Positions 1-64,000 of a stretch of 64,000 nt of DNA are shown here, piece by piece. The position numbers were made by a program, and so were the translations under genes. Each line of letters begins with the position of its first letter. The first letter of the stretch is position 1. A model generated the notes under the pieces. That model was given only the letters and a program-made list of their open reading frames with translations, searched no databases and had not been told where the DNA came from. Origin of the DNA: Ignavibacteriota bacterium (GTDB lineage Bacteria; Bacteroidota; Ignavibacteria; UBA10030). The stretch spans positions 1,568,001 to 1,632,000 of the forward strand of contig OY969585.1 in assembly GCA_963701295.1 (NCBI GenBank). The letters are read 5' to 3'.

Positions 1-774
<774 letters not shown>

Positions 775-881
775 TTAGTGGTTGATGGTGCTAATTCTAT
801 GTTCATTTTAGAGAACTGGAAAATCATGCTCCAAAACTATTTAGCTATTTTTCGTATGAAAGACAAGTACAACACAAAACT

Positions 882-1415
882 CTACCATGTTTCCGAGTGA
901 ATCTTTTTGGGATCGAATTTTTTCTTTGGTTTATCTTCACCTGTTGGATGACCGATGGGGATGACATTGAGAGGGATGATAGCTGATGGAATATTCAAAA
1001 TTGATTTTACAGATTTCATTCTATCGGGATAGGGATATGCTGCTGTCCAAATGGCACCAAGGCTGAGAGCTTCTGCAGCAAGAAGTATGTTTTCACTTGC
1101 CAATGTAGAATCAATGACAGCGTATTCGACCATTTGTTTGTGTGCTTTGGACGGGTTTCCGCAGACGATAATTGCTGCACTTGCCTTGAAAAGCATTTTA
1201 GCATAGGGCAGTGCATCAGCAAGATTATCAAGAGTCTTTCTATCGGTAACAACGATAAATTCCCACGGCTGACAATTAACTGCACTTGGAGCTGCCATAG
1301 CAGCTTTCAAAAGAATTTCTAGTTGGTCTTGAGTTACCGACTCTCCAGTGAAATTTCGGACACTCTTGCGGTTGTGAATGACAGTAAGTGCATCAGGAAT
1401 GGTCCGTTGGATCAT
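882..1415 (-). CDS. nitroreductase family protein
   Basis: RKSVRNF, AAMAAPSAVNCQPWEF and GAIW motifs. Start moved to ATG 1415, which has a GAGGTG RBS; the longer ORF overlaps murA. Confidence 0.9.
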   Translation of the reverse strand: MIQRTIPDALTVIHNRKSVRNFTGESVTQDQLEILLKAAMAAPSAVNCQPWEFIVVTDRKTLDNLADALPYAKMLFKASAAIIVCGNPSKAHKQMVEYAVIDSTLASENILLAAEALSLGAIWTAAYPYPDRMKSVKSILNIPSAIIPLNVIPIGHPTGEDKPKKKFDPKKIHSETW

Positions 1416-1520
1416 TGTCACCTCATAATTCAATAAGTTTTTGCCTTTATTCGCATAATGGGCTATATTGCCTCCGTTAGTACATACAATCCTACCGAAA
1501 TATAAACAAAGGAGCAAGCG

Positions 1521-2792
1521 GTGGATAAGTTCGTAATCAATGGTGGAAAGCCCCTCAGGGGCACAGTCACAATCGGAGGTGCGAAGAATGCAAGTCTCGC
1601 ACTGATGCCAGCGACAATTCTGGCGAGTGGAACTTATCATCTTCATAACACTCCAGATTTGCGCGACATACTTACGATGGCGCGTTTGCTTGAAACGATG
1701 GGGGTAACTGTATCATCAGTCAACCAAACATTGACGGTTGATACGAAGACGATGAACAGCTACGAAGCACCATATGAGCATGTAAAAAAAATGCGGGCTT
1801 CTATTTATGTATTAGGTCCTTTAGTAGCAAGATTTGGTCAGGCGAAGGTTTCGCTTCCCGGCGGCTGTGCGTGGGGACCGCGTCCGGTGAACTTGCATAT
1901 CGAAGGTATCCGAAAACTTGGAGCTGAGATTGAACTTGATGCCGGCTATATCATTGCAAAGGCGAATCGTCTCAGTGGTACGCGAATTCTTTTTGATATC
2001 TCGAGTGTCGGTGCAACAGGCAACGTGATGATGGCAGCTGTACTGGCAAAGGGAACTACTCTTATCGAAAATGCAGCGCAGGAACCGGAGATTGTCCAGT
2101 TGTCAGAGTTTCTTGTGAAGATGGGAGCGAAGATTCACGGGATCGGTACAGGCCGTCTGGAAATAGAAGGTGTAGATGAATTACATCCGGCAGATGTTAC
2201 CACCATATCGGATCGAATCGAAGCCGGTACATTTCTCATTGCCGGAGCAATGGCGGGAAAAAAGGGAGGAATGATTCGCCTGGAGAAATGCAATCCGCAT
2301 CATCTCGGTGCACTTATAGTGAAGTTGGAAGATATCGGTGCGAAGATCAGAACGGGTGCCGATTGGGTAGAACTTACACCGCCAGAGAAAATCTATGCAG
2401 TCAATGCGACGACAGCAATCTACCCCGGTTTTCCGACTGACATGCAGGCGCAATGGATTGCGCTGATGTCGTTGGCACAAGGGACAAGTACCGTAACGGA
2501 TACAGTCTATTTCGACCGTTTTACACACGTGCCGGAACTGAACCGCCTCGGCGCGAATATTATGATGAAAGAAAATATTGCCACCGTTGTAGGTGTGAAA
2601 AAATTAACAGGTGCAAAAGTAATGTCCACCGATCTGCGTGCAAGCGCATCGCTTATTCTCGCCGGACTTGTTGCCGAAGGAACGACAGAAGTACTGCGTG
2701 TGTACCACATCGATCGCGGGTACGAATCCATTGAAAAAAAACTTCAAACGCTCGGCGCGGATATCTGTCGTGAAAAGGGAGAGGAATTCTAA
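1521..2792 (+). CDS. murA: UDP-N-acetylglucosamine 1-carboxyvinyltransferase
   Basis: GAKNA, MRAS, LPGGCAWGPRP (catalytic Cys), DRIEAGT, PGFPTDMQ, DLRA, HIDRGYE. Confidence 0.98.
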   Translation: MDKFVINGGKPLRGTVTIGGAKNASLALMPATILASGTYHLHNTPDLRDILTMARLLETMGVTVSSVNQTLTVDTKTMNSYEAPYEHVKKMRASIYVLGPLVARFGQAKVSLPGGCAWGPRPVNLHIEGIRKLGAEIELDAGYIIAKANRLSGTRILFDISSVGATGNVMMAAVLAKGTTLIENAAQEPEIVQLSEFLVKMGAKIHGIGTGRLEIEGVDELHPADVTTISDRIEAGTFLIAGAMAGKKGGMIRLEKCNPHHLGALIVKLEDIGAKIRTGADWVELTPPEKIYAVNATTAIYPGFPTDMQAQWIALMSLAQGTSTVTDTVYFDRFTHVPELNRLGANIMMKENIATVVGVKKLTGAKVMSTDLRASASLILAGLVAEGTTEVLRVYHIDRGYESIEKKLQTLGADICREKGEEF

Positions 2793-2837
2793 TTTATTCA
2801 TAAGGGAGGATATCTCGCTCCTGCCGAGATATTTCCA

Positions 2838-5093
2838 ATGATAGTAATGCAAAGATTCGTTCAAACACGTGCATTTCAAATTTCTGCGCTTCTTCTTATT
2901 CTCTTCACCATCGTTTGTACACGTGTTCCGCTTTTCAACTATCTTGGCTTTGAATTCTCTGCGCTCACCGTTGTTCTTGCTGGGTTTATTTGCGGATTTC
3001 TCACACTTTCAATCTGGAAACAAACCGACTGCGAATGTAAAGCAGACGTGTGGCGGTTTGTCGGTGAAATCGCGTGCGTTCAATGTATCCTTCTTGCTAT
3101 TCCATTTCTTATTTCACTGGCAAATGCGCTGTTTGTGAAGAACTGTTCCATTGGAAATGGAATGGTGTTCTATGTTCTTATTGTTATTCCCGGTGTACTC
3201 TTCTTGGTTGCTTTAGCGATCGTTGTTGGAATAGTATTCGGAAAATGGCGAAAGACAATATTTACATTTTTGTACATTCTTGTACTTCTGCATATTCCGG
3301 TTGTTACATTTTTCCATCCGCAAATATTTGCTTTTAATCCAATTCTTGGTTTTTTCCCCGGATTTACATATGATGAAACGCTGCAAGTGACTCAACGCTT
3401 GCTGATTTACCGATTAGCGATATTTGCTGCCTCCGGATGTCTCGTTACTACTGCAATATGGATTTGGCACATTCGTTTTTACAGGAAAGAGCGTAAAGAT
3501 GTTTCTCAGCAATCATTTCCCTTTATAGAAATCGCAATACTTGCATTATTGGTCCCAATTGTTCTTGTGATGTTGTCATTTAGCGATCGACTCGGATTCT
3601 CGTCGTCTCAACAATATATCCAGCAGAAGCTCGTTGGGAATTATAAGACTGCACATTTCGAAATTATTTATCCTGCCGGTTCTGTGAAACATGAACAAAT
3701 CGAGCAGTTGGGCCGCTTACACGAGTACTATTATAGTAAGCTTTCACACGATCTGAATGTCCAGTCTCAGGAGCGTATTGTTTCCTTCTTGTATTCCTCA
3801 CCTGAAGAGAAAGGAAAGCTCATCGGGGCAGGACATACGGATATTGCCAAGCCGTGGCTGCGGCAGATTCATATCAATCTTGCAGATGTGAAAGCAGGTT
3901 TAAAGCATGAAATGGCGCATATCCTTGCCGGGGAATTTGGCTGGTCGCCTCTCAAAATATCACACAACTCGGGGCTTGTGGAAGGAATTGCAGTGGCAGT
4001 CGGAGACGATGTATGGTATGATGAACCACTCGACTGCGCCGCCGCTTTGGTCTTTGCCGCTGGTGTTAATCCGGACATGGAATCATTATTCTCGTTCTCT
4101 GGATTTGCGAAAGTAAATGCAGGAGTGAGTTACGCGCTGGCAGGTTCGTTCTGCAAATTCCTTATTGATTCGTTCGGGATTAATCAGTTCAAGAAGCTTT
4201 ATCAATCCGGAGATTTTACTCTCACATACAACCGCGCTCTTCCTTCGCTTCTCACGGATTGGCGAACGATCCTTCACCATCAACAATTTACGACAAACGA
4301 CAGCATAAAAGCTAAGTATTTCTTTCGCCGTTCATCGATCTTTGGAAAAGAATGTGCACGGGTGATTGCGAATCTCAACTCGGAAACAAGAGACCTTCTC
4401 GTTTGTCATGAATTTGAAAAAGCCCTTGCATCGGCAGAACGGTCACTTGGATTGAGCAAAACACCTGAAGCTGTTTTTCAAAAAACCACAGCATTGTTCG
4501 AGTTGAGAAAATTCAAAGATGCTGCAGACTTTATTGAAACTCAATTGCGCGACACGAGCTTTGGTTCCGCTCTTCTCCCGCTCCATCTCCGGCTTGGTGA
4601 TGCGTATTGGGCGCTGGATTCACTCGTTCGTACGGGACAAGAATATGAAATGATGGCACGTATTCACCTGAGTGCTTGGTATGAAGAAGCATGTATACTT
4701 CGGTTAGAATCATTAAAGAACGAGAGAGAAGCTCAAGAGTTGAGAAATTATTTTGTTTGTTCAATGGAAGATACAGTTCGAATGGATCGACTTTCAAAAT
4801 TGTCCTCTCCCATCGCCCAATACTTGCTCGCACGTGAACTTGCAGGAAAAGAGAAATACAGAGAAGCTTGCAGTATACTTGAACATATAAGTCGTTCGGA
4901 CTTAGTGCCGCTTGAGTTCTTTTATCTTCAGCGGCTTGGGCGAGCTTATTTCTCTATGCAAGAATGGAAAAAAGCAGAAACATTGTTTGAGAAAGCTTTG
5001 CCAATTGCTCCGACTGGCGCGTTAAAAATTGAAATAGAAGAATGGATAGAACGATGTGAGTTTGAATCAAAGTCACCTTCGGAAGGCATCTGA
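2838..5093 (+). CDS. multi-pass membrane protein with gluzincin-like metallopeptidase (HEMAH...EG) and C-terminal TPR-like helices
   Basis: About 7 hydrophobic segments, then LKHEMAHIL...GLVEGIAV, then helical TPR-like repeats. Confidence 0.7.
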   Translation: MIVMQRFVQTRAFQISALLLILFTIVCTRVPLFNYLGFEFSALTVVLAGFICGFLTLSIWKQTDCECKADVWRFVGEIACVQCILLAIPFLISLANALFVKNCSIGNGMVFYVLIVIPGVLFLVALAIVVGIVFGKWRKTIFTFLYILVLLHIPVVTFFHPQIFAFNPILGFFPGFTYDETLQVTQRLLIYRLAIFAASGCLVTTAIWIWHIRFYRKERKDVSQQSFPFIEIAILALLVPIVLVMLSFSDRLGFSSSQQYIQQKLVGNYKTAHFEIIYPAGSVKHEQIEQLGRLHEYYYSKLSHDLNVQSQERIVSFLYSSPEEKGKLIGAGHTDIAKPWLRQIHINLADVKAGLKHEMAHILAGEFGWSPLKISHNSGLVEGIAVAVGDDVWYDEPLDCAAALVFAAGVNPDMESLFSFSGFAKVNAGVSYALAGSFCKFLIDSFGINQFKKLYQSGDFTLTYNRALPSLLTDWRTILHHQQFTTNDSIKAKYFFRRSSIFGKECARVIANLNSETRDLLVCHEFEKALASAERSLGLSKTPEAVFQKTTALFELRKFKDAADFIETQLRDTSFGSALLPLHLRLGDAYWALDSLVRTGQEYEMMARIHLSAWYEEACILRLESLKNEREAQELRNYFVCSMEDTVRMDRLSKLSSPIAQYLLARELAGKEKYREACSILEHISRSDLVPLEFFYLQRLGRAYFSMQEWKKAETLFEKALPIAPTGALKIEIEEWIERCEFESKSPSEGI

Positions 5094-5177
5094 GAGCTTT
5101 GTTAAAGTTGCCAATAACTTAAACAAAAAAATTTTGAGAAGGTTACATACAGCGGAAATAGTAAACGAGGACACGCT

Positions 5178-5381
5178 ATGGAATGCAATAAATCAAAGAA
5201 CTTGAAGAAATGTAATTGTAGTTATGAACCTTGCTCACGTAAAGGGACATGTTGCGAGTGTATACAGTATCATTTGCGCATGCAAGAATTGCCCGCCTGC
5301 TGTTTCCCGGACAGTATTGAACAAACATATGATCGGAGTTTCCGCACGTTTTCCCAAGGTGTGATGAACGGGAAAATCTAA
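5178..5381 (+). CDS. small Cys-rich protein (DUF6485-like)
   Basis: 67 aa, GAGGA RBS, pattern [21 protein letters not shown]...LPACCF. Confidence 0.75.
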
Positions 5382-5571
5382 TGGATGATGAAAGACAATT
5401 GACAGAGGTACGAAGAATATCTAACGTCTAACATGGGCATGAACCTTCAGTATTTTTGCCTGTTACTTGAAATTGCATTTCCACCAATTTTTGACTTTAT
5501 TTAAGTTCAGAACAAGAAAATACCCGAGAGCTCTCGACGAGTTCTGTGGTAGATTTTGGGAATCAATTTAA

Positions 5572-6903
<1,332 letters not shown>

Positions 6904-6917
6904 GTATTCTATAAACC

Positions 6918-6957
6918 AATGGCTGGGAAGAATATATTCTCCCAGCCATTTTCTTTT
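6918..6957 (+). terminator. intrinsic terminator-like hairpin after eno
   Basis: AATGGCTGGGA...TCCCAGCCATT stem followed by TTCTTTT. Confidence 0.75.
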
Positions 6958-6969
6958 GAGGAAAGACAT

Positions 6970-8367
6970 ATGCCCCCACATATAAAATTTGGTACAGACG
7001 GATGGCGAGGAGTAATTGCCGATGATTTCACTTTTGAAAACATCGCAAAGGTTGCACTCGCAACAGCGAATTTCTACAAACGGCATAAGAAGATTAAGAA
7101 TGGGATTGTTGTCGGTTATGATTCACGTTTCTTATCACAAGAATTTGCAGAGAAAGTCGCCGAAGTACTAGGTAATCGCGGCATCAAAGTCATCCTTTCC
7201 GATAAAATTTCTTCAACGCCGATGGTCTCGTTATTGACAAAGAAGTTAAATGCTGCGGGAGGTGTGGTTATCACGGCAAGTCACAATCCAGCGAAATATA
7301 ACGGCTTTAAGATCAAAGGTGATTTTGGCGGCCCGGCTTTTCCTGAAACGATTGAGAAGGTAGAGAAAGAACTTAAAAAAGTAATAAAGTCAAAAGTGGA
7401 AAACAGAAAGTCGTTTACAGAGTTAGTGGAAAAAGGAACGATCAAGAAGATCGATTTCACGGCCATCTATATCGACGACATTAAAAGCAAGATCAATATC
7501 GATTTAATAAAGTCTGCCACAATTAAAATTGCTTATGATGCGATGCATGGCGCGGGCCAAGGAGTGATGGATCAGATTCTTCCACTGAAAGTTTCGATAC
7601 GCGGTGATTTCAACCCGTCATTTGATGGAAGTCATCCCGAACCATTGCCTCAACATACTCCTGGATTGATTGAGGCGATTGTGAAGAATGGCTGCGACAT
7701 TGGTATTGCAACCGATGGTGATGCCGATCGCATTGGTGCGTTTGATGAGAATGGTAACTTTGTTGACTCGCACCGGATCTTTGCGATTATTCTGAAATAT
7801 TTTATTGAAGAAAAAAAGATGACCGGCGAAGTTGCGAAATCGTTTTCTGTCAGCCAGATAATTAACGAAATGTGCAAGAAGTACGGCTTAGTACTGCACG
7901 AAACACCGGTTGGATTTAAATATCTCTGCCGATTGATGGTCGAGCGCGACATTCTGATTGCAGCAGAAGAAAGCGGTGGAGTTGGCGTCAAAGGACATTT
8001 GCCAGAGCGCGATGGGACGTACATCGGATTACTGTTAGCCGAAATCATGGCAACTCGGAAAAAGAAACTCAGTGAACTTGTGAATGAATTGATGAGCGAG
8101 TTTGGCTGGCATTATTTCAATCGATACGATGCGCGTCTAGCCGAAAAAGAGAAACAGCGTATTCTTGTTGCCTATAAAAAAGGTCCGAAACAGCTTGCTG
8201 GATTTCCAATTCAGCGGATTGAAACAAAAGACGGTTTCAAACTTTTTGTTGAGAACGGATGGGTGCTCGTCCGTGCGTCAGGCACAGAGCCGTTGATTCG
8301 ATTCTATGCTGAAGCAGAGACACCGGAGAAAGTTGAAACATTACTGAAGGCCGCACGAGAAGTGTGA
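6970..8367 (+). CDS. phosphoglucomutase/phosphomannomutase family protein
   Basis: IKFGTDGWRG, TASHNP phosphoserine motif, DGDADR, EESGG, RASGTEP. Start placed at ATG 6970 after a GAGGA RBS. Confidence 0.95.
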   Translation: MPPHIKFGTDGWRGVIADDFTFENIAKVALATANFYKRHKKIKNGIVVGYDSRFLSQEFAEKVAEVLGNRGIKVILSDKISSTPMVSLLTKKLNAAGGVVITASHNPAKYNGFKIKGDFGGPAFPETIEKVEKELKKVIKSKVENRKSFTELVEKGTIKKIDFTAIYIDDIKSKINIDLIKSATIKIAYDAMHGAGQGVMDQILPLKVSIRGDFNPSFDGSHPEPLPQHTPGLIEAIVKNGCDIGIATDGDADRIGAFDENGNFVDSHRIFAIILKYFIEEKKMTGEVAKSFSVSQIINEMCKKYGLVLHETPVGFKYLCRLMVERDILIAAEESGGVGVKGHLPERDGTYIGLLLAEIMATRKKKLSELVNELMSEFGWHYFNRYDARLAEKEKQRILVAYKKGPKQLAGFPIQRIETKDGFKLFVENGWVLVRASGTEPLIRFYAEAETPEKVETLLKAAREV

Positions 8368-8420
8368 TAAAGTAGTAGAGTTAGAAATCTTTGAGTCGAA
8401 AGTATTTTAGTAGTTGAGAG

Positions 8421-8453
8421 AACCTCTGATAGCTGTATCAGAGGTTTTTTATT
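8421..8453 (+). terminator. intrinsic terminator-like hairpin
   Basis: AACCTCTGATA...TATCAGAGGTT followed by a T-run. Confidence 0.7.
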
Positions 8454-8463
8454 CTAAAAAGAA

Positions 8464-9921
8464 ATGAGTGTTTCTGTGATTGAATTACATCGGGGAGATG
8501 AATTACAGCTAGAGATAACAGACGCGGCATTCGAAGGAAAAGCCGTCGCACGTCATGAGGGATTGGTCATATTTGTTGAGAATGCTGTGCCCGGCGATCT
8601 TGTTACTGCAAAGTTTCTGAAGATTAAAAAGAGTTTTGCAGAAGCAAAACTCGTGCGTGTGGAACGCCCGTCCCCGTTGCGCGTGGAGCCGCGTTGCAAG
8701 TACTTTGGTGTGTGCGGCGGATGCAAGTGGCAGCATGTCGATTATCAGGCACAGCTTCGTTTCAAACAGCAGCAAGTTGTAGACGCATTCGAACGAATCG
8801 GTGGTTTCTCGAATATTCAGATCTCATCGATTATCGGAGCAGACGAGATTTACTTTTATCGTGGAAAAATGGAATATTCGTTTGCCGAAAAACAATGGTT
8901 GTCTTTTCCGCCGCAAAAATCGAAAGAAGAAATGATCTCTCAGGGAGTACTCTTAGAACATCAGCAGTCGTCGATATTTCTTGGTTTGCATGTTCCCCAG
9001 CGGTACGATAAGGTTCTGGATATTGACGAGTGCTATCTTCAATCTCATTCCTCTAATCAGATATTAAACTTTACAAGAGATTTTGCCCGTCGGAATCGTT
9101 TGAATGTATATGACTCTGACCACAACACTGGGTTTCTCCGTTTCCTCGTTATCCGTGAGAGTAAGAGGGAAAAAGAAATGATGGTGAATCTTGTGACGTT
9201 TGAAAACCGTCCTGATGTGATGGAGCAATATACGGCAGAGTTGAATACGAATGTAGGTGAAGTGACGACAGTGGTGAATACGATTAACACCAAGAAAGCA
9301 CAAATAGCATTCGGCGAAACAGAGATGGTTTATCTTGGCAATGGATGGATTCATGAACTCCTTGGGAGCCGTCACTTCTCAATTTCTGCAAGTTCATTTT
9401 TCCAAACGAATGTGGCGCAGGCGGAGAAGCTCTATTATGCGGTGAAAGAACTTGGCGCGTTCAAATCCACAGATAGTGTGTATGATCTTTACTCCGGCAC
9501 TGGTTCCATTGCTCTTTTCATTTCGGATGCAGTCAAGGAAGTAATTGGGATTGAATCTGTCGAAAGTGCGATCCGTGATGCGGAAAAGAATGCACGGGAG
9601 AATGGTATTACCAATTGCCGGTTTTTACTTGGTGATTTGAAAGACCGATTGACAAAAGATACAGAATGGATGTCATCTCATCCGAAACCCGATGTACTGA
9701 TCATAGATCCACCGCGTAACGGTATGCATCCAAAAGTTGTTGAGGAAATAGCAGCGATAGCGCCGGAACGGATCGTCTATGTAAGCTGTAATCCGGCAAC
9801 GCAAGCGCGCGATGTCAAGTTGTTGTGTGCCGAGAAGTATCTGCTTATGAAGCTTCAACCGGTGGATATGTTCCCGCATACATTCCACATCGAGAATGTA
9901 GCATTATTGCACAAAAGGTAA
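8464..9921 (+). CDS. rlmD: 23S rRNA (uracil-5)-methyltransferase
   Basis: TRAM N-terminus, CKYFGVCGGC Fe-S motif, SFFQTN, DLYSGTG, DPPR, YVSCNP, DMFPHTFHIE. Confidence 0.93.
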   Translation: MSVSVIELHRGDELQLEITDAAFEGKAVARHEGLVIFVENAVPGDLVTAKFLKIKKSFAEAKLVRVERPSPLRVEPRCKYFGVCGGCKWQHVDYQAQLRFKQQQVVDAFERIGGFSNIQISSIIGADEIYFYRGKMEYSFAEKQWLSFPPQKSKEEMISQGVLLEHQQSSIFLGLHVPQRYDKVLDIDECYLQSHSSNQILNFTRDFARRNRLNVYDSDHNTGFLRFLVIRESKREKEMMVNLVTFENRPDVMEQYTAELNTNVGEVTTVVNTINTKKAQIAFGETEMVYLGNGWIHELLGSRHFSISASSFFQTNVAQAEKLYYAVKELGAFKSTDSVYDLYSGTGSIALFISDAVKEVIGIESVESAIRDAEKNARENGITNCRFLLGDLKDRLTKDTEWMSSHPKPDVLIIDPPRNGMHPKVVEEIAAIAPERIVYVSCNPATQARDVKLLCAEKYLLMKLQPVDMFPHTFHIENVALLHKR

Positions 9922-9923
9922 TA

Positions 9924-11294
9924 TTAATTCATTATGCTTCTAACTTCTTCAATAGATATAGGTTTAGAAATTATTTTAAGTTGCCTATCAATCAAAAACA
10001 TTGTTGGTGTAGCGTAAATAAAATAATTATTCGCAGCTTCTCCATCCCAACCCTTTAGATCAGAAGCATTAATTAGTGAAGAACAATTACCTTTTATAAA
10101 ACTTTTCCAATCTTCTTTTTTTGCGTCAAGAGAAATCGCAAGCACCTCAAATTTTTTTCCGGTTTTATCTTCCTTCATTTTATTCAACTTAGGTAATATT
10201 TCTTTGCAATGCGGGCACCAGCTTGCATAAAAAACAATTAGGATTTTCTCGGCATCAATGCTACTTAGATTTATTTCTCTTCCGTTAATATCGGGGATAG
10301 AAATATTCGGCACCGTGTTGCCAATTTTAAAATTCTTCGCCTGCTCAATTCTCCTTTTAATTAATCCTTCCGTTTTTACATCCAAACAGAGATCATCTTT
10401 TATAACATAGTTTTCCACTATGTAATCGAGCACTTTATCGAAGCCGAATTTCTTAAAGCCGTCAATCAAGTATTCAGTGATATGTTGATAGACAAGCTGA
10501 TTCACTTTTGCTTTGTTAAGAATCGAATCAACAGCTCTCATAAATTCTTTTTCGAGAAGTTCTTTAGGAAGCTGTGGGTTGCGGTAATATGTTAAATACT
10601 CAATCGCTTTGTTGGTAAAAAGATCTGAATTGATCAGTAAAGTATTATTGAAATCAACATTATCTAAAGCGTGTACTTTGAGATAGTCAAGCTGTCTTTC
10701 CAAAGAGATAGAACCATTTATAACAGGAAGCTGAGCTGAACGAATATATTTTGCAATGAATGAATTAGGATTATTCTGAGCAGTTACATTTACAAATTCT
10801 AAGTATTCGTTTTGTATTTGGGTTAATCTGTTTTGTGTTGCATGGTAATAACTATCATCTTTTGGATAGCGGGCAAGGATAAGTTGAAGCAATTCTGTTT
10901 TGGTTTTGTATGCTTTGTTAAGAATAACAAAAGAGCAATAAAGTTTATTACTTTCAGAATCAATCACTTCCATGCTGTCTAAGATATTATTTGCGTCTGT
11001 CCTTAGCTCAATATCTTTTCCGTCATAAATAAAATCGATCAATTTATTGGTGCCAAAAGTTAAGCGGTAAAATCCGGCATGAAATTTTTGAGGATCGGAT
11101 TGATAAATAATTATCCCATCTTCATTCGAATTAACCGAATCGATCCTTGCTGTTTTTTCTCCGCTTAAAGAATAGAAAATAAGTTTACCGGCTTTGTAAT
11201 TAGACAAATAGACACTAATGGATTGGGAGTAACTCTTGAATTGAATGTATAATAAAAATAGAATAGAAATAGAGACTGCTGTTTTTCTATTCAT
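9924..11294 (-). CDS. secreted TlpA/redoxin family thiol-disulfide oxidoreductase with helical N-terminal domain
   Basis: Signal peptide; C-terminal thioredoxin fold FYASWCPHC...YATPTMFLID. Confidence 0.85.
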   Translation of the reverse strand: MNRKTAVSISILFLLYIQFKSYSQSISVYLSNYKAGKLIFYSLSGEKTARIDSVNSNEDGIIIYQSDPQKFHAGFYRLTFGTNKLIDFIYDGKDIELRTDANNILDSMEVIDSESNKLYCSFVILNKAYKTKTELLQLILARYPKDDSYYHATQNRLTQIQNEYLEFVNVTAQNNPNSFIAKYIRSAQLPVINGSISLERQLDYLKVHALDNVDFNNTLLINSDLFTNKAIEYLTYYRNPQLPKELLEKEFMRAVDSILNKAKVNQLVYQHITEYLIDGFKKFGFDKVLDYIVENYVIKDDLCLDVKTEGLIKRRIEQAKNFKIGNTVPNISIPDINGREINLSSIDAEKILIVFYASWCPHCKEILPKLNKMKEDKTGKKFEVLAISLDAKKEDWKSFIKGNCSSLINASDLKGWDGEAANNYFIYATPTMFLIDRQLKIISKPISIEEVRSIMN

Positions 11295-11437
11295 CTCATA
11301 AAATTCTTTTTATTTTTTGCAAACGTACGCTTTTATGCACGCTAAATCAATGAATGCTTTTAAATTCTTTCCATCATTTCTTCTTTTCTTCTTTCCTTTA
11401 ACCCGTCAACCATAATAAATCATCCATCAAACATCTT

Positions 11438-12199
11438 CTAATCCTTGATGCAGCGAACACTCAAACCGAGTGTTTTATTGAAAGGGAAGTAGTTGACATT
11501 ACTATTGTCGAGGACCAGGTACATGCCCCATGCGCCGCCAGTATTGTACTCCGTAGAACTCCAAAAGTGAGCGTAGTCATTAACGACGAAGGAATTATCG
11601 ATGTTGCGGTAGCCCGCAAGCAACGCAGAAAACCCGCTGGTATTTGTACCAACACCGCTTCCCGTTCCTTGCCCTACTGCTTTTAATGCATTTCCATCAT
11701 TGCTTACTGTTGTTGATAACGTTTCAAATTCTGTATATGTTGGTATGTGCCAACCGGTTGGGCAAATGCCTTGTACATTTCCAGAAAAAGCTGGACTAGG
11801 TGATGTTGTATTTGTAGCTCCATTTAGATATTGAACTGCTTCAGCCCATTGGTATAAACCGCCGTATGCTGTACAATTTGCCTCATCATCGCTGTAGCAG
11901 TATTTTTCTATTGTACTGTTATTCGTTTGGTCTGTGCTACCGGCTATTCTTATTCCTAAATTAAGGTTCTCTTTTAACCAGCATTGGCTGCCTATTACTA
12001 CAGTGGTATAAGTTTGCCCAGCATATGTAATGGTACTAGTTCCACAAGTAAAAGCAACATTAGTAAATGTTAAATTAATAATATCGTGAACCCAAATATC
12101 CTCCGTTGTGTTATCTGCCTTCTTTACGCTCATCTTATATTGCGCAAATATTGCACTAGTCCCTAACACAAATATCATGGTAAATAATATCTTTTTCAT
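11438..12199 (-). CDS. FISUMP (Fibrobacter succinogenes major paralogous domain) secreted protein
   Basis: YTTVVIGSQCWLKENL, YGGLYQW, QGICPTGWHIP, GFSALLAG, FWSST, SVRCIKD. Confidence 0.9.
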   Translation of the reverse strand: MKKILFTMIFVLGTSAIFAQYKMSVKKADNTTEDIWVHDIINLTFTNVAFTCGTSTITYAGQTYTTVVIGSQCWLKENLNLGIRIAGSTDQTNNSTIEKYCYSDDEANCTAYGGLYQWAEAVQYLNGATNTTSPSPAFSGNVQGICPTGWHIPTYTEFETLSTTVSNDGNALKAVGQGTGSGVGTNTSGFSALLAGYRNIDNSFVVNDYAHFWSSTEYNTGGAWGMYLVLDNSNVNYFPFNKTLGLSVRCIKD

Positions 12200-12219
12200 T
12201 TTTAATTCCTTCTCAATAT

Positions 12220-13062
12220 TTATTTTATCATTAACATTTTTATAGTACTTGAATAATTAGCAGAACTCATTTTACAGATATAAACACCGCTTGCTAATCT
12301 GCTTCCATCTAATGTTGCTTCATAGCTTCCGGCTTTTTTATTCTCATTTACGAGAGAAGCTACTTCTCTTCCTAAAACATCAAAAACTTTCAGAGTAACA
12401 AAACCATCAATCGGGAGGTTATATACAATTTTTGTTTGCGGATTAAATGGATTTGGAAAGTTATGCTTTAATGCAAAGTTTGCCGGTGCTTCTATAGTTA
12501 CTTCAACAACATTGCTGTATTCGAACTTGCCGTCAAGGTTTATCTGTTTTAAACGGTACTGGAATTTTGTTCCTTCTTGTGGTGTATCTTTGAATGAATA
12601 CGTTTTTGGACTGTTGCTGTTTCCATGTCCTTGAACAAAACCAATCTTCTCCCACACACCCCTGCCTTCGGCTTCCCCTCTCGAGAGGGGATTAAGGGGT
12701 GTGCTTCTTTCTATCTCAAACCCGTAATTGTTCACTTCAGTGGCAGTATACCAAGATAACGTAATTGTTTTCTGATCTACCGTTGCAATGAAACTCACAA
12801 GTTCAACCGGTAATAATGATCCGCCGTTGCTTGCACCAAATGTAATGTTCGAAATGGTTGACATTCCATCAGTTGTTACATCAGAACTAGCTAGTTGGAA
12901 AATAATATCAGTTCCATTAAAAGTGATTTTTGTTAATCCTGAGATGTCAATTGTTTTCTTGGAGCTATTAGTATAAAGAACATTAAGATAGGTTTGAGAA
13001 TAGAGTTGAACTGAAAAGAAAAACATAAATAAGATATTTAAAGCATTAATAGAATGTTTCAT
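12220..13062 (-). CDS. T9SS type A sorting-domain protein
   Basis: Signal peptide; LPVELVSF...W.TATEVNNYGFEIER...YRLKQINLDG module; CTD NFPNPFNP...LKVFDVLGREV...LASGVY...KMLMIK. Confidence 0.9.
   Translation of the reverse strand: MKHSINALNILFMFFFSVQLYSQTYLNVLYTNSSKKTIDISGLTKITFNGTDIIFQLASSDVTTDGMSTISNITFGASNGGSLLPVELVSFIATVDQKTITLSWYTATEVNNYGFEIERSTPLNPLSRGEAEGRGVWEKIGFVQGHGNSNSPKTYSFKDTPQEGTKFQYRLKQINLDGKFEYSNVVEVTIEAPANFALKHNFPNPFNPQTKIVYNLPIDGFVTLKVFDVLGREVASLVNENKKAGSYEATLDGSRLASGVYICKMSSANYSSTIKMLMIK
12655..12703. repeat. GC-rich palindromic (REP-like) element inside a CDS, in frame
   Basis: 9-bp terminal IR CACACCCCT/AGGGGTGTG enclosing a GCCTTCGGC mini-hairpin and the perfect 18-bp palindrome TCCCCTCTCGAGAGGGGA. 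Confidence 0.8.
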
Positions 13063-13092
13063 TATTCCTCCTTTTGAATATTGGAATCACCT

Positions 13093-13196
13093 CGTTACCA
13101 ATGTCCTCGTTGGTAACGCAACAAGAAAGAAGCTCTGCTTCATCAGCAATGAAACGGAGTTTCATAATAGTCCGTTACAAAGCAAGAGCTTTGTAA
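13093..13196. repeat. cluster of four tandem hairpins (REP/REPIN-like)
   Basis: CGTTACCAA/TTGGTAACG, GAAGC/GCTTC, ATGAAAC/GTTTCAT and TTACAAAGC/GCTTTGTAA inverted repeats in one intergenic gap. Confidence 0.7.
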
Positions 13197-13232
13197 TATT
13201 ATACAAAAGAAAAAGTGCAAAAGAGCAAAGGA

Positions 13233-14348
13233 TTATCTCTTCTGGAGAACATGAAACCCGAGGCAGTTGTAGCGAGCGCCCGGACCGTATCCGCCGCGGT
13301 AGAACACGCGACAGTCATCATTGACGTTGAGCCAGGAGCAACCGCGACCCACACCTGATGTGCCGCACCACTCCCACACATTACCAGACATATCAAAAAT
13401 TCCCAATTCATTCGCTCTCTTTGCGCCTACTTCGTGTGTTTTTTTACCGGAGTTACCATCATACCACGCAACTTTATCAATTATGTTGCTGCCACTGTAT
13501 TCATATCATTTGGAATTTTCTCCACCTCGGACAGCGTATTCCCATTCATTTTCTTCCGGTAGGCGAACGGTTGTTCCTGTTTCTTTGCTCAACCAATTGC
13601 AAAAAGCGACAGCATCGGCAACATTCACGTTGATAACCGGCTGTTTTCCTCTACCAAAATCTGCACTGAGCTTATCGTATCCTGTCGCTTCGCAAAACTT
13701 ATCATACTGATCGAAGGTAATCTCCGTTGCAGATATATAAAAATCTCCTCCCGTTTTGCCTTTTACTAAAATCCAAGTGATTAAAGATTGCTTATCACGC
13801 TCTATACGAAGAAGAGATAATTTCATCTCAAGTTGAGTGATTTTATCCTGCTCCTGTGTAATCATTTCAGGTTCGCCATAAACATAAATTGGGACATTAC
13901 CGCCAAATGCGTTTTGACCATAGGTTTTTCCAATAAAGTGATGGAAAGTGGGACCATTGCCACCGTAATTATTGGCTGTAACACTTTTCAAGCTATAGTT
14001 TTTGACTTGTAGATTTGCTTTTCCTGAAACAAATGCTCCGAAATCATTAATTCTATTCTGGTCATGCGAGCCATCTATATTGACGGGGTAGGCATTTCCA
14101 TAAACAAGTATCTGATTTTCATCACGATCAACAATTTCGCCCATAATCCAAAAACGAGGGTACTTTAAATTTAGGGATAATATTAATGACTTAGAATTCT
14201 CAATTTTCGTTTCGATGTCCGAAATTCACTGTTCAATGGTACGAGTGTGTGAAGGTGTTTTCTTTTTTTCTTGAGCGTCTATCACATGGGAAGAAAAAAT
14301 GATTGCAAAGATAATTAAGGGAAGAATTGAACAGGAATGTTTCATCAT
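13233..14348 (-). pseudogene. secreted FGE-sulfatase (SUMF1/CLec-fold) domain protein with two in-frame TGA stops
   Basis: One frame throughout: MMKHSCSILPLIIFAII...TIEQ*ISDIE...TEITFDQY...RLPEENEWEYAVRGGENSK*YEYSGSN...ANELGIFDMSGNVWEWC...RGCSW...LGFHVLQKR*. TGA at 14226-14228 and 13506-13508. Confidence 0.85.
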
Positions 14349-14486
14349 TCAAATTCCTTTCGAAATGACGGCTCCGCCAGAAAACGGCGAACGCATAAAA
14401 TGCGAAAGCATTGCAGATTATCAATTTATGACATCACTAACCTTTGATGTTTTTTAAGGAGGAATCGTTTCATGGAAAAATCTCTC

Positions 14487-15395
14487 TCAAGCTAAATGTT
14501 CTTTAAAAAATGAAGCTACGGAATCTTTATATGCAGCACCGCCAACTTCCCATACATCATTGTGGCCTGCATTGTCGATAAGGAGAAGCCGTTTAGGTCT
14601 ATTGGCTGCGTCATAAAGCAACTTGGAGTAATCAGATTTGATAAATGAGTCATTCTTCCCATGAACAATGAGGATAGGTACATGTACGCGTTTGATGTCT
14701 TCCAGCGGCGAGACAAGTCTCGCTTTGAAGTTTGCTATTTTCTGGGATTGGACGAGCGCGATATTCCGTAAAAAATGCCAGGGCAATTTGATAATACGCT
14801 TTTGGTAATCCACGAAGACAATGCGTAATGACGTATAACTGCATTCGGAAACGACGGCAGATATACGAGAATCAATTGCAGCTGCCTGAATCGCAACAGC
14901 TCCGCCCATTGATGTGCCGAAGAGACCGATCTTTCCAATTTCTCTATCTTTTCTTGACCGGAGATATCTGCTCACTGCCGAGACATCATACTTCTCATAA
15001 AATCCGTAGGTGCAATAAGAACCTTCGCTTTCGCCATGCTGTCGTGAATCGTAGAGAAAAATATTGAATCCCTCGTCATAGAGAGATTGCGCGAATGACA
15101 GACCGGCAATTTTACAATCGCCAACCCCATGCAAATAAATTATTGTACCGCGAGTTTTCTTCTTTTGCGGGATGAACCAGCAGCTCAGCTTCCATCCGTC
15201 AAACGTCTCAAGTGTAATATTCTCATTCGGAAGCCCGGCATCCTTTGGTTCAAGAAGAGGGGTAAATTGAGCGTACCATTCCTTCTTCCGTCGAACCGGT
15301 TTGAGTAAAATCAACGGACCTGCGACAAGCAGCACAAACGCCGCCTGAATCAGGAAAAGAACAGAGATAATAAGAAGGTTGAGAAAGATTTCCAT
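14487..15395 (-). CDS. alpha/beta hydrolase with N-terminal membrane anchor
   Basis: YLHG, DSRQHGES, GTSMGG nucleophile elbow, HGKND, AGHND. Confidence 0.9.
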   Translation of the reverse strand: MEIFLNLLIISVLFLIQAAFVLLVAGPLILLKPVRRKKEWYAQFTPLLEPKDAGLPNENITLETFDGWKLSCWFIPQKKKTRGTIIYLHGVGDCKIAGLSFAQSLYDEGFNIFLYDSRQHGESEGSYCTYGFYEKYDVSAVSRYLRSRKDREIGKIGLFGTSMGGAVAIQAAAIDSRISAVVSECSYTSLRIVFVDYQKRIIKLPWHFLRNIALVQSQKIANFKARLVSPLEDIKRVHVPILIVHGKNDSFIKSDYSKLLYDAANRPKRLLLIDNAGHNDVWEVGGAAYKDSVASFFKEHLA

Positions 15396-15544
15396 GGAAA
15401 ATCTATCGTAATCTGTTCCTCAAAATGACCGGAATTACTCCACTGTATCAATATATCAAGGCAGATCGATGGATGCAAGTTATGCGATGAAGCGATGGGT
15501 CCTTGAATGAAGTCTGAGGAGTCATTATCTTTAAGCAAAGCCCC

Positions 15545-15570
15545 AACCTTTTCCACAGATCAAAGGTCTA
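15545..15570 (+). promoter_or_regulatory. putative ECF sigma promoter (AAC-N17-GGTCTA)
   Basis: ECF-type -35 AAC and -10 GTC immediately upstream of an ECF sigma gene; autoregulation is inferred. Confidence 0.45.
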
Positions 15571-15575
15571 ATTTC

Positions 15576-16184
15576 ATGTCTGACAAACAAAGGAATTCCG
15601 AATGTATGACCGGCAATGAAACCGAGTTGATTATGCAAGCCCAGCAGGGCAATGTGAATGCATTTGAGCAGCTTGTTCATCGGCATGATAAACGAGTTCT
15701 CACAATCGCGGCAGGGTATGTGCACAGCGCCGACGACGCAAAAGATATCTATCAGGAAGTATTCCTCCGGGTATATAAAGGTCTGCCGAAATTTCAATAT
15801 AAGAGCGAATTTTCTACTTGGATTTATCGGATAACGACAAATGTGTGTTTAAGTCATCGATCGCGCAGAAACAGAAATTCGAATACGTCACTCGATCAGA
15901 GTATGGATGATGAAGACGGTCAACCGCATGCATTGAAAGATACGCTCTCCGATACTGCTGTTGCTGGTCAGCAGACATATGATGCGGAGATAGCTTTGCG
16001 TGTGGAACAAGCACTGAAAACGCTATCACCACGCCAGCGGATTGTTTTTACATTGAAGCATTATGATGGCTATAAGTTAAGAGAGATTGCAGAAATGATG
16101 AAATGCAATGAAGGAACTGTGAAGAAGTATCTCTTCGAAGCAACGGCACGTTTGCGAAAGCAACTGAAAGATTTAGCACGTTGA
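15576..16184 (+). CDS. ECF RNA polymerase sigma factor
   Basis: AFEQLV, DAKDIYQEVF, FSTWIYRI, LSPRQR, EIAEMM...GTVK. Start uncertain (15507, 15576 or 15606). Confidence 0.93.
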   Translation: MSDKQRNSECMTGNETELIMQAQQGNVNAFEQLVHRHDKRVLTIAAGYVHSADDAKDIYQEVFLRVYKGLPKFQYKSEFSTWIYRITTNVCLSHRSRRNRNSNTSLDQSMDDEDGQPHALKDTLSDTAVAGQQTYDAEIALRVEQALKTLSPRQRIVFTLKHYDGYKLREIAEMMKCNEGTVKKYLFEATARLRKQLKDLAR

Positions 16185-16206
16185 AGAAAAAAGTGAGGAA
16201 CGATCT

Positions 16207-17169
16207 ATGAAGCACAAACAGTTTGAAGAATGGCTCCAGCTTTCCTTGTATTATGAATTAAGCGAACAGGAACGAGTTTTTCTGGATAACCATCTTACAA
16301 CATGCGAGCGATGTCGTAGTGATCTCGAAGAATTGAAAAAACTCCATGGTACGTTAGCACATCGTCAATCGGTCGCAGTACAAGAGTCCTTGCTTCAGGA
16401 TGCACGAAGAAATCTACAATTACAAATTCATGCTGGAGCAATACGGAAATCATTCTGGGGCGGAGTGAAAGATGTACTCGATGGAATTCTTATTCCATCA
16501 GTTCCAGTGGCATTGGGTGGAGTCGTGATGATTGCAATTGGAATTCTTGTTGGATATTTCGTCTACAAATCACCTTCAGAAAAATCCTTGACAACAAAAC
16601 AGGCTGCGGCGATAGAAGCCGGAGAGTCTCAAATTACGAATATCCGTTTCCTTGATCGCGATGCACAAACAGGAGATGTTGAGTTTACATTTGAAACAAT
16701 CACGCCAGTGCATATACGCGGCAATATAAATGAGGAGCATGTGCAAAAAGTACTTGCACGAGCACTCGTGAGCGATCAAAATGCTGGCACGCGACTCCGT
16801 GCTGTGAATATGATTGGTACACAAACCGGGCAAAAACAGAACCACGTTCCTGAATTTGATGCAGAAGTAAAATCCGCTCTCGTTACAGCGCTTTTACATG
16901 ATCGAAATCTTGGAGTACGGAAGGAAGCACTCAATGTGCTCAGAAATTATTTACCGGATCCGGTCATTGTTCGCGCATTTCTTCAAGTATTATCGAGTGA
17001 AAAGAACACCGGCTTGAAGATTGCAGCGATTAATTCGTTAGACTTGTCTCAATATGAAAACCAACCGGTGAATAAGGAAATTCTTGAAATGTTCAAGAAT
17101 AAAGCTCAATCAGACGATAATAGCTATATCAGAATCAAAGCAAAGACAGCTTTGCAGGAGGTGCAATAA
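16207..17169 (+). CDS. anti-sigma factor: zf-HC2 zinc finger, TM helix, HEAT-repeat domain
   Basis: HLTTCERC ZAS motif, central TM segment, repeated D.N.G.R..A helical motifs. Confidence 0.85.
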   Translation: MKHKQFEEWLQLSLYYELSEQERVFLDNHLTTCERCRSDLEELKKLHGTLAHRQSVAVQESLLQDARRNLQLQIHAGAIRKSFWGGVKDVLDGILIPSVPVALGGVVMIAIGILVGYFVYKSPSEKSLTTKQAAAIEAGESQITNIRFLDRDAQTGDVEFTFETITPVHIRGNINEEHVQKVLARALVSDQNAGTRLRAVNMIGTQTGQKQNHVPEFDAEVKSALVTALLHDRNLGVRKEALNVLRNYLPDPVIVRAFLQVLSSEKNTGLKIAAINSLDLSQYENQPVNKEILEMFKNKAQSDDNSYIRIKAKTALQEVQ

Positions 17170-18317
17170 TGAAAACTTATATGCGGATACTCATTGCCAC
17201 ACTTGTGGCATTGCTTGCAACGACGCTTGCGTTGGCAAGAGAAAATGGAAGTAGTTCGAAATCGTTTAGCGTCAGCAAAGGAGGGACGATAGAAATTTCC
17301 ACCAGTACGGGGGATATTCGTATTTCTCCGTGGGAGAAAAATGAAGTTTCTGTAGTGGTAGAGGGGTTAGACGATGAAGACCTTGACAAAGTAAAAATGA
17401 CTCAAAACGGGAATATTGTTCGTGTATCCTATCGATCACGGTGGGATGATGGTTCAGGACATGTTCGCTTTGTTATCTCTGTGCCGTCACAATTTAATTT
17501 AGACATGAACACATCCGGTGGTGACTTGGAAGTAAAAGGGGGACTAACTGGGAAGATCGATGGATCGACCTCTGGGGGTGATATCAAATTAGGAAATGTT
17601 TTTGGCGGTCCGGTAGAAGTGTCGACGTCCGGAGGCGATATTAGTACAGGAAAGATTGAAGGCGACGGAAGTTTGAAAACCGCCGGCGGAGATATCCAGG
17701 TTGGAAGTGTGAATGGGTCACTCTCAGTCAATACTTCCGGCGGGGATATCCAAGTGGAGACAATCACAAAATCTCTTGATGCGAAAACTGCTGGGGGCAG
17801 TATCAACATTGGTAATGTTGGCGGAGAAGTAAATGTCTCGACATCCGGCGGTGATATCAAGGTAGGCAAGGTTTGGGGCAAGGCAACACTCAACACGGCA
17901 GGCGGTGATATCGAATTAAAAGGAGCGAGCGGCAATGTGAGCGCAAAAACTTCCGGTGGAGATGTAAAGCTGCAGAACATCACCGGTTCGGTTAATGCAA
18001 AAACTTCCGGTGGCGAAGTGGAAGCAGAATTGATCCCCAGCGGAAAAGGCGGCAGTAAACTTTCATCATCGGGCGGAGATGTGCGGCTTTATATTGATGA
18101 AAATTCTAAAGCAACAATTGAAGCGACCATTCGTCTCGATGGATGGGGCTCGCGAAAAAGCCGATATATTGTAAAGTCGGAATTCCCCAAAGAATCGTAT
18201 GAAACTGACGAAGAAGCTGACGAAATTCGCGCCGTTTATAAATTAAACGGCGGCGGTGAGTTGATTGAACTGAGCACTTCAAATTCGAATATCGAGATTC
18301 ATAAGCTGCGGCATTAA
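17169..18317 (+). CDS. secreted DUF4097/adhesin-like beta-strand repeat protein
   Basis: Signal peptide; about ten T(S/A)GGD(I/V) repeats; 1-nt overlap with the anti-sigma gene. Confidence 0.85.
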   Translation: MKTYMRILIATLVALLATTLALARENGSSSKSFSVSKGGTIEISTSTGDIRISPWEKNEVSVVVEGLDDEDLDKVKMTQNGNIVRVSYRSRWDDGSGHVRFVISVPSQFNLDMNTSGGDLEVKGGLTGKIDGSTSGGDIKLGNVFGGPVEVSTSGGDISTGKIEGDGSLKTAGGDIQVGSVNGSLSVNTSGGDIQVETITKSLDAKTAGGSINIGNVGGEVNVSTSGGDIKVGKVWGKATLNTAGGDIELKGASGNVSAKTSGGDVKLQNITGSVNAKTSGGEVEAELIPSGKGGSKLSSSGGDVRLYIDENSKATIEATIRLDGWGSRKSRYIVKSEFPKESYETDEEADEIRAVYKLNGGGELIELSTSNSNIEIHKLRH

Positions 18318-18377
18318 TAAGACGTTGATCAATATAACGGAATGAATTATTCAAATAATATTTTAAGGAAGAGTCCA

Positions 18378-19478
18378 ATGAAAAAAATATTTGCATTCCT
18401 TTTGATGGGTTTCGTAATACCGTCTCTCTCGTTTGCTCAGAAGCAATCAGACGATGCATCTGATTACCAATCAAAATCCTTTTCTGTCCAGAAAGGCGGA
18501 TTGCTTACGGTCGATGTTGATCCGGGAGCGGTGCGTATTGGGACGTGGGCTAAAGACGAAGTTTTTATTGAAGCGGAGGGAATAGATGAACGTCATCCTG
18601 ATCGCCTTGTGATGAATCAATCCGGAAATAATGTTACGGTGGAATATAAGGACAAACGTTCTCATTCTGACCATCTAAAATTCAGTGTTAAGGTTCCATC
18701 GAATTTTAATGTTGTCGTACAAACTTCCGGCGGAAGTATAAAACAAAAAGATGTGCTTACCGGCGATTTCCAAGCGGAAACGAAGGGAGGCAGTATCGAG
18801 ATAGATCATATCATCGGCAAGGTTGATGTCGAAACCGGAGGCGGCAGTATTAAAGCGGATATAGTTGAAGGCGACGCCGCAATGAAAACCGGCGGAGGAA
18901 GTATTGAAGCAGGAGTTATCAAAGGGACATTGCATGCGAAAACCGGAGGCGGTAGTATTACATTACGGGAAACCGGCGGCAAAGTGAATGCATCAACGGG
19001 CGGCGGAAGCATCAAGGCAGAAAATGCAAGCGCCTGGATTGATCTTTCCACCGGCGGCGGCAGTGTGCATGTGCGTGGAGCGAAGTATGGAGCGAAAATA
19101 AAAACAGGCGGTGGCAGCATTGAAATGGAAGATATTGTAGGACTTGTAGATGTATCGACAGGAGGAGGAAGTATTAATTGTGAACTAACTCCAGGCAGCA
19201 CTGGAAATAGTACGATCAGCACCGGCGGAGGAGAGATTCAACTCTCCTTACCTGAGAACGCAAAAGCTGTTATTGAAGCCACTATCAACGTGGGAAATGG
19301 ATGGGGTCGGCATCACAAGAAATGCGCGATCCATTCCGATTTCAAAGCAGATACTTACGAAGGTGATGATAAAAGCGATGAGATTCATGCTGTCTATACT
19401 TTAAACGGCGGCGGACAAAAGATTACGCTTGAGACTTCGAATAGCGACATTGAAATCCAGAAGATGTCTGCTAAATAG
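18378..19478 (+). CDS. secreted DUF4097/adhesin-like beta-strand repeat protein (paralog)
   Basis: Signal peptide MKKIFAF; repeated TGGGSI; C-terminus similar to the previous gene (EIHAVYTLNGGG vs EIRAVYKLNGGG). Confidence 0.85.
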   Translation: MKKIFAFLLMGFVIPSLSFAQKQSDDASDYQSKSFSVQKGGLLTVDVDPGAVRIGTWAKDEVFIEAEGIDERHPDRLVMNQSGNNVTVEYKDKRSHSDHLKFSVKVPSNFNVVVQTSGGSIKQKDVLTGDFQAETKGGSIEIDHIIGKVDVETGGGSIKADIVEGDAAMKTGGGSIEAGVIKGTLHAKTGGGSITLRETGGKVNASTGGGSIKAENASAWIDLSTGGGSVHVRGAKYGAKIKTGGGSIEMEDIVGLVDVSTGGGSINCELTPGSTGNSTISTGGGEIQLSLPENAKAVIEATINVGNGWGRHHKKCAIHSDFKADTYEGDDKSDEIHAVYTLNGGGQKITLETSNSDIEIQKMSAK

Positions 19479-19507
19479 TCATGTGAATGTCTGCAAAAGT
19501 TTAGCCA

Positions 19508-19562
19508 TAGCCGTCATCTGCCAAAGGCATGCCTTCGGCATTTGATGACGGCTATTTTTTTT
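19508..19562 (+). terminator. intrinsic terminator with branched loop
   Basis: ATAGCCGTCA...TGACGGCTAT stem followed by a T-run; loop holds TGCCAAAGGCATGCCTTCGGCA. Confidence 0.8.
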
Positions 19563-19660
19563 CTATCACTATGTTCTTCTTCAAGGATTGAATTCAATAG
19601 TAGTCATAGCGGACATGTTTGAAATTTGTCTTGATCCGTTGAATAGCTTCCTTCCCCTTT

Positions 19661-19685
19661 AACCTTTATCTTCTTGTGTCGTATC
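19661..19685 (+). promoter_or_regulatory. putative ECF sigma promoter (AAC-N16-CGT)
   Basis: AACC at 19661 and CGTAT at 19680, just upstream of the second ECF gene. Confidence 0.45.
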
Positions 19686-19710
19686 ATTGCAAGAACAAAG
19701 ACACCTACGA

Positions 19711-20289
19711 ATGCAGAATAGTAAACCAGTTGATGCACTTGCGAAACTTATTGAAGATGCCCAAAAAGGTGATATAATGGCATTTGAAAAAATCGTCAAA
19801 TGTCATCAATCATATGCATACGCTATTGCCTTCAGGTTCTTTTGCGATGAAGATGACGCAGAGGATGTTGTTCAGGAAAGTTTTATCAGAATATAGAATC
19901 ATTTAAAAGATTTCGATTCGAGAATGAAATTTACAACATGGATGTACAAGATCGTTGTCAATCTTTGCTATGACAAAGCTAAGTCCAACAAGAGAAGAAC
20001 GAGTGTGTTTGCGAGATTGAATGACGATTCCTCTAAAGACGACTGTATCGAAAATACCGATATAGAACAGGATTTGACCAATAAAGAAACAGCGGCGTTG
20101 ATCAAACGTATTGCCGATGAATTATCCGAAAAGCAGCGAATGATTTTTCTGCTGAGAGATTTGCAGGACCTGACCATTGAAGAAGTTACCGAGATTACAG
20201 GTATGTCTGAATCGGCGATAAAAACAAACCTGTTTTACGCAAGACAAAACATCAAAAAGAAATTAGCGAAGTTAGAGGTAAGCGTATGA
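19711..20289 (+). pseudogene. ECF sigma factor interrupted by in-frame TAG (19894-19896)
   Basis: ORFs 19687-19896 and 19924-20289 share a frame: DAEDVVQESFIRI*NHLKDFDSRMKFTTWMYKI. The TAG sits where ECF region 2 usually has Trp. Confidence 0.85.
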
Positions 20290-21035
20290 CGTGCAAAGAA
20301 CTACAACGGCTTCTTTACTCGGCAAGAATCGAAGACTTCGATCCGGCTGAAAGAGAATTCTTAAAGAAGCATCTTGCTGATTGCGAAACGTGCAAAACGA
20401 TCTTTCAGGAAGTATCGAAAGCTGATCGGATACTTGCCCGCATCAAGGAGGCAGCACCCCGCATCCGAAACGAGCACGCGTTGACAGAATTCATTATCGA
20501 TGCAATTGTTAGCGGCGAGAGACCAACGGCAGATGTTGGCACAAATACCTTCCTCGATAGTCTGATGAACATATTCAGCATGAAAGCAGTCCGATTGACT
20601 TGTAGTATCATGATCCTCTTGTGTGGAATGACGTATTTATTTATGGAATACAGTGACATGAAAGAAATAGTGAGCCTGGAACAAAGATTAGGTATACAAC
20701 ATGATTTCAGCCGGGCAAGCATAGTTCTACCCGGGGTCAATGTTCCAGGTTTCCTCTATGATTTTTACGAATTGTCTGATGGGAGTCGGAATTATATAGA
20801 GCTGACTAATAAACTTATTCTTATGAAGAAGGAGGATTTGCAGACTTTGTTAAAGGATTATAAGACATTGGATGAATCCTCTCGCAAAAGATTGGATGAG
20901 ATGCAGAATCAATTTCTTGAAGATGAATATCTGAAACTTAGTTCTACGAATAAAAACCAAGAAATCAAAAAGCTTCAAAACGAAATCAAACGGCTGAAGA
21001 AAGAACTAGAACAAAGTAACCTTAAGGATAAATGA
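20286..21035 (+). CDS. putative zf-HC2 anti-sigma factor with TM helix and coiled-coil tail
   Basis: MTC...HLADCETC motif, TM segment, ATGA overlap with the sigma gene. Confidence 0.75.
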   Translation: MTCKELQRLLYSARIEDFDPAEREFLKKHLADCETCKTIFQEVSKADRILARIKEAAPRIRNEHALTEFIIDAIVSGERPTADVGTNTFLDSLMNIFSMKAVRLTCSIMILLCGMTYLFMEYSDMKEIVSLEQRLGIQHDFSRASIVLPGVNVPGFLYDFYELSDGSRNYIELTNKLILMKKEDLQTLLKDYKTLDESSRKRLDEMQNQFLEDEYLKLSSTNKNQEIKKLQNEIKRLKKELEQSNLKDK

Positions 21036-22018
21036 CAATGAATAGAAAAATAGCATATCTATTTATCGTGACCATTACCTTTGTAATGTTGACTGCGTCA
21101 GACTGCAATCATAAGCAAAGGACTACAACAAAAATTAATAACGACGGCTCATGCGAGAGAACAGTCTTTGTCAAGAACGTCAGCGATACGTCTATGTATA
21201 GATCTTTTCCAGTTCCGACCGATAAAAGCTGGGAGAGTCGCATAGAGAGAGATTCGGTGAAAGAAGAAGTATATGTTGCCAGTAAGCGGTTTGACAATGT
21301 TAACCAAATGAATAACGAGTATAAAAGACCAAGCAAAGTTGGCATTGACCTCAAGTTTGAAAAGAAATTTCGATGGTTCTTTACGTACTTCAGCTATCAG
21401 GAAACGTATAAACCCTGCTTTCAAATTCAGAGAATTCCCATTCGCGCCTTTTTAACGAAAGAGGAATATGCTCAGTACGAGAATGGAGATACCAGTAAAG
21501 CATTAAAGGAGAGAATGGACGAGTTTTTGATGGCAAATCTCGTTGAAGAATTTTATAAACAATTGATCGATTCGGTGGAAAGTCTTCACGATCCATCCCT
21601 CCCTGTGAGTGTTTTCATCGCGAAGAAACATGAAATTGACTTTCACAACATGGAGCATAGCACAAAAGATGTCATTAAATATCTAGAGAGAACCCTTGGT
21701 CTTAAATTGAGAGGTAAATTGGAACGACAAATAGATGGTATTGAAAAGTTGATGGAAGCTAAGATTCAATTTATAATGGACGCGGGTGGCGATTATGTTA
21801 ACGAAGTGGTAATGCCTGGGATCATCTTGAACACAAACGCGAATACGGTAGAGGGAACTAAGGTTCTATGGCATTTTAATGAGGATAAATTCACATTCAT
21901 AAGTTATACAATGACTGTCGAATCCCGTATTGCCAATCCTTGGGCAACATATACAACCGGAGGAGTGTTGATTGTGATTGTTACACTCTTGATGTTGCCA
22001 CGATTGAAAAGAAAATAA
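21032..22018 (+). CDS. hypothetical exported protein/lipoprotein with C-terminal TM anchor
   Basis: Signal peptide ending near Cys, TKINNDGSCER motif, C-terminal hydrophobic helix plus basic tail. Confidence 0.65.
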   Translation: MTMNRKIAYLFIVTITFVMLTASDCNHKQRTTTKINNDGSCERTVFVKNVSDTSMYRSFPVPTDKSWESRIERDSVKEEVYVASKRFDNVNQMNNEYKRPSKVGIDLKFEKKFRWFFTYFSYQETYKPCFQIQRIPIRAFLTKEEYAQYENGDTSKALKERMDEFLMANLVEEFYKQLIDSVESLHDPSLPVSVFIAKKHEIDFHNMEHSTKDVIKYLERTLGLKLRGKLERQIDGIEKLMEAKIQFIMDAGGDYVNEVVMPGIILNTNANTVEGTKVLWHFNEDKFTFISYTMTVESRIANPWATYTTGGVLIVIVTLLMLPRLKRK

Positions 22019-22178
22019 CTGGGAAATAATGGAAATGCCATTGTAGGGTGTTCCTATGTAAGAGAATACGCTTGAATGGCTAATCCTCACTATCGGTGCC
22101 GCCCCAATCTTTGATAACGGTTATTCTTTTGTTATTATTCTCATGATCCATTATCTTCCTTAGGTAGGAGTGCATACG

Positions 22179-23207
22179 ATGAAGACTCTGCTAATTACTG
22201 TTTTAATTTGCTTTTCCATATCATGTCTTGTTGCTCAGGAAGTCCGGCCGGTACGTGATAGTATCGGTTATTGCTGGAATGCGGAACAGATGAAGCGACT
22301 CATAACTTATTTAGAAACAGAGGAAAAGGGATCAGTTCCACAACAATCATTTATTGCCGGAATTTCTCCTCATGATGATTTCCTTTATGCTGCGAGTGTT
22401 TATTATCCGCTTTTCCGATCCATAAAACCAAAAGAAGTTGTCATCTTTGGTGTTACTCACGCAACAGTACGGAAGGAAATCGGCGATCCACAAAATATCC
22501 TTCTTCTTGATGAATACAAAGCATGGACAGGTTGCGGTCGAAATATTGCAATTTCACCGTTACGGAATTTTCTCAGAAGCGAACTTGATACTCAATACTA
22601 TCGTGTGAATAACCAAGCGCACAAGCTTGAACATTCCATAGAAGCGATGATCCCGTGGCTTCAGTATTTCAATCCCGATATTCGTATCACACCGATAATG
22701 GTGACTGCGATGCCGTTCGAACGAATGGATGAAGTCTCGAAAAACTTATCTGAAATTTTAGCCACCTATATAAAGAGAAATAAACTTATTCTCGGAAAAG
22801 ATATCTTCTTTCTTTACTCATCAGATGCCAATCATTACGGAAAAGACTTTAATAATGTCCCATTTGGAGATGACAGTATAGCTCATGCAAAGGGAACAAA
22901 ACGAGATCAACAAATTGCCGACAAATATCTTGCCGGCACAGTCCAATCGGAGAAAATTCGCAACTTTACTTCAGAGATGAAAAATCTTGTGTGGTGCGGC
23001 AAGTTCTCGGTTCCGTTTGGTTTGTTGACTACTAAAAAAACTGTCCAGCTGCTATCCGGGAAGACGCTAACAGGAATAATTCTCCGCTACTCCGATTCAT
23101 ACACGGAGGGCGTTCTTCCGTTGAGACAAACGGGAATGGACACGACCGCACCGTTCTCTTTGAAACACTGGGTCGGTTATCTTTCGGCTGGATATAGAAT
23201 GGAATAG
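22179..23207 (+). CDS. MEMO1/AmmeMemoRadiSam protein B-like protein with signal peptide
   Basis: GISPHDD, IFGVTH, EHSIEA, SSDANHYG, WCG, WVGY motifs; AGGAG RBS. Confidence 0.8.
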   Translation: MKTLLITVLICFSISCLVAQEVRPVRDSIGYCWNAEQMKRLITYLETEEKGSVPQQSFIAGISPHDDFLYAASVYYPLFRSIKPKEVVIFGVTHATVRKEIGDPQNILLLDEYKAWTGCGRNIAISPLRNFLRSELDTQYYRVNNQAHKLEHSIEAMIPWLQYFNPDIRITPIMVTAMPFERMDEVSKNLSEILATYIKRNKLILGKDIFFLYSSDANHYGKDFNNVPFGDDSIAHAKGTKRDQQIADKYLAGTVQSEKIRNFTSEMKNLVWCGKFSVPFGLLTTKKTVQLLSGKTLTGIILRYSDSYTEGVLPLRQTGMDTTAPFSLKHWVGYLSAGYRME

Positions 23208-23246
23208 AGCTTCCATCAGGAAGCAAGAATAAGGATCGGGAAGAAA

Positions 23247-24380
23247 ATGTACTTAAATGAAATATCCTCTCATCGAGTTGCGCTTGTCCAAGATTGGCTC
23301 ACCGGTATGCGTGGTGGCGAGAAGATTCTCGAAGTCTTTTGCGAATTATTTCCTGATGCAACGATTTTTGCCACCATCCATAATGAAGGGATGATGTCGC
23401 CTGCTATTGAGCGTATGAAAATCAAAACTTCATTCATTCAGCATTTTCCTCTAAAGGCAACGAAGTACCGCAACTATTTACCGCTGATGCCCGCCGCCAT
23501 AGATGCGCTCGATTTTTCAGAATATGATTTCATCCTTTCTACCAGTGTTGCTGTAGCCAAAGCAGCAAAGCCGCACAGAGGTGCAGTGCACATCTGTTAT
23601 TGCAATACACCCATGCGGTACATTTGGGATCAGTACGATGAATATTTTGGAAAGGATCGCGCAGGAATCGTTACACGCACGACCATGTCGTTGATTGCGC
23701 CGTACCTTCGGCGCTGGGATATCCGCACGAGCGACCGTGTTCATCATTTTATTGCCAATTCTCATAATGTCGCAGAGCGTATCTCGCGGATCTATCACCG
23801 CACATCGGATGTCATTTATCCGCCGGTGAGTACAAATTTGTTCACTGTTTCGAATAAGGATGAAGGGTACTATCTCATTGTCAGTGCACTAGTCCCGTAT
23901 AAAAGAGTGGATCTCGCCATTGAGACGTTCAATCGGTTTGGTGAGAAACTTCTTGTTGTCGGTTCCGGACCTGAGATGGAAAAATTAAAGAAGGCGGCGA
24001 AAAAGAATATAGAATTTCTTGGATGGCAGAGCGATGAAAGTCTCGTGAGGCTGTATACAGGATGCCGTGCTTTGATTTTTCCGGGTGTCGAAGACTTCGG
24101 CATCGTTCCGCTCGAAGCGATGGCAAGTGGGAAGCCAGTGGTCGCGTTTGCAAAAGGGGGAGCGCTGGAAACTGTTGTCGGAGACGGCGACGCACCAACC
24201 GGTGTTTTCTTTCTCCACCAGACTGTTGAAGCGCTTGCCGAAGCTATGAAGGCTCTATCAAGAATGAAATATGATCCGTATGCCATTCGCCGGCATGCAG
24301 AGAAGTTTGATCGGAAAGAATTCAAACAGAAGATCTCGGAATACCTAACAAGACAAATCCCTGATGCAATTTGTAAATAA
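23247..24380 (+). CDS. glycosyltransferase family 4
   Basis: DWLTGMRGGEK, TPMRY, EDFGIVPLEAMASG. Confidence 0.93.
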   Translation: MYLNEISSHRVALVQDWLTGMRGGEKILEVFCELFPDATIFATIHNEGMMSPAIERMKIKTSFIQHFPLKATKYRNYLPLMPAAIDALDFSEYDFILSTSVAVAKAAKPHRGAVHICYCNTPMRYIWDQYDEYFGKDRAGIVTRTTMSLIAPYLRRWDIRTSDRVHHFIANSHNVAERISRIYHRTSDVIYPPVSTNLFTVSNKDEGYYLIVSALVPYKRVDLAIETFNRFGEKLLVVGSGPEMEKLKKAAKKNIEFLGWQSDESLVRLYTGCRALIFPGVEDFGIVPLEAMASGKPVVAFAKGGALETVVGDGDAPTGVFFLHQTVEALAEAMKALSRMKYDPYAIRRHAEKFDRKEFKQKISEYLTRQIPDAICK

Positions 24381-24435
24381 ATAACAGATCTGGAACTGGA
24401 AATTGAAGATCTGAGACTTCCGTCCTACCTATTCA

Positions 24436-25323
24436 CTACGCTAACTTTATTTCCATGCCTTCAGCGGCGCCGAAACATTGGATGGTCGACTTTTGAGCGA
24501 GAATCAATTTCTGTGCATGTTTCACCATAGCATCGATTGTGGCATCGTCATGTGCGGGATCGTGATGGAACAAAGCAAGTTGCTTCACGTTTGCTTTGAT
24601 CGCAAATTCCACAACTGATTCGATTGGAGAATGTCCCCAGCCGATCTTTGATCGATATTCATCCAATGTATATTGCGCCTCGCTGACAAGGAAGTCTGCT
24701 CCTGTGAGAAAGTCAATGAACTTCTGATCTAATTCTGCACCGTATTGAGACGCAAGTTGATCTTTTCGTGCGGCATGAAGTGTGTACCGGTATGGCTCAT
24801 TATCCGACGCAAAAATAAATGTTTTTCCGCCTTCGGAGATTTTATAGGCAAATGTCATTGCGGGATGATTAACATAGAAGGGGGTAATCTGTACATCTCC
24901 AATCCAGAAGGGCTCGCGTACTTCCTGCATTACTATTTGCGCGTTCAGGTCGCCTAATGGTACAGGAAAATATTCCGAATCCATTTGAAACTTCAAAAGA
25001 TCCTTCAAACTTTTATCGCGCGCTGGAGGCCCATAGACATTCACTTGGAAATTCTTTGCATAGGCGGGCATGAAGAATGGAAAACCCTGAATATGATCCC
25101 AATGCGTATGGCTGATGAAAAGATGTATGGTCACGGAGGGCTGGGTGGCAAATTCTTTTATCAGATGATTGCCGAGATCCCGTATTCCAGTTCCCGCATC
25201 GAAAATCAGTATTTGTTTGCTGACACGCACTTCGATGCATGATGTGTTCCCGCCGTACTTCACCGTCGATTTTCCCGGTGATGGAATGGATCCGCGTGTT
25301 CCCCAGAATCGAATGTCCATCAT
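24436..25323 (-). CDS. MBL-fold metallohydrolase (PhnP/phosphodiesterase-like)
   Basis: FWGTRGSIP, YGGNTSC, DAGTG, SHTHWDHIQG, GWGHS, FHHDP. Confidence 0.9.
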   Translation of the reverse strand: MMDIRFWGTRGSIPSPGKSTVKYGGNTSCIEVRVSKQILIFDAGTGIRDLGNHLIKEFATQPSVTIHLFISHTHWDHIQGFPFFMPAYAKNFQVNVYGPPARDKSLKDLLKFQMDSEYFPVPLGDLNAQIVMQEVREPFWIGDVQITPFYVNHPAMTFAYKISEGGKTFIFASDNEPYRYTLHAARKDQLASQYGAELDQKFIDFLTGADFLVSEAQYTLDEYRSKIGWGHSPIESVVEFAIKANVKQLALFHHDPAHDDATIDAMVKHAQKLILAQKSTIQCFGAAEGMEIKLA

Positions 25324-25718
25324 GGCTGACTCGCTCGTAAGTTCATGTAGAGAGTGGCAATTTCAAGAAGTTCCTTGGGTAAAAATGGTTTCACTACATA
25401 GGCATCAGCGCCCAATTGTATCGCCTTGTCCACATCGGTTTTATATGATTTTCCTGATGTGACAATAATTGCTGTGTGCCGCATGTTTGAATTAGCCCGA
25501 AGCATTTTGCAGACTTCAAAACCGTGCAATCCTTCCATCATAAGATCAAGGATGACTACGGCAGGAGGATTGATGAGCGCCTGTCGAACTCCTTCACCGC
25601 CGTCATGGGCAATCGATACATCAAACCCATTCCGTTCGAATATGACTTGAGAAAGCCGGCGGTGCGAAGCGTCATCGTCAATGATAAGTACTTTGGGTTT
25701 TGGTGCTGCTGTATCCAT
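25320..25718 (-). CDS. single-domain response regulator
   Basis: VLIIDDD, ILDLMM, VVKPF receiver motifs; 4-nt overlap with the MBL gene. Confidence 0.9.
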   Translation of the reverse strand: MDTAAPKPKVLIIDDDASHRRLSQVIFERNGFDVSIAHDGGEGVRQALINPPAVVILDLMMEGLHGFEVCKMLRANSNMRHTAIIVTSGKSYKTDVDKAIQLGADAYVVKPFLPKELLEIATLYMNLRASQP

Positions 25719-26012
25719 GAATTCAGATTTCCAATTAAATTCCAGTGTGACCCGCTCTTAAGAATAGTACGTCGAATTTATCAAAGAAGGAATACAAAAC
25801 TTGTGATGTAACACATTGTTTAGAAGGAAGAGAAGCATGCCGGATCACCCGCTGCTGTGTCGGAATACTATGAGCCCAGGTAGGTTTTATGCGCATGATG
25901 CCAAAGAAACCGTTGTAAACAATCATAGCGTTTGATAGATTAGCGAAGCAAGTCTTTGTTCAGTTCTAATTATGTACAATAAAAAAATGTTGATAATAAT
26001 TGAGGAACTACA

Positions 26013-26581
26013 ATGACGTTAAATTGGGCGGTTGCTTTGATTCTCTTAGGGTTTGGCGGCCTAGGACTCTTCATTCGCACATTTATCAAATCGACTGTCT
26101 CTGAATCTATAAAGCATCAGTTTGAGATGGAACGCTACAAAATGCGCTGAGAGTTTGACCGAGGGATTCATACAATTGACCGGAAAGATAAATTCGAGCT
26201 TGCAACTTTGGATAAAAGACTTGAAGGGCATCAACGTGCATATACACTTGCCATTAAAATGAACCAGACATTAGGGCAGCCAAACGAGGGAAAAGAAATC
26301 ATAAAAAAATGCCAGACATTCTGGGAGAAACAAAACCTTTTCCTGAACAATAATATAAGAAAAATATTTCAGGAATCCTTCTTCTTTTATCAAGAGTATC
26401 ATTTTATATTACGAAATGCAGGGGAACATGAACGAAAGGTTTCAGGTGCGAGCATAAATTATACAACGAGATAGAAAATAAGGAGGAAGAATTGAGAAAC
26501 CTTCCCTCAAACATTGAAGAAGCCGTAAATCTTGAATCGATCAAAAAGAAAGAATCGCCGAAGTTAGAGCAAAATTCATGA
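26013..26581 (+). pseudogene. degraded membrane-anchored coiled-coil hypothetical gene
   Basis: GAGGA RBS, ATG 26013, TM helix, in-frame TGA at 26148-26150 continuing into ORF 26208-26474. A probable frameshift near 26445 leads to EHKLYNEIENKEEELRNLP...QNS*. Confidence 0.55.
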
Positions 26582-26643
26582 CCGAACTGATTTGTGAAGG
26601 TAAATACAAGGACAGTAAGGAAGTTGCATGGGAAAGAGGAAGA

Positions 26644-26667
26644 GCAGACATCACCGACGTCGGCTAC
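26644..26667 (-). repeat. GTAG-type REP-like palindrome
   Basis: Minus strand reads GTAGCCGACGTCGGTGATGTCTGC, an imperfect hairpin with a GTAG foot between convergent genes. Confidence 0.45.
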
Positions 26668-26682
26668 AGATGATCGCGGGAT

Positions 26683-28629
26683 TTATTCTGCGGACTGAAT
26701 CTTTTCCATTTGCTCAGACACTTTTCCCCAGCGCCAATAAGCATCTTCTAATTCCTTCTGGCTCGATTTGTATTCTGCGGAAATAGTTTTTACTTCATCA
26801 CCCTTTTTATATAATTCTGGATCAGCGAGAAGACGTTCGATCTCACTTTTTCTCTGTTCGTGATGAGCGATCTCTGCTTCAATCGCTTCTAATTGCCGCT
26901 TCATGATACGTAGTTCTTTGTCTTTTACCTTTTTGCGGTCTTGCTCTTCTTGCCGGGCAGCATGCGCTGTTGCTTTCGAATTATCCGGTGGTTTCATCTG
27001 TATGGCGGTTTGCCGGGAAAGAATTTCCTGTTTTTTCTTTGCGAAATATTCAGACATGGAACCGAGATAGAGGTACATTAAGCCGGAATGTAATTCCAGG
27101 ACTTTGTTTATGATTGGATCGAGAAAGGCACGGTCGTGCGAAACGATGAGGAACGTTCCTTCGTATTCGGCGAGTGCGGTTTGTAGCACTTTCTTCGAAC
27201 GCATATCAAGGTGATTAGTTGGTTCGTCCATGATGAGAAAGTTGGCTGGTCGAAGAAGCATGCGTGCGAGGGCTAATCTGCTTTTTTCGCCTCCGGAAAG
27301 TACCGATACTCGTTTAAATACATCGTCGCCGTGGAAGAGGAAAGAACCGAGAAGAGTGCGTAATTGTGTCTTTGTCTCGGATGAAGAAACCTCTTCTACC
27401 GTTTGAAGAACATCTTTGGAAAGGTCGAGTTCATCCGCCTGATCTTGCCCGAAGTAAGAGAGCAGAACGTTATGTCCAACGATCCGTTCGCCTTTCTCGA
27501 ATGATTCTTCTCCGGATATAATCCGGACGAGCGTCGATTTCCCCGAGCCGTTTACACCCACTACTGCAATACGGTCACCGCGTTCCACCTTGAAATCAAG
27601 ATGACTAAATACTTGAAGCGAATCATAGTTCTTTTGTATTCCCTGTAAATCTAAAACCACACGCCCACTCGAAACTGGCTGTGGAAACCTGAACCGAAGC
27701 GCTTCTTCTTCACGTTCTACTTCGACAATTTCGATTTTCTCCAGCATCTTCACGCGGCTCTGTACTTGCCGTGCTTTCGTGGCTTTGTACCGAAAGCGGT
27801 CGATGAATTCTTGCGTCTGCTTGATCTGGTCTTGCTGATTCCGTTGTTGACTCAAAAGAAGTTCGCGCCGAACGAGGCGCTCTTTTTCAAAGAAAGAATA
27901 ATTGCCGGCGTATTCCTCAAACCTCCCGGCAGAAAGAGCAAATGTACGTGAAGTGAGGTTATCGAGAAATGCACGGTCGTGCGAGACGAGGATAATAGCG
28001 CCGTTATATTGACGAAGATATTCTTCTAACCATTGGAGCGATTCGAGATCGAGGTGATTCGTCGGTTCGTCAAGAAGTAAAAGACTCGGTTCCTGCAACA
28101 GCAATTTTGCCATCGCGATACGCATTTGCCAGCCGCCGCTGAATTCTTCTGTCAGCCGATTGAGATCTTTTTGAGAAAAACCCAATCCATTCAAGATACG
28201 TTCGATCTTTGAGCGCATCCGGTACGCGTCAAGATCTTCAAGCTTATGCTGTAATTCCCCATAGACTTCAAGTGTGTCGGCGTACTCTTCACTTGTTGAA
28301 TCGAGCTCAGCCAGAGTATCCTGTGCTTCGCTTAGTTTTTGCTGTGTATCTAATATATCTTCAAACGCTGTCTCCGCTTCTTCATAAAGTGTTTTGCCAT
28401 GGAGAGCGATCGTTTCCTGCTGAAGATACCCGACCGTTATATAATGGGCTTTCTTGACGGTTCCTTCTTCTCCCTGCGGCATACTGGAGATGATACGGAG
28501 CAGCGTGGTTTTTCCGCTACCGTTGGAACCAACTAATCCGATACGGTCGCGCGGGCCGACTGTTGTTGAGATGTCGTGGAAGAGTGTTCGTTCTCCAAAC
28601 TCAAGAGTAACATGTTCGAGTGAAAGCAT
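26683..28629 (-). CDS. ABC-F family ATPase
   Basis: Two ABC domains (GSNGSGKT/FSGGW/LLLDEPTNHLD and GVNGSGKS/LSGGEK/DEPTNHLD), no TM segments, C-terminal coiled coil. Confidence 0.95.
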   Translation of the reverse strand: MLSLEHVTLEFGERTLFHDISTTVGPRDRIGLVGSNGSGKTTLLRIISSMPQGEEGTVKKAHYITVGYLQQETIALHGKTLYEEAETAFEDILDTQQKLSEAQDTLAELDSTSEEYADTLEVYGELQHKLEDLDAYRMRSKIERILNGLGFSQKDLNRLTEEFSGGWQMRIAMAKLLLQEPSLLLLDEPTNHLDLESLQWLEEYLRQYNGAIILVSHDRAFLDNLTSRTFALSAGRFEEYAGNYSFFEKERLVRRELLLSQQRNQQDQIKQTQEFIDRFRYKATKARQVQSRVKMLEKIEIVEVEREEEALRFRFPQPVSSGRVVLDLQGIQKNYDSLQVFSHLDFKVERGDRIAVVGVNGSGKSTLVRIISGEESFEKGERIVGHNVLLSYFGQDQADELDLSKDVLQTVEEVSSSETKTQLRTLLGSFLFHGDDVFKRVSVLSGGEKSRLALARMLLRPANFLIMDEPTNHLDMRSKKVLQTALAEYEGTFLIVSHDRAFLDPIINKVLELHSGLMYLYLGSMSEYFAKKKQEILSRQTAIQMKPPDNSKATAHAARQEEQDRKKVKDKELRIMKRQLEAIEAEIAHHEQRKSEIERLLADPELYKKGDEVKTISAEYKSSQKELEDAYWRWGKVSEQMEKIQSAE

Positions 28630-28752
28630 AATGATTTCTGAAAACTATAAATAATAATTCAATATAAGGAAAAGTGTTTGAGCAGAAAATCTTTTCGCCG
28701 TCGTGGGCAAAATTATTTGTTATTGAGCAATGTGTTGTCTTTTGCTCTATTG

Positions 28753-30576
28753 CTATTCGAAGTTTTCTGGTTCCAGCTTATTGCGAATAGCAGCAATCCA
28801 CTTTGGCACGGCGTTGATCATGACGACTATGACGCTTCCCATTATAACTACGGTGAGAAGAAGGTTGATGCTTCCCTGAAGCTGGGTCTTCGGCACAGAT
28901 AGCATTGGGTAGAAGAGATTCATGATATTCAAGCAACCGGCAGATAATGTTGTGAATGCTACGAAGATGAGGGGCAAAAGAGTGACCCAGGCGTACTTTG
29001 CTTTTCCACGATTAATGATGAACGATGTGCCGACTGTGAGTGCAATAGCCGCAAGCAGCTGATTTGCTGTCCCAAACATCGGCCAGATAGAAGAAACACT
29101 GCCAGTGTAAATAAAATATGCCCACATGGAAACAATGAGAAGACTGGCTATGAGGTTGCCAGGAAGCCAATCAGCTTGTCCAAACGGTTTGTAAATCTTG
29201 CCAATCATTTCCTGCAAGATAAAGCGGCCTATGCGTGTTCCGGCATCAATAGTTGTGAGAATGAAGAGTGCCTCGAACATAATTGCAAAGTGATACCAGT
29301 ATGACATGAGTTTGCTTAAACCGGGAATACTGGAAAATATCTGTGCCATACCGACAGCTAACGATACCGCACCGCCTGTTCTGCCGATAATGTTCTCTCC
29401 CACTTCAGCGGAAAGCTGCGTAATGTTTGATTCGGTGAATCCCATTGCATGCAGTTGAGGAAGAATAGCTTGGAATTTTTCCACCGGTACGTTGATCATG
29501 AAATAATCGAGCGGAAGCATACTCGCCGCGGCAATTAGAGCTAGTACGCTGACTATTCCTTCTGACAACATTGCACCGACAGCAATGAACTTGATCTGCG
29601 ATTCTTGCATTAGCATTTTGGGTGTTGTCCCGGAACTGACCAGCGAATGAAATCCTGAAATGGCTCCGCATGCAATGGTAATAAACAAATACGGAAACAA
29701 TGTACCGGGAATGATCGGTCCACCACCATGAATGTATGAAGTAAACGCAGGCATTTTTAAATCGGGTGCGACAATAATAATACCCACAGCAAGCATAGCA
29801 ACCACACCGAGTTTCATAATGGAGCTCAGATAATCGCGTGGTGAAAGCAGAAGCCAAACCGGTAGGACCGAAGCAAAGAAACCGTAGAAAGCCAAAAGGA
29901 TCGTCAATGTGTTGCGATTATATGTGAACCATGAAGCAATCGATGATTCCGGAATGTAGCGGCCATAGATCACAGCAGCAGTAAGTAAAACAACGCCGCC
30001 TATAGTCGCTTCGACGACCTTTCCTTTCCGAAATTGAAACATCCAGATACCCATGAGAAGTGCAATTGGGATGGTACACGCAATAGTGAATGTTCCCCAA
30101 GAACTTTCGGCAAGCGAGTTCACAACGACCAGTCCTAATCCAGCCATCGCCACAACGAGAATGATGAGAATAGCCAGAGAGGAAATCGAACCGCTCAGTT
30201 TACTGATTTCCATCTTCGCAATTTCTGCCAAGGACTTCCCGTCATACCGTATTGAAGCGACGAGAATAACAAAATCGTGTACTGCACCTGCCATAACTGC
30301 TCCGATCACCATCCACAGAAAGCCGGGGAAGTACCCAAACTGCACCGCGAGTACGGGTCCAACCAGTGGACCTGCGCCAGCAATTGCTGCAAAGTGATGA
30401 CCAAAGAGAACCCATTTGTTCATTGGGTAATAGTTCTGGCCATCGTAGAGGCGATTGGCTGGTGTGACATTCGTGTCGTTAATAACAGCTACTTTTGCAG
30501 CTATAAAACTAAAGTAGAAACGATAGGCAAGCGCGAAGAATGCAAGTGCAGCGATAAGTAATGGCATAGCATTCAT
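28753..30576 (-). CDS. cstA: carbon starvation protein A (peptide/pyruvate transporter)
   Basis: [59 protein letters not shown]. Confidence 0.95.
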
Positions 30577-31059
30577 AGAAGTTTTGTTCCGCTACGTACA
30601 ATTGACATGTATAGAAACACTCTCTATTCTCTCATATCCCTGTTCATTCTGTTCCTTATGACATCAATCAGGAATATATCAATGTGATCGTCATTGATAT
30701 GTCCTACAATTGAGATCAACGGCACCTTCCATTTGTAAGAATGTTGATCAATCTAAAATGATTTCTCTGAATATTAAACACGCATTGCCTTTATCGTTTA
30801 TTTAATTAAGTACGATTTGACTAGTCGGATGGTTTCTGTGAAAAAAGAGACAATTCAGAAAATGAATATTTTTGATACACTATATAAAAGACATTTGCTG
30901 AAATGCACAGTCGATATAAAATTCAACTCGTGAGAAGCAATTATTGTGGAAAAATATTCTTCAACAAATTGATCACAAAAACGACTTTGGTACACTCTCT
31001 GATGGTGAGGAGGTGTTGTGAGTGATATTTCTATCAATACAAAAGTGATACATGTACCG

Positions 31060-32487
31060 TTATTTCCTCACTAAAGAACCCTTTTGCATCTGTTCGAACA
31101 AGAATGAGCGCAGTCTCATTAATGAAGGACTAATCCCGACTTTGTATTGCTGCGGATTTTCAAAACGTTTATATTCCGGAGATAAGCAAACGAATCTGTG
31201 CGAGACATAACTTGCACTTTCTGTCGTAGTCGGCATTTTGCCGACGATGCGTCCATTTTCCATCATTTTGAACATAATGGGCTTTGCTGTGTACTCTTCT
31301 ACATTACGATGTTGTTCTGTAAAAAAAGGATGATAGAAAATATCAATACCCTCTTCTGTTTCCAGCATAATCCCGTCTGTATCAAAGTATCCATTCCCGT
31401 CAAAGTAGCGCATCACTTTTTTTCGTCCGGGCAGCGTTGTCCTTGCATAATTGTCCGAGAACTTTAGCGTAGGCTGATTCCCTATAACGCTTTGTTTGTA
31501 CACACCTTGCAAAACGGGGCAATTGTGGGCAGTCAAGAGACGTGTTCCAACGCCGAATCCATCAATGGGCGCTCCTTGTTGGAGGAGACTGCTAATGAGA
31601 ATCTCATCCAGTTGATTGGAAGCGACAATTTGTACATAATTAAGTCTTGCTGCATCGAGTTGCGCACGAGCCTTCTTGCTCAGAAGGGCGAGATCGCCAC
31701 TATCGAGCCGGATAGCTTTGAGTTTTTGACCTCTTGCTTCCATTTCCTTTGCCACCTTCATAGCATTTGGTAAGCCGCTGCGTAATGTATTATAAGTGTC
31801 GACGAGAAGGATACAATTGTCGGGATAGATTTCTGCATACTTGCGGAATGCGATTAGTTCATCGCCGAAACTTTGGACCCATGAATGCGATTGTGTACCC
31901 GTTACTTCAAGTGAGTAATGATAAGCAGCGTACACATTTGAGGTCGCATCCACTCCACCGATAATAGCAGCTTTGCTTGCGTGGATACCCCCTAAACCCT
32001 GTGCACGGCGTAATCCGAAATCATAGAGCTTCCGATTACCGGCAGCGAACCGAATGCGAGACGCTTTCGTAGCGATGAGCGATTCAAAGTTGAGAAGATT
32101 CAAGAGCAGCGTTTCTATTATTTGTGTTTCGATAAGACTTCCTTCTACACGAACGATCGGTTCCAATGGAAATATGAGTTCACCTTCACGCATTGAATGA
32201 ATAGTACCGTTGAAACGGAAACGTCGGAGGTACTGAAGAAACTCTTGTTTGAATCCTAGCGATTGAAGATATTCAACTTCTGCGTCCTCAAACCTGTATG
32301 TTTCGAGAATTTCCAACAGATCACTGAGTCCGGCAAAAACGACATAACCGTTCCCAAAGGGATTCTCGCGAAAAAAATAGTCAAAGACGGCGGTCGTCTG
32401 CGCTTTCCCTGAAAGGAAGTAACCCTGTGCCATTGTGAGTTGATAATAATCTATATAAAGTGCTGCATGCGAATCGAATACTCTCAT
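31060..32487 (-). CDS. pncB: nicotinate phosphoribosyltransferase
   Basis: DYYQLTMAQGY, DFGLRRAQG, SHSW, LVDTY, RLDSGD, GVGT. Confidence 0.93.
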   Translation of the reverse strand: MRVFDSHAALYIDYYQLTMAQGYFLSGKAQTTAVFDYFFRENPFGNGYVVFAGLSDLLEILETYRFEDAEVEYLQSLGFKQEFLQYLRRFRFNGTIHSMREGELIFPLEPIVRVEGSLIETQIIETLLLNLLNFESLIATKASRIRFAAGNRKLYDFGLRRAQGLGGIHASKAAIIGGVDATSNVYAAYHYSLEVTGTQSHSWVQSFGDELIAFRKYAEIYPDNCILLVDTYNTLRSGLPNAMKVAKEMEARGQKLKAIRLDSGDLALLSKKARAQLDAARLNYVQIVASNQLDEILISSLLQQGAPIDGFGVGTRLLTAHNCPVLQGVYKQSVIGNQPTLKFSDNYARTTLPGRKKVMRYFDGNGYFDTDGIMLETEEGIDIFYHPFFTEQHRNVEEYTAKPIMFKMMENGRIVGKMPTTTESASYVSHRFVCLSPEYKRFENPQQYKVGISPSLMRLRSFLFEQMQKGSLVRK

Positions 32488-32531
32488 TGTCCATCCTTCT
32501 AAAAACTTTTTAACATCACCTAAAATAAAAA

Positions 32532-32891
32532 TCAGAACGCATCTCGTATATGACGAATTTCTGCGGTTCCATTCCGATATTCAATTGCCACGATGTCGAA
32601 CCGGCATGGACGATCATCGATGTCGTGTATGAACAAATACCCCTCGGCAACGGCATGCACTTGTTCTTGTTTCTTTTCGGTTACAGCATCTTCTGGAGCG
32701 CCAAAAGTATTTGATCGCCGTGCCTTCACTTCGACAAAGACCAACTCTTCGCCCTCTTCGGCAATGAGATCAATCTCACCTCGCTCGAAACAAAAGTTAC
32801 GTTCAAGAATCTTCAAGCCGCTTTGTTCGAGAAAGTGAGCTGCCAGTTCTTCTCCCGCTTTTCCCCATTTTCGTCGATTCATAAGTGACAT
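32532..32891 (-). CDS. YraN family putative endonuclease (UPF0102)
   Basis: G..GE..A, GEIDLI, FVEVKAR, RFDIV. Start approximate. Confidence 0.9.
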   Translation of the reverse strand: MSLMNRRKWGKAGEELAAHFLEQSGLKILERNFCFERGEIDLIAEEGEELVFVEVKARRSNTFGAPEDAVTEKKQEQVHAVAEGYLFIHDIDDRPCRFDIVAIEYRNGTAEIRHIRDAF

Positions 32892-33121
32892 TGCGACGAG
32901 AGGCATTATCACGACTTCCTGCATAATATGCTACTGGAAAAGTATGGTTGATGCAAATTAGAATGCTCTAAAGATTATTAAAACACTAAAGAATTTCAGT
33001 AAAAATCCACTTGTGTGTGATCTCCATCATAGAAAACAATGTTGCCTTTTAATTTCTTTTCAGTTCCAGGTCTGATCGGTGTGTAACGGTTGATAATTTT
33101 TGAAGAGTAACGGAAACGAGC

Positions 33122-33751
33122 TCAAGATAAAAGTTCTCCCTGAAGAATGGAAGGATGAAACGACCTGCGATGAATTTCACATAAACCGTAAATGCGTATA
33201 GCCTCAATATGCTGAGGTGTTCCATAACCCTTATGCTGGGCAAAGCCATATTGTGGAAAATATGCGTCTAACTCGCACATCAACCGATCACGTGTCACTT
33301 TCGCGATGATCGAAGCGGCTGCAATAGTGAATGACTTTGCATCGCCGCCGATGATATTTTGAAAACGCAATGTATCATGTGTAAATGAATTACCATCAAC
33401 GAGAACGTAATCCGGTTTGATGGCCAAGTTTTCCAATGCCTTTCGCATCGCTAAATGAGTTGCTTGTAAGATGTTGATATGGTCAATCACTTTGTGATCG
33501 ATAATTCCCACTCCAACACTCATTGCTTGCTGCGAGATCATTCTAAACAATTCTTCCCGTTTTCTTGTCGACAACTTCTTTGAATCGTTCACGCCATGCA
33601 TGACGAATTCTTTCGGGAAGATGACTGCTGCCGCGACCACAGGGCCTGCAAGCGGACCGCGTCCGGCTTCATCTACTCCGGCAATGTGCTCGATGTTTTG
33701 CTCCCAGAGCGTACGTTCCGTTTTAAGATTCACTTCGGGATGTTGCTTCAT
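33122..33751 (-). CDS. rnhB: ribonuclease HII
   Basis: GVDEAGRGPLAGPV, DSKKL, LVDG, AAASIIAKV, HKGYGT, HRRSF. Confidence 0.97.
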   Translation of the reverse strand: MKQHPEVNLKTERTLWEQNIEHIAGVDEAGRGPLAGPVVAAAVIFPKEFVMHGVNDSKKLSTRKREELFRMISQQAMSVGVGIIDHKVIDHINILQATHLAMRKALENLAIKPDYVLVDGNSFTHDTLRFQNIIGGDAKSFTIAAASIIAKVTRDRLMCELDAYFPQYGFAQHKGYGTPQHIEAIRIYGLCEIHRRSFHPSILQGELLS

Positions 33752-34594
33752 TCACACCGAACCTGCAATAATGGCCATCAGACCAATTACCATAGTGAGT
33801 TTTAAATTACTACTCACGCGTCTCATATGAATGGAGGAGGAACCTTGCCACATCATCACTCCTGAAACACACATAAGGATGTCAGCAACGAAAATAATAT
33901 ACATAAAGGCAGAATGATATGCAGAATATTTGACCACCGCAAATGTGATACTGATGAGCGTAAGAAGCGACAAGGTTGCCAATAAGAGTGCCGGTCTGAT
34001 GCCATATTTGACGGGTAAGGTGACGGCATGTTCTTTCCTGTCACCTTCAATGTCTTCCACATCTTTCACTAACTCACGTGCGAAGTTAATGAGAAATGCA
34101 AATACAGCCGGAACAAGAGCCCGTTCGATGTGTCCGACTATGGCACCTCCATAGATGAACGCCATCCCCGTCATTAATCCGACGACGACATTACCGGCAA
34201 TAATGGTTCTTTTCAGTCGAGCCGAATAATAATAGAGGAGGACAACGGCAAAAATAACAATGAGCAGTGCAAGAGGATTGATAAATACATTGATACAGAT
34301 TGCCGTCATAGAGACTATAAACCACATCTGTTGTGCATTACGCTGTGTCAGCACACCGAGCGGCAATGGACGATTCGGTCGATTGATTCGATCTATCTCA
34401 ATATCGAACGAGTCATTAATGGCGTTTGCGCCAGCAGTCACCAACATACCTGTCAGTGCTGCCAAGAGGATGATAAGCAAATCATGTGTCGTTCCACCAG
34501 CGATCCAACACGCAACGGGAATAGATGCAAGTGTGATGAAGATGTTTATCGGACGGCTCAATTGAACGAATGCTTTGAGTTTTTTAGAATTCAT
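33752..34594 (-). CDS. UbiA-family prenyltransferase, DGGGP synthase-like
   Basis: NDSFDIEIDRINRPNRPLP and RELVKDVEDIEGD motifs; multiple TM helices. Confidence 0.85.
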   Translation of the reverse strand: MNSKKLKAFVQLSRPINIFITLASIPVACWIAGGTTHDLLIILLAALTGMLVTAGANAINDSFDIEIDRINRPNRPLPLGVLTQRNAQQMWFIVSMTAICINVFINPLALLIVIFAVVLLYYYSARLKRTIIAGNVVVGLMTGMAFIYGGAIVGHIERALVPAVFAFLINFARELVKDVEDIEGDRKEHAVTLPVKYGIRPALLLATLSLLTLISITFAVVKYSAYHSAFMYIIFVADILMCVSGVMMWQGSSSIHMRRVSSNLKLTMVIGLMAIIAGSV

Positions 34595-36407
34595 TGATCA
34601 ACCGAATGTGAATTTTTGCTGTGCTGAACGTGTCGCCTTCTCCTAATGCAATGCTGACACCGATCAATCCAAGTGCAGAATCCATACGCACGCCTATGCC
34701 ATAACCTACTTTACTTTGTTCCGATGCTTTTCCATCCATTGCAGCAAAAGCGGGTTGGACTATATACCCGAAATCAATGAATCCGTAGAAAAAAGAACGC
34801 GGTGCAACGAGAAAACGATATTCTAAATTTGTCCATAAAAGTCGTGAACCCAGGAACTGTCCTTCCTGGTATCCGCGCAATGTCATTGCACCACCAAGCC
34901 GGAACAAATCACTCACATCTATATTTCCGCTGCTGAAATCTCTAAGATGCAATTCAGTAGCAATGACTTGCCGAAGAAACGGCGAGAGATAATAGGAAAG
35001 ATCAAATATCACGCGGCGGGTTGTACTTCGAGACCCAATAGGAAAAGCATCGCTGCTCAAAGTCCGCTTTGTACCGGTTTGATATTCTGTGGAATACAGA
35101 ATGCCGTTTGTGGGTGTTGTTGGATTATCACGAGAATCATACCGGACAGATGCTCCCAAACCTGTGGTTTGACTTTCTGCCATAGCTTTGCTTCCGTCAT
35201 ATCGCTCAGTCGGATACACATTGTTCTGCAAAAACGAGATGCCCACGGAAAATTCCTCAGTGATCATCAACTCGGTGGCAATGTCGTATTCCATACGCAC
35301 AAATGTCGAATCCTGTTTTCGTTGAAAGAATCCAAGCTGAGCATTGACAGGATAGGAAGCTATCCATGGCTCAAAGTAGTGAAGTTCAGTTTCCTGAGAG
35401 CTTTTAGTCTCTTGATACCATCGGACGGAGAGTTTGCGTCCGGTGCCAAAAAGGTTTCTCAGTGAGATGTTGACAAGTCCTGTGATGTAGCCGTTTCCAC
35501 CGGATGCAGTGGAGGGAACATACCCAATCACTCCATCGAAATTGTTTTGGTTTCCCTCCACAACTCGCACCAACAATCCTGCCTGTTCTGCTTCTGTTAA
35601 ATATAATTCCGGTAGAGAGACGGACGAGAAAAGCTGCAAATGATCCAGTCGGCGTTTGAGGCGTTCAGGAAGATCACTGCTGAACAATTCATTTTCCCTC
35701 AAACGTGCTTCACGCATGATAACATAATCTTTGGTCGTCTTATTCCCTTCGATGTGTATTTCAGAAATGCGCAATGCTTTTCCTTCGTCGATATGCAACT
35801 GCACTGTTACAGACATTTCATCTGCAGAATCAATAAAGGAAACATTTTGAACTGTAATTTTTGAAAGTGGAAATCCTTTGCGCTCATATTGTTGGAGGAG
35901 AGTTTGAATGTCTTGTTCCAAGAGAGAAGGGATAAAAGGATCGCCTTTGTGTAGTTGCATACTCGGATATAACTCGGCAGCTATAAGATTTTGACAACCA
36001 TCGAATTCAATCTGCCGCACAACTGACGGTTTCCCTTCGGTTAGAAAGATGCGCACTCCCATATCGTGCAGTACGGTATCGTAATGTACCTGCATCGAAT
36101 CTATTCGAGCATGGAGATATGCGCGATTTTTGTAGAGATCGAGAATGCGTTCCCGATCGCCCGCTAATATAGACTCGGAGAATGGGCCGCCTTTTTTAGT
36201 TGAAAGAGCAGTGGTAAGTTGATTAGCTGAAAGGGTATGATTTCCTTCAAATTCCACTGAATGCACTGTCAGCGAAACTTGCCCGTTGACAACCGATGAA
36301 AGAACAAGATGCAAAAAACCCCATAGTAAACAACAAGCCGGTGTGAAGTATGCGCTGGCTCGTATCGAATGACGTAGGAGAAACCGACTCACCGTATCCT
36401 TCCCCAC
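34584..36407 (-). CDS. BamA/TamA (Omp85) family outer-membrane protein with POTRA domains
   Basis: Three POTRA-like repeats (FEGN, FDG, IEGN), NLFGTG, LRGY, terminal Phe. Start uncertain. Confidence 0.88.
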   Translation of the reverse strand: MGKDTVSRFLLRHSIRASAYFTPACCLLWGFLHLVLSSVVNGQVSLTVHSVEFEGNHTLSANQLTTALSTKKGGPFSESILAGDRERILDLYKNRAYLHARIDSMQVHYDTVLHDMGVRIFLTEGKPSVVRQIEFDGCQNLIAAELYPSMQLHKGDPFIPSLLEQDIQTLLQQYERKGFPLSKITVQNVSFIDSADEMSVTVQLHIDEGKALRISEIHIEGNKTTKDYVIMREARLRENELFSSDLPERLKRRLDHLQLFSSVSLPELYLTEAEQAGLLVRVVEGNQNNFDGVIGYVPSTASGGNGYITGLVNISLRNLFGTGRKLSVRWYQETKSSQETELHYFEPWIASYPVNAQLGFFQRKQDSTFVRMEYDIATELMITEEFSVGISFLQNNVYPTERYDGSKAMAESQTTGLGASVRYDSRDNPTTPTNGILYSTEYQTGTKRTLSSDAFPIGSRSTTRRVIFDLSYYLSPFLRQVIATELHLRDFSSGNIDVSDLFRLGGAMTLRGYQEGQFLGSRLLWTNLEYRFLVAPRSFFYGFIDFGYIVQPAFAAMDGKASEQSKVGYGIGVRMDSALGLIGVSIALGEGDTFSTAKIHIRLINEF

Positions 36408-37706
36408 AAATCTGTTTCGGGATATTGAAGACGATAGTCGCCAAATCCGGTTTCATCTACAAAAATAAATTCCCGATTTTGATCATAGTAATACCAAATT
36501 TCATATGGCTTACTCTCTGAATCGAAAGGATGGCGGTCTATGTTTTGTGGTGAACCATACTGGATGAGAACCATTCCCCTGTCTGTCTTCCAGCCTTCCA
36601 TGTATTGCTTAAAGTTCCTATTTGCGTACGCGACGCGTGCATAATATTCTTCCATCAGTTTATTTCGCGATGTTTTAGGATTTGGATTGCGTTTTGCCCA
36701 GAATTCAAGAAATCGTTTTTGTCTCTCTTCCTGAGTTGCCGCTTCTTTGATATAGTCAATCTCGCTTCCTTTTGCAATGTACCGAAGCTGATCCGTTGCC
36801 TTGTCGATGTCTGTGACGGTCAAAGGCAAATCCTTTATTCGCACAAGACAGGTACGCGAAGATGACGTATGAACCATTATCACCGGATTGACTTTAGAAT
36901 ATCCCGTGGCTTCAACGAAAAACACGTACTGACCAGCAGCAAGTGCCGGTGTATCAATTCGCCAAGTCATTTGTGTCCGATTGCCTGAGAGTACTTCACT
37001 CTTTGGACGTTGTGCGATGACTTCTTTCTCTTGATTGATAAACTTGCATAATAATTGGACAGAATCGAGTTGAATTCTGTTATAGATTTCGAAGAAGAGA
37101 TAAAAACCATTCGATTCTTTTGCAAGAACTCCTGTCAAATTTGGTACGATGTTCTTTCGCGTACCGTCAACATCCATTCTATGTACCTAGCATCAGATTA
37201 CTCAGCGCAAGCGAATCTGCGCCAAAATCTTTTACCACCATTGATTTGTGAAAGGCGGCTATTTTTTTAGATGCATTATCTGTTACTTGCAAAAGGAGTT
37301 CATACTTTCCTGGCAGGAGATCAGTCGAAAATCTTTTGAGAGTAGACAGTCGATGGGAAATGGTTTGCGTAAAATCTTTCAGGCGCAATTCCACCGTTTG
37401 GCTCGTTTGCCAGAGTTCTTGCTTCTCTTGTGTGAGTACCGTTGCGGATATTTCAATACGTCCTATGTATTGTTCTCCCTCTTTGACAAAATTGATCTCT
37501 GGATAGGGAACCTGAATATAGATATCCAGACGTCCTTTATTGGATGAGTCAGATTTGAATGCGAATGCTTCTGCAAGTATTTCCGATTCATATCCCTTTG
37601 ATTCATTTTGATTATCGATCTGCGCATACAAGTAATTGGCAAGTATACCAAATGCAAGGATTGTTCGTCCCGCGAAGATTATCCGTTGTATTCTTCTGTA
37701 TGCCAT
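36389..37706 (-). pseudogene. GWxTD domain protein split by a +1 frameshift near 37186
   Basis: ORF 37179-37706 (signal peptide, Ig-like) and ORF 36389-37177 (GWKTDRG, EIWYY) join as LMLVHRMDVDG if one G is removed. Confidence 0.8.
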
Positions 37707-37733
37707 AACGTTGTTCTCATGTAAGAATGTACA

Positions 37734-39038
37734 TCACGCCGCTGCAACGAGATCATACTCTGTTGCATCGGTAATAGTCACAGAGTGAAATGCACCTACG
37801 TCTATTGGTTGACTACTGCGTACGAGTACTTCTTGATCGATTTCCGGTGCGTCCCATTCTGTTCTTCCAACAAAAAAATCGTTCTCCCGAGTATCGATTA
37901 ACACCCTCATCGTCTTACCAATGAGAGATTCATTGTGCTGTTCAGAAATTTCTTTTTGGATTTCCATTATTGTTGTTTGTCGTTCCTGTTTCATTTCTGC
38001 CGGGATCGGATCGCCGAGATCAAACGCCGTTGTGCCTTCTTCTTGCGAATAGAGAAAGACACCGAGGCGGTGAAAACGAGTCTCTTCTACAAAATCGCAT
38101 AATTCCTTGAAATCATTTTCTGTTTCACCCGGATATCCGACGATGAGTGTTGTGCGGAGAGCGAGATTGGGAATTTCATTTTTCAACTGTACGAGCAACT
38201 CACGCGTTGCTTTCCGGCTTATGCCGCGCCGCATGGATTTTAACACAGTGTCAGAGTAATGCTGAATCGGAATATCGATATAGCGGCAGAGCTTTGTGTA
38301 TTTCTGAAATGCTTCTATAATATCCGTTGGAAATTTTGCCGGATAAGCATACATCAATCGAATCCATTCGATTCCATCAATGTCGTTCAACTCGCCAAGA
38401 AGTGTTGCAAGATGCCTCTTGCCGCACAAATCTAATCCATAGTATGTTGTATCTTGCGCGATGACAATGAGTTCCTTCACTCCCTTCTCTGCGAGCAGTC
38501 GTGTTTCATATACAAGTTCTTCCATTGGTTTGCTACGATGTTGTCCTCGCATCTGTGGAATAGCACAGAAAGAGCAAGGATTGTCGCATCCTTCGGAGAT
38601 TTTAAGATATGCATAGTGCGATGGGGTTGAGAGGAGACGCTCGCCGAGCAGATTGGTCTTGTAATCTACACCAAGAGAGTTCAGCACACTGCGCAATTGA
38701 TCTGTCCCAAAGAACGAATCAACTTCTGGAATTTCAGCGGCAAGTTCATTCTTAAAACGCTCAGAGAGACAGCCCATGACGACAATTTTTTTTATTTTGC
38801 CCAGGTTTTTCTTCTCCACAGCTTCTAGAATAGTGTCTATCGATTCCTTTTTTGCATCCTGAATGAAACCGCATGTGTTAATAACAACCATATCGGCGTC
38901 GTCGGCATTCTTCACAAGCTGCACATTGCTGTGCTTCAACTGACCAAGAAGCAATTCTGAATCAACTAGGTTTTTTGGACAACCGAGTGTAACAACGTTG
39001 ACCTTTGATTTTACAGCCACAAACATCCTTCCAAACAA
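37734..39038 (-). CDS. rimO: ribosomal protein S12 methylthiotransferase
   Basis: LGCPKNLVDSE, NTCGFI, LKISEGCDNPCSFC, RLMYAYP, DAPEID, TRAM domain. Confidence 0.97.
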   Translation of the reverse strand: MFGRMFVAVKSKVNVVTLGCPKNLVDSELLLGQLKHSNVQLVKNADDADMVVINTCGFIQDAKKESIDTILEAVEKKNLGKIKKIVVMGCLSERFKNELAAEIPEVDSFFGTDQLRSVLNSLGVDYKTNLLGERLLSTPSHYAYLKISEGCDNPCSFCAIPQMRGQHRSKPMEELVYETRLLAEKGVKELIVIAQDTTYYGLDLCGKRHLATLLGELNDIDGIEWIRLMYAYPAKFPTDIIEAFQKYTKLCRYIDIPIQHYSDTVLKSMRRGISRKATRELLVQLKNEIPNLALRTTLIVGYPGETENDFKELCDFVEETRFHRLGVFLYSQEEGTTAFDLGDPIPAEMKQERQTTIMEIQKEISEQHNESLIGKTMRVLIDTRENDFFVGRTEWDAPEIDQEVLVRSSQPIDVGAFHSVTITDATEYDLVAAA

Positions 39039-39044
39039 TAAATG

Positions 39045-39995
39045 CTACGACAGCACAACAAAGTCTATATAAAGATACACAATCGGGGAGATATAAACCA
39101 AACTGTCGAACCGATCATATACTCCGCCATGTCCCGGGATGAGTGTAGAAGAATCTTTGACACCCGCGTCTCGCTTGAATCGAGACTCGATGAGATCTCC
39201 AAGCTGTCCAAATACTCCAATAAGCACTCCGAGAACAATTGCATGGTGATATGTGAGATAGCCAAGCACAAATATTTTTGCTGTCACCATGGTCAGTATG
39301 GAAAAAATGAAACCGAATATAGCTCCTTCCCAAGTTTTATTTGGACTTACTTCCACGAAAAGTTTATGTTTCCCGAATGTTTTACCGCCAAAATATGCCG
39401 CCGTGTCACAGATCCAAATCGTTGCGAAGATGGCAATGACCGTATAACCGCCCCATCGATTAATCTGCGCAAGCTGCTGGCCATTGGCTAAGCCCTCTGC
39501 AAAGAATTTATGTACGGGAAATCCGTACGGAAAGAGTTCACGTAAAAAAATGAGCATGCCGAAACACAGTGAAACGACAAATACACCCAGTATCGTTGTG
39601 GCGATATTGATTGTCGGCGAACCTTTTGTACGAAACAACTCGATCAGCATGGTCAACAAGAGGAATTTGAGCAGTACGACGGCGAGAAGTTGATGTTGTG
39701 AAAACACCGAAAGATGGATTTCAAAATGGTCGATGACGAATTGGTAGATTTCGACTTGAAATCGTTCGTAGATGAAGACGGCATTGACGATGACTCCGAC
39801 GACGAGTCCGAGTGTTTTGAGCGGCGCAGCGCCTTTGGCTTCCGCAAGTCCATAGAATTCGTACAATGCAAGCGATGAGATGACGGTAATAAGGAAGAAG
39901 AAGAAATAGCCGCCAAGCATAGTCATCCAGAGGATGATGGGAATAGCGACAAGCGCCACGAGAACACGCGCTGTGAGATTTTTAAATTGAGGCAT
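39045..39995 (-). CDS. cdsA: phosphatidate cytidylyltransferase
   Basis: DTAAYFGG, SPNKTWEG, GDLIESRFKR, KDS...PGHGGVYDRFDS. Confidence 0.95.
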   Translation of the reverse strand: MPQFKNLTARVLVALVAIPIILWMTMLGGYFFFFLITVISSLALYEFYGLAEAKGAAPLKTLGLVVGVIVNAVFIYERFQVEIYQFVIDHFEIHLSVFSQHQLLAVVLLKFLLLTMLIELFRTKGSPTINIATTILGVFVVSLCFGMLIFLRELFPYGFPVHKFFAEGLANGQQLAQINRWGGYTVIAIFATIWICDTAAYFGGKTFGKHKLFVEVSPNKTWEGAIFGFIFSILTMVTAKIFVLGYLTYHHAIVLGVLIGVFGQLGDLIESRFKRDAGVKDSSTLIPGHGGVYDRFDSLVYISPIVYLYIDFVVLS

Positions 39996-40076
39996 AATTT
40001 TTAATGATTGGTGAATGATAAACAGCCAAGAATTATTAACTAACTAATTTGAATGAATTTCGTTCATTTGTTTATC

Positions 40077-41021
40077 TCAGCAAATCCGTCTCGAGATATC
40101 ATTCGTGATACGAAGATATACTACAAAACTGAGAAAGAAGAGCACAGCAAAGACAACCAACTCGAACAGCATCGCCGGTATATCTACTGTCGTCTGTGCG
40201 GCAGATAAAAGATTTTCGTCATTCAAACCGTAATAGGAAGCGAGCACCGCCATAAGGTTATTGAGGAAATGTGCTGACATGGGAAGCAAGAGACTTTGTG
40301 AACGATACCTCAGTAGTCCGAAGAACACACCCAATCCGATGAGCGGCACAACCTCGAATGGATTCATATGATACAAACCGAAAATCGTTCCTGCCAATAT
40401 TGCCGAAACGATTGGCGACATCAGCCGCTCAAATATTTTTTGAATGAGGCCACGAAAGAGTAATTCTTCTACAATCGCCGGACCTACTGCCACGACAAGA
40501 ATGACAGCAAGAAGTTCCACCGATGAATCAGCATGAATCAAAACTTTCGTTAGTTCCTCAAACAACTTCTTAATCGGTTCGATGAGATCACGCAGTAATT
40601 CCGGAAGAGGAATCCGTTCCTGAAAAAACATATATGCTTCAAACACCCGCTGTAATGAAAAGAGTGCAATGAGCGCAAGAATTGATTCTCGAATTCCCGG
40701 TACTCGAAACTGAAATACTCCACTCAATCGAGTAGCAAACAATCGCGCCAGCAGCAAGGTCGGAAGGAGGATGAAACACATCTGTCCGATGAGTGTCAGC
40801 CAACGCATTGTCCAAACATTTTCGCGGGTAATGGATGCTGCTCCTGTAACAAGAAATGTCAGCAAACCGCCGCCGACTTGATAGAGAAGAAAGATGGAAA
40901 CAAGCGATACAAACGCGAACAAGAGTGGATGGATAGCATGCCGATCGACAAAAGAAAGTTTTTCGGCAGTCACTTCTTCTTGATTCACAGATTCGGAAAT
41001 GTGTTCGTGAAATTCAGTCAT
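40077..41021 (-). CDS. CPBP (Abi/CAAX) intramembrane metalloprotease
   Basis: EELLFRG, FGLYH, HFLNN motifs. Confidence 0.9.
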   Translation of the reverse strand: MTEFHEHISESVNQEEVTAEKLSFVDRHAIHPLLFAFVSLVSIFLLYQVGGGLLTFLVTGAASITRENVWTMRWLTLIGQMCFILLPTLLLARLFATRLSGVFQFRVPGIRESILALIALFSLQRVFEAYMFFQERIPLPELLRDLIEPIKKLFEELTKVLIHADSSVELLAVILVVAVGPAIVEELLFRGLIQKIFERLMSPIVSAILAGTIFGLYHMNPFEVVPLIGLGVFFGLLRYRSQSLLLPMSAHFLNNLMAVLASYYGLNDENLLSAAQTTVDIPAMLFELVVFAVLFFLSFVVYLRITNDISRRIC

Positions 41022-41977
41022 GTAGCAGGAAGCTGGGATTTGATCATGGCAGCAAGCAAGGGGAACATAAGTTCGTGATGTCCCGTAAAATTATAACCTC
41101 GTCCGTGCTTTTGTGTCGGCCGTTCAACAACATTCATTTGCGGACGATACTGTCGGATCATATCAAAGTTGGCAGTGGAAAATCCTTTCGCTTTATAGCC
41201 GAGATTACGGGCAACAGTGAGCGCTTTTAGAAAAACTTCCGGCATGATCACCGCAGAACCGAAGTTTAATACTACACCGCCGTTGATGAGATCCTTGACG
41301 GAATTCACGAACACCTTGAAATCACGAAAACTCAATTCACCGGTTGCGGCCCCGTCCATCGTTGCTTGTTGGTGAACGATATCTGTTCCAATCGCTGCGT
41401 GTACCGTTACTGGAATGCCAAGGTCGTAGCAATTGGCAAGAATGCTGACATTCCGGTTGCGTCCGTTGTTTGCAAGAATATTCTTGGCAAGTGTTTCACC
41501 ATATCCATCAGTTGTTTCTTTCATTCCTTTTACAAGTGCAAGGTTGATGAAGTCGCCTGTTTCTTTCGACATCCCAAACGTTCCGTCCATCAAGTTTGCG
41601 GCTACATCTTCTGAAGTATGTCCCCACATCGCCGTTTCGACATCGTGGATGGAAGCTGCACTGTTCATTGCCACATGCGTGATGACACCGCGTTTGAGTA
41701 AATCAACAATGACCGGTGAGAGTCCGACCTTGATGACGTGTGCTCCCATCATGAGAATGACAGGTTTCTTCTTCGCGCGAGCTCGGACGATGTCGTTCAC
41801 GACATCGCGTAATTCGTTACCGATGAGAATGCGCGGCAGTGAATCGGCAAAATCCTTGAAGCTCGCTTTCTGCGCATCGAGCGGTATGGCAAAATCGTTC
41901 GGCGTCACTTTGCTCTTGCGATCTTTGATGGAAATTGTCTTGACGTGGCTAAAGTCTATTTGCTTGAATTTCGTCAT
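41018..41977 (-). CDS. conserved hypothetical protein, deoxyhypusine-synthase-like fold (inferred)
   Basis: MGAHVIKVG, IHDVE, VTVHAAIGTD, NFGSAVIMPEVFLK, GHHE motifs; function unknown. Confidence 0.6.
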   Translation of the reverse strand: MTKFKQIDFSHVKTISIKDRKSKVTPNDFAIPLDAQKASFKDFADSLPRILIGNELRDVVNDIVRARAKKKPVILMMGAHVIKVGLSPVIVDLLKRGVITHVAMNSAASIHDVETAMWGHTSEDVAANLMDGTFGMSKETGDFINLALVKGMKETTDGYGETLAKNILANNGRNRNVSILANCYDLGIPVTVHAAIGTDIVHQQATMDGAATGELSFRDFKVFVNSVKDLINGGVVLNFGSAVIMPEVFLKALTVARNLGYKAKGFSTANFDMIRQYRPQMNVVERPTQKHGRGYNFTGHHELMFPLLAAMIKSQLPAT

Positions 41978-41988
41978 ATGAGAATTGG

Positions 41989-42798
41989 TTACTCCACTTT
42001 TGCTTTAATCGGCCCGTTAATACCGGAGTATTCACGCAGTTCGGAATCTATCGATCCGACAACGACTTTCGTACTCACTTTCACCGGAATTTTTCGTTCA
42101 TCGTTCGTCAGCCAGATAACGATGCGGCCTTCACTCTTAAACAATCCGCCTTCTTTCATAAGAGGCTCTACTACGACGCAATTGAATTTTCCTGCTTCCA
42201 CTTCAATTTGCTGGTACCCAAGAAACTTTACAGCAAGCTGGTACGTCGAGTCTTTATAGAAATTCTGTAAGTACAATTTCTCACCCGGGCGCGATTTAGA
42301 AAAATCCAATGTGCGTACATAATACATTGCTGACACAGCATCGTGTACATATGGGGGAATCGCATAACGGTTATTTTTTGTCAAGGCAACATTGTTCAAT
42401 TGATCGAATTCTGCGGAAAAATCATATTTATATTTTCCTTCACGCACACGCTGTGTAAATCTCCATGGGAAAATACCTTTCGTGTCAAGCATCGTTTCGT
42501 AACGATCATCTACTTTATAGAAGAAGGAGAAGGTTGGCGTGGAAACAACCGTGAAAAGCACCTGATAGCATTCTTTACCATGGATCGTATCGATCGCGGG
42601 AATAGAAAACACCGCTTCCCCGGCTGTGATAAAACTGTAACCTACATCGTAGACAAGTCTTTCACCCAGAGAAAATGCAGATTGATTGAGGTTTCGAAGG
42701 CTGTCGACAGATTTTGCAACAAGCGTATCTTGTGCCCAAATTTGGGAAGTGGTAATAGTCAGGAAGGATATCATAAACACAACGAAGATTTTTTTCAT
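41989..42798 (-). CDS. DUF3108 domain exported protein
   Basis: Signal peptide; F..GE.L.Y, FYKVDDRY, IWLTNDERKIPV. Confidence 0.8.
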   Translation of the reverse strand: MKKIFVVFMISFLTITTSQIWAQDTLVAKSVDSLRNLNQSAFSLGERLVYDVGYSFITAGEAVFSIPAIDTIHGKECYQVLFTVVSTPTFSFFYKVDDRYETMLDTKGIFPWRFTQRVREGKYKYDFSAEFDQLNNVALTKNNRYAIPPYVHDAVSAMYYVRTLDFSKSRPGEKLYLQNFYKDSTYQLAVKFLGYQQIEVEAGKFNCVVVEPLMKEGGLFKSEGRIVIWLTNDERKIPVKVSTKVVVGSIDSELREYSGINGPIKAKVE

Positions 42799-42850
42799 TT
42801 ACAATATTCCAATCTTAAAAAAATCGCAAATCACAACAACTCACCATTGT

Positions 42851-43861
42851 CTAATTGCCAAGTATCAGCTTCGTCGCAGCTTCTAAAACCTGACGTACTG
42901 AAATTTGGTCCATACAATCGTTTCCTTGGCATTCACCGCCATTACAGCGCGGACAACGTACCGGATCGGGAATAAAGATCGCCTTTTTGTCGGTCAATGG
43001 TCCCCAGCGTTTTGGACTCATTACACGCACAGGTGGATAGAATCCGATCACCGGAGTTCCGACTGCAGCAGCCATGTGCAATGGACCAGTGGAGTTTGCC
43101 ACAAACAATTTCGCTGTCTGGATGAATGCTGCAAACTCTTTCAAGTTCAATGTGCTGATAAAAGGTTCCACACCATTTTCTGCTTCATGTGCAACACGAT
43201 GTACAAGCGCTTCTTCTGTCTTCCCACCCGTAATCACAACCCGATAACCGAGCTTTGTTAATTCAACGGCGAGTTGAGCAAAGCGTTCCGGTTTCCAATC
43301 TCGTGCTGAGTTGCCGCTTCCTGGATGCAACAATACTAAGCGGTCGGTGTCCAAAATTCCTAGCGATTGAAGAATATCAGAAGCTGTTTTTTTCTCCTTT
43401 TGGGAGATAATAATCTTTGCTTTAAGCTTCGATGATACCGTGCGTCCCAAACCTTTCAAGAGTGCGAGATTGTATTCTGCTTCGTGCTTCTCTGCAGTCT
43501 TACGGTGTTCGTAAATTTTTTTGTTGAAAAGGAACGAATACCATCGATAACCAGTTCCAACGCGTACCGGAATTCCCGCAAGCCACAAGAGTAAAGATAT
43601 CCGTAAACGTGGAGATGCTATCAATACTACAGCGAAATGTGCATTTCGAATTTCCCTCAGCATCTCAAAGAACGATTTTGGCTTTCCATCTCTACTATAG
43701 AGAAGAGTATCTGCGATACCCTCAACTAACGCGCTGGTGTAGCTGCTTATTAACATCGTCACACGTGCGTTCGGGAAGTTTGATTTAAGCGCTTCGACCA
43801 TCGGAAGTGTGAGAATTACGTCTCCAATACGGTCTGTCCGAACGACTAAAATGTTTTGCAA
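42851..43861 (-). CDS. glycosyltransferase family 9 (heptosyltransferase-like)
   Basis: RTDRIGDVILT, HPGS...W, NSTGPLHMAAA, RWGP. Confidence 0.93.
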   Translation of the reverse strand: MQNILVVRTDRIGDVILTLPMVEALKSNFPNARVTMLISSYTSALVEGIADTLLYSRDGKPKSFFEMLREIRNAHFAVVLIASPRLRISLLLWLAGIPVRVGTGYRWYSFLFNKKIYEHRKTAEKHEAEYNLALLKGLGRTVSSKLKAKIIISQKEKKTASDILQSLGILDTDRLVLLHPGSGNSARDWKPERFAQLAVELTKLGYRVVITGGKTEEALVHRVAHEAENGVEPFISTLNLKEFAAFIQTAKLFVANSTGPLHMAAAVGTPVIGFYPPVRVMSPKRWGPLTDKKAIFIPDPVRCPRCNGGECQGNDCMDQISVRQVLEAATKLILGN

Positions 43862-44105
43862 ACGATATTATTCCACTCCAACTATTGTCAAATCGTGGCT
43901 CAATATACACAGAGGTGGTGGGAGATGCAAGGTAAGCGGAATGAAGAGCTTGAGTCCAAAAAACAACATCTTGGATATCAAAGCCGTATTTCTATCCAAT
44001 CGGCTTTTTCTCGAAGTCTTTGCATTGAAGATTGGTTAGCTCTGCTCCATTTGATGTAATAGAGTAATCTGGATTGGAGAACATTGAAGCATGAATGAGG
44101 AAAGT

Positions 44106-45326
44106 TTATTTATAATAAGGACCAAGTTCCTTGAGTATCTTAGCTAGAAGTTCAGTGGAATCGACAAGGCCGTTGTGACTGTAAACAATCTTTCCGTTGG
44201 GTGCAATGAAAACTGTGTGCGGCAGCGGACCAGGCCAAGAGGGATCAAGAGTTTGTATCAAGGTGTCGATATTAGCGCCTGTGAAGAGGTAGTTGTTGGT
44301 TTTCCGCCCTTCAGTTTTAAGCGAACTCTCCAGGCGATTGGGAAGAGAAACATGCTGTTTCTCAAGAAAACTCTGGACTTTCGGTTGTTCCTTCGGGTCG
44401 TTTAAGCTAATAGTAATAAGCTCGAAGTCACGGTCGCTAAGACGACGGGAAATCGATACCAAACCGGGAAACTCCTTTACACACGGACCACACCATGTTG
44501 CCCAAACATTAAAAAGCCGATATTTTAAAGTTTTGTTGTGAACGAGGTTGTTAACACCGGCTAAGTCGATTGTATCCAAAGTGACGGGTGCGTTTTTCCA
44601 TTCCTCTGTTACCCGGGCAATTTCTTCCTTTTTCGTATTCCACTTGGTGGAGCAGCCCATCGGCTTTGTCATCTCGAGCGGTACAAGACGGCCTGTAAGC
44701 ATCGCTTGGACTGCATTGCGCGTATCAGGGGAAGTGACTGTGGAAGTATTGGCGAAACGCGAATCATCAAATCGACCCGCGTAACGCAAGTGCCGCTGCT
44801 GGTCAAAAAGAAAAACGTGTGGCGTGGCAAGACATCCGTAGGCTTTGGCAGTGATCTGTGTATCGCCGTCGTAGAGATACGGAAAGGTAAATCCTGATTC
44901 CTTGGCATAAAGTTTCATCTCATCATAACTGTCGCTGTATTTACTGTACCCAAGTTCCCAGATAGCAACACCTTCTGGGCTGTTGGGATTAATAGCGACG
45001 ACCTCAAGACCTTTCCCCTTGAATTCGGCGGCCAGAGGGAGCAAGCGTGTCTCAGCTGCATGGGAAAACGGGCAGTGGTTCGATAAGAAAACCACCATCA
45101 AAACAGGTGCGGTCTTAAAATCAGCCAAGCTGTAGGTTTTGCCATCAATCCCGAGCAACGAGAAATCTGGTGCGGAATCGCCAATCTTGAGGTGGCGAAT
45201 ATCAGGCGGCAATCCATTCTCGAAGTAATCTTTCACTTTGCTTTGCTTTGTGTCTTGAGCGGATAGTAGCCCGCAGGTGAATAAAACGACGACACCAAGA
45301 TAAAGCATGGATGAGATGTGTTTCAT
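44106..45326 (-). CDS. exported tandem redoxin/thioredoxin-domain protein
   Basis: Signal peptide; first domain SNHCPF...FPYLYD...TPH...GRFDD...GCSTKW; second domain WATWCGPC. Confidence 0.88.
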   Translation of the reverse strand: MKHISSMLYLGVVVLFTCGLLSAQDTKQSKVKDYFENGLPPDIRHLKIGDSAPDFSLLGIDGKTYSLADFKTAPVLMVVFLSNHCPFSHAAETRLLPLAAEFKGKGLEVVAINPNSPEGVAIWELGYSKYSDSYDEMKLYAKESGFTFPYLYDGDTQITAKAYGCLATPHVFLFDQQRHLRYAGRFDDSRFANTSTVTSPDTRNAVQAMLTGRLVPLEMTKPMGCSTKWNTKKEEIARVTEEWKNAPVTLDTIDLAGVNNLVHNKTLKYRLFNVWATWCGPCVKEFPGLVSISRRLSDRDFELITISLNDPKEQPKVQSFLEKQHVSLPNRLESSLKTEGRKTNNYLFTGANIDTLIQTLDPSWPGPLPHTVFIAPNGKIVYSHNGLVDSTELLAKILKELGPYYK

Positions 45327-45553
45327 AGATATAGATCTTTCATGGTTGTATTTTTGACCGATAGTTATTGGAATGAATCGTTCCTTCCTAATTTATTCAG
45401 ATTGGCACAAAACATAACAACGATTGAACTTTTTTTTCTGAAGAACAGACGGTGTCGAACACTTATGTCATAATCTATTGCTAATAATAGCGAACTTAAG
45501 AAATAAACACAAGAAATTGCAAAACGAATATCCCACCATTCTTTGCTCTTCCG

Positions 45554-45582
45554 TTGACTCCTAAAAAAACCTTTCCGATATT
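45554..45582 (+). promoter_or_regulatory. putative sigma70 promoter of the arginine operon
   Basis: TTGACT -35 and GATATT -10-like hexamer at 17-nt spacing. Confidence 0.35.
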
Positions 45583-45695
45583 AGCCCCACGAAACTTTAC
45601 AAATGTTGCTCAAAACTTCGTGCTTTGAGAATTGCCCAGCTGTTCACACCGACATGAACGGCGGCAGTATTCATATAAAATATTGAGGAGTTCCT

Positions 45696-47027
45696 ATGAG
45701 GCACACCAAAGTGATCATCATGGGCGCAGCGGGACGGGATTTCCATAATTTCAATACTGTTTTCCGCATGGACGACCGCTATGAAGTCGTCGCGTTTACT
45801 GCAACACAAATTCCAAACATTGAAGAGCGTAAGTATCCTGCTGAACTGGCAGGAAAGTTTTATCCAAATGGCATTCCAATCTTTCCAGAATCGGATCTGC
45901 CGCGCCTTATTAAAGAACTGAGTGCAGATGAGGTTGTTTTCGCGTACTCAGATGTTTCATTTAACTACGTGATGAGCAAAGCAGCACTCGTAATGGCCTG
46001 TGGTGCTGATTTTAAATTGCAGGGTGCGCATCCAACGATGCTCAAGAGCAAAGTACCGGTCATCGCTGTGGTCGCAGTGCGTACGGGATCTGGCAAGAGT
46101 CAGACTTCGCGCAAGGTATGTCAATTACTCCGCGCAGCCGGAAAAAAAGTTGTTGCGATCCGTCATCCAATGCCGTACGGCGATCTGGTAAAGCAAAAAG
46201 TTCAACGGTATTCTTCTCTCGAAGACCTGCAAAAGTATGAATGTACTGTTGAAGAGATGGAAGAATATGAACCTCACATCGTCAACGGAACGATCATCTA
46301 CGCCGGAGTTGATTATGAAGTGATCCTTCACGCGGCAGAGAAGGAAGCCGACGTGATCGTGTGGGACGGCGGAAACAATGATATGTCATTCTATCAACCC
46401 GATCTTACCATCGTGGTAGCAGATCCGCACCGTCCGGGACATGAGATATCGTACTATCCCGGTGCAGTTAACATTCATCTCGCCGATGTTGTTGTTATTA
46501 ATAAAATAGATACAGCCTCGCGCGAAAATATCGACATTGTGCGGAAAAATATCGTCAGCACAAACCCGAAAGCAATCATTATTGAAGCGGCATCGCCCAT
46601 TACAGTAGAAGATGAAACCGTTATCCGCAATAAGCGCGTACTCGTGGTGGAAGATGGGCCCACATTGACCCACGGCGAGATGACGTATGGCGCCGGTATG
46701 GTTGCAGCTCGAAAATATGGTGCAAAGGAAATCATCGATCCGAGACCATGGGTCGTTAATTCTATTGCAGAAACATTCAAGAAATATCCGCATATTGGAA
46801 CATTGTTGCCGGCAATGGGATACGGTGGAAAACAGATCACGGATCTCGAGACGACAATCAATACAGTCGAATGCGACTCAGTCATCATCGGCACACCGAT
46901 CGACCTACGTCGTATTATTAAGATTAACAAACCAAGTACGCGTGTGCGATATGATTTGGATGAAATCGCAAAACCGGACTTGAATGAAATCTTGAACAAT
47001 TTTATGAGAAAACATGGATTGAAATAA
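45696..47027 (+). CDS. arcE: cyclic 2,3-diphosphoglycerate synthetase-like P-loop protein; probable arginine synthetase (ArcE-like)
   Basis: MGAAGRDFHNFN, AFTATQIP, AVRTGSGKSQ, RHPMPYG, EEYEPH, WDGGNND, EDGPTLTHG, PAMGY. Directly upstream of OTCase and carbamate kinase; the symbol rests on family recognition plus context. Confidence 0.75.
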   Translation: MRHTKVIIMGAAGRDFHNFNTVFRMDDRYEVVAFTATQIPNIEERKYPAELAGKFYPNGIPIFPESDLPRLIKELSADEVVFAYSDVSFNYVMSKAALVMACGADFKLQGAHPTMLKSKVPVIAVVAVRTGSGKSQTSRKVCQLLRAAGKKVVAIRHPMPYGDLVKQKVQRYSSLEDLQKYECTVEEMEEYEPHIVNGTIIYAGVDYEVILHAAEKEADVIVWDGGNNDMSFYQPDLTIVVADPHRPGHEISYYPGAVNIHLADVVVINKIDTASRENIDIVRKNIVSTNPKAIIIEAASPITVEDETVIRNKRVLVVEDGPTLTHGEMTYGAGMVAARKYGAKEIIDPRPWVVNSIAETFKKYPHIGTLLPAMGYGGKQITDLETTINTVECDSVIIGTPIDLRRIIKINKPSTRVRYDLDEIAKPDLNEILNNFMRKHGLK

Positions 47028-47035
47028 CATTATGT

Positions 47036-47063
47036 GTAGGGATACGCCATGTTGTGTCCCTGC
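47036..47063 (+). repeat. degenerate GTAG-type REP palindrome
   Basis: GTAGGGATACGCCATGTTGTGTCCCTGC forms an imperfect hairpin inside the operon spacer. Confidence 0.55.
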
Positions 47064-47079
47064 CAAGGAGAAAAAAACC

Positions 47080-48093
47080 ATGAAACGAGATTTCCTCGGT
47101 ATTGCAAATTGGTCAACGAAGGAATTAACACAAATCCTCGACCTTTCAAAAAAAATGAAAGCAAATCCAAAACAGTTTGCCAAATCTTTAGAAGGTAAAT
47201 CGGTGGCGCTGATTTTTGAAAAGCAGTCGCTCCGCACGCATGTGACATTTGAGATCGGCATGAAACAATTGGGTGCTAACACGGTATATCTTACCAATGC
47301 CGATATCAGTCTGGGCAAACGTGAATCCATCTATGATGTTGCAAAAAATCTCGAACGTTGGGTTGATGCAATTATCATCCGAACGTTTGCCCAGAAGAAT
47401 ATCGACGATCTTGCAAAGTTTACTAAGATTCCCATTATCAATGCTCTGACAGACTTCGAACATCCGTGTCAAGCAGTCGGTGATTTCCTTACCATTCAAG
47501 AACACCTCGGCTCTTTTAAGGGAAAGAAACTCGCATGGGTTGGTGATGGGAATAACGTCTGTCACTCGCTTATGCTCATGGCAGCAAAAGTGGGAATGGA
47601 CTTTATTGCGATTACTCCTGCAGGTTTACAGCCTCATTATACGGTGGTAGAACGTGCTATGGAGATCGCTGCAACCACCGGAGCAAAGATCGAACTCTCG
47701 TGCAATCCATCGGAAGGCGTACATGATGCTGATGTTATTTACACAGACGTATGGGTCAGTATGGGTCAAGAGGCAGCTTTCGATACGAAGATGAAGGCGT
47801 TTGCAGGATTTCAAATTGATGCCGAGTTAATGAAACAGGCAAAACCCACAGCCATCTTTATGCACTGCCTGCCGGCACACCGCGGAGAGGAAGTAACAGA
47901 TGAAGTGATGGACTCATCTCAGTCCGTAGTATTTGATGAAGCAGAAAACCGGCTTCACACACAGAAAGCAATTCTGTATACGCTGTTGAAAGATAAGGGA
48001 CGTGAAAAACTCCATACTCGTCGCAGTCGGCGGAAACTCGCTCATCCGAGCCGGACAGCGCGGAACAATCGCCGAACAGTTCGTAAACGCTAG
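47080..48093 (+). CDS. argF: ornithine carbamoyltransferase
   Basis: FEKQSLRT, LGKRES, HPCQ, GDGNNV, DVWVSMGQE, HCLPAHRG, AENR; AAGGAG RBS before ATG 47080. A catabolic arcB role is possible. Confidence 0.95.
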   Translation: MKRDFLGIANWSTKELTQILDLSKKMKANPKQFAKSLEGKSVALIFEKQSLRTHVTFEIGMKQLGANTVYLTNADISLGKRESIYDVAKNLERWVDAIIIRTFAQKNIDDLAKFTKIPIINALTDFEHPCQAVGDFLTIQEHLGSFKGKKLAWVGDGNNVCHSLMLMAAKVGMDFIAITPAGLQPHYTVVERAMEIAATTGAKIELSCNPSEGVHDADVIYTDVWVSMGQEAAFDTKMKAFAGFQIDAELMKQAKPTAIFMHCLPAHRGEEVTDEVMDSSQSVVFDEAENRLHTQKAILYTLLKDKGREKLHTRRSRRKLAHPSRTARNNRRTVRKR

Positions 48094-48940
48094 ACTTACC
48101 GCTAAAAGTCTTGCAGGTATTGTTGCGCAGGGCTATGCGCTGATCATAACACATGGTAATGGTCCGCAGGTTGGTGCACAATTGTTACGTTCGGAGGCTG
48201 GCTCATCGCAGACGTACACACTTCCACTTGATGTATGTGTCGCCATGACGCAAGGTGAAATCGGTTTTATGCTGCAAAATTCCATGCAAACGGTACTCCA
48301 CAAACAAGGGATCAAACGTTCTGTTGTTACCGTTGTCACACAAGTCATTGTAGATAAAAACGACCCTGCATTTCAACGTCCGACAAAACCGATCGGTCCG
48401 TTTTATTCCAAAGAAGTTGCAGAACGAAAGAGAAGGGAATTAAGCTGGAGTATCATTGAAGACGCCGCTCGTGGTTATCGCCGTGTTGTTCCCTCTCCTC
48501 TACCACAAGATATCATTGAACTGGATGTAATAAAGGATTGTCTGGAACATAATAATGTCATCATAGCTGTAGGCGGCGGTGGAATTCCCGTGATACTTGA
48601 AAATGGTGAAGTCAAAGGCGTTGAAGCAGTGATTGATAAAGATCGTGCATCTGCATTGCTCGCCTCAAAATTAGGTATTGAGCATCTCATAATCTCGACA
48701 GAAGTGCCCGAGGTCTATATCAATTATAAGAAATTCGACCAGCAGGCGCTTCGAATCAGCACGGTCGCAGAAGCAAAAAGACATCTTGCTGATAGACAAT
48801 TTAGTGAAGGCAGTATGAAACCAAAGATTGAAGCTGCACTTGATTTTCTTTCGGCTGGCGGGCAACTTGTGACCATTACTGATCCCGGACATCTCCTCGG
48901 TGCGTTGGAAGGCAAAGCGGGAACGAGGATAACGTTATGA
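48002..48940 (+). CDS. arcC: carbamate kinase
   Basis: VAVGGNSL, THGNGPQVG, PTKPIGPFY, RRVVPSP, GGGGIPV, EAVIDKD, GSMKPK, GTRI. Confidence 0.97.
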   Translation: MKNSILVAVGGNSLIRAGQRGTIAEQFVNARLTAKSLAGIVAQGYALIITHGNGPQVGAQLLRSEAGSSQTYTLPLDVCVAMTQGEIGFMLQNSMQTVLHKQGIKRSVVTVVTQVIVDKNDPAFQRPTKPIGPFYSKEVAERKRRELSWSIIEDAARGYRRVVPSPLPQDIIELDVIKDCLEHNNVIIAVGGGGIPVILENGEVKGVEAVIDKDRASALLASKLGIEHLIISTEVPEVYINYKKFDQQALRISTVAEAKRHLADRQFSEGSMKPKIEAALDFLSAGGQLVTITDPGHLLGALEGKAGTRITL

Positions 48941-49176
48941 ATTTCAAATGGCAGATGACAATATGAATTGCATTTGTTCTACAATAATAGCCCTACCTGC
49001 TGAATTGCTTATGCTCTTTTGAACACTACAAAAATGGAAAGAATTCCACTGGGGATTCAAGATTATCAAAGACAATAAAATCGAAAGACAACACCTTTCT
49101 CTTAGGTTGTCATGCCGGGGAACGAAGCGTATATTTAAGTATTTATTTGTTGTGGAGCATAGAGCTTTAACGATAT

Positions 49177-50458
49177 ATGAAGAAACTGATTCCAGGACAG
49201 AATATCCGCATAAACATTGATCCATTTGCTTCTTTTCGATTCCCCGAATTTCGTTATCTCGTAGCCGCTTCATTTTTATTGACAATGGCATTGATGATTC
49301 AAGAAGTTGCCATTGGCTACGAACTGTACCGCATTACTCACGACCCGATGGCGCTGGGACTCATCGGACTTGTCGAAGCAATACCGTTCATTTCATTTAC
49401 GCTCTATGGCGGCCATGTTGCGGATCGTAGCAGCAAGCGGAAGGTGTTAATGTGGAGTGTCGGTGGAATCGCTCTCAGTTCGGCGATGCTTCAATTTTTT
49501 ACTCGGCAGCAGGATCAGATTCACCAGCCGGTACTGTTGGTTGCTATCTATGGATCAATATTTGTCATTGGATTATGCCGTGCATTTCTATCGCCGACAG
49601 CAACGTCGTTGCGCGGGATTCTTGTTCCACCTGCTTTGTTCGAAAATGCCGCAACATGGGGAAGTTCTTCATGGCAAGTTGGCGCCATTCTTGGTCCAGC
49701 TGCCGCCGGATTTCTCTATGCTTGGATCGGTTTTGCCAACACTTTACTGGTTGTCACACTGCTTGTCGTTTCATCTTTTCTGCTTTATTCTAAAATCAAG
49801 GATCGCCCGATTGCCCAGATTGCTCGGCATGGTAGTGTTATCGCAAGTATTAAGGAAGGCATACGGTTTGTTTTCAACACAAAAATTATTCTCTATTCAA
49901 TTTCGCTCGATCTTTTTTCCATCCTCTTTGGCGGCGTGATGGCGATACTGCCAATCTATGCACAAGATATTTTAAAAGTGGGTGCAGAAGGGCTTGGGAT
50001 ACTGCGCGCTGCCCCGTCTATTGGTGCAACGCTTATGCTCATTTTGCTTTCGCGTTTCTCGCCTATGGAGCATGCCTGGAAGAACTTACTTATTGCAGTT
50101 GCAGGATTTGGTGTGTGTATTTTGACCTTTGCTGTCTCGCCTTGGATGCTGGTCTCGATAGCAGCTTTGTTCCTGAGCGGTGCATTCGATAGCATTAGTG
50201 TGGTTATCCGAGCGACCATTCTCCAAGTGATGACTCCCAATGAAATGCGTGCACGTGTGATGGCCGTGAATGGAATCTTCCTCGCCTCGTCAAATGAAGT
50301 TGGTGCATTTGAATCCGGTACAGCAGCAAAACTATTCGGGACAGTACTATCAGTTACTTTTTGGCGGCACAATGACACTGCTCATCGTCAGCTGGGTATA
50401 TTTTAGAACCGGCGATCTGTTGAAGGCAAAAGTAAGAGGTCATGCCACTTCCAAGTAA
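49177..50458 (+). CDS. MFS transporter (H+ antiporter-3/EntS-like) with a +1 frameshift near 50355 before the last TM helix
   Basis: GHVADR motif A, SLDLFSILFGG, SSNEVGAFESG. The expected final helix LFGGTMTLLIVSWVYF lies in another frame, ending at 50458. Confidence 0.8.
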
Positions 50459-50584
50459 AGATTTAAATCAATGAATCTGCGCCATTCCGTAATTGATTAT
50501 TTCAACATCCGGTGTAAGGATGTTCACCACTTATTGGAATGACGTTGAGTGTGGAATATAGATTGTTCAGCGTAATTGGTAAGA

Positions 50585-50638
50585 AATCAGTGATTTATTT
50601 AGGGTAGTAATTTATATTTCCTTTGGCACAAATATTGG
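50585..50638 (+). promoter_or_regulatory. putative sigma54 promoter (TGGCAC-N5-TTGG) with upstream IHF-like site
   Basis: TGGCACAAATATTGG at 50624-50638 (-12 element GG instead of GC); AATCAGTGATTTA at 50585-50597. Confidence 0.5.
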
Positions 50639-50737
50639 GACATGATTATGGGAAAGTTCAAGAGAAAGTATTCTACGAGCATATATGCAAAAGTGCAAGT
50701 TGAGAAATCTAAATTTATTTTTTGAGGAGAAACAATC

Positions 50738-51406
50738 ATGGTAGCATTATTCGTTGTCGCCACAATCCTTCTCTGTGTTGGAATTGAACTCCTCCGAGAT
50801 CGAACCAAGCAGCGGAAAGAAGCACCATCAACTGCTCAAATAGCGGCAGATCAATTTTTTTTGCCGAAAGGATTCTTCATCAGCAAAGCCCACACATGGG
50901 TCGAGCTTACGTTTGCCGGTGAAGCACGTGTTGGTGTTGATGACTTTGCGCAAAAAGTCATCGGATCAATTGACAGAATCGAAGTTGCACCACTCAACAA
51001 GGAACTGAATAAGGGAGACACACTTTTCACTGTGGCGCAGGGCAATCGTGTGCTCTCTATTCCTGCTCCGATATCCGGAAAAATATTGGCGGTGAACGAA
51101 TCACTGCTTGCTTCCCCCAAAATGTTTCATCAAGACCCATATGTAGCTGGATGGGTTGCAGTAATCGTTCCCAAAAATATTTCAGCGGAATTGCATTTAC
51201 TCGCCATCGCCGATGATGCGGCAAAATGGTTGAAAAAAGAAGTCAACCGCTTCCGCGATTTCGTAAAAGAGCAGGCGCAAATCGGTGTGCCGGTACCCGC
51301 AGGCGCTACCATGCTGGATGGAGGCGCACCATTGAATGGAGTGCTGGGGCAGTTTAATGAAAACACATGGAATGCTTTTCAGAAAGAATTTTTGAAGACA
51401 GAATAA
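50738..51406 (+). CDS. membrane-anchored GcvH-like protein lacking the lipoyl lysine
   Basis: N-terminal TM helix; HTWV, VGVDDFAQ, APISG...VN, DPY..GW. The ESVK hairpin is replaced by AQGN. Confidence 0.85.
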   Translation: MVALFVVATILLCVGIELLRDRTKQRKEAPSTAQIAADQFFLPKGFFISKAHTWVELTFAGEARVGVDDFAQKVIGSIDRIEVAPLNKELNKGDTLFTVAQGNRVLSIPAPISGKILAVNESLLASPKMFHQDPYVAGWVAVIVPKNISAELHLLAIADDAAKWLKKEVNRFRDFVKEQAQIGVPVPAGATMLDGGAPLNGVLGQFNENTWNAFQKEFLKTE

Positions 51407-51440
51407 ATACTAATGCGCGCACTATCGAATCTTTTTACAG

Positions 51441-52262
51441 GTGAAAAATATGGAAAAGAAATCAACTCAGAGTATTATTCCTCAAGGCGAATTGCGATGT
51501 GTCTGGATGGATGCAGGGGTAACAGGATTTAAACTCTGTGATCAAAAATTCCATTGTGAGTTTTGTGAATTTAATAACACCATCCAGAAACGGCAATTAG
51601 GAACTGTAAATTCTCGTAATGAGGAAGAATCGGTGATCCTCATGGAAGGGAAAGCAATGACCACCGATACAATCTTTAGAAACACATTGAAGAATTATCT
51701 TGAAGGTTTACATGCGGTTGTGGTACCGCAGGATAGAATGTATAATCGCAGCCACTATTGGGTTCGGGAAAACGAGACAGGCAAGTATCGAATCGGAATC
51801 AATCACATCCTTGCAAATTTCTTTCAACCGATACTCAGCATTGTAATCTCAAAAGCTCCATTAATCATACGACGACATGATCCATTCTGTTGGATTATCT
51901 TACCAGGGGGTGCCATTACACTTCGCTCTCCCGTCGATGCAACTATTTGTAAGTTTAATCCGGCTTTGCAGCAAAAACCGAATTTGCTGGGTATGTCGCC
52001 GTTTGACGAAGGTTGGATTATGGAGATTACCACAAAGACAAAAGGACTCCATGGTTTTAGTTCTGCCCAAGATTCGCGGCAAAATACCGAACGAACAATA
52101 CGAAGCATTGAACATTCATTTGCACACGCTTTCCGACATGATCATCCTTCAGCAGGTACAACATTATTTGACGGCGGTATTGGTGTAAACAGCATCGAAA
52201 GCATCCTCGGACCTAAGGTTTACACAGAGGTTGTGAATCGAATAGTGCATTTCCCTCATTAA
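51441..52262 (+). CDS. GcvH-like protein with N-terminal Cys4 domain, lacking the lipoyl lysine
   Basis: CVWM...KLCDQKFHCEFC, then SHYWV, RIGI, LRSPV, PFDEGWI. The hairpin reads LPGG. Confidence 0.8.
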   Translation: MKNMEKKSTQSIIPQGELRCVWMDAGVTGFKLCDQKFHCEFCEFNNTIQKRQLGTVNSRNEEESVILMEGKAMTTDTIFRNTLKNYLEGLHAVVVPQDRMYNRSHYWVRENETGKYRIGINHILANFFQPILSIVISKAPLIIRRHDPFCWIILPGGAITLRSPVDATICKFNPALQQKPNLLGMSPFDEGWIMEITTKTKGLHGFSSAQDSRQNTERTIRSIEHSFAHAFRHDHPSAGTTLFDGGIGVNSIESILGPKVYTEVVNRIVHFPH

Positions 52263-52283
52263 CTTCAAATAATCTCTATTTCT

Positions 52284-52323
52284 AGCCTTTCCTATTACTT
52301 TTTTGGGAGAGGCTTTCTTTTTA
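52284..52323 (+). terminator. terminator-like hairpin after the GcvH-like pair
   Basis: AGCCTTTCCT/GGGAGAGGCT stem (with G-U pairs) followed by TTCTTTTT. Confidence 0.5.
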
Positions 52324-52381
52324 TTGAGACTTTAAGCCATTTTCACCACAGATTGTTGAGTTTATCAACTCTATTTGTTAT

Positions 52382-52396
52382 TGGCACAAATCTAGC
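52382..52396 (+). promoter_or_regulatory. putative sigma54 -24/-12 promoter
   Basis: TGGCACAAATCTAGC has GG-N10-GC spacing and lies upstream of the kinase gene. Confidence 0.55.
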
Positions 52397-52429
52397 CAAA
52401 AAACTGTATATTAATTCAACTTGAACACT

Positions 52430-54028
52430 ATGCGATTTTTCCATTTACTTGGTTTTCGATTATTTCTCGGTATTGCAATAATCGTGCTCATTGGAACGAC
52501 GCTGTTCACAATGTTACTTGTGGACTGGCAATCTGGCAAGTATATAGCTTCTGCTAAACAGTCGGCAACGAATATCAGTGATCTTATTAGTCGATCCACC
52601 CGTTATAGCATGCTGCTCAACCGCCGGGAGGATATTTACGAAATTATAAAAACAATTGGAAATGAACCACGCATAGAAGGAATACGTATTATAAATAAAA
52701 AAGGGATGGTTACATTTTCAACACAAGAATCCGAAGTTGGGAAAAATATCGATATGACTGCCGAGGCGTGCATTGGTTGCCATGCAACAGGGAAGCCGGT
52801 TGTTCCGCAGAAAGATCCGACACTCAAGCGCATTTTCGATTCGCCGAAAGGATATCGTGTTATTGGGATCATCACTCCTATCCGAAATGATGCAAGTTGT
52901 TCCACAAATGATTGCCATGCGCATAGCCCTTCCCAAACCGTGCTCGGAATTCTTGATGTCATGCTCCCGCTTCAGGAAGTCGATCAGGATATTGTACAAT
53001 TTGAACGTACGCAAATTCTTGGATCGTTTTCACTTGTCGTTCTGCTCACTGGCTTCGTTACCATCTTCATCTGGAGGATGGTCAATATTCCTGTCAAGAG
53101 ACTTGTGATTGGGACTCAGGAAATCGTGAAAGGGAATCTCGATTATCGCATTGATGTCCAAACGAGTAATGAAATTGGATCACTAGGAATGTCCTTCAAT
53201 CAGATGACACAAGAGTTAAAACGCGCACGGGTAGAACTGACTGCTTGGACACAAACACTCGAACAGCGTGTTGCTGAGAAGACCGACGAGCTTCGCCGTG
53301 CACAAAAGCACATGGTACAAATTGAAAAGATGGTGTCACTTGGTACCCTTGCTGCTACTGTTGCGCATGAATTGAATAATCCTTTGGAAGGTATCCTTAC
53401 GTACGCCAAGTTGCTGCGGAAAAAAATAGAACGAGGAATTCCATCGGCGGAAGACACACAAGAAATGATCGGTGAGCTGACGCTCATTGCGGACGAGACG
53501 GCGCGTTGTGGCAACATCGTCAAGAATCTCTTGCTATTTTCACGGGAGAAAGTCGGCGAGTTTAAAGATTCCGATCTGCGGTTGATCATCGAGCGAAGTT
53601 TAAAGCTTATCGACCATCACTTGAAAATGAATAATATTATATCTGTCGTTGAGATGGGAGATAAACAGGTTGTTTTGTACTGCGATCCATATCAATTGGA
53701 AGAGGCGCTGCTTGCGCTTGAGATCAATGCTGTTGAGGCGATGACCGGCGGCGGTTCGTTCTACATCCGTGTAGAAGAAGTTGAATATCTTCATGCAGTT
53801 CAGATCACGGTGCGTGATACAGGGAGCGGAATTACTGAAGAAGATATGTCGCACATCTTCGAACCTTTTTATACAACAAAGAAAGAAGGTAAGGGTACTG
53901 GACTCGGCCTCTCGGTGGTCTATGGTATTATCGAGCGTCATAGCGGTTCAATATCTGTAGATTCAAAACAAGGCATGGGCACAACATTTACTATAACACT
54001 TCCACGACAAACTTTGCCGAATGGATAG
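52430..54028 (+). CDS. sensor histidine kinase with periplasmic CxxCH/CX4CH motifs, HAMP, HisKA and HATPase
   Basis: TM, CIGCH and CSTNDCH, TM, HAMP (EIGSLG.SFNQM), AHELNNPL, DTGSG, FEPFYTTK, GTGLGL. Confidence 0.93.
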   Translation: MRFFHLLGFRLFLGIAIIVLIGTTLFTMLLVDWQSGKYIASAKQSATNISDLISRSTRYSMLLNRREDIYEIIKTIGNEPRIEGIRIINKKGMVTFSTQESEVGKNIDMTAEACIGCHATGKPVVPQKDPTLKRIFDSPKGYRVIGIITPIRNDASCSTNDCHAHSPSQTVLGILDVMLPLQEVDQDIVQFERTQILGSFSLVVLLTGFVTIFIWRMVNIPVKRLVIGTQEIVKGNLDYRIDVQTSNEIGSLGMSFNQMTQELKRARVELTAWTQTLEQRVAEKTDELRRAQKHMVQIEKMVSLGTLAATVAHELNNPLEGILTYAKLLRKKIERGIPSAEDTQEMIGELTLIADETARCGNIVKNLLLFSREKVGEFKDSDLRLIIERSLKLIDHHLKMNNIISVVEMGDKQVVLYCDPYQLEEALLALEINAVEAMTGGGSFYIRVEEVEYLHAVQITVRDTGSGITEEDMSHIFEPFYTTKKEGKGTGLGLSVVYGIIERHSGSISVDSKQGMGTTFTITLPRQTLPNG

Positions 54029-54069
54029 ACACATAATGAAAAGAAGAATTCTATCAAGGGATATGAATT

Positions 54070-55425
54070 ATGACTGAAAAAAAGTCTACACCACAAAGCA
54101 TCATGATTGTTGATGACGAACTGATTGTCCGTGAATCACTTACGAAGTGGTTCCGCCAAGATGGGTACCACGTCGAATCAGCGGAAGATGCAAACCACGC
54201 ACTTAAATTAATGAATGAAGGTCTATGGGATCTGGCATTACTCGATATCAAGATGCCTGGAATGAGCGGGCTTGATCTTCAGAAACGCCTCAAGGAGATT
54301 AGCAAGAACACAAGTGTTATCATGATCACGGCATTCGCCTCAGTCGAGAGCGCTGTGCAGGCGCTCAAAGAAGGTGCGTTCGATTATGTCACCAAGCCCA
54401 TCGATCCGGAACATCTTTCGCATCTTGTTACAAATGCTCTTAAACAGAGAAAATTAGTAGAAGAAAATGTTCAACTTCGCGAACAGATTTCGGATATAGC
54501 CAAAGCAAACGAGATCGTTGGTGAAAGTCAGCAAGTCCAAAAAGTGGTAGAGCTGGCAAAGACCGTTTCCAAAACCGATACAACAGTGATGCTGCGCGGT
54601 GAAAGCGGGACCGGCAAGGAGCTGATTGCACGAGTCATTCACGCTAACAGCAGCCGTCGTTACTTTCCCATCATTGCCGTCGATTGCGGCGCAATGGCTG
54701 AAAGCCTTCTGGAGAGCGAGCTGTTTGGTCATGAGAAAGGTTCATTTACTGGCGCACAGTTTCGTAGAAAGGGAAAATTTGAATTGTCTGATGGTGGAAC
54801 AATCTTTCTCGATGAAATCGGAACAATAAGCCAGAAAATGCAAGTGGAGCTCTTGCGTGTTCTTGAGACAAAGCAATTCACGCGTGTCGGTGGAAATGAA
54901 GTCGTATCCAGCGATTTTCGCGTGGTCTGCGCTACGAATCGTGATCTCGAAGCCGCGATTAAGGAGGGATTGTTTCGTGAAGATCTCTATTATCGTCTAA
55001 ATGTTTTTACGATTGTGATTCCCCCGCTGCGTGAGCGCCGACAGGATATTCCATTACTTGCTGAGTATTTCTGCAATAAACATGCAGCCGCTATGCACAA
55101 AGCGGTCACCGAAATCAGTCCGAATGCAATGGATATTATGGTGCAGTATGATTGGCCGGGCAATGTACGGGAATTGGAAAATGTCATGGAACGTGCGATG
55201 GTGCTTGCAAAGCCGCCGGCAATTCAGCATACCGATTTACCTTTCCAGCTTGCATCAAAAGCGCATGGGCTGCAGGCAGATTCGATTGCAGCGATTGAAC
55301 GAGCCCACATCGAAATGATTCTGCACCGAAGCGGATGGAATATTTCACGGTCGGCGGATATTCTCGATATTGATCGCGTCACGTTGTACAATAAAATCTC
55401 CAAGTACGGTTTAAAGAGACCGTAG
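54070..55425 (+). CDS. sigma54-dependent (NtrC-family) response regulator
   Basis: Receiver, GESGTGKE, ESELFGHEKGSFTGA, FLDEI, FREDLYYRLNV, WPGNVREL, Fis-type HTH. Confidence 0.97.
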   Translation: MTEKKSTPQSIMIVDDELIVRESLTKWFRQDGYHVESAEDANHALKLMNEGLWDLALLDIKMPGMSGLDLQKRLKEISKNTSVIMITAFASVESAVQALKEGAFDYVTKPIDPEHLSHLVTNALKQRKLVEENVQLREQISDIAKANEIVGESQQVQKVVELAKTVSKTDTTVMLRGESGTGKELIARVIHANSSRRYFPIIAVDCGAMAESLLESELFGHEKGSFTGAQFRRKGKFELSDGGTIFLDEIGTISQKMQVELLRVLETKQFTRVGGNEVVSSDFRVVCATNRDLEAAIKEGLFREDLYYRLNVFTIVIPPLRERRQDIPLLAEYFCNKHAAAMHKAVTEISPNAMDIMVQYDWPGNVRELENVMERAMVLAKPPAIQHTDLPFQLASKAHGLQADSIAAIERAHIEMILHRSGWNISRSADILDIDRVTLYNKISKYGLKRP

Positions 55426-55428
55426 GCG

Positions 55429-55971
55429 ATGTCGTCGATTCTGATCGTTCCGATTCGGCCGGTCGATCATGCGGAATTAACCTCGCTCATCGCACCGTTA
55501 ATAAGTATATTTGAGCAATCGATTTCCATCGAAGAGTCGAGATACGTTGATCTGGCGTTCGCATTTGATTCGTACCGCAACCAATTCAATTCCACTTCCA
55601 TTATTGCAGCACTTCTCGAAACCTATACAACACATCAAGGGAAAATCATTGGGATAACAACGGTGGATCTTTTTGTACCTGTGCTTACGTATGTATTCGG
55701 AGAAGCCCAGCTAGATGGTAAAGCTGCTGTGCTTTCTTCGTTTCGGCTCAGAGAAGAACTCTTCGGATTGGATGCGAATCCCGAGTTAGAGCATATTCGT
55801 TTATTGAAAGAAGCTGTTCATGAGCTTGGCCATACTTTCGGACTTATTCACTGCCATAGACCGGCGTGCGTCATGCACTCCTCTACTTTAGCCGAAGAGA
55901 TCGATGTGAAAGGAAAGAATTTTTGTGAAGAGTGTGAGCAGACAATAAGGGAAGCAACAACGATGAGTTGA
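55429..55971 (+). CDS. archaemetzincin-family (M54) zinc metalloprotease
   Basis: DLF...YVFGEA, KEAVHELGHTFGLIHC, CVM Met-turn, FCEEC. Confidence 0.92.
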   Translation: MSSILIVPIRPVDHAELTSLIAPLISIFEQSISIEESRYVDLAFAFDSYRNQFNSTSIIAALLETYTTHQGKIIGITTVDLFVPVLTYVFGEAQLDGKAAVLSSFRLREELFGLDANPELEHIRLLKEAVHELGHTFGLIHCHRPACVMHSSTLAEEIDVKGKNFCEECEQTIREATTMS

Positions 55972-56015
55972 ATCTTATTGGACAACTTAATAACCTGTTC
56001 TATACATAAGACAAT

Positions 56016-56450
56016 TTATCGAGCGCCAGTAATATAATTTTCCAATTGCTTGATTGTGTCTTCATGCTGGGAAATGATGGCTTTCACGACATCTCCAATT
56101 GAAATCATGCCGACGAGTTTACCGTTTTCTAATACGGGGAGATGACGGATGTGTTTGCCCGTCATGAGGGCCATGCAATCTTCAATTGATTGATCTGGTG
56201 TTACAGAAATCACTCCAGAAGTCATGACATTTCGTATAGCAATATTATGAGAGGATTCTCCTTTTAACACGACCTTTCTTGCATAGTCCCGTTCTGAAAA
56301 GATTCCTATCAATTGATTGCCTTCGATCACTAAGAGTGCACCGACATTTTTATCAGCCATTACTTTCAGGGCATCAAATACCAAAGCATCCGGTGCGGTC
56401 GACCAGATATCATTACCTTTGGATTGCAACACACTTCTGACGGTTGTCAT
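56016..56450 (-). CDS. CBS-domain pair protein
   Basis: VGALLV, GIFSERDY, IRHLPV, ISIGDVVK; GAGGAG RBS before ATG 56450. Confidence 0.92.
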   Translation of the reverse strand: MTTVRSVLQSKGNDIWSTAPDALVFDALKVMADKNVGALLVIEGNQLIGIFSERDYARKVVLKGESSHNIAIRNVMTSGVISVTPDQSIEDCMALMTGKHIRHLPVLENGKLVGMISIGDVVKAIISQHEDTIKQLENYITGAR

Positions 56451-56609
56451 AATACGACTCCTCTCATTACCGTTTATCACTAAACACACCATGGATGGTA
56501 TTGATTCCCTCTATAAAATGTGAAAGTCTACGAAGAAAATCAATAAACAATATATCTTATGATTGTGCTTGTATAAGAAATGATGCTTTTATAAGTCTCC
56601 CATTGATTC

Positions 56610-57746
56610 TTAGAGAGTATCCAATGAGGTTACTAATTGATCTACACATTGTGTAACATCAAAGCGTTTAAGAGCGTCGGTTCGCGCTTCCGATGAAAAC
56701 GATGATCGTAGTTGCTTATCCTTGAGCAATTTCAAGATTGCTTCAGCAAGAGCGGGCACATTCTGCGGAGGAGTAAGAAGCCCAGTGGAGCCGTGTGTAA
56801 TAATTTCCGGTACACCTCCGGAGTTTGTTGCAACAATTGCTTTTCCCATCGCCAATGCTTCAACGAGAACAAAGCCAAATGTTTCGGCGTGGGAAGGGAG
56901 GACGAAGATATCGATAGCAGACATAAATTCAGGAACCGCGTCCGTAAATGGAAGAAACTGAACTTTGTCGTTCACTCCAAGTTCGATACTCAGATCTCTC
57001 AAGTTTTTTTTGAATCCATACTGCCCTTCAGTTTCATCTCCTGCGATAACGAAATGCAAATTAGTTTGATGTTTTAAAAGAATCGGAATAGCTCGAATGA
57101 ACTCCTCCTGTCCTTTTTGTAGGTCCAATCTACCTAATACACCAACAACAAGTTTTGATTGCGGAATGTCAAACTGTATTCTGGCTGTTTTTTGATCATA
57201 GAGACAGGGATTGAAGCGTTGCAAGTCTGTGCCAATGGGAATGACGTTAATTCGTCCCTGAGGCATGCGTGTATGCTCAATAACTTCCTGCTTCATCTTC
57301 TTTGTTAGAGTAATCCAGAGTGAAAGATGAGAGTACATCCATGTGTGGAGAATATCGCGTTTATTTATACCAAACTGCATTTCCTGGTAGAACACAGGTT
57401 TCGCATACGGATAGAGCACATGTGCGATTGTAACAATACTCATGTCTTTTGATTGCATTATAACAACGACGTCTATACGGTGGGATCGAAAAATGCGCGC
57501 TAAATGGATTGAAGCCGTAACATCGCCATATTTCAATTTTGTCTTTAAGAGTTCTACTTTAAGATCATATTGTCTAGCAAACTGTGCCAGCGATGTGTCC
57601 GGTGGCACGATGAGAAGGCAATCTGCCATTCGCTTTTTGAATTCAGATGCAAGTTTCAATATACTTAATTCTAATCCCCCAAAAGAGGAGGAGAAACAAA
57701 CAAAGGCGATGTTGCAGTTTTTTGAAAATGTTATCTCATCATTCAT
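56610..57746 (-). CDS. glycosyltransferase family 4
   Basis: FGGLE, GRLDLQKG, ETFGFVLVEALAMG, GGVPEI. Confidence 0.92.
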   Translation of the reverse strand: MNDEITFSKNCNIAFVCFSSSFGGLELSILKLASEFKKRMADCLLIVPPDTSLAQFARQYDLKVELLKTKLKYGDVTASIHLARIFRSHRIDVVVIMQSKDMSIVTIAHVLYPYAKPVFYQEMQFGINKRDILHTWMYSHLSLWITLTKKMKQEVIEHTRMPQGRINVIPIGTDLQRFNPCLYDQKTARIQFDIPQSKLVVGVLGRLDLQKGQEEFIRAIPILLKHQTNLHFVIAGDETEGQYGFKKNLRDLSIELGVNDKVQFLPFTDAVPEFMSAIDIFVLPSHAETFGFVLVEALAMGKAIVATNSGGVPEIITHGSTGLLTPPQNVPALAEAILKLLKDKQLRSSFSSEARTDALKRFDVTQCVDQLVTSLDTL

Positions 57747-58142
57747 TGAAGATTAGGATTTAATAAGATGCATTTATGTGAAGGTGCTCAGTTTCTGTTC
57801 ATCCAATAAAATGAAAATTTCCAAGACAAACATGACATTTCTTCCTTTTTCTGAGGAGGATAATGGAATATAGTTGAAAAGGATTAACTATTTCAGTATT
57901 CTTTTAAAGTGTTTTTTAATAAACTAAAACTTCGGTATACTTATTTATTAAGGTAATGAGTATTCTCTCCAAGAGGGATGGTAGAGAAAGAGCATGAAAA
58001 AACTTGTGGCAATCCGGGAGTCCTTTTCTGCAACAGAAGCAAAAAAGATATAAAATTACTGGATACGTACGAAATAAAATTCTTCAAAGAGAGCACGATG
58101 GTTGTTCGATTCCTCTTGTCAAGAATCTGATATTATCTTAGA

Positions 58143-61016
58143 GTGCTCTGCATAAAATTCGATCACAGACCCAAGTGCTATGAAAGGAGCGTAGAAGTCA
58201 TTCAGCCCATAATACCTACTCCATCATCAGGCAAAGTAGAACCGGAAATAAATTTCAATCGTATTGTATCAGTCTTCAGTACCATGACATTAGTGATTGG
58301 TGTCTTTGGATTATTGGGCTGGATACCATGGTTTCGTGTACTCACCGGTATTCATTTAGATTATGTTTCTATTGCACCAGTCTCATCGGCGGCTTTCCTC
58401 GTATTTGGACTTATCTTGCTTCTCCTCGTCCGTAAACAGTGCCACGATAGAAATAAAGTGATCGTATCGACTATCATAGCTTTCATATCTATCTATGGGC
58501 TTTTAGAGTTCATTGGATACTTTGCAGATGTTGATCTCACTTTTGATTCCGTTTTGTTCTCTGCTGCAGAAAAACTTGGTCCATTTGATGTCAAACGTAT
58601 GTCCCCCCTCGCCGGCATACTGTTCTTCTTTTCTGGGGTTTCTCTGCAGCTCAAAGTTTTTAGTGAGGATCGTTTAAAAATTCTAAACTTGGTCGGTGGA
58701 TATGGGCTGATAACTCTACTAGCAGGTTTTATAGCAACAATAGGATATTTGTTTGGAACTCCGCTCCTCTATGGCGGTACCATGATTCCATTAACAGTAA
58801 CAACCGCTATAGGATTTTTAATTTTGGGATGCGGGTTGGTGGCAATCGCAGGACTTAAAATGTTTTTTATACGACCCTTTGTTGGTTCGTCGGCAAGTGC
58901 AAGGATGCTTCAAGTTCTTGTTCCGTTGGTTGTCATAGCTATTCTCATTGAAGGATATCTCAACGAAGTGTTTGCAAAAGCATTGGACATCAACCAAGCA
59001 TTACTTTCTGCAGTTTTAAGCTTGGTTTTTGCAATAGTGACCGGTCTTCTTGTTGTTCAAATTGCACGAGCCGTATTTCGTAAAGCAGATAAAGTAGAGA
59101 TCGAACGTCGGCGGGTACAGCATGATCTCGAAGCTTCTGAGATTCGTTATCGTCGGCTCTTTGAATCGGCTAAGGATGGCATTCTCATTCTTGATGCAGC
59201 GACCGGAGAAGTAGTGGATGTCAACCCCTTTATGATCGAATTGCTGGGGTATCCGCATGAATTATTTTTAGGGAAGGCAATCTGGGAAATTGGACTTTTT
59301 AGAGATGTTGTAGCATCGAAAGAAGCTTTCTTAAAATTGCAAAGGAAAGGCTATATCCGTTATAAAGATCTGCCGATGGAAACAAGGGATGGCCGGAAGA
59401 TCTATATTGAATTTGTGAGTAATGTCTATCGAGTAAACAGCACGTCAGTCATCCAGTGTAATATCCGCGATATCACAGAACGCAAACGAGCGGAAGAATC
59501 TCTCATGCTGCAAAACGTTGCGTTGCAATCAGCGGCGAATGCAATTGTAATCACAGATCGAGCTGGAAAAATCATTTCAGTAAATCAGGCTTTTACTCAA
59601 TTAACAGGTTATTCTCAGGAAGATGTTATCGGCAATAAACCGAATATCCTCAAATCCGGCAGCCACACTGACTCCTTTTATCAAAATTTGTGGAAGACTA
59701 TTCTTTCCGAAGATGTATGGAAGGGAGAGATTGAGAATAGACGTAAAGACGGAAGTCTTTATACCGAAGAAATGACAATTACTCCAGTGCGTCAAGCGCA
59801 AGGGGAAATTTCACATTTCATTGCTATTAAGCAAGACATCACCGATAGAAAAAAGCTGCAACAGGAAATACTTCAATCCCAGAAAATACAAAGCATCGGT
59901 ACACTTGCTGGCGGCATCGCGCACGACTTCAACAATATCCTTGCTATCATTCTCATCTATGCTTCATTATTAGAGCGATCGGAAGATTCTAGTAAGGAAA
60001 AGATCCTGGAGAGCAGTCGTGCAATTGCTCGAGCAGTGGGTAGGGGCAAAGAACTTGTGCGTCAGATTCTCACATTCGCAAGAAAAACGGATGTCGTCTT
60101 CGAACCGATGAGTGTTGTTGATTTGATTCATGAACTTCTTTCTATGCTCAAAGTAACATTTCCCAAAGTTATCACATTTGTAGAGAAGATCGATGAAGAT
60201 GTTCCGTTCATCTTTGCTGATCGTGCACAAATCCATCAGGTGATATTGAATCTTTATGTCAATGCCCGTGATGCTATGCCGCATGGAGGGACAATCACGA
60301 TCAAGGTAGAAAAACGAATGAAGGACCATGTCCAAAAAAGGTTCCCTGCTGCCGAGCAAAATTCATATATCTGTATAAGTGTAACCGATACGGGCGAAGG
60401 AATAGACAAAGCAATAATTTCCCGGATCTTTGATCCATTCTTTACCACCAAGGAAATGGGAAAAGGAACAGGCCTTGGTTTGGCCGTTGTTTATGGTGTT
60501 CTACAATCCCATCACGGTTATGTCGATGTAGAGAGCGAACGAGAACTTGGCACAACTTTCCGGCTCTACTTTCCCATTCCCCTATTGAATGAACAAGTGA
60601 TTGCTGTTCCGTCTATGCCTGAATCTATTGTTGTCGGCGGTACAGAAACAATTTTATTCGTGGAGGATGAAGAACTTCTAATAGAGTCGGTGCGTCCATT
60701 GCTGAAATCAAAAGGATATAAGGTATATACAGCAGTGGATGGAATAGAGGCGATTAAGCTCTATGACCAACACAAACAGGAAATTGATCTTGTTATGACA
60801 GATATGGGCCTGCCAGGAATTACAGGTAAGGATGAATTCAAGATACTCAAAGAGATGAATCCTAGTGTCAAAGTCGTTCTCGCCAGCGGATTCTTCGAAC
60901 CCGAATTGAAATCCGAACTCTTGAAAGCTGGAGTTAAGGGGTTTATTCAGAAACCGTATATACCGGATGATATTTTACGGATTATTCGTGAAGCATTAGA
61001 TACAAAAAACGAATAA
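58143..61016 (+). CDS. membrane hybrid histidine kinase with two PAS domains and a receiver
   Basis: About 8 TM helices, two PAS/PAC domains, GGIAHDFNN, DPFFTTK, GTGLGL, C-terminal receiver. Start uncertain. Confidence 0.93.
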   Translation: MLCIKFDHRPKCYERSVEVIQPIIPTPSSGKVEPEINFNRIVSVFSTMTLVIGVFGLLGWIPWFRVLTGIHLDYVSIAPVSSAAFLVFGLILLLLVRKQCHDRNKVIVSTIIAFISIYGLLEFIGYFADVDLTFDSVLFSAAEKLGPFDVKRMSPLAGILFFFSGVSLQLKVFSEDRLKILNLVGGYGLITLLAGFIATIGYLFGTPLLYGGTMIPLTVTTAIGFLILGCGLVAIAGLKMFFIRPFVGSSASARMLQVLVPLVVIAILIEGYLNEVFAKALDINQALLSAVLSLVFAIVTGLLVVQIARAVFRKADKVEIERRRVQHDLEASEIRYRRLFESAKDGILILDAATGEVVDVNPFMIELLGYPHELFLGKAIWEIGLFRDVVASKEAFLKLQRKGYIRYKDLPMETRDGRKIYIEFVSNVYRVNSTSVIQCNIRDITERKRAEESLMLQNVALQSAANAIVITDRAGKIISVNQAFTQLTGYSQEDVIGNKPNILKSGSHTDSFYQNLWKTILSEDVWKGEIENRRKDGSLYTEEMTITPVRQAQGEISHFIAIKQDITDRKKLQQEILQSQKIQSIGTLAGGIAHDFNNILAIILIYASLLERSEDSSKEKILESSRAIARAVGRGKELVRQILTFARKTDVVFEPMSVVDLIHELLSMLKVTFPKVITFVEKIDEDVPFIFADRAQIHQVILNLYVNARDAMPHGGTITIKVEKRMKDHVQKRFPAAEQNSYICISVTDTGEGIDKAIISRIFDPFFTTKEMGKGTGLGLAVVYGVLQSHHGYVDVESERELGTTFRLYFPIPLLNEQVIAVPSMPESIVVGGTETILFVEDEELLIESVRPLLKSKGYKVYTAVDGIEAIKLYDQHKQEIDLVMTDMGLPGITGKDEFKILKEMNPSVKVVLASGFFEPELKSELLKAGVKGFIQKPYIPDDILRIIREALDTKNE

Positions 61017-61917
61017 ACAATTGATAGCACGAATACTGACACCTCCTCGATTGATAGGGAGTATTGACGATTTGAATAAGTGTTAGGAGACGATGAGGAG
61101 GTTTGAATGTGGGTCAGAAAGGTTTTTCTGACAGACATCATCAGGAGCAAATTCCTGCATAATAACAAGTCCTTCAACACAAACAGGTGTTCCTGAACAT
61201 TCTATATAACGCTTCTTTCTCCTAAAAAGGAATCCCTTTCTCAAACTTTCGGGCTATTCTTGCTTAAGAAAATCATCAAAAATCCTCTATATAAAACAGA
61301 TTGCGCTTGTTAAAAACAAGTCGAGATTTGTTCCAAAGTGGAAATTTTCATAGTTTGAACAAGAATTCTCGAGCTCAAAGAACACTCCTAGGAGTATAGT
61401 TTTGGGGCCTTCAACTTTCCCATAACTATTTCATACAAATGTACATACATTCGAGCTCGATGGTTCCTTGGAACAATGCGCTTGTAATGAGGTGTGCTGG
61501 TAACGATGCAGCAAAAATTTTAGGTTTACGAGTCCAATCTTCTGCCAGAATGCACGTTGAAGATTTCGATCACAAATCTAAGTGCTCGGGTAGGAGCACA
61601 GAAGTTATGAAATTCAATCCGCAAGGTGCAAAATTGTTCAATCTCTTTTTTTATCCACATCCAAAATATTTTAAAAACCAAATATTTTTTCCATCACTCT
61701 CGGTGAAAATGCCACGTTTATGTCTAAAGTTATGCCTGTGTCGTCAGGACTACTGTTTTGTGTTGTCAAATCATTCTTTCCGTACTGTCTGGACTTTCAT
61801 CCTAGCAGATGCAGAGCGAATTTTGAGCAGGTACGAAGGAACGACAGGAGGTAACTCCCGGCGTCACCTTCATACAATAGTCCCATGTTCTTGGAGCTGA
61901 ATATAGAAGGAGTCCTC

Positions 61918-62475
61918 ATGATAAAATTTATACGTTCAATACCAGAGTATGCGACGGCATTCTTCGCAAGGTACCCTGCAGTGCTTTCGGGATATATTAT
62001 ATATTGTTACTTATTTATTTCTATTATGCGTCTGTTTTATAGAGTGAAACATCATGGTGCAACGTTATACGAAGCCTATGATATTTTCAGCGCACTGCCA
62101 TTCATGTGGCTCTTGGCAGTCAGTTTGGTGAAAGTGATTGAGTATCGTACAAAACTTCATCAAAACGAAACACAACAGTTAGCGCATGAGAGAGAATTAC
62201 AAATGAAAGATACTCAACTGAAAACCATGCATGAAGTTGTAAAGGGTTTGCAACATCAGATCAATAATCCGCTTGCTATCATTGCTCTCTTAATTAGTAA
62301 AACAAAAAAATCAGTAAAGGATAATCAAGACGCAATTAAGAATATTGAGTCCATCGAACATTCCGCCAATAGTATTGCCCAGGCGCTCGAAGACTTTAAA
62401 CGGGCAGAGATCTATAAAACTGACAACATTGGCTCGCTGGAGGGAAAGATCGCTACAATTCCCAAAGAACAATAG
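61918..62475 (+). CDS. two-TM protein ending in a HisKA dimerisation domain with no ATPase domain
   Basis: AAGGAG RBS; two TM helices, coiled coil, LQHQINNPLAII H-box, stop shortly after. Confidence 0.75.
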   Translation: MIKFIRSIPEYATAFFARYPAVLSGYIIYCYLFISIMRLFYRVKHHGATLYEAYDIFSALPFMWLLAVSLVKVIEYRTKLHQNETQQLAHERELQMKDTQLKTMHEVVKGLQHQINNPLAIIALLISKTKKSVKDNQDAIKNIESIEHSANSIAQALEDFKRAEIYKTDNIGSLEGKIATIPKEQ

Positions 62476-62611
62476 TAAAAAATATGTGTTAGGAAGTAAT
62501 TCTTGACATCTTCAACACGTGCCGCCATGACTTTCATCCTGACGGTAGTAAGGAAGTACAAAATAAATTGAAGACAACCTCAAAACTTGTTCTGGGGTTA
62601 TATATCATAAT

Positions 62612-63001
62612 ATGAAAGGCAGTCGCACTATGGCAAAAATATTAGTTGTTGACGATGAAAAAGATGCACTCACTGCAATTGAAGCAGTACTCTCCTCGGA
62701 AGGACATAAGATTATTCTAGCGGAAGACGGTGTACGAGCATTAGAGTCTGTCAGCACTCATCCACCTGATGTGATTGTCTGTGATATAGAAATGCCGAAG
62801 CTCAAAGGATTCGATGTTCTTGCTGAACTGCGGAAGGACCCGGTTACCTCAAAAATTCCAATTATTTTTTTGACTGGCAGAACCGATATCACAGCTTTGG
62901 TTCAGTCGATGGAGCTGAATGTCAATGATTTTCTCACAAAACCATATACTGTGCAAGATTTGATTGCGGCAGTGAATATCCAATTAAAAAAAATCGTATA
63001 A
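62612..63001 (+). CDS. single-domain response regulator
   Basis: ILVVDDE, CDIEMP, FLT, FLTKPY; likely start at 62630. Confidence 0.92.
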   Translation: MKGSRTMAKILVVDDEKDALTAIEAVLSSEGHKIILAEDGVRALESVSTHPPDVIVCDIEMPKLKGFDVLAELRKDPVTSKIPIIFLTGRTDITALVQSMELNVNDFLTKPYTVQDLIAAVNIQLKKIV

Positions 63002-63351
63002 GTTTCCCACAGATCTGTCTCAAACCTATTGTCGAAGCCAACATAAGGGGTTGGCGTTAGTAGCGGTCTATCTATGGTGAGACATTTTTGGAAACCCAGA
63101 ATTCAATTGTCGTACTTGCTTTCCTAAGAGCATTTCGTTCTACAAAAAGGATTAATCCCTTTTTCATTCTTTCGAGCTATTCCCTCTTTTATAAATCATC
63201 ATCATAATTCATTAGTGGTAGTTAAGGAATACTCCTTACTCAAAGGATAGATGGTCGTTTTCTGAATGTGTATGCCAAGGGGATAATATCCCAAGCAGAA
63301 TAATGGTCCAAAAAAATATTAAAATATTCTGTACTCTCAAAAGGAAAAACT

Positions 63352-64000
63352 ATGCAAAAACTCATTGCAGTAGATGAACCAGAACGGCTTAATAATGCAC
63401 GATCCTATTTCCAGACGGCACGAGAGTATGGAATGCATGAACTTGATGTGACGCTCATCCGTCCGACTAATTACACGGACGATGGTTATCCGATTAAAAC
63501 ACGTATCGGTGTTATCCGCAGTAACACGTTAACGCAGATCGGAACGCTTGTCCACGATCTCGAGAAAGAATCTTTCTTTCATAAAGTCACTCTTAACATC
63601 CGCAAAATCGATGAAGCGATTGAGTGGATACCTATGAAGGATATCATCAAGCATTCCAAAGTTCCTGGTGTGAAATCAATCGTTATGCTCGTTGGTGTTC
63701 AAACAAACCAGTACCCTCGTGCGCTGGATATTGCTTCGAAGTTCTTGCCATACAAAATCCCGGTATTGATCGGAGGTTTTCATGTAAGCGGTATGCTCGC
63801 TATGATCGGCGTTACAGATGATCTTAAGGCTGCAATGTCAAAAGGAATCATTCTTGTTGCCGGAGAGGTCGAAGGGGGTCGGTTGTCTGTTGTTGTAGAA
63901 GACGTGCTCAGGGGGAGAACACAAACACTCTATAATTTTTTAAATCCCACACCCAATCTCATGGATCTTCCGATACCATATATTACGAAGAATGAATTTG
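63352..64000 (+). CDS. N-terminal part of a probable B12-binding radical SAM protein (runs off the window end)
   Basis: Not in the ORF track. AAGGA RBS; LIRPTNYTDDGY...SNTL...LVGVQTNQYPRALDIA...IGGFHVSG...AGEVEG. The CxxxCxxC motif is not within the window. Confidence 0.7.
   Translation, partial: MQKLIAVDEPERLNNARSYFQTAREYGMHELDVTLIRPTNYTDDGYPIKTRIGVIRSNTLTQIGTLVHDLEKESFFHKVTLNIRKIDEAIEWIPMKDIIKHSKVPGVKSIVMLVGVQTNQYPRALDIASKFLPYKIPVLIGGFHVSGMLAMIGVTDDLKAAMSKGIILVAGEVEGGRLSVVVEDVLRGRTQTLYNFLNPTPNLMDLPIPYITKNEF

What the first reader, a model, noticed from the sequence alone, without database searches (positions are those of the whole stretch)
50585..55971. Candidate uncharacterised signalling system: two lipoyl-less GcvH paralogs, heme-motif sensor kinase, sigma54 activator and archaemetzincin
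Seen: five co-directional genes. Both H-protein-fold genes lack the lipoylated Lys, and no gcvT/P/L or lipoate ligase is in the window. The kinase has periplasmic CIGCH and CSTNDCH motifs. The M54 protease starts 3 nt after the NtrC-type regulator. Near-identical TGGCACAAAT motifs precede both transcription units. Established: GcvH needs its Lys for glycine cleavage, CxxCH attaches heme c, and NtrC-type proteins activate sigma54 promoters. Inference: a redox- or gas-sensing circuit in which repurposed H-fold proteins are accessory partners or outputs, with a dedicated cytoplasmic protease. I recall similar gene sets in anaerobe genomes but know of no functional characterisation.
Basis: partly seen in the sequence, partly recalled or inferred. 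Interest (0 to 1): 0.8.

Follow-up and report, generated by a model that had tools for sequence, protein, structure and literature searches.

The report
Heme-sensing switch with lipoate-free H-proteins
Five intact genes form the core of a widespread bacterial operon whose usual iron-sulfur/quinone membrane genes are missing from this genome, and this heme-motif sensor with its gene activator likely switches on the cell's main multiheme electron-export pathway, likely helped by two lipoate-free look-alikes of glycine-cleavage protein H.

Summary
Observation confirmed. The five genes are the short form of a seven-gene operon (H1, 4Fe-4S protein, NrfD, H2, kinase, sigma54 activator, M54 protease) that this scan noted before in other genomes. 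This 99%-complete genome has neither NrfD nor the Fe-S gene. The short form recurs on at least five branches of the gene tree, and all five genes stay under purifying selection (dN/dS 0.03-0.31).

The TGGCACAAAT motifs are conserved sigma54 -24/-12 promoters. Each has a palindromic enhancer (TGTTGA-N5-TCAACA) that also appears in untrained sets (64 of 64 and 6 of 17 loci). The same enhancer and promoter precede this genome's multiheme cytochrome operon, and in two relatives the signalling genes sit inside that operon.

H1 relatives carry a periplasmic PstS-like domain or a receiver domain, which points to a signalling role for the H fold.

Best reading: an autoregulated heme redox/gas-sensing two-component system controlling cytochrome-based electron export, with H-fold accessory proteins. 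Binding partners, signal and protease target are untested. Five literature searches found no description.

The parts
50491..50529 (.). Pair of palindromic enhancer-like sites (consensus TGTTGA-N5-TCAACA), 22 bp apart, upstream of promoter 1; predicted binding sites of the regulator
   Evidence: Conserved in relatives; 38 of 67 upstream regions have a site with <=2 mismatches vs 1.05 in shuffles; coordinates
50623..50639 (+). Predicted sigma54 -24/-12 promoter 1 (TGGCAC-N5-TTGG)
   Evidence: Conserved position in relatives; rpoN present
50738..51406 (+). H1: N-terminal TM helix, GcvH fold without lipoyl Lys (Asn103), C-terminal helical tail with invariant DGG
   Evidence: Pfam; model pLDDT 85.7; Foldseek top hits all H-proteins
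51407..51449 (.). 43-bp junction where most relatives carry a 4Fe-4S dicluster gene and an NrfD gene; no remnant here
   Evidence: no NrfD or Fer4_11 in the genome
51450..52262 (+). H2: soluble; N-terminal C-X12-C-X5-C-X2-C motif (predicted metal site), GcvH fold without lipoyl Lys (Gly153), DGG tail
52322..52421 (+). Promoter 2 region: weak site 52322-52338, strong enhancer-like site 52354-52370, predicted sigma54 promoter 52381-52397, and a further site 52405-52421 over the expected transcription start
52430..54028 (+). Sensor histidine kinase: TM1, periplasmic Cache/PAS-like domain with CxxCH and Cx4CH (predicted two c-hemes), TM2, HAMP, HisKA, HATPase
54070..55425 (+). NtrC-type sigma54 activator (REC, AAA+ with GSFTGA variant, Fis HTH with recognition helix IDRVTLYNKI)
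55429..55971 (+). Archaemetzincin (M54) with intact HExxHxxGxxH-C-X4-C-X-M-X16-CxxC
   Evidence: NF033823 155.3 bits over cut-off 145; motif

Best explanation
The five genes are the conserved core of a sigma54 two-component operon that lacks its usual Fe-S/NrfD genes in this genome: a kinase with two predicted periplasmic c-hemes likely reads redox state (or a heme-binding gas), likely phosphorylates the NtrC-type activator, and the activator is predicted to bind TGTTGA-N5-TCAACA enhancers to drive its own operon and the genome's multiheme cytochrome operon, with the two lipoate-free H-fold proteins likely acting as accessory signalling subunits. Shown: gene set, domain content, loss of the lipoyl Lys, absence of NrfD/Fer4_11, purifying selection, conserved promoter and enhancer motifs, fusions. 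Inferred: heme attachment, phosphotransfer, enhancer binding, control of the cytochrome operon (about 0.6), and an accessory role for H1 (membrane-anchored co-receptor) and H2 (Cys-metal sensor) (about 0.55). The M54 protein likely tunes the activator, by cleavage or by binding.
For: Linkage: in 80 kinase-anchored loci, regulator follows in 64 of 64 with enough flank, M54 in 58 of 64, an H gene precedes in 53 of 56, NrfD in 40 of 56. Core vs dispensable part: H+kinase+regulator+M54 persist without Fe-S/NrfD on at least five branches, in 8 PstS-fusion loci and in two Acidobacteriota loci (L287, L288). Selection: dN/dS 0.03-0.31 in 8 short-short pairs; the window's own branch has synonymous >= nonsynonymous changes in all five genes. 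Signalling-type fusions: PstS-like domain-TM-H-DGG in the H1 position; receiver-H fusions beside the same sensor kinase. Sensor: profile hits the Geobacter heme-c sensor 3b42 (E 2.5e-4) with Cx4CH on its heme motif; cytochrome c maturation genes present. Enhancer: found in untrained sets, 64 of 64 PstS-fusion loci (background 12%) and 6 of 17 Acidobacteriota loci (background 1.5%), and not in three regulator-less loci; the regulators form one clade with a shared recognition helix. Output: sigma54 promoter with sites at about -63 and/or -31 precedes the cytochrome operon in 10 of 11 genomes of genera g1 and g5; kinase-regulator-M54 lie inside that operon in G025 and G033, and H1 is divergent from it in G002; all 26 of 41 genomes with M54 have the operon's first gene, vs 4 of the other 15.
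Against: No expression or binding data. The cytochrome promoter ranked 2nd genome-wide only with spacing windows chosen after seeing it; unconstrained it ranked 7th, inside the shuffled range. Single enhancer hits are not enriched in intergenic DNA (19 of 136 vs 12% expected). Most cassette-bearing genomes outside g1/g5 lack the site at that promoter (e.g. G017, G018, G020, G021, G027, G028, G029, G035, G037), and G023 and G038 have sites but no M54 gene. A different sigma54 regulator sits next to the cytochrome operon in seven relatives and has an ortholog here. This genome lacks the strong site its sisters have before the c554 gene. Co-occurrence counts are among kin and may reflect a shared anaerobic lifestyle. 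H1 dN/dS is somewhat higher in short forms (0.11-0.23) than long (0.05-0.11). G025 and G033 are one family, so not independent.
Confidence: 0.5

Rival explanations
1. The H-fold proteins are outputs or structural accessories of the Fe-S/NrfD quinone module (HmcBC/HybAB-like), and the five-gene form is a relic in slow decay that now regulates only itself.
For: H genes flank the Fe-S/NrfD pair in most loci and stay with it where the kinase is elsewhere (L033). One short form (L120) has an Fe-S remnant and a split regulator. H1 selection is mildly relaxed.
Against: The G019/G041/G042 clade is all short, with dS up to 0.7 and dN/dS 0.03-0.22. Promoters and enhancers are intact. PstS and receiver fusions fit signalling, not electron transfer.
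Confidence: 0.17
2. The circuit is real but senses NO or another gas and controls a small regulon other than the cytochrome operon, which is driven by the second sigma54 regulator (G000:C1:720049-721410).
For: sCache_heme domains fused to signalling modules behave as NO sensors (PMC12889525, abstract and first part read). The second regulator adjoins the cytochrome operon in seven relatives. The motif score at the cytochrome promoter is modest here (10.7 and 5.8 bits).
Against: Here the second regulator lies elsewhere with a cytoplasmic kinase and has a different recognition helix. The enhancer is conserved at fixed spacing in g1 and, in unalignable upstream DNA, in G019. The cassette is embedded in the operon in G025 and G033.
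Confidence: 0.2
3. The unit is a regulated-proteolysis device: the M54 protease cuts the H proteins at their conserved DGG loop (or cuts the activator), and this processing is the main switch.
For: DGG is invariant in 73 of 73 aligned H1-type proteins and lies in a lower-confidence loop. Receiver-H fusions that lack DGG sit in units without their own M54 or activator. The catalytic Glu is kept.
Against: Archaeal archaemetzincins with all catalytic residues were inactive on test substrates, and Myxococcus CarG is a non-proteolytic transcription adaptor (PMC3427221 and PMC8156234, passages). M54 travels with kinase and regulator without adjacent H genes in L267, L269, L277 and L117.
Confidence: 0.13

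Closest known systems
Geobacter sulfurreducens BccR (GSU0598) / cbcBA, with the two-heme-motif sensor GSU0599
   Same: A sigma54 response regulator needed to induce a bc-type cytochrome operon as redox potential falls (bioRxiv 10.1101/2021.04.15.440034, passages). GSU0599 is listed as a two-component protein with two CX2-4CH motifs (PMC8396549, passages).
   Different: No H-fold or M54 genes appear in the passages read. The predicted target here begins with a 13-heme c / b561 fusion (CbcL-like architecture) and includes NapC, Rieske, cytochrome b and a likely porin-cytochrome set. Orthology to BccR or GSU0599 was not tested.
sCache_heme sensors (GSU0582, GSU0935, DUF3365/Tll0287)
   Same: Periplasmic Cache/PAS-like domain; the Cx4CH aligns with the heme motif of 3b42.
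   Different: Two motifs rather than one; Cx4CH at the family position; PF11845 not hit.
Glycine cleavage H-protein (GcvH), GcvH-L, LbpA
   Same: Same fold: TM-score 0.90 to 1onl for H1, Z 17.4 to 1dxm for H2.
   Different: No lipoyl Lys; added TM or Cys-rich N-terminus and DGG tail; fused to receiver or PstS-like domains in relatives. LbpA is recalled, not tested.
HmcB/HmcC, HybA/HybB, NhcBC, QrcCD (Fe-S + NrfD membrane modules)
   Same: The pair missing here best matches HmcB/HmcC and HybA/HybB in relatives.
   Different: Below all four cut-offs (228.5<420, 345<550, 194<263, 305<450), no catalytic subunit in the cassette, and absent from this genome.
Archaemetzincin AmzA and Myxococcus CarG
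   Same: Same His/Cys zinc motif; CarG shows an archaemetzincin fold working in transcription control.
   Different: Keeps the catalytic Glu that CarG lacks; linked to a sigma54 activator, not CarD.

Membership tests
Glycine cleavage H-protein (GcvH) | H-protein fold | tested here: met
Glycine cleavage H-protein (GcvH) | Lipoyl-accepting Lys in the E-x-V-K hairpin | tested here: not met
   Asn103 in H1, Gly153 in H2; Lys in that column in 11 of 348 other aligned rows, none in the canonical context
NCBIfam gcvH / not_gcvH / GcvH_rel_desulf | Score over curated cut-off | tested here: not met
   H1 56.9/115.85, 32.3/144.05, 32.5/150; H2 lower
sCache_heme sensor domain | Cache fold with heme motif at the GSU0935 position | tested here: inconclusive
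   Profile hit to 3b42 at E 2.5e-4 with Cx4CH on the heme motif; no PF11845 hit; domain not folded
sCache_heme sensor domain | Covalently bound heme c; NO or redox response | not testable with these tools
   Only motif invariance (80 of 80) and maturation genes
Sigma54 enhancer-binding protein (NtrC type) | REC + AAA+ + Fis HTH, rpoN in genome, -24/-12 promoters | tested here: met
Sigma54 enhancer-binding protein (NtrC type) | GAFTGA loop | tested here: inconclusive
   GSFTGA here; 17 of 96 regulator rows share it, duplicates included. That this variant is functional is recalled, not from a call
Archaemetzincin (MEROPS M54) | HExxHxxGxxH-C-X4-C-X-M-X16/17-CxxC and family score | tested here: met
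Archaemetzincin (MEROPS M54) | Proteolytic activity and substrate | not testable with these tools
   None
CarG-type non-proteolytic zincin | Glu-to-Gln in HExxH; NF033824 cut-off | tested here: not met
   Glu kept; 95.3 vs 250
Hmc / Hyb / Nhc / Qrc membrane redox complex | NrfD subunit and 4Fe-4S dicluster subunit encoded | tested here: not met
   PF03916 and PF13247 not found in G000, 99.3% complete
BccR / GSU0599 / cbcBA system | Orthology of regulator and sensor; cbcB-type target | not tested

The most novel reading that the evidence does not exclude
The lipoate-free H fold with a DGG tail is a new bacterial signalling domain (2305 clusters at 50% identity) that works as a plug-in co-receptor for a two-heme kinase. 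It would integrate quinone-pool input (via NrfD/Fe-S), a periplasmic ligand (PstS-like fusion) or phosphorylation (receiver fusion), and in Ignavibacteria-like bacteria the circuit is the master switch for extracellular electron transfer.
Probability: 0.35. Interest if true: 0.82.

Novelty: new variant of a known kind. Interest (0 to 1): 0.66.

Why it matters
How anaerobes sense redox potential and turn on cytochrome conduits is an open question; for BccR the passages read name no sensor or binding site. This system supplies a candidate sensor, a conserved binding motif and a candidate target in Ignavibacteria-like bacteria, which are suspected of extracellular electron transfer (PMC7399161, passages). 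It also gives a testable context for two orphan families: bacterial archaemetzincins, whose natural substrates are unknown (PMC3427221), and thousands of proteins annotated as glycine cleavage H protein that cannot be lipoylated. The five-gene form is a natural deletion that separates the signalling core from the redox module.

Tried and rejected
Complex prediction of H1 with the kinase TM2-to-C-terminus dimer gave no verdict (score 0.00); it is not used as evidence. H1-H2, H-regulator and H-protease pairs were not folded. No sequencing-run data were obtained, so expression is untested. The 519-aa ORF L039:14731-16290 is not an NrfD-H fusion: its N-part looks like an off-frame extension. Genome-wide single-site enhancer scanning is mostly noise. 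Sigma70 promoter and terminator scans were at chance level. The H2 N-terminal Cys region folded at pLDDT <50 and has no tested structural match. The 11-heme cytochrome had no PDB sequence hit; the 437-aa putative porin had no Pfam or NCBIfam hit and only 0.92 look-alikes among outer-membrane barrels. Assembly artefact rejected: G001, G004 and G009 show the same short junction. A ubiquitin-like Gly-Gly exposure at DGG was considered; no evidence found (PMC13325395 passages were irrelevant). Rows left out: the tree omits loci lacking H2, kinase or regulator on the contig, and five loci where the anchor picked a second kinase; one search counts only loci with enough flank (56 or 64 of 80); G022 and G030 had too little upstream DNA.
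Full report
Observation. The five ORFs, their order and the motifs are as described. The genome is one 3.64-Mb contig, 99.3% complete; named homologues are Ignavibacteria/Bacteroidota. It has a canonical GcvH and GcvP elsewhere. The lipoyl Lys aligns to Asn103 in H1 and Gly153 in H2. Both fold as H-proteins. H1 adds an N-terminal TM helix, H2 adds four invariant Cys, and both end in a helical tail with DGG. A profile of that tail, built from proteins chosen for having DGG, finds 2305 clusters at E<=0.001 and 816 at 1e-10.

What the gene set is. In most relatives a 4Fe-4S dicluster gene and an NrfD gene sit between H1 and H2; they best match HmcB/HmcC and HybA/HybB but are below cut-off. Among those with enough flank, the regulator follows in 64 of 64, M54 in 58 of 64, an H gene precedes in 53 of 56 and NrfD in 40 of 56. 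In Acidobacteriota, 20 of 81 genomes hit the H1 profile; of these 20 loci, 13 show the sensor, 13 NrfD and 11 M54. This genome has neither NrfD nor Fer4_11; G001, G002, G009, G043 and G044 also lack NrfD. The H1-H2 junction is a clean 43 bp.

Relic or working unit. On a FastTree tree of H2+kinase+regulator, midpoint-rooted, the short form appears on at least five branches; G010, which keeps the pair, nests among short forms, so repeated loss or regain by recombination cannot be told apart. dN/dS is 0.03-0.31 across the five genes in 8 short-short pairs, including a wholly short clade with dS up to 0.7. On the window's own branch synonymous/nonsynonymous changes are 18/17, 30/23, 51/19, 38/12 and 18/11, where neutrality would give about three times more nonsynonymous. 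H1 is mildly relaxed against long forms. One short form (L120) is decaying.

Role of the H proteins. Ten of the top 150 tail hits are 527-596 aa, with a PstS-like N-terminal domain (4gd5, E 1.5e-9), a TM segment, the H fold and the tail. They occupy the H1 position of the same operon: the next gene is the Fe-S gene in 60 loci, the kinase in 8 and undetermined in 11. Receiver-H fusions occur beside related sensor kinases. So at least one TM-anchored H gene stays with kinase, regulator and M54 when Fe-S/NrfD go, and the domain is fused to input and phospho-switch modules. That it acts as an accessory of the kinase is inference; no partner is identified.

Sensor. Both motifs are invariant (26 of 26; 80 of 80). 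The profile's best PDB hit is the Geobacter heme-c sensor 3b42, with Cx4CH on its heme motif. Maturation genes are present. Related domains are described as redox sensors (PMC8396549, passages) or NO sensors (PMC12889525, part 1 of 6 and passages); two-motif versions are noted in Geobacter and Anaeromyxobacter (PMC3831638, passages). The supplementary datasets of PMC12889525 were not seen and may list this family.

Regulation. Both TGGCACAAAT motifs are -24/-12 elements conserved in position, and rpoN is present. Alignments revealed the palindrome TGTTGA-N5-TCAACA, paired 22 bp apart upstream of H1 and flanking the kinase promoter. The 38 of 67 count is circular, because the consensus came from those regions. 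The untrained tests are not: 64 of 64 PstS-fusion loci (background 12%; metagenome loci, partly redundant) and 6 of 17 Acidobacteriota loci (background 1.5%), with no site in three loci lacking the regulator. The regulators form one clade with a shared recognition helix. Autoregulation is therefore likely.

Likely output. Seven of the genome's eight multiheme genes lie in one operon at G000:C1:1343722-1356176: 13-heme c/b561, NapC/NirT, Rieske, cytochrome b, 11-heme, c554-like, a putative porin, 14-, 6- and 5-heme proteins, then ccmF. A sigma54 promoter with palindromes at about -63 and/or -31 precedes it in 10 of 11 g1/g5 genomes, including G019 whose upstream DNA does not align. Kinase-regulator-M54 (G025) or the whole cassette (G033) lie inside this operon, and in G002 it diverges from H1. 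All 26 of 41 genomes with M54 have its first gene, against 4 of the other 15 (kin are not independent). Against: the genome-wide rank depends on post hoc spacing; most cassette-bearing genomes outside g1/g5 lack the site, and two genomes without M54 have it; a second sigma54 regulator adjoins the operon in seven relatives and exists here. I put this link at about 0.6. The closest described parallel is BccR/cbcBA (bioRxiv 10.1101/2021.04.15.440034, passages).

Protease. It meets the archaemetzincin model and keeps the catalytic Glu. It follows kinase and regulator even without adjacent H genes. Archaeal members showed no activity on test substrates and CarG is a non-catalytic adaptor (PMC3427221, PMC8156234; passages), so 'dedicated protease' is unproven.

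Novelty. Searches returned no paper describing the cassette; for these I saw listings and abstract starts only, and the library omits most subscription papers. PMC8076601 (passages) covers the NrfD family; I did not search it for the cassette. This scan had noted the seven-gene form in at least eight findings on other genomes; a later look-up found no note on the enhancer or cytochrome target. Verdict: real, conserved, a new variant of heme-sensing sigma54 systems with an uncharacterised accessory domain; mechanism inferred.

Noticed in passing
P0179, P0217, P0229, P0245, P0246, P0249, P0252, P0255, P0264, P0270; L187-L266: H1 counterparts with a periplasmic PstS-like domain in front of the TM helix; a receptor-like architecture of unknown ligand. 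The second H gene of those operons has a TM helix and no Cys motif.
   Followed up: partly
L039, L040, L087, L110, L121, L131, L295-L297: Units of Fe-S, NrfD, 13-heme cytochrome, sensor kinase and receiver-H fusions without DGG, often next to the standard cassette.
   Followed up: partly
L041-L045: A second cassette type wraps two H-DGG genes around a QrcABCD-like operon (QrcA and QrcD over cut-off), with divergent kinase, M54 and regulator.
   Followed up: partly
G000:C1:1336412 (L135:2413): Strong palindrome 115 bp before a malic-enzyme gene, conserved in G001, G004, G009 and G010; a conserved sigma54-like promoter for the divergent 2-oxoacid:ferredoxin oxidoreductase operon lies 424 bp away.
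   Followed up: partly
G000:C1:499144 and 3230779: Intergenic palindrome hits directly before a gene resembling an iron-sulfur repair protein and before a nuoA-like gene (names from reading the sequence, no scan). Could be chance.
   Followed up: no
G000:C1:231044, 2478946, 2486211: Three identical stretches with the same motif hit and downstream sequence: a repeated element of unknown kind.
   Followed up: no
G000:C1:716586-722825: The second sigma54 regulator and its cytoplasmic kinase precede genes that look like a sulfhydrogenase-type operon (from reading the sequence).
   Followed up: no
window 49177-50406: The MFS transporter upstream is 409 aa against 426 aa in three sister loci; its last residues may be out of frame. 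Not aligned.
   Followed up: no
window 45696-48940: GTPase-like gene, ornithine carbamoyltransferase-like and carbamate kinase-like genes, syntenic in close relatives only (names from reading the sequence); not part of the cassette.
   Followed up: no
L120:8727-8956 and 11468-12700: Short form with a remnant of the Fe-S gene start and a split regulator: a decaying copy.
   Followed up: partly
G002:C4:1049021-1051060 (L148): The 13-heme/b561 gene divergent from H1 has a stop inside the match and lacks the usual promoter.
   Followed up: no
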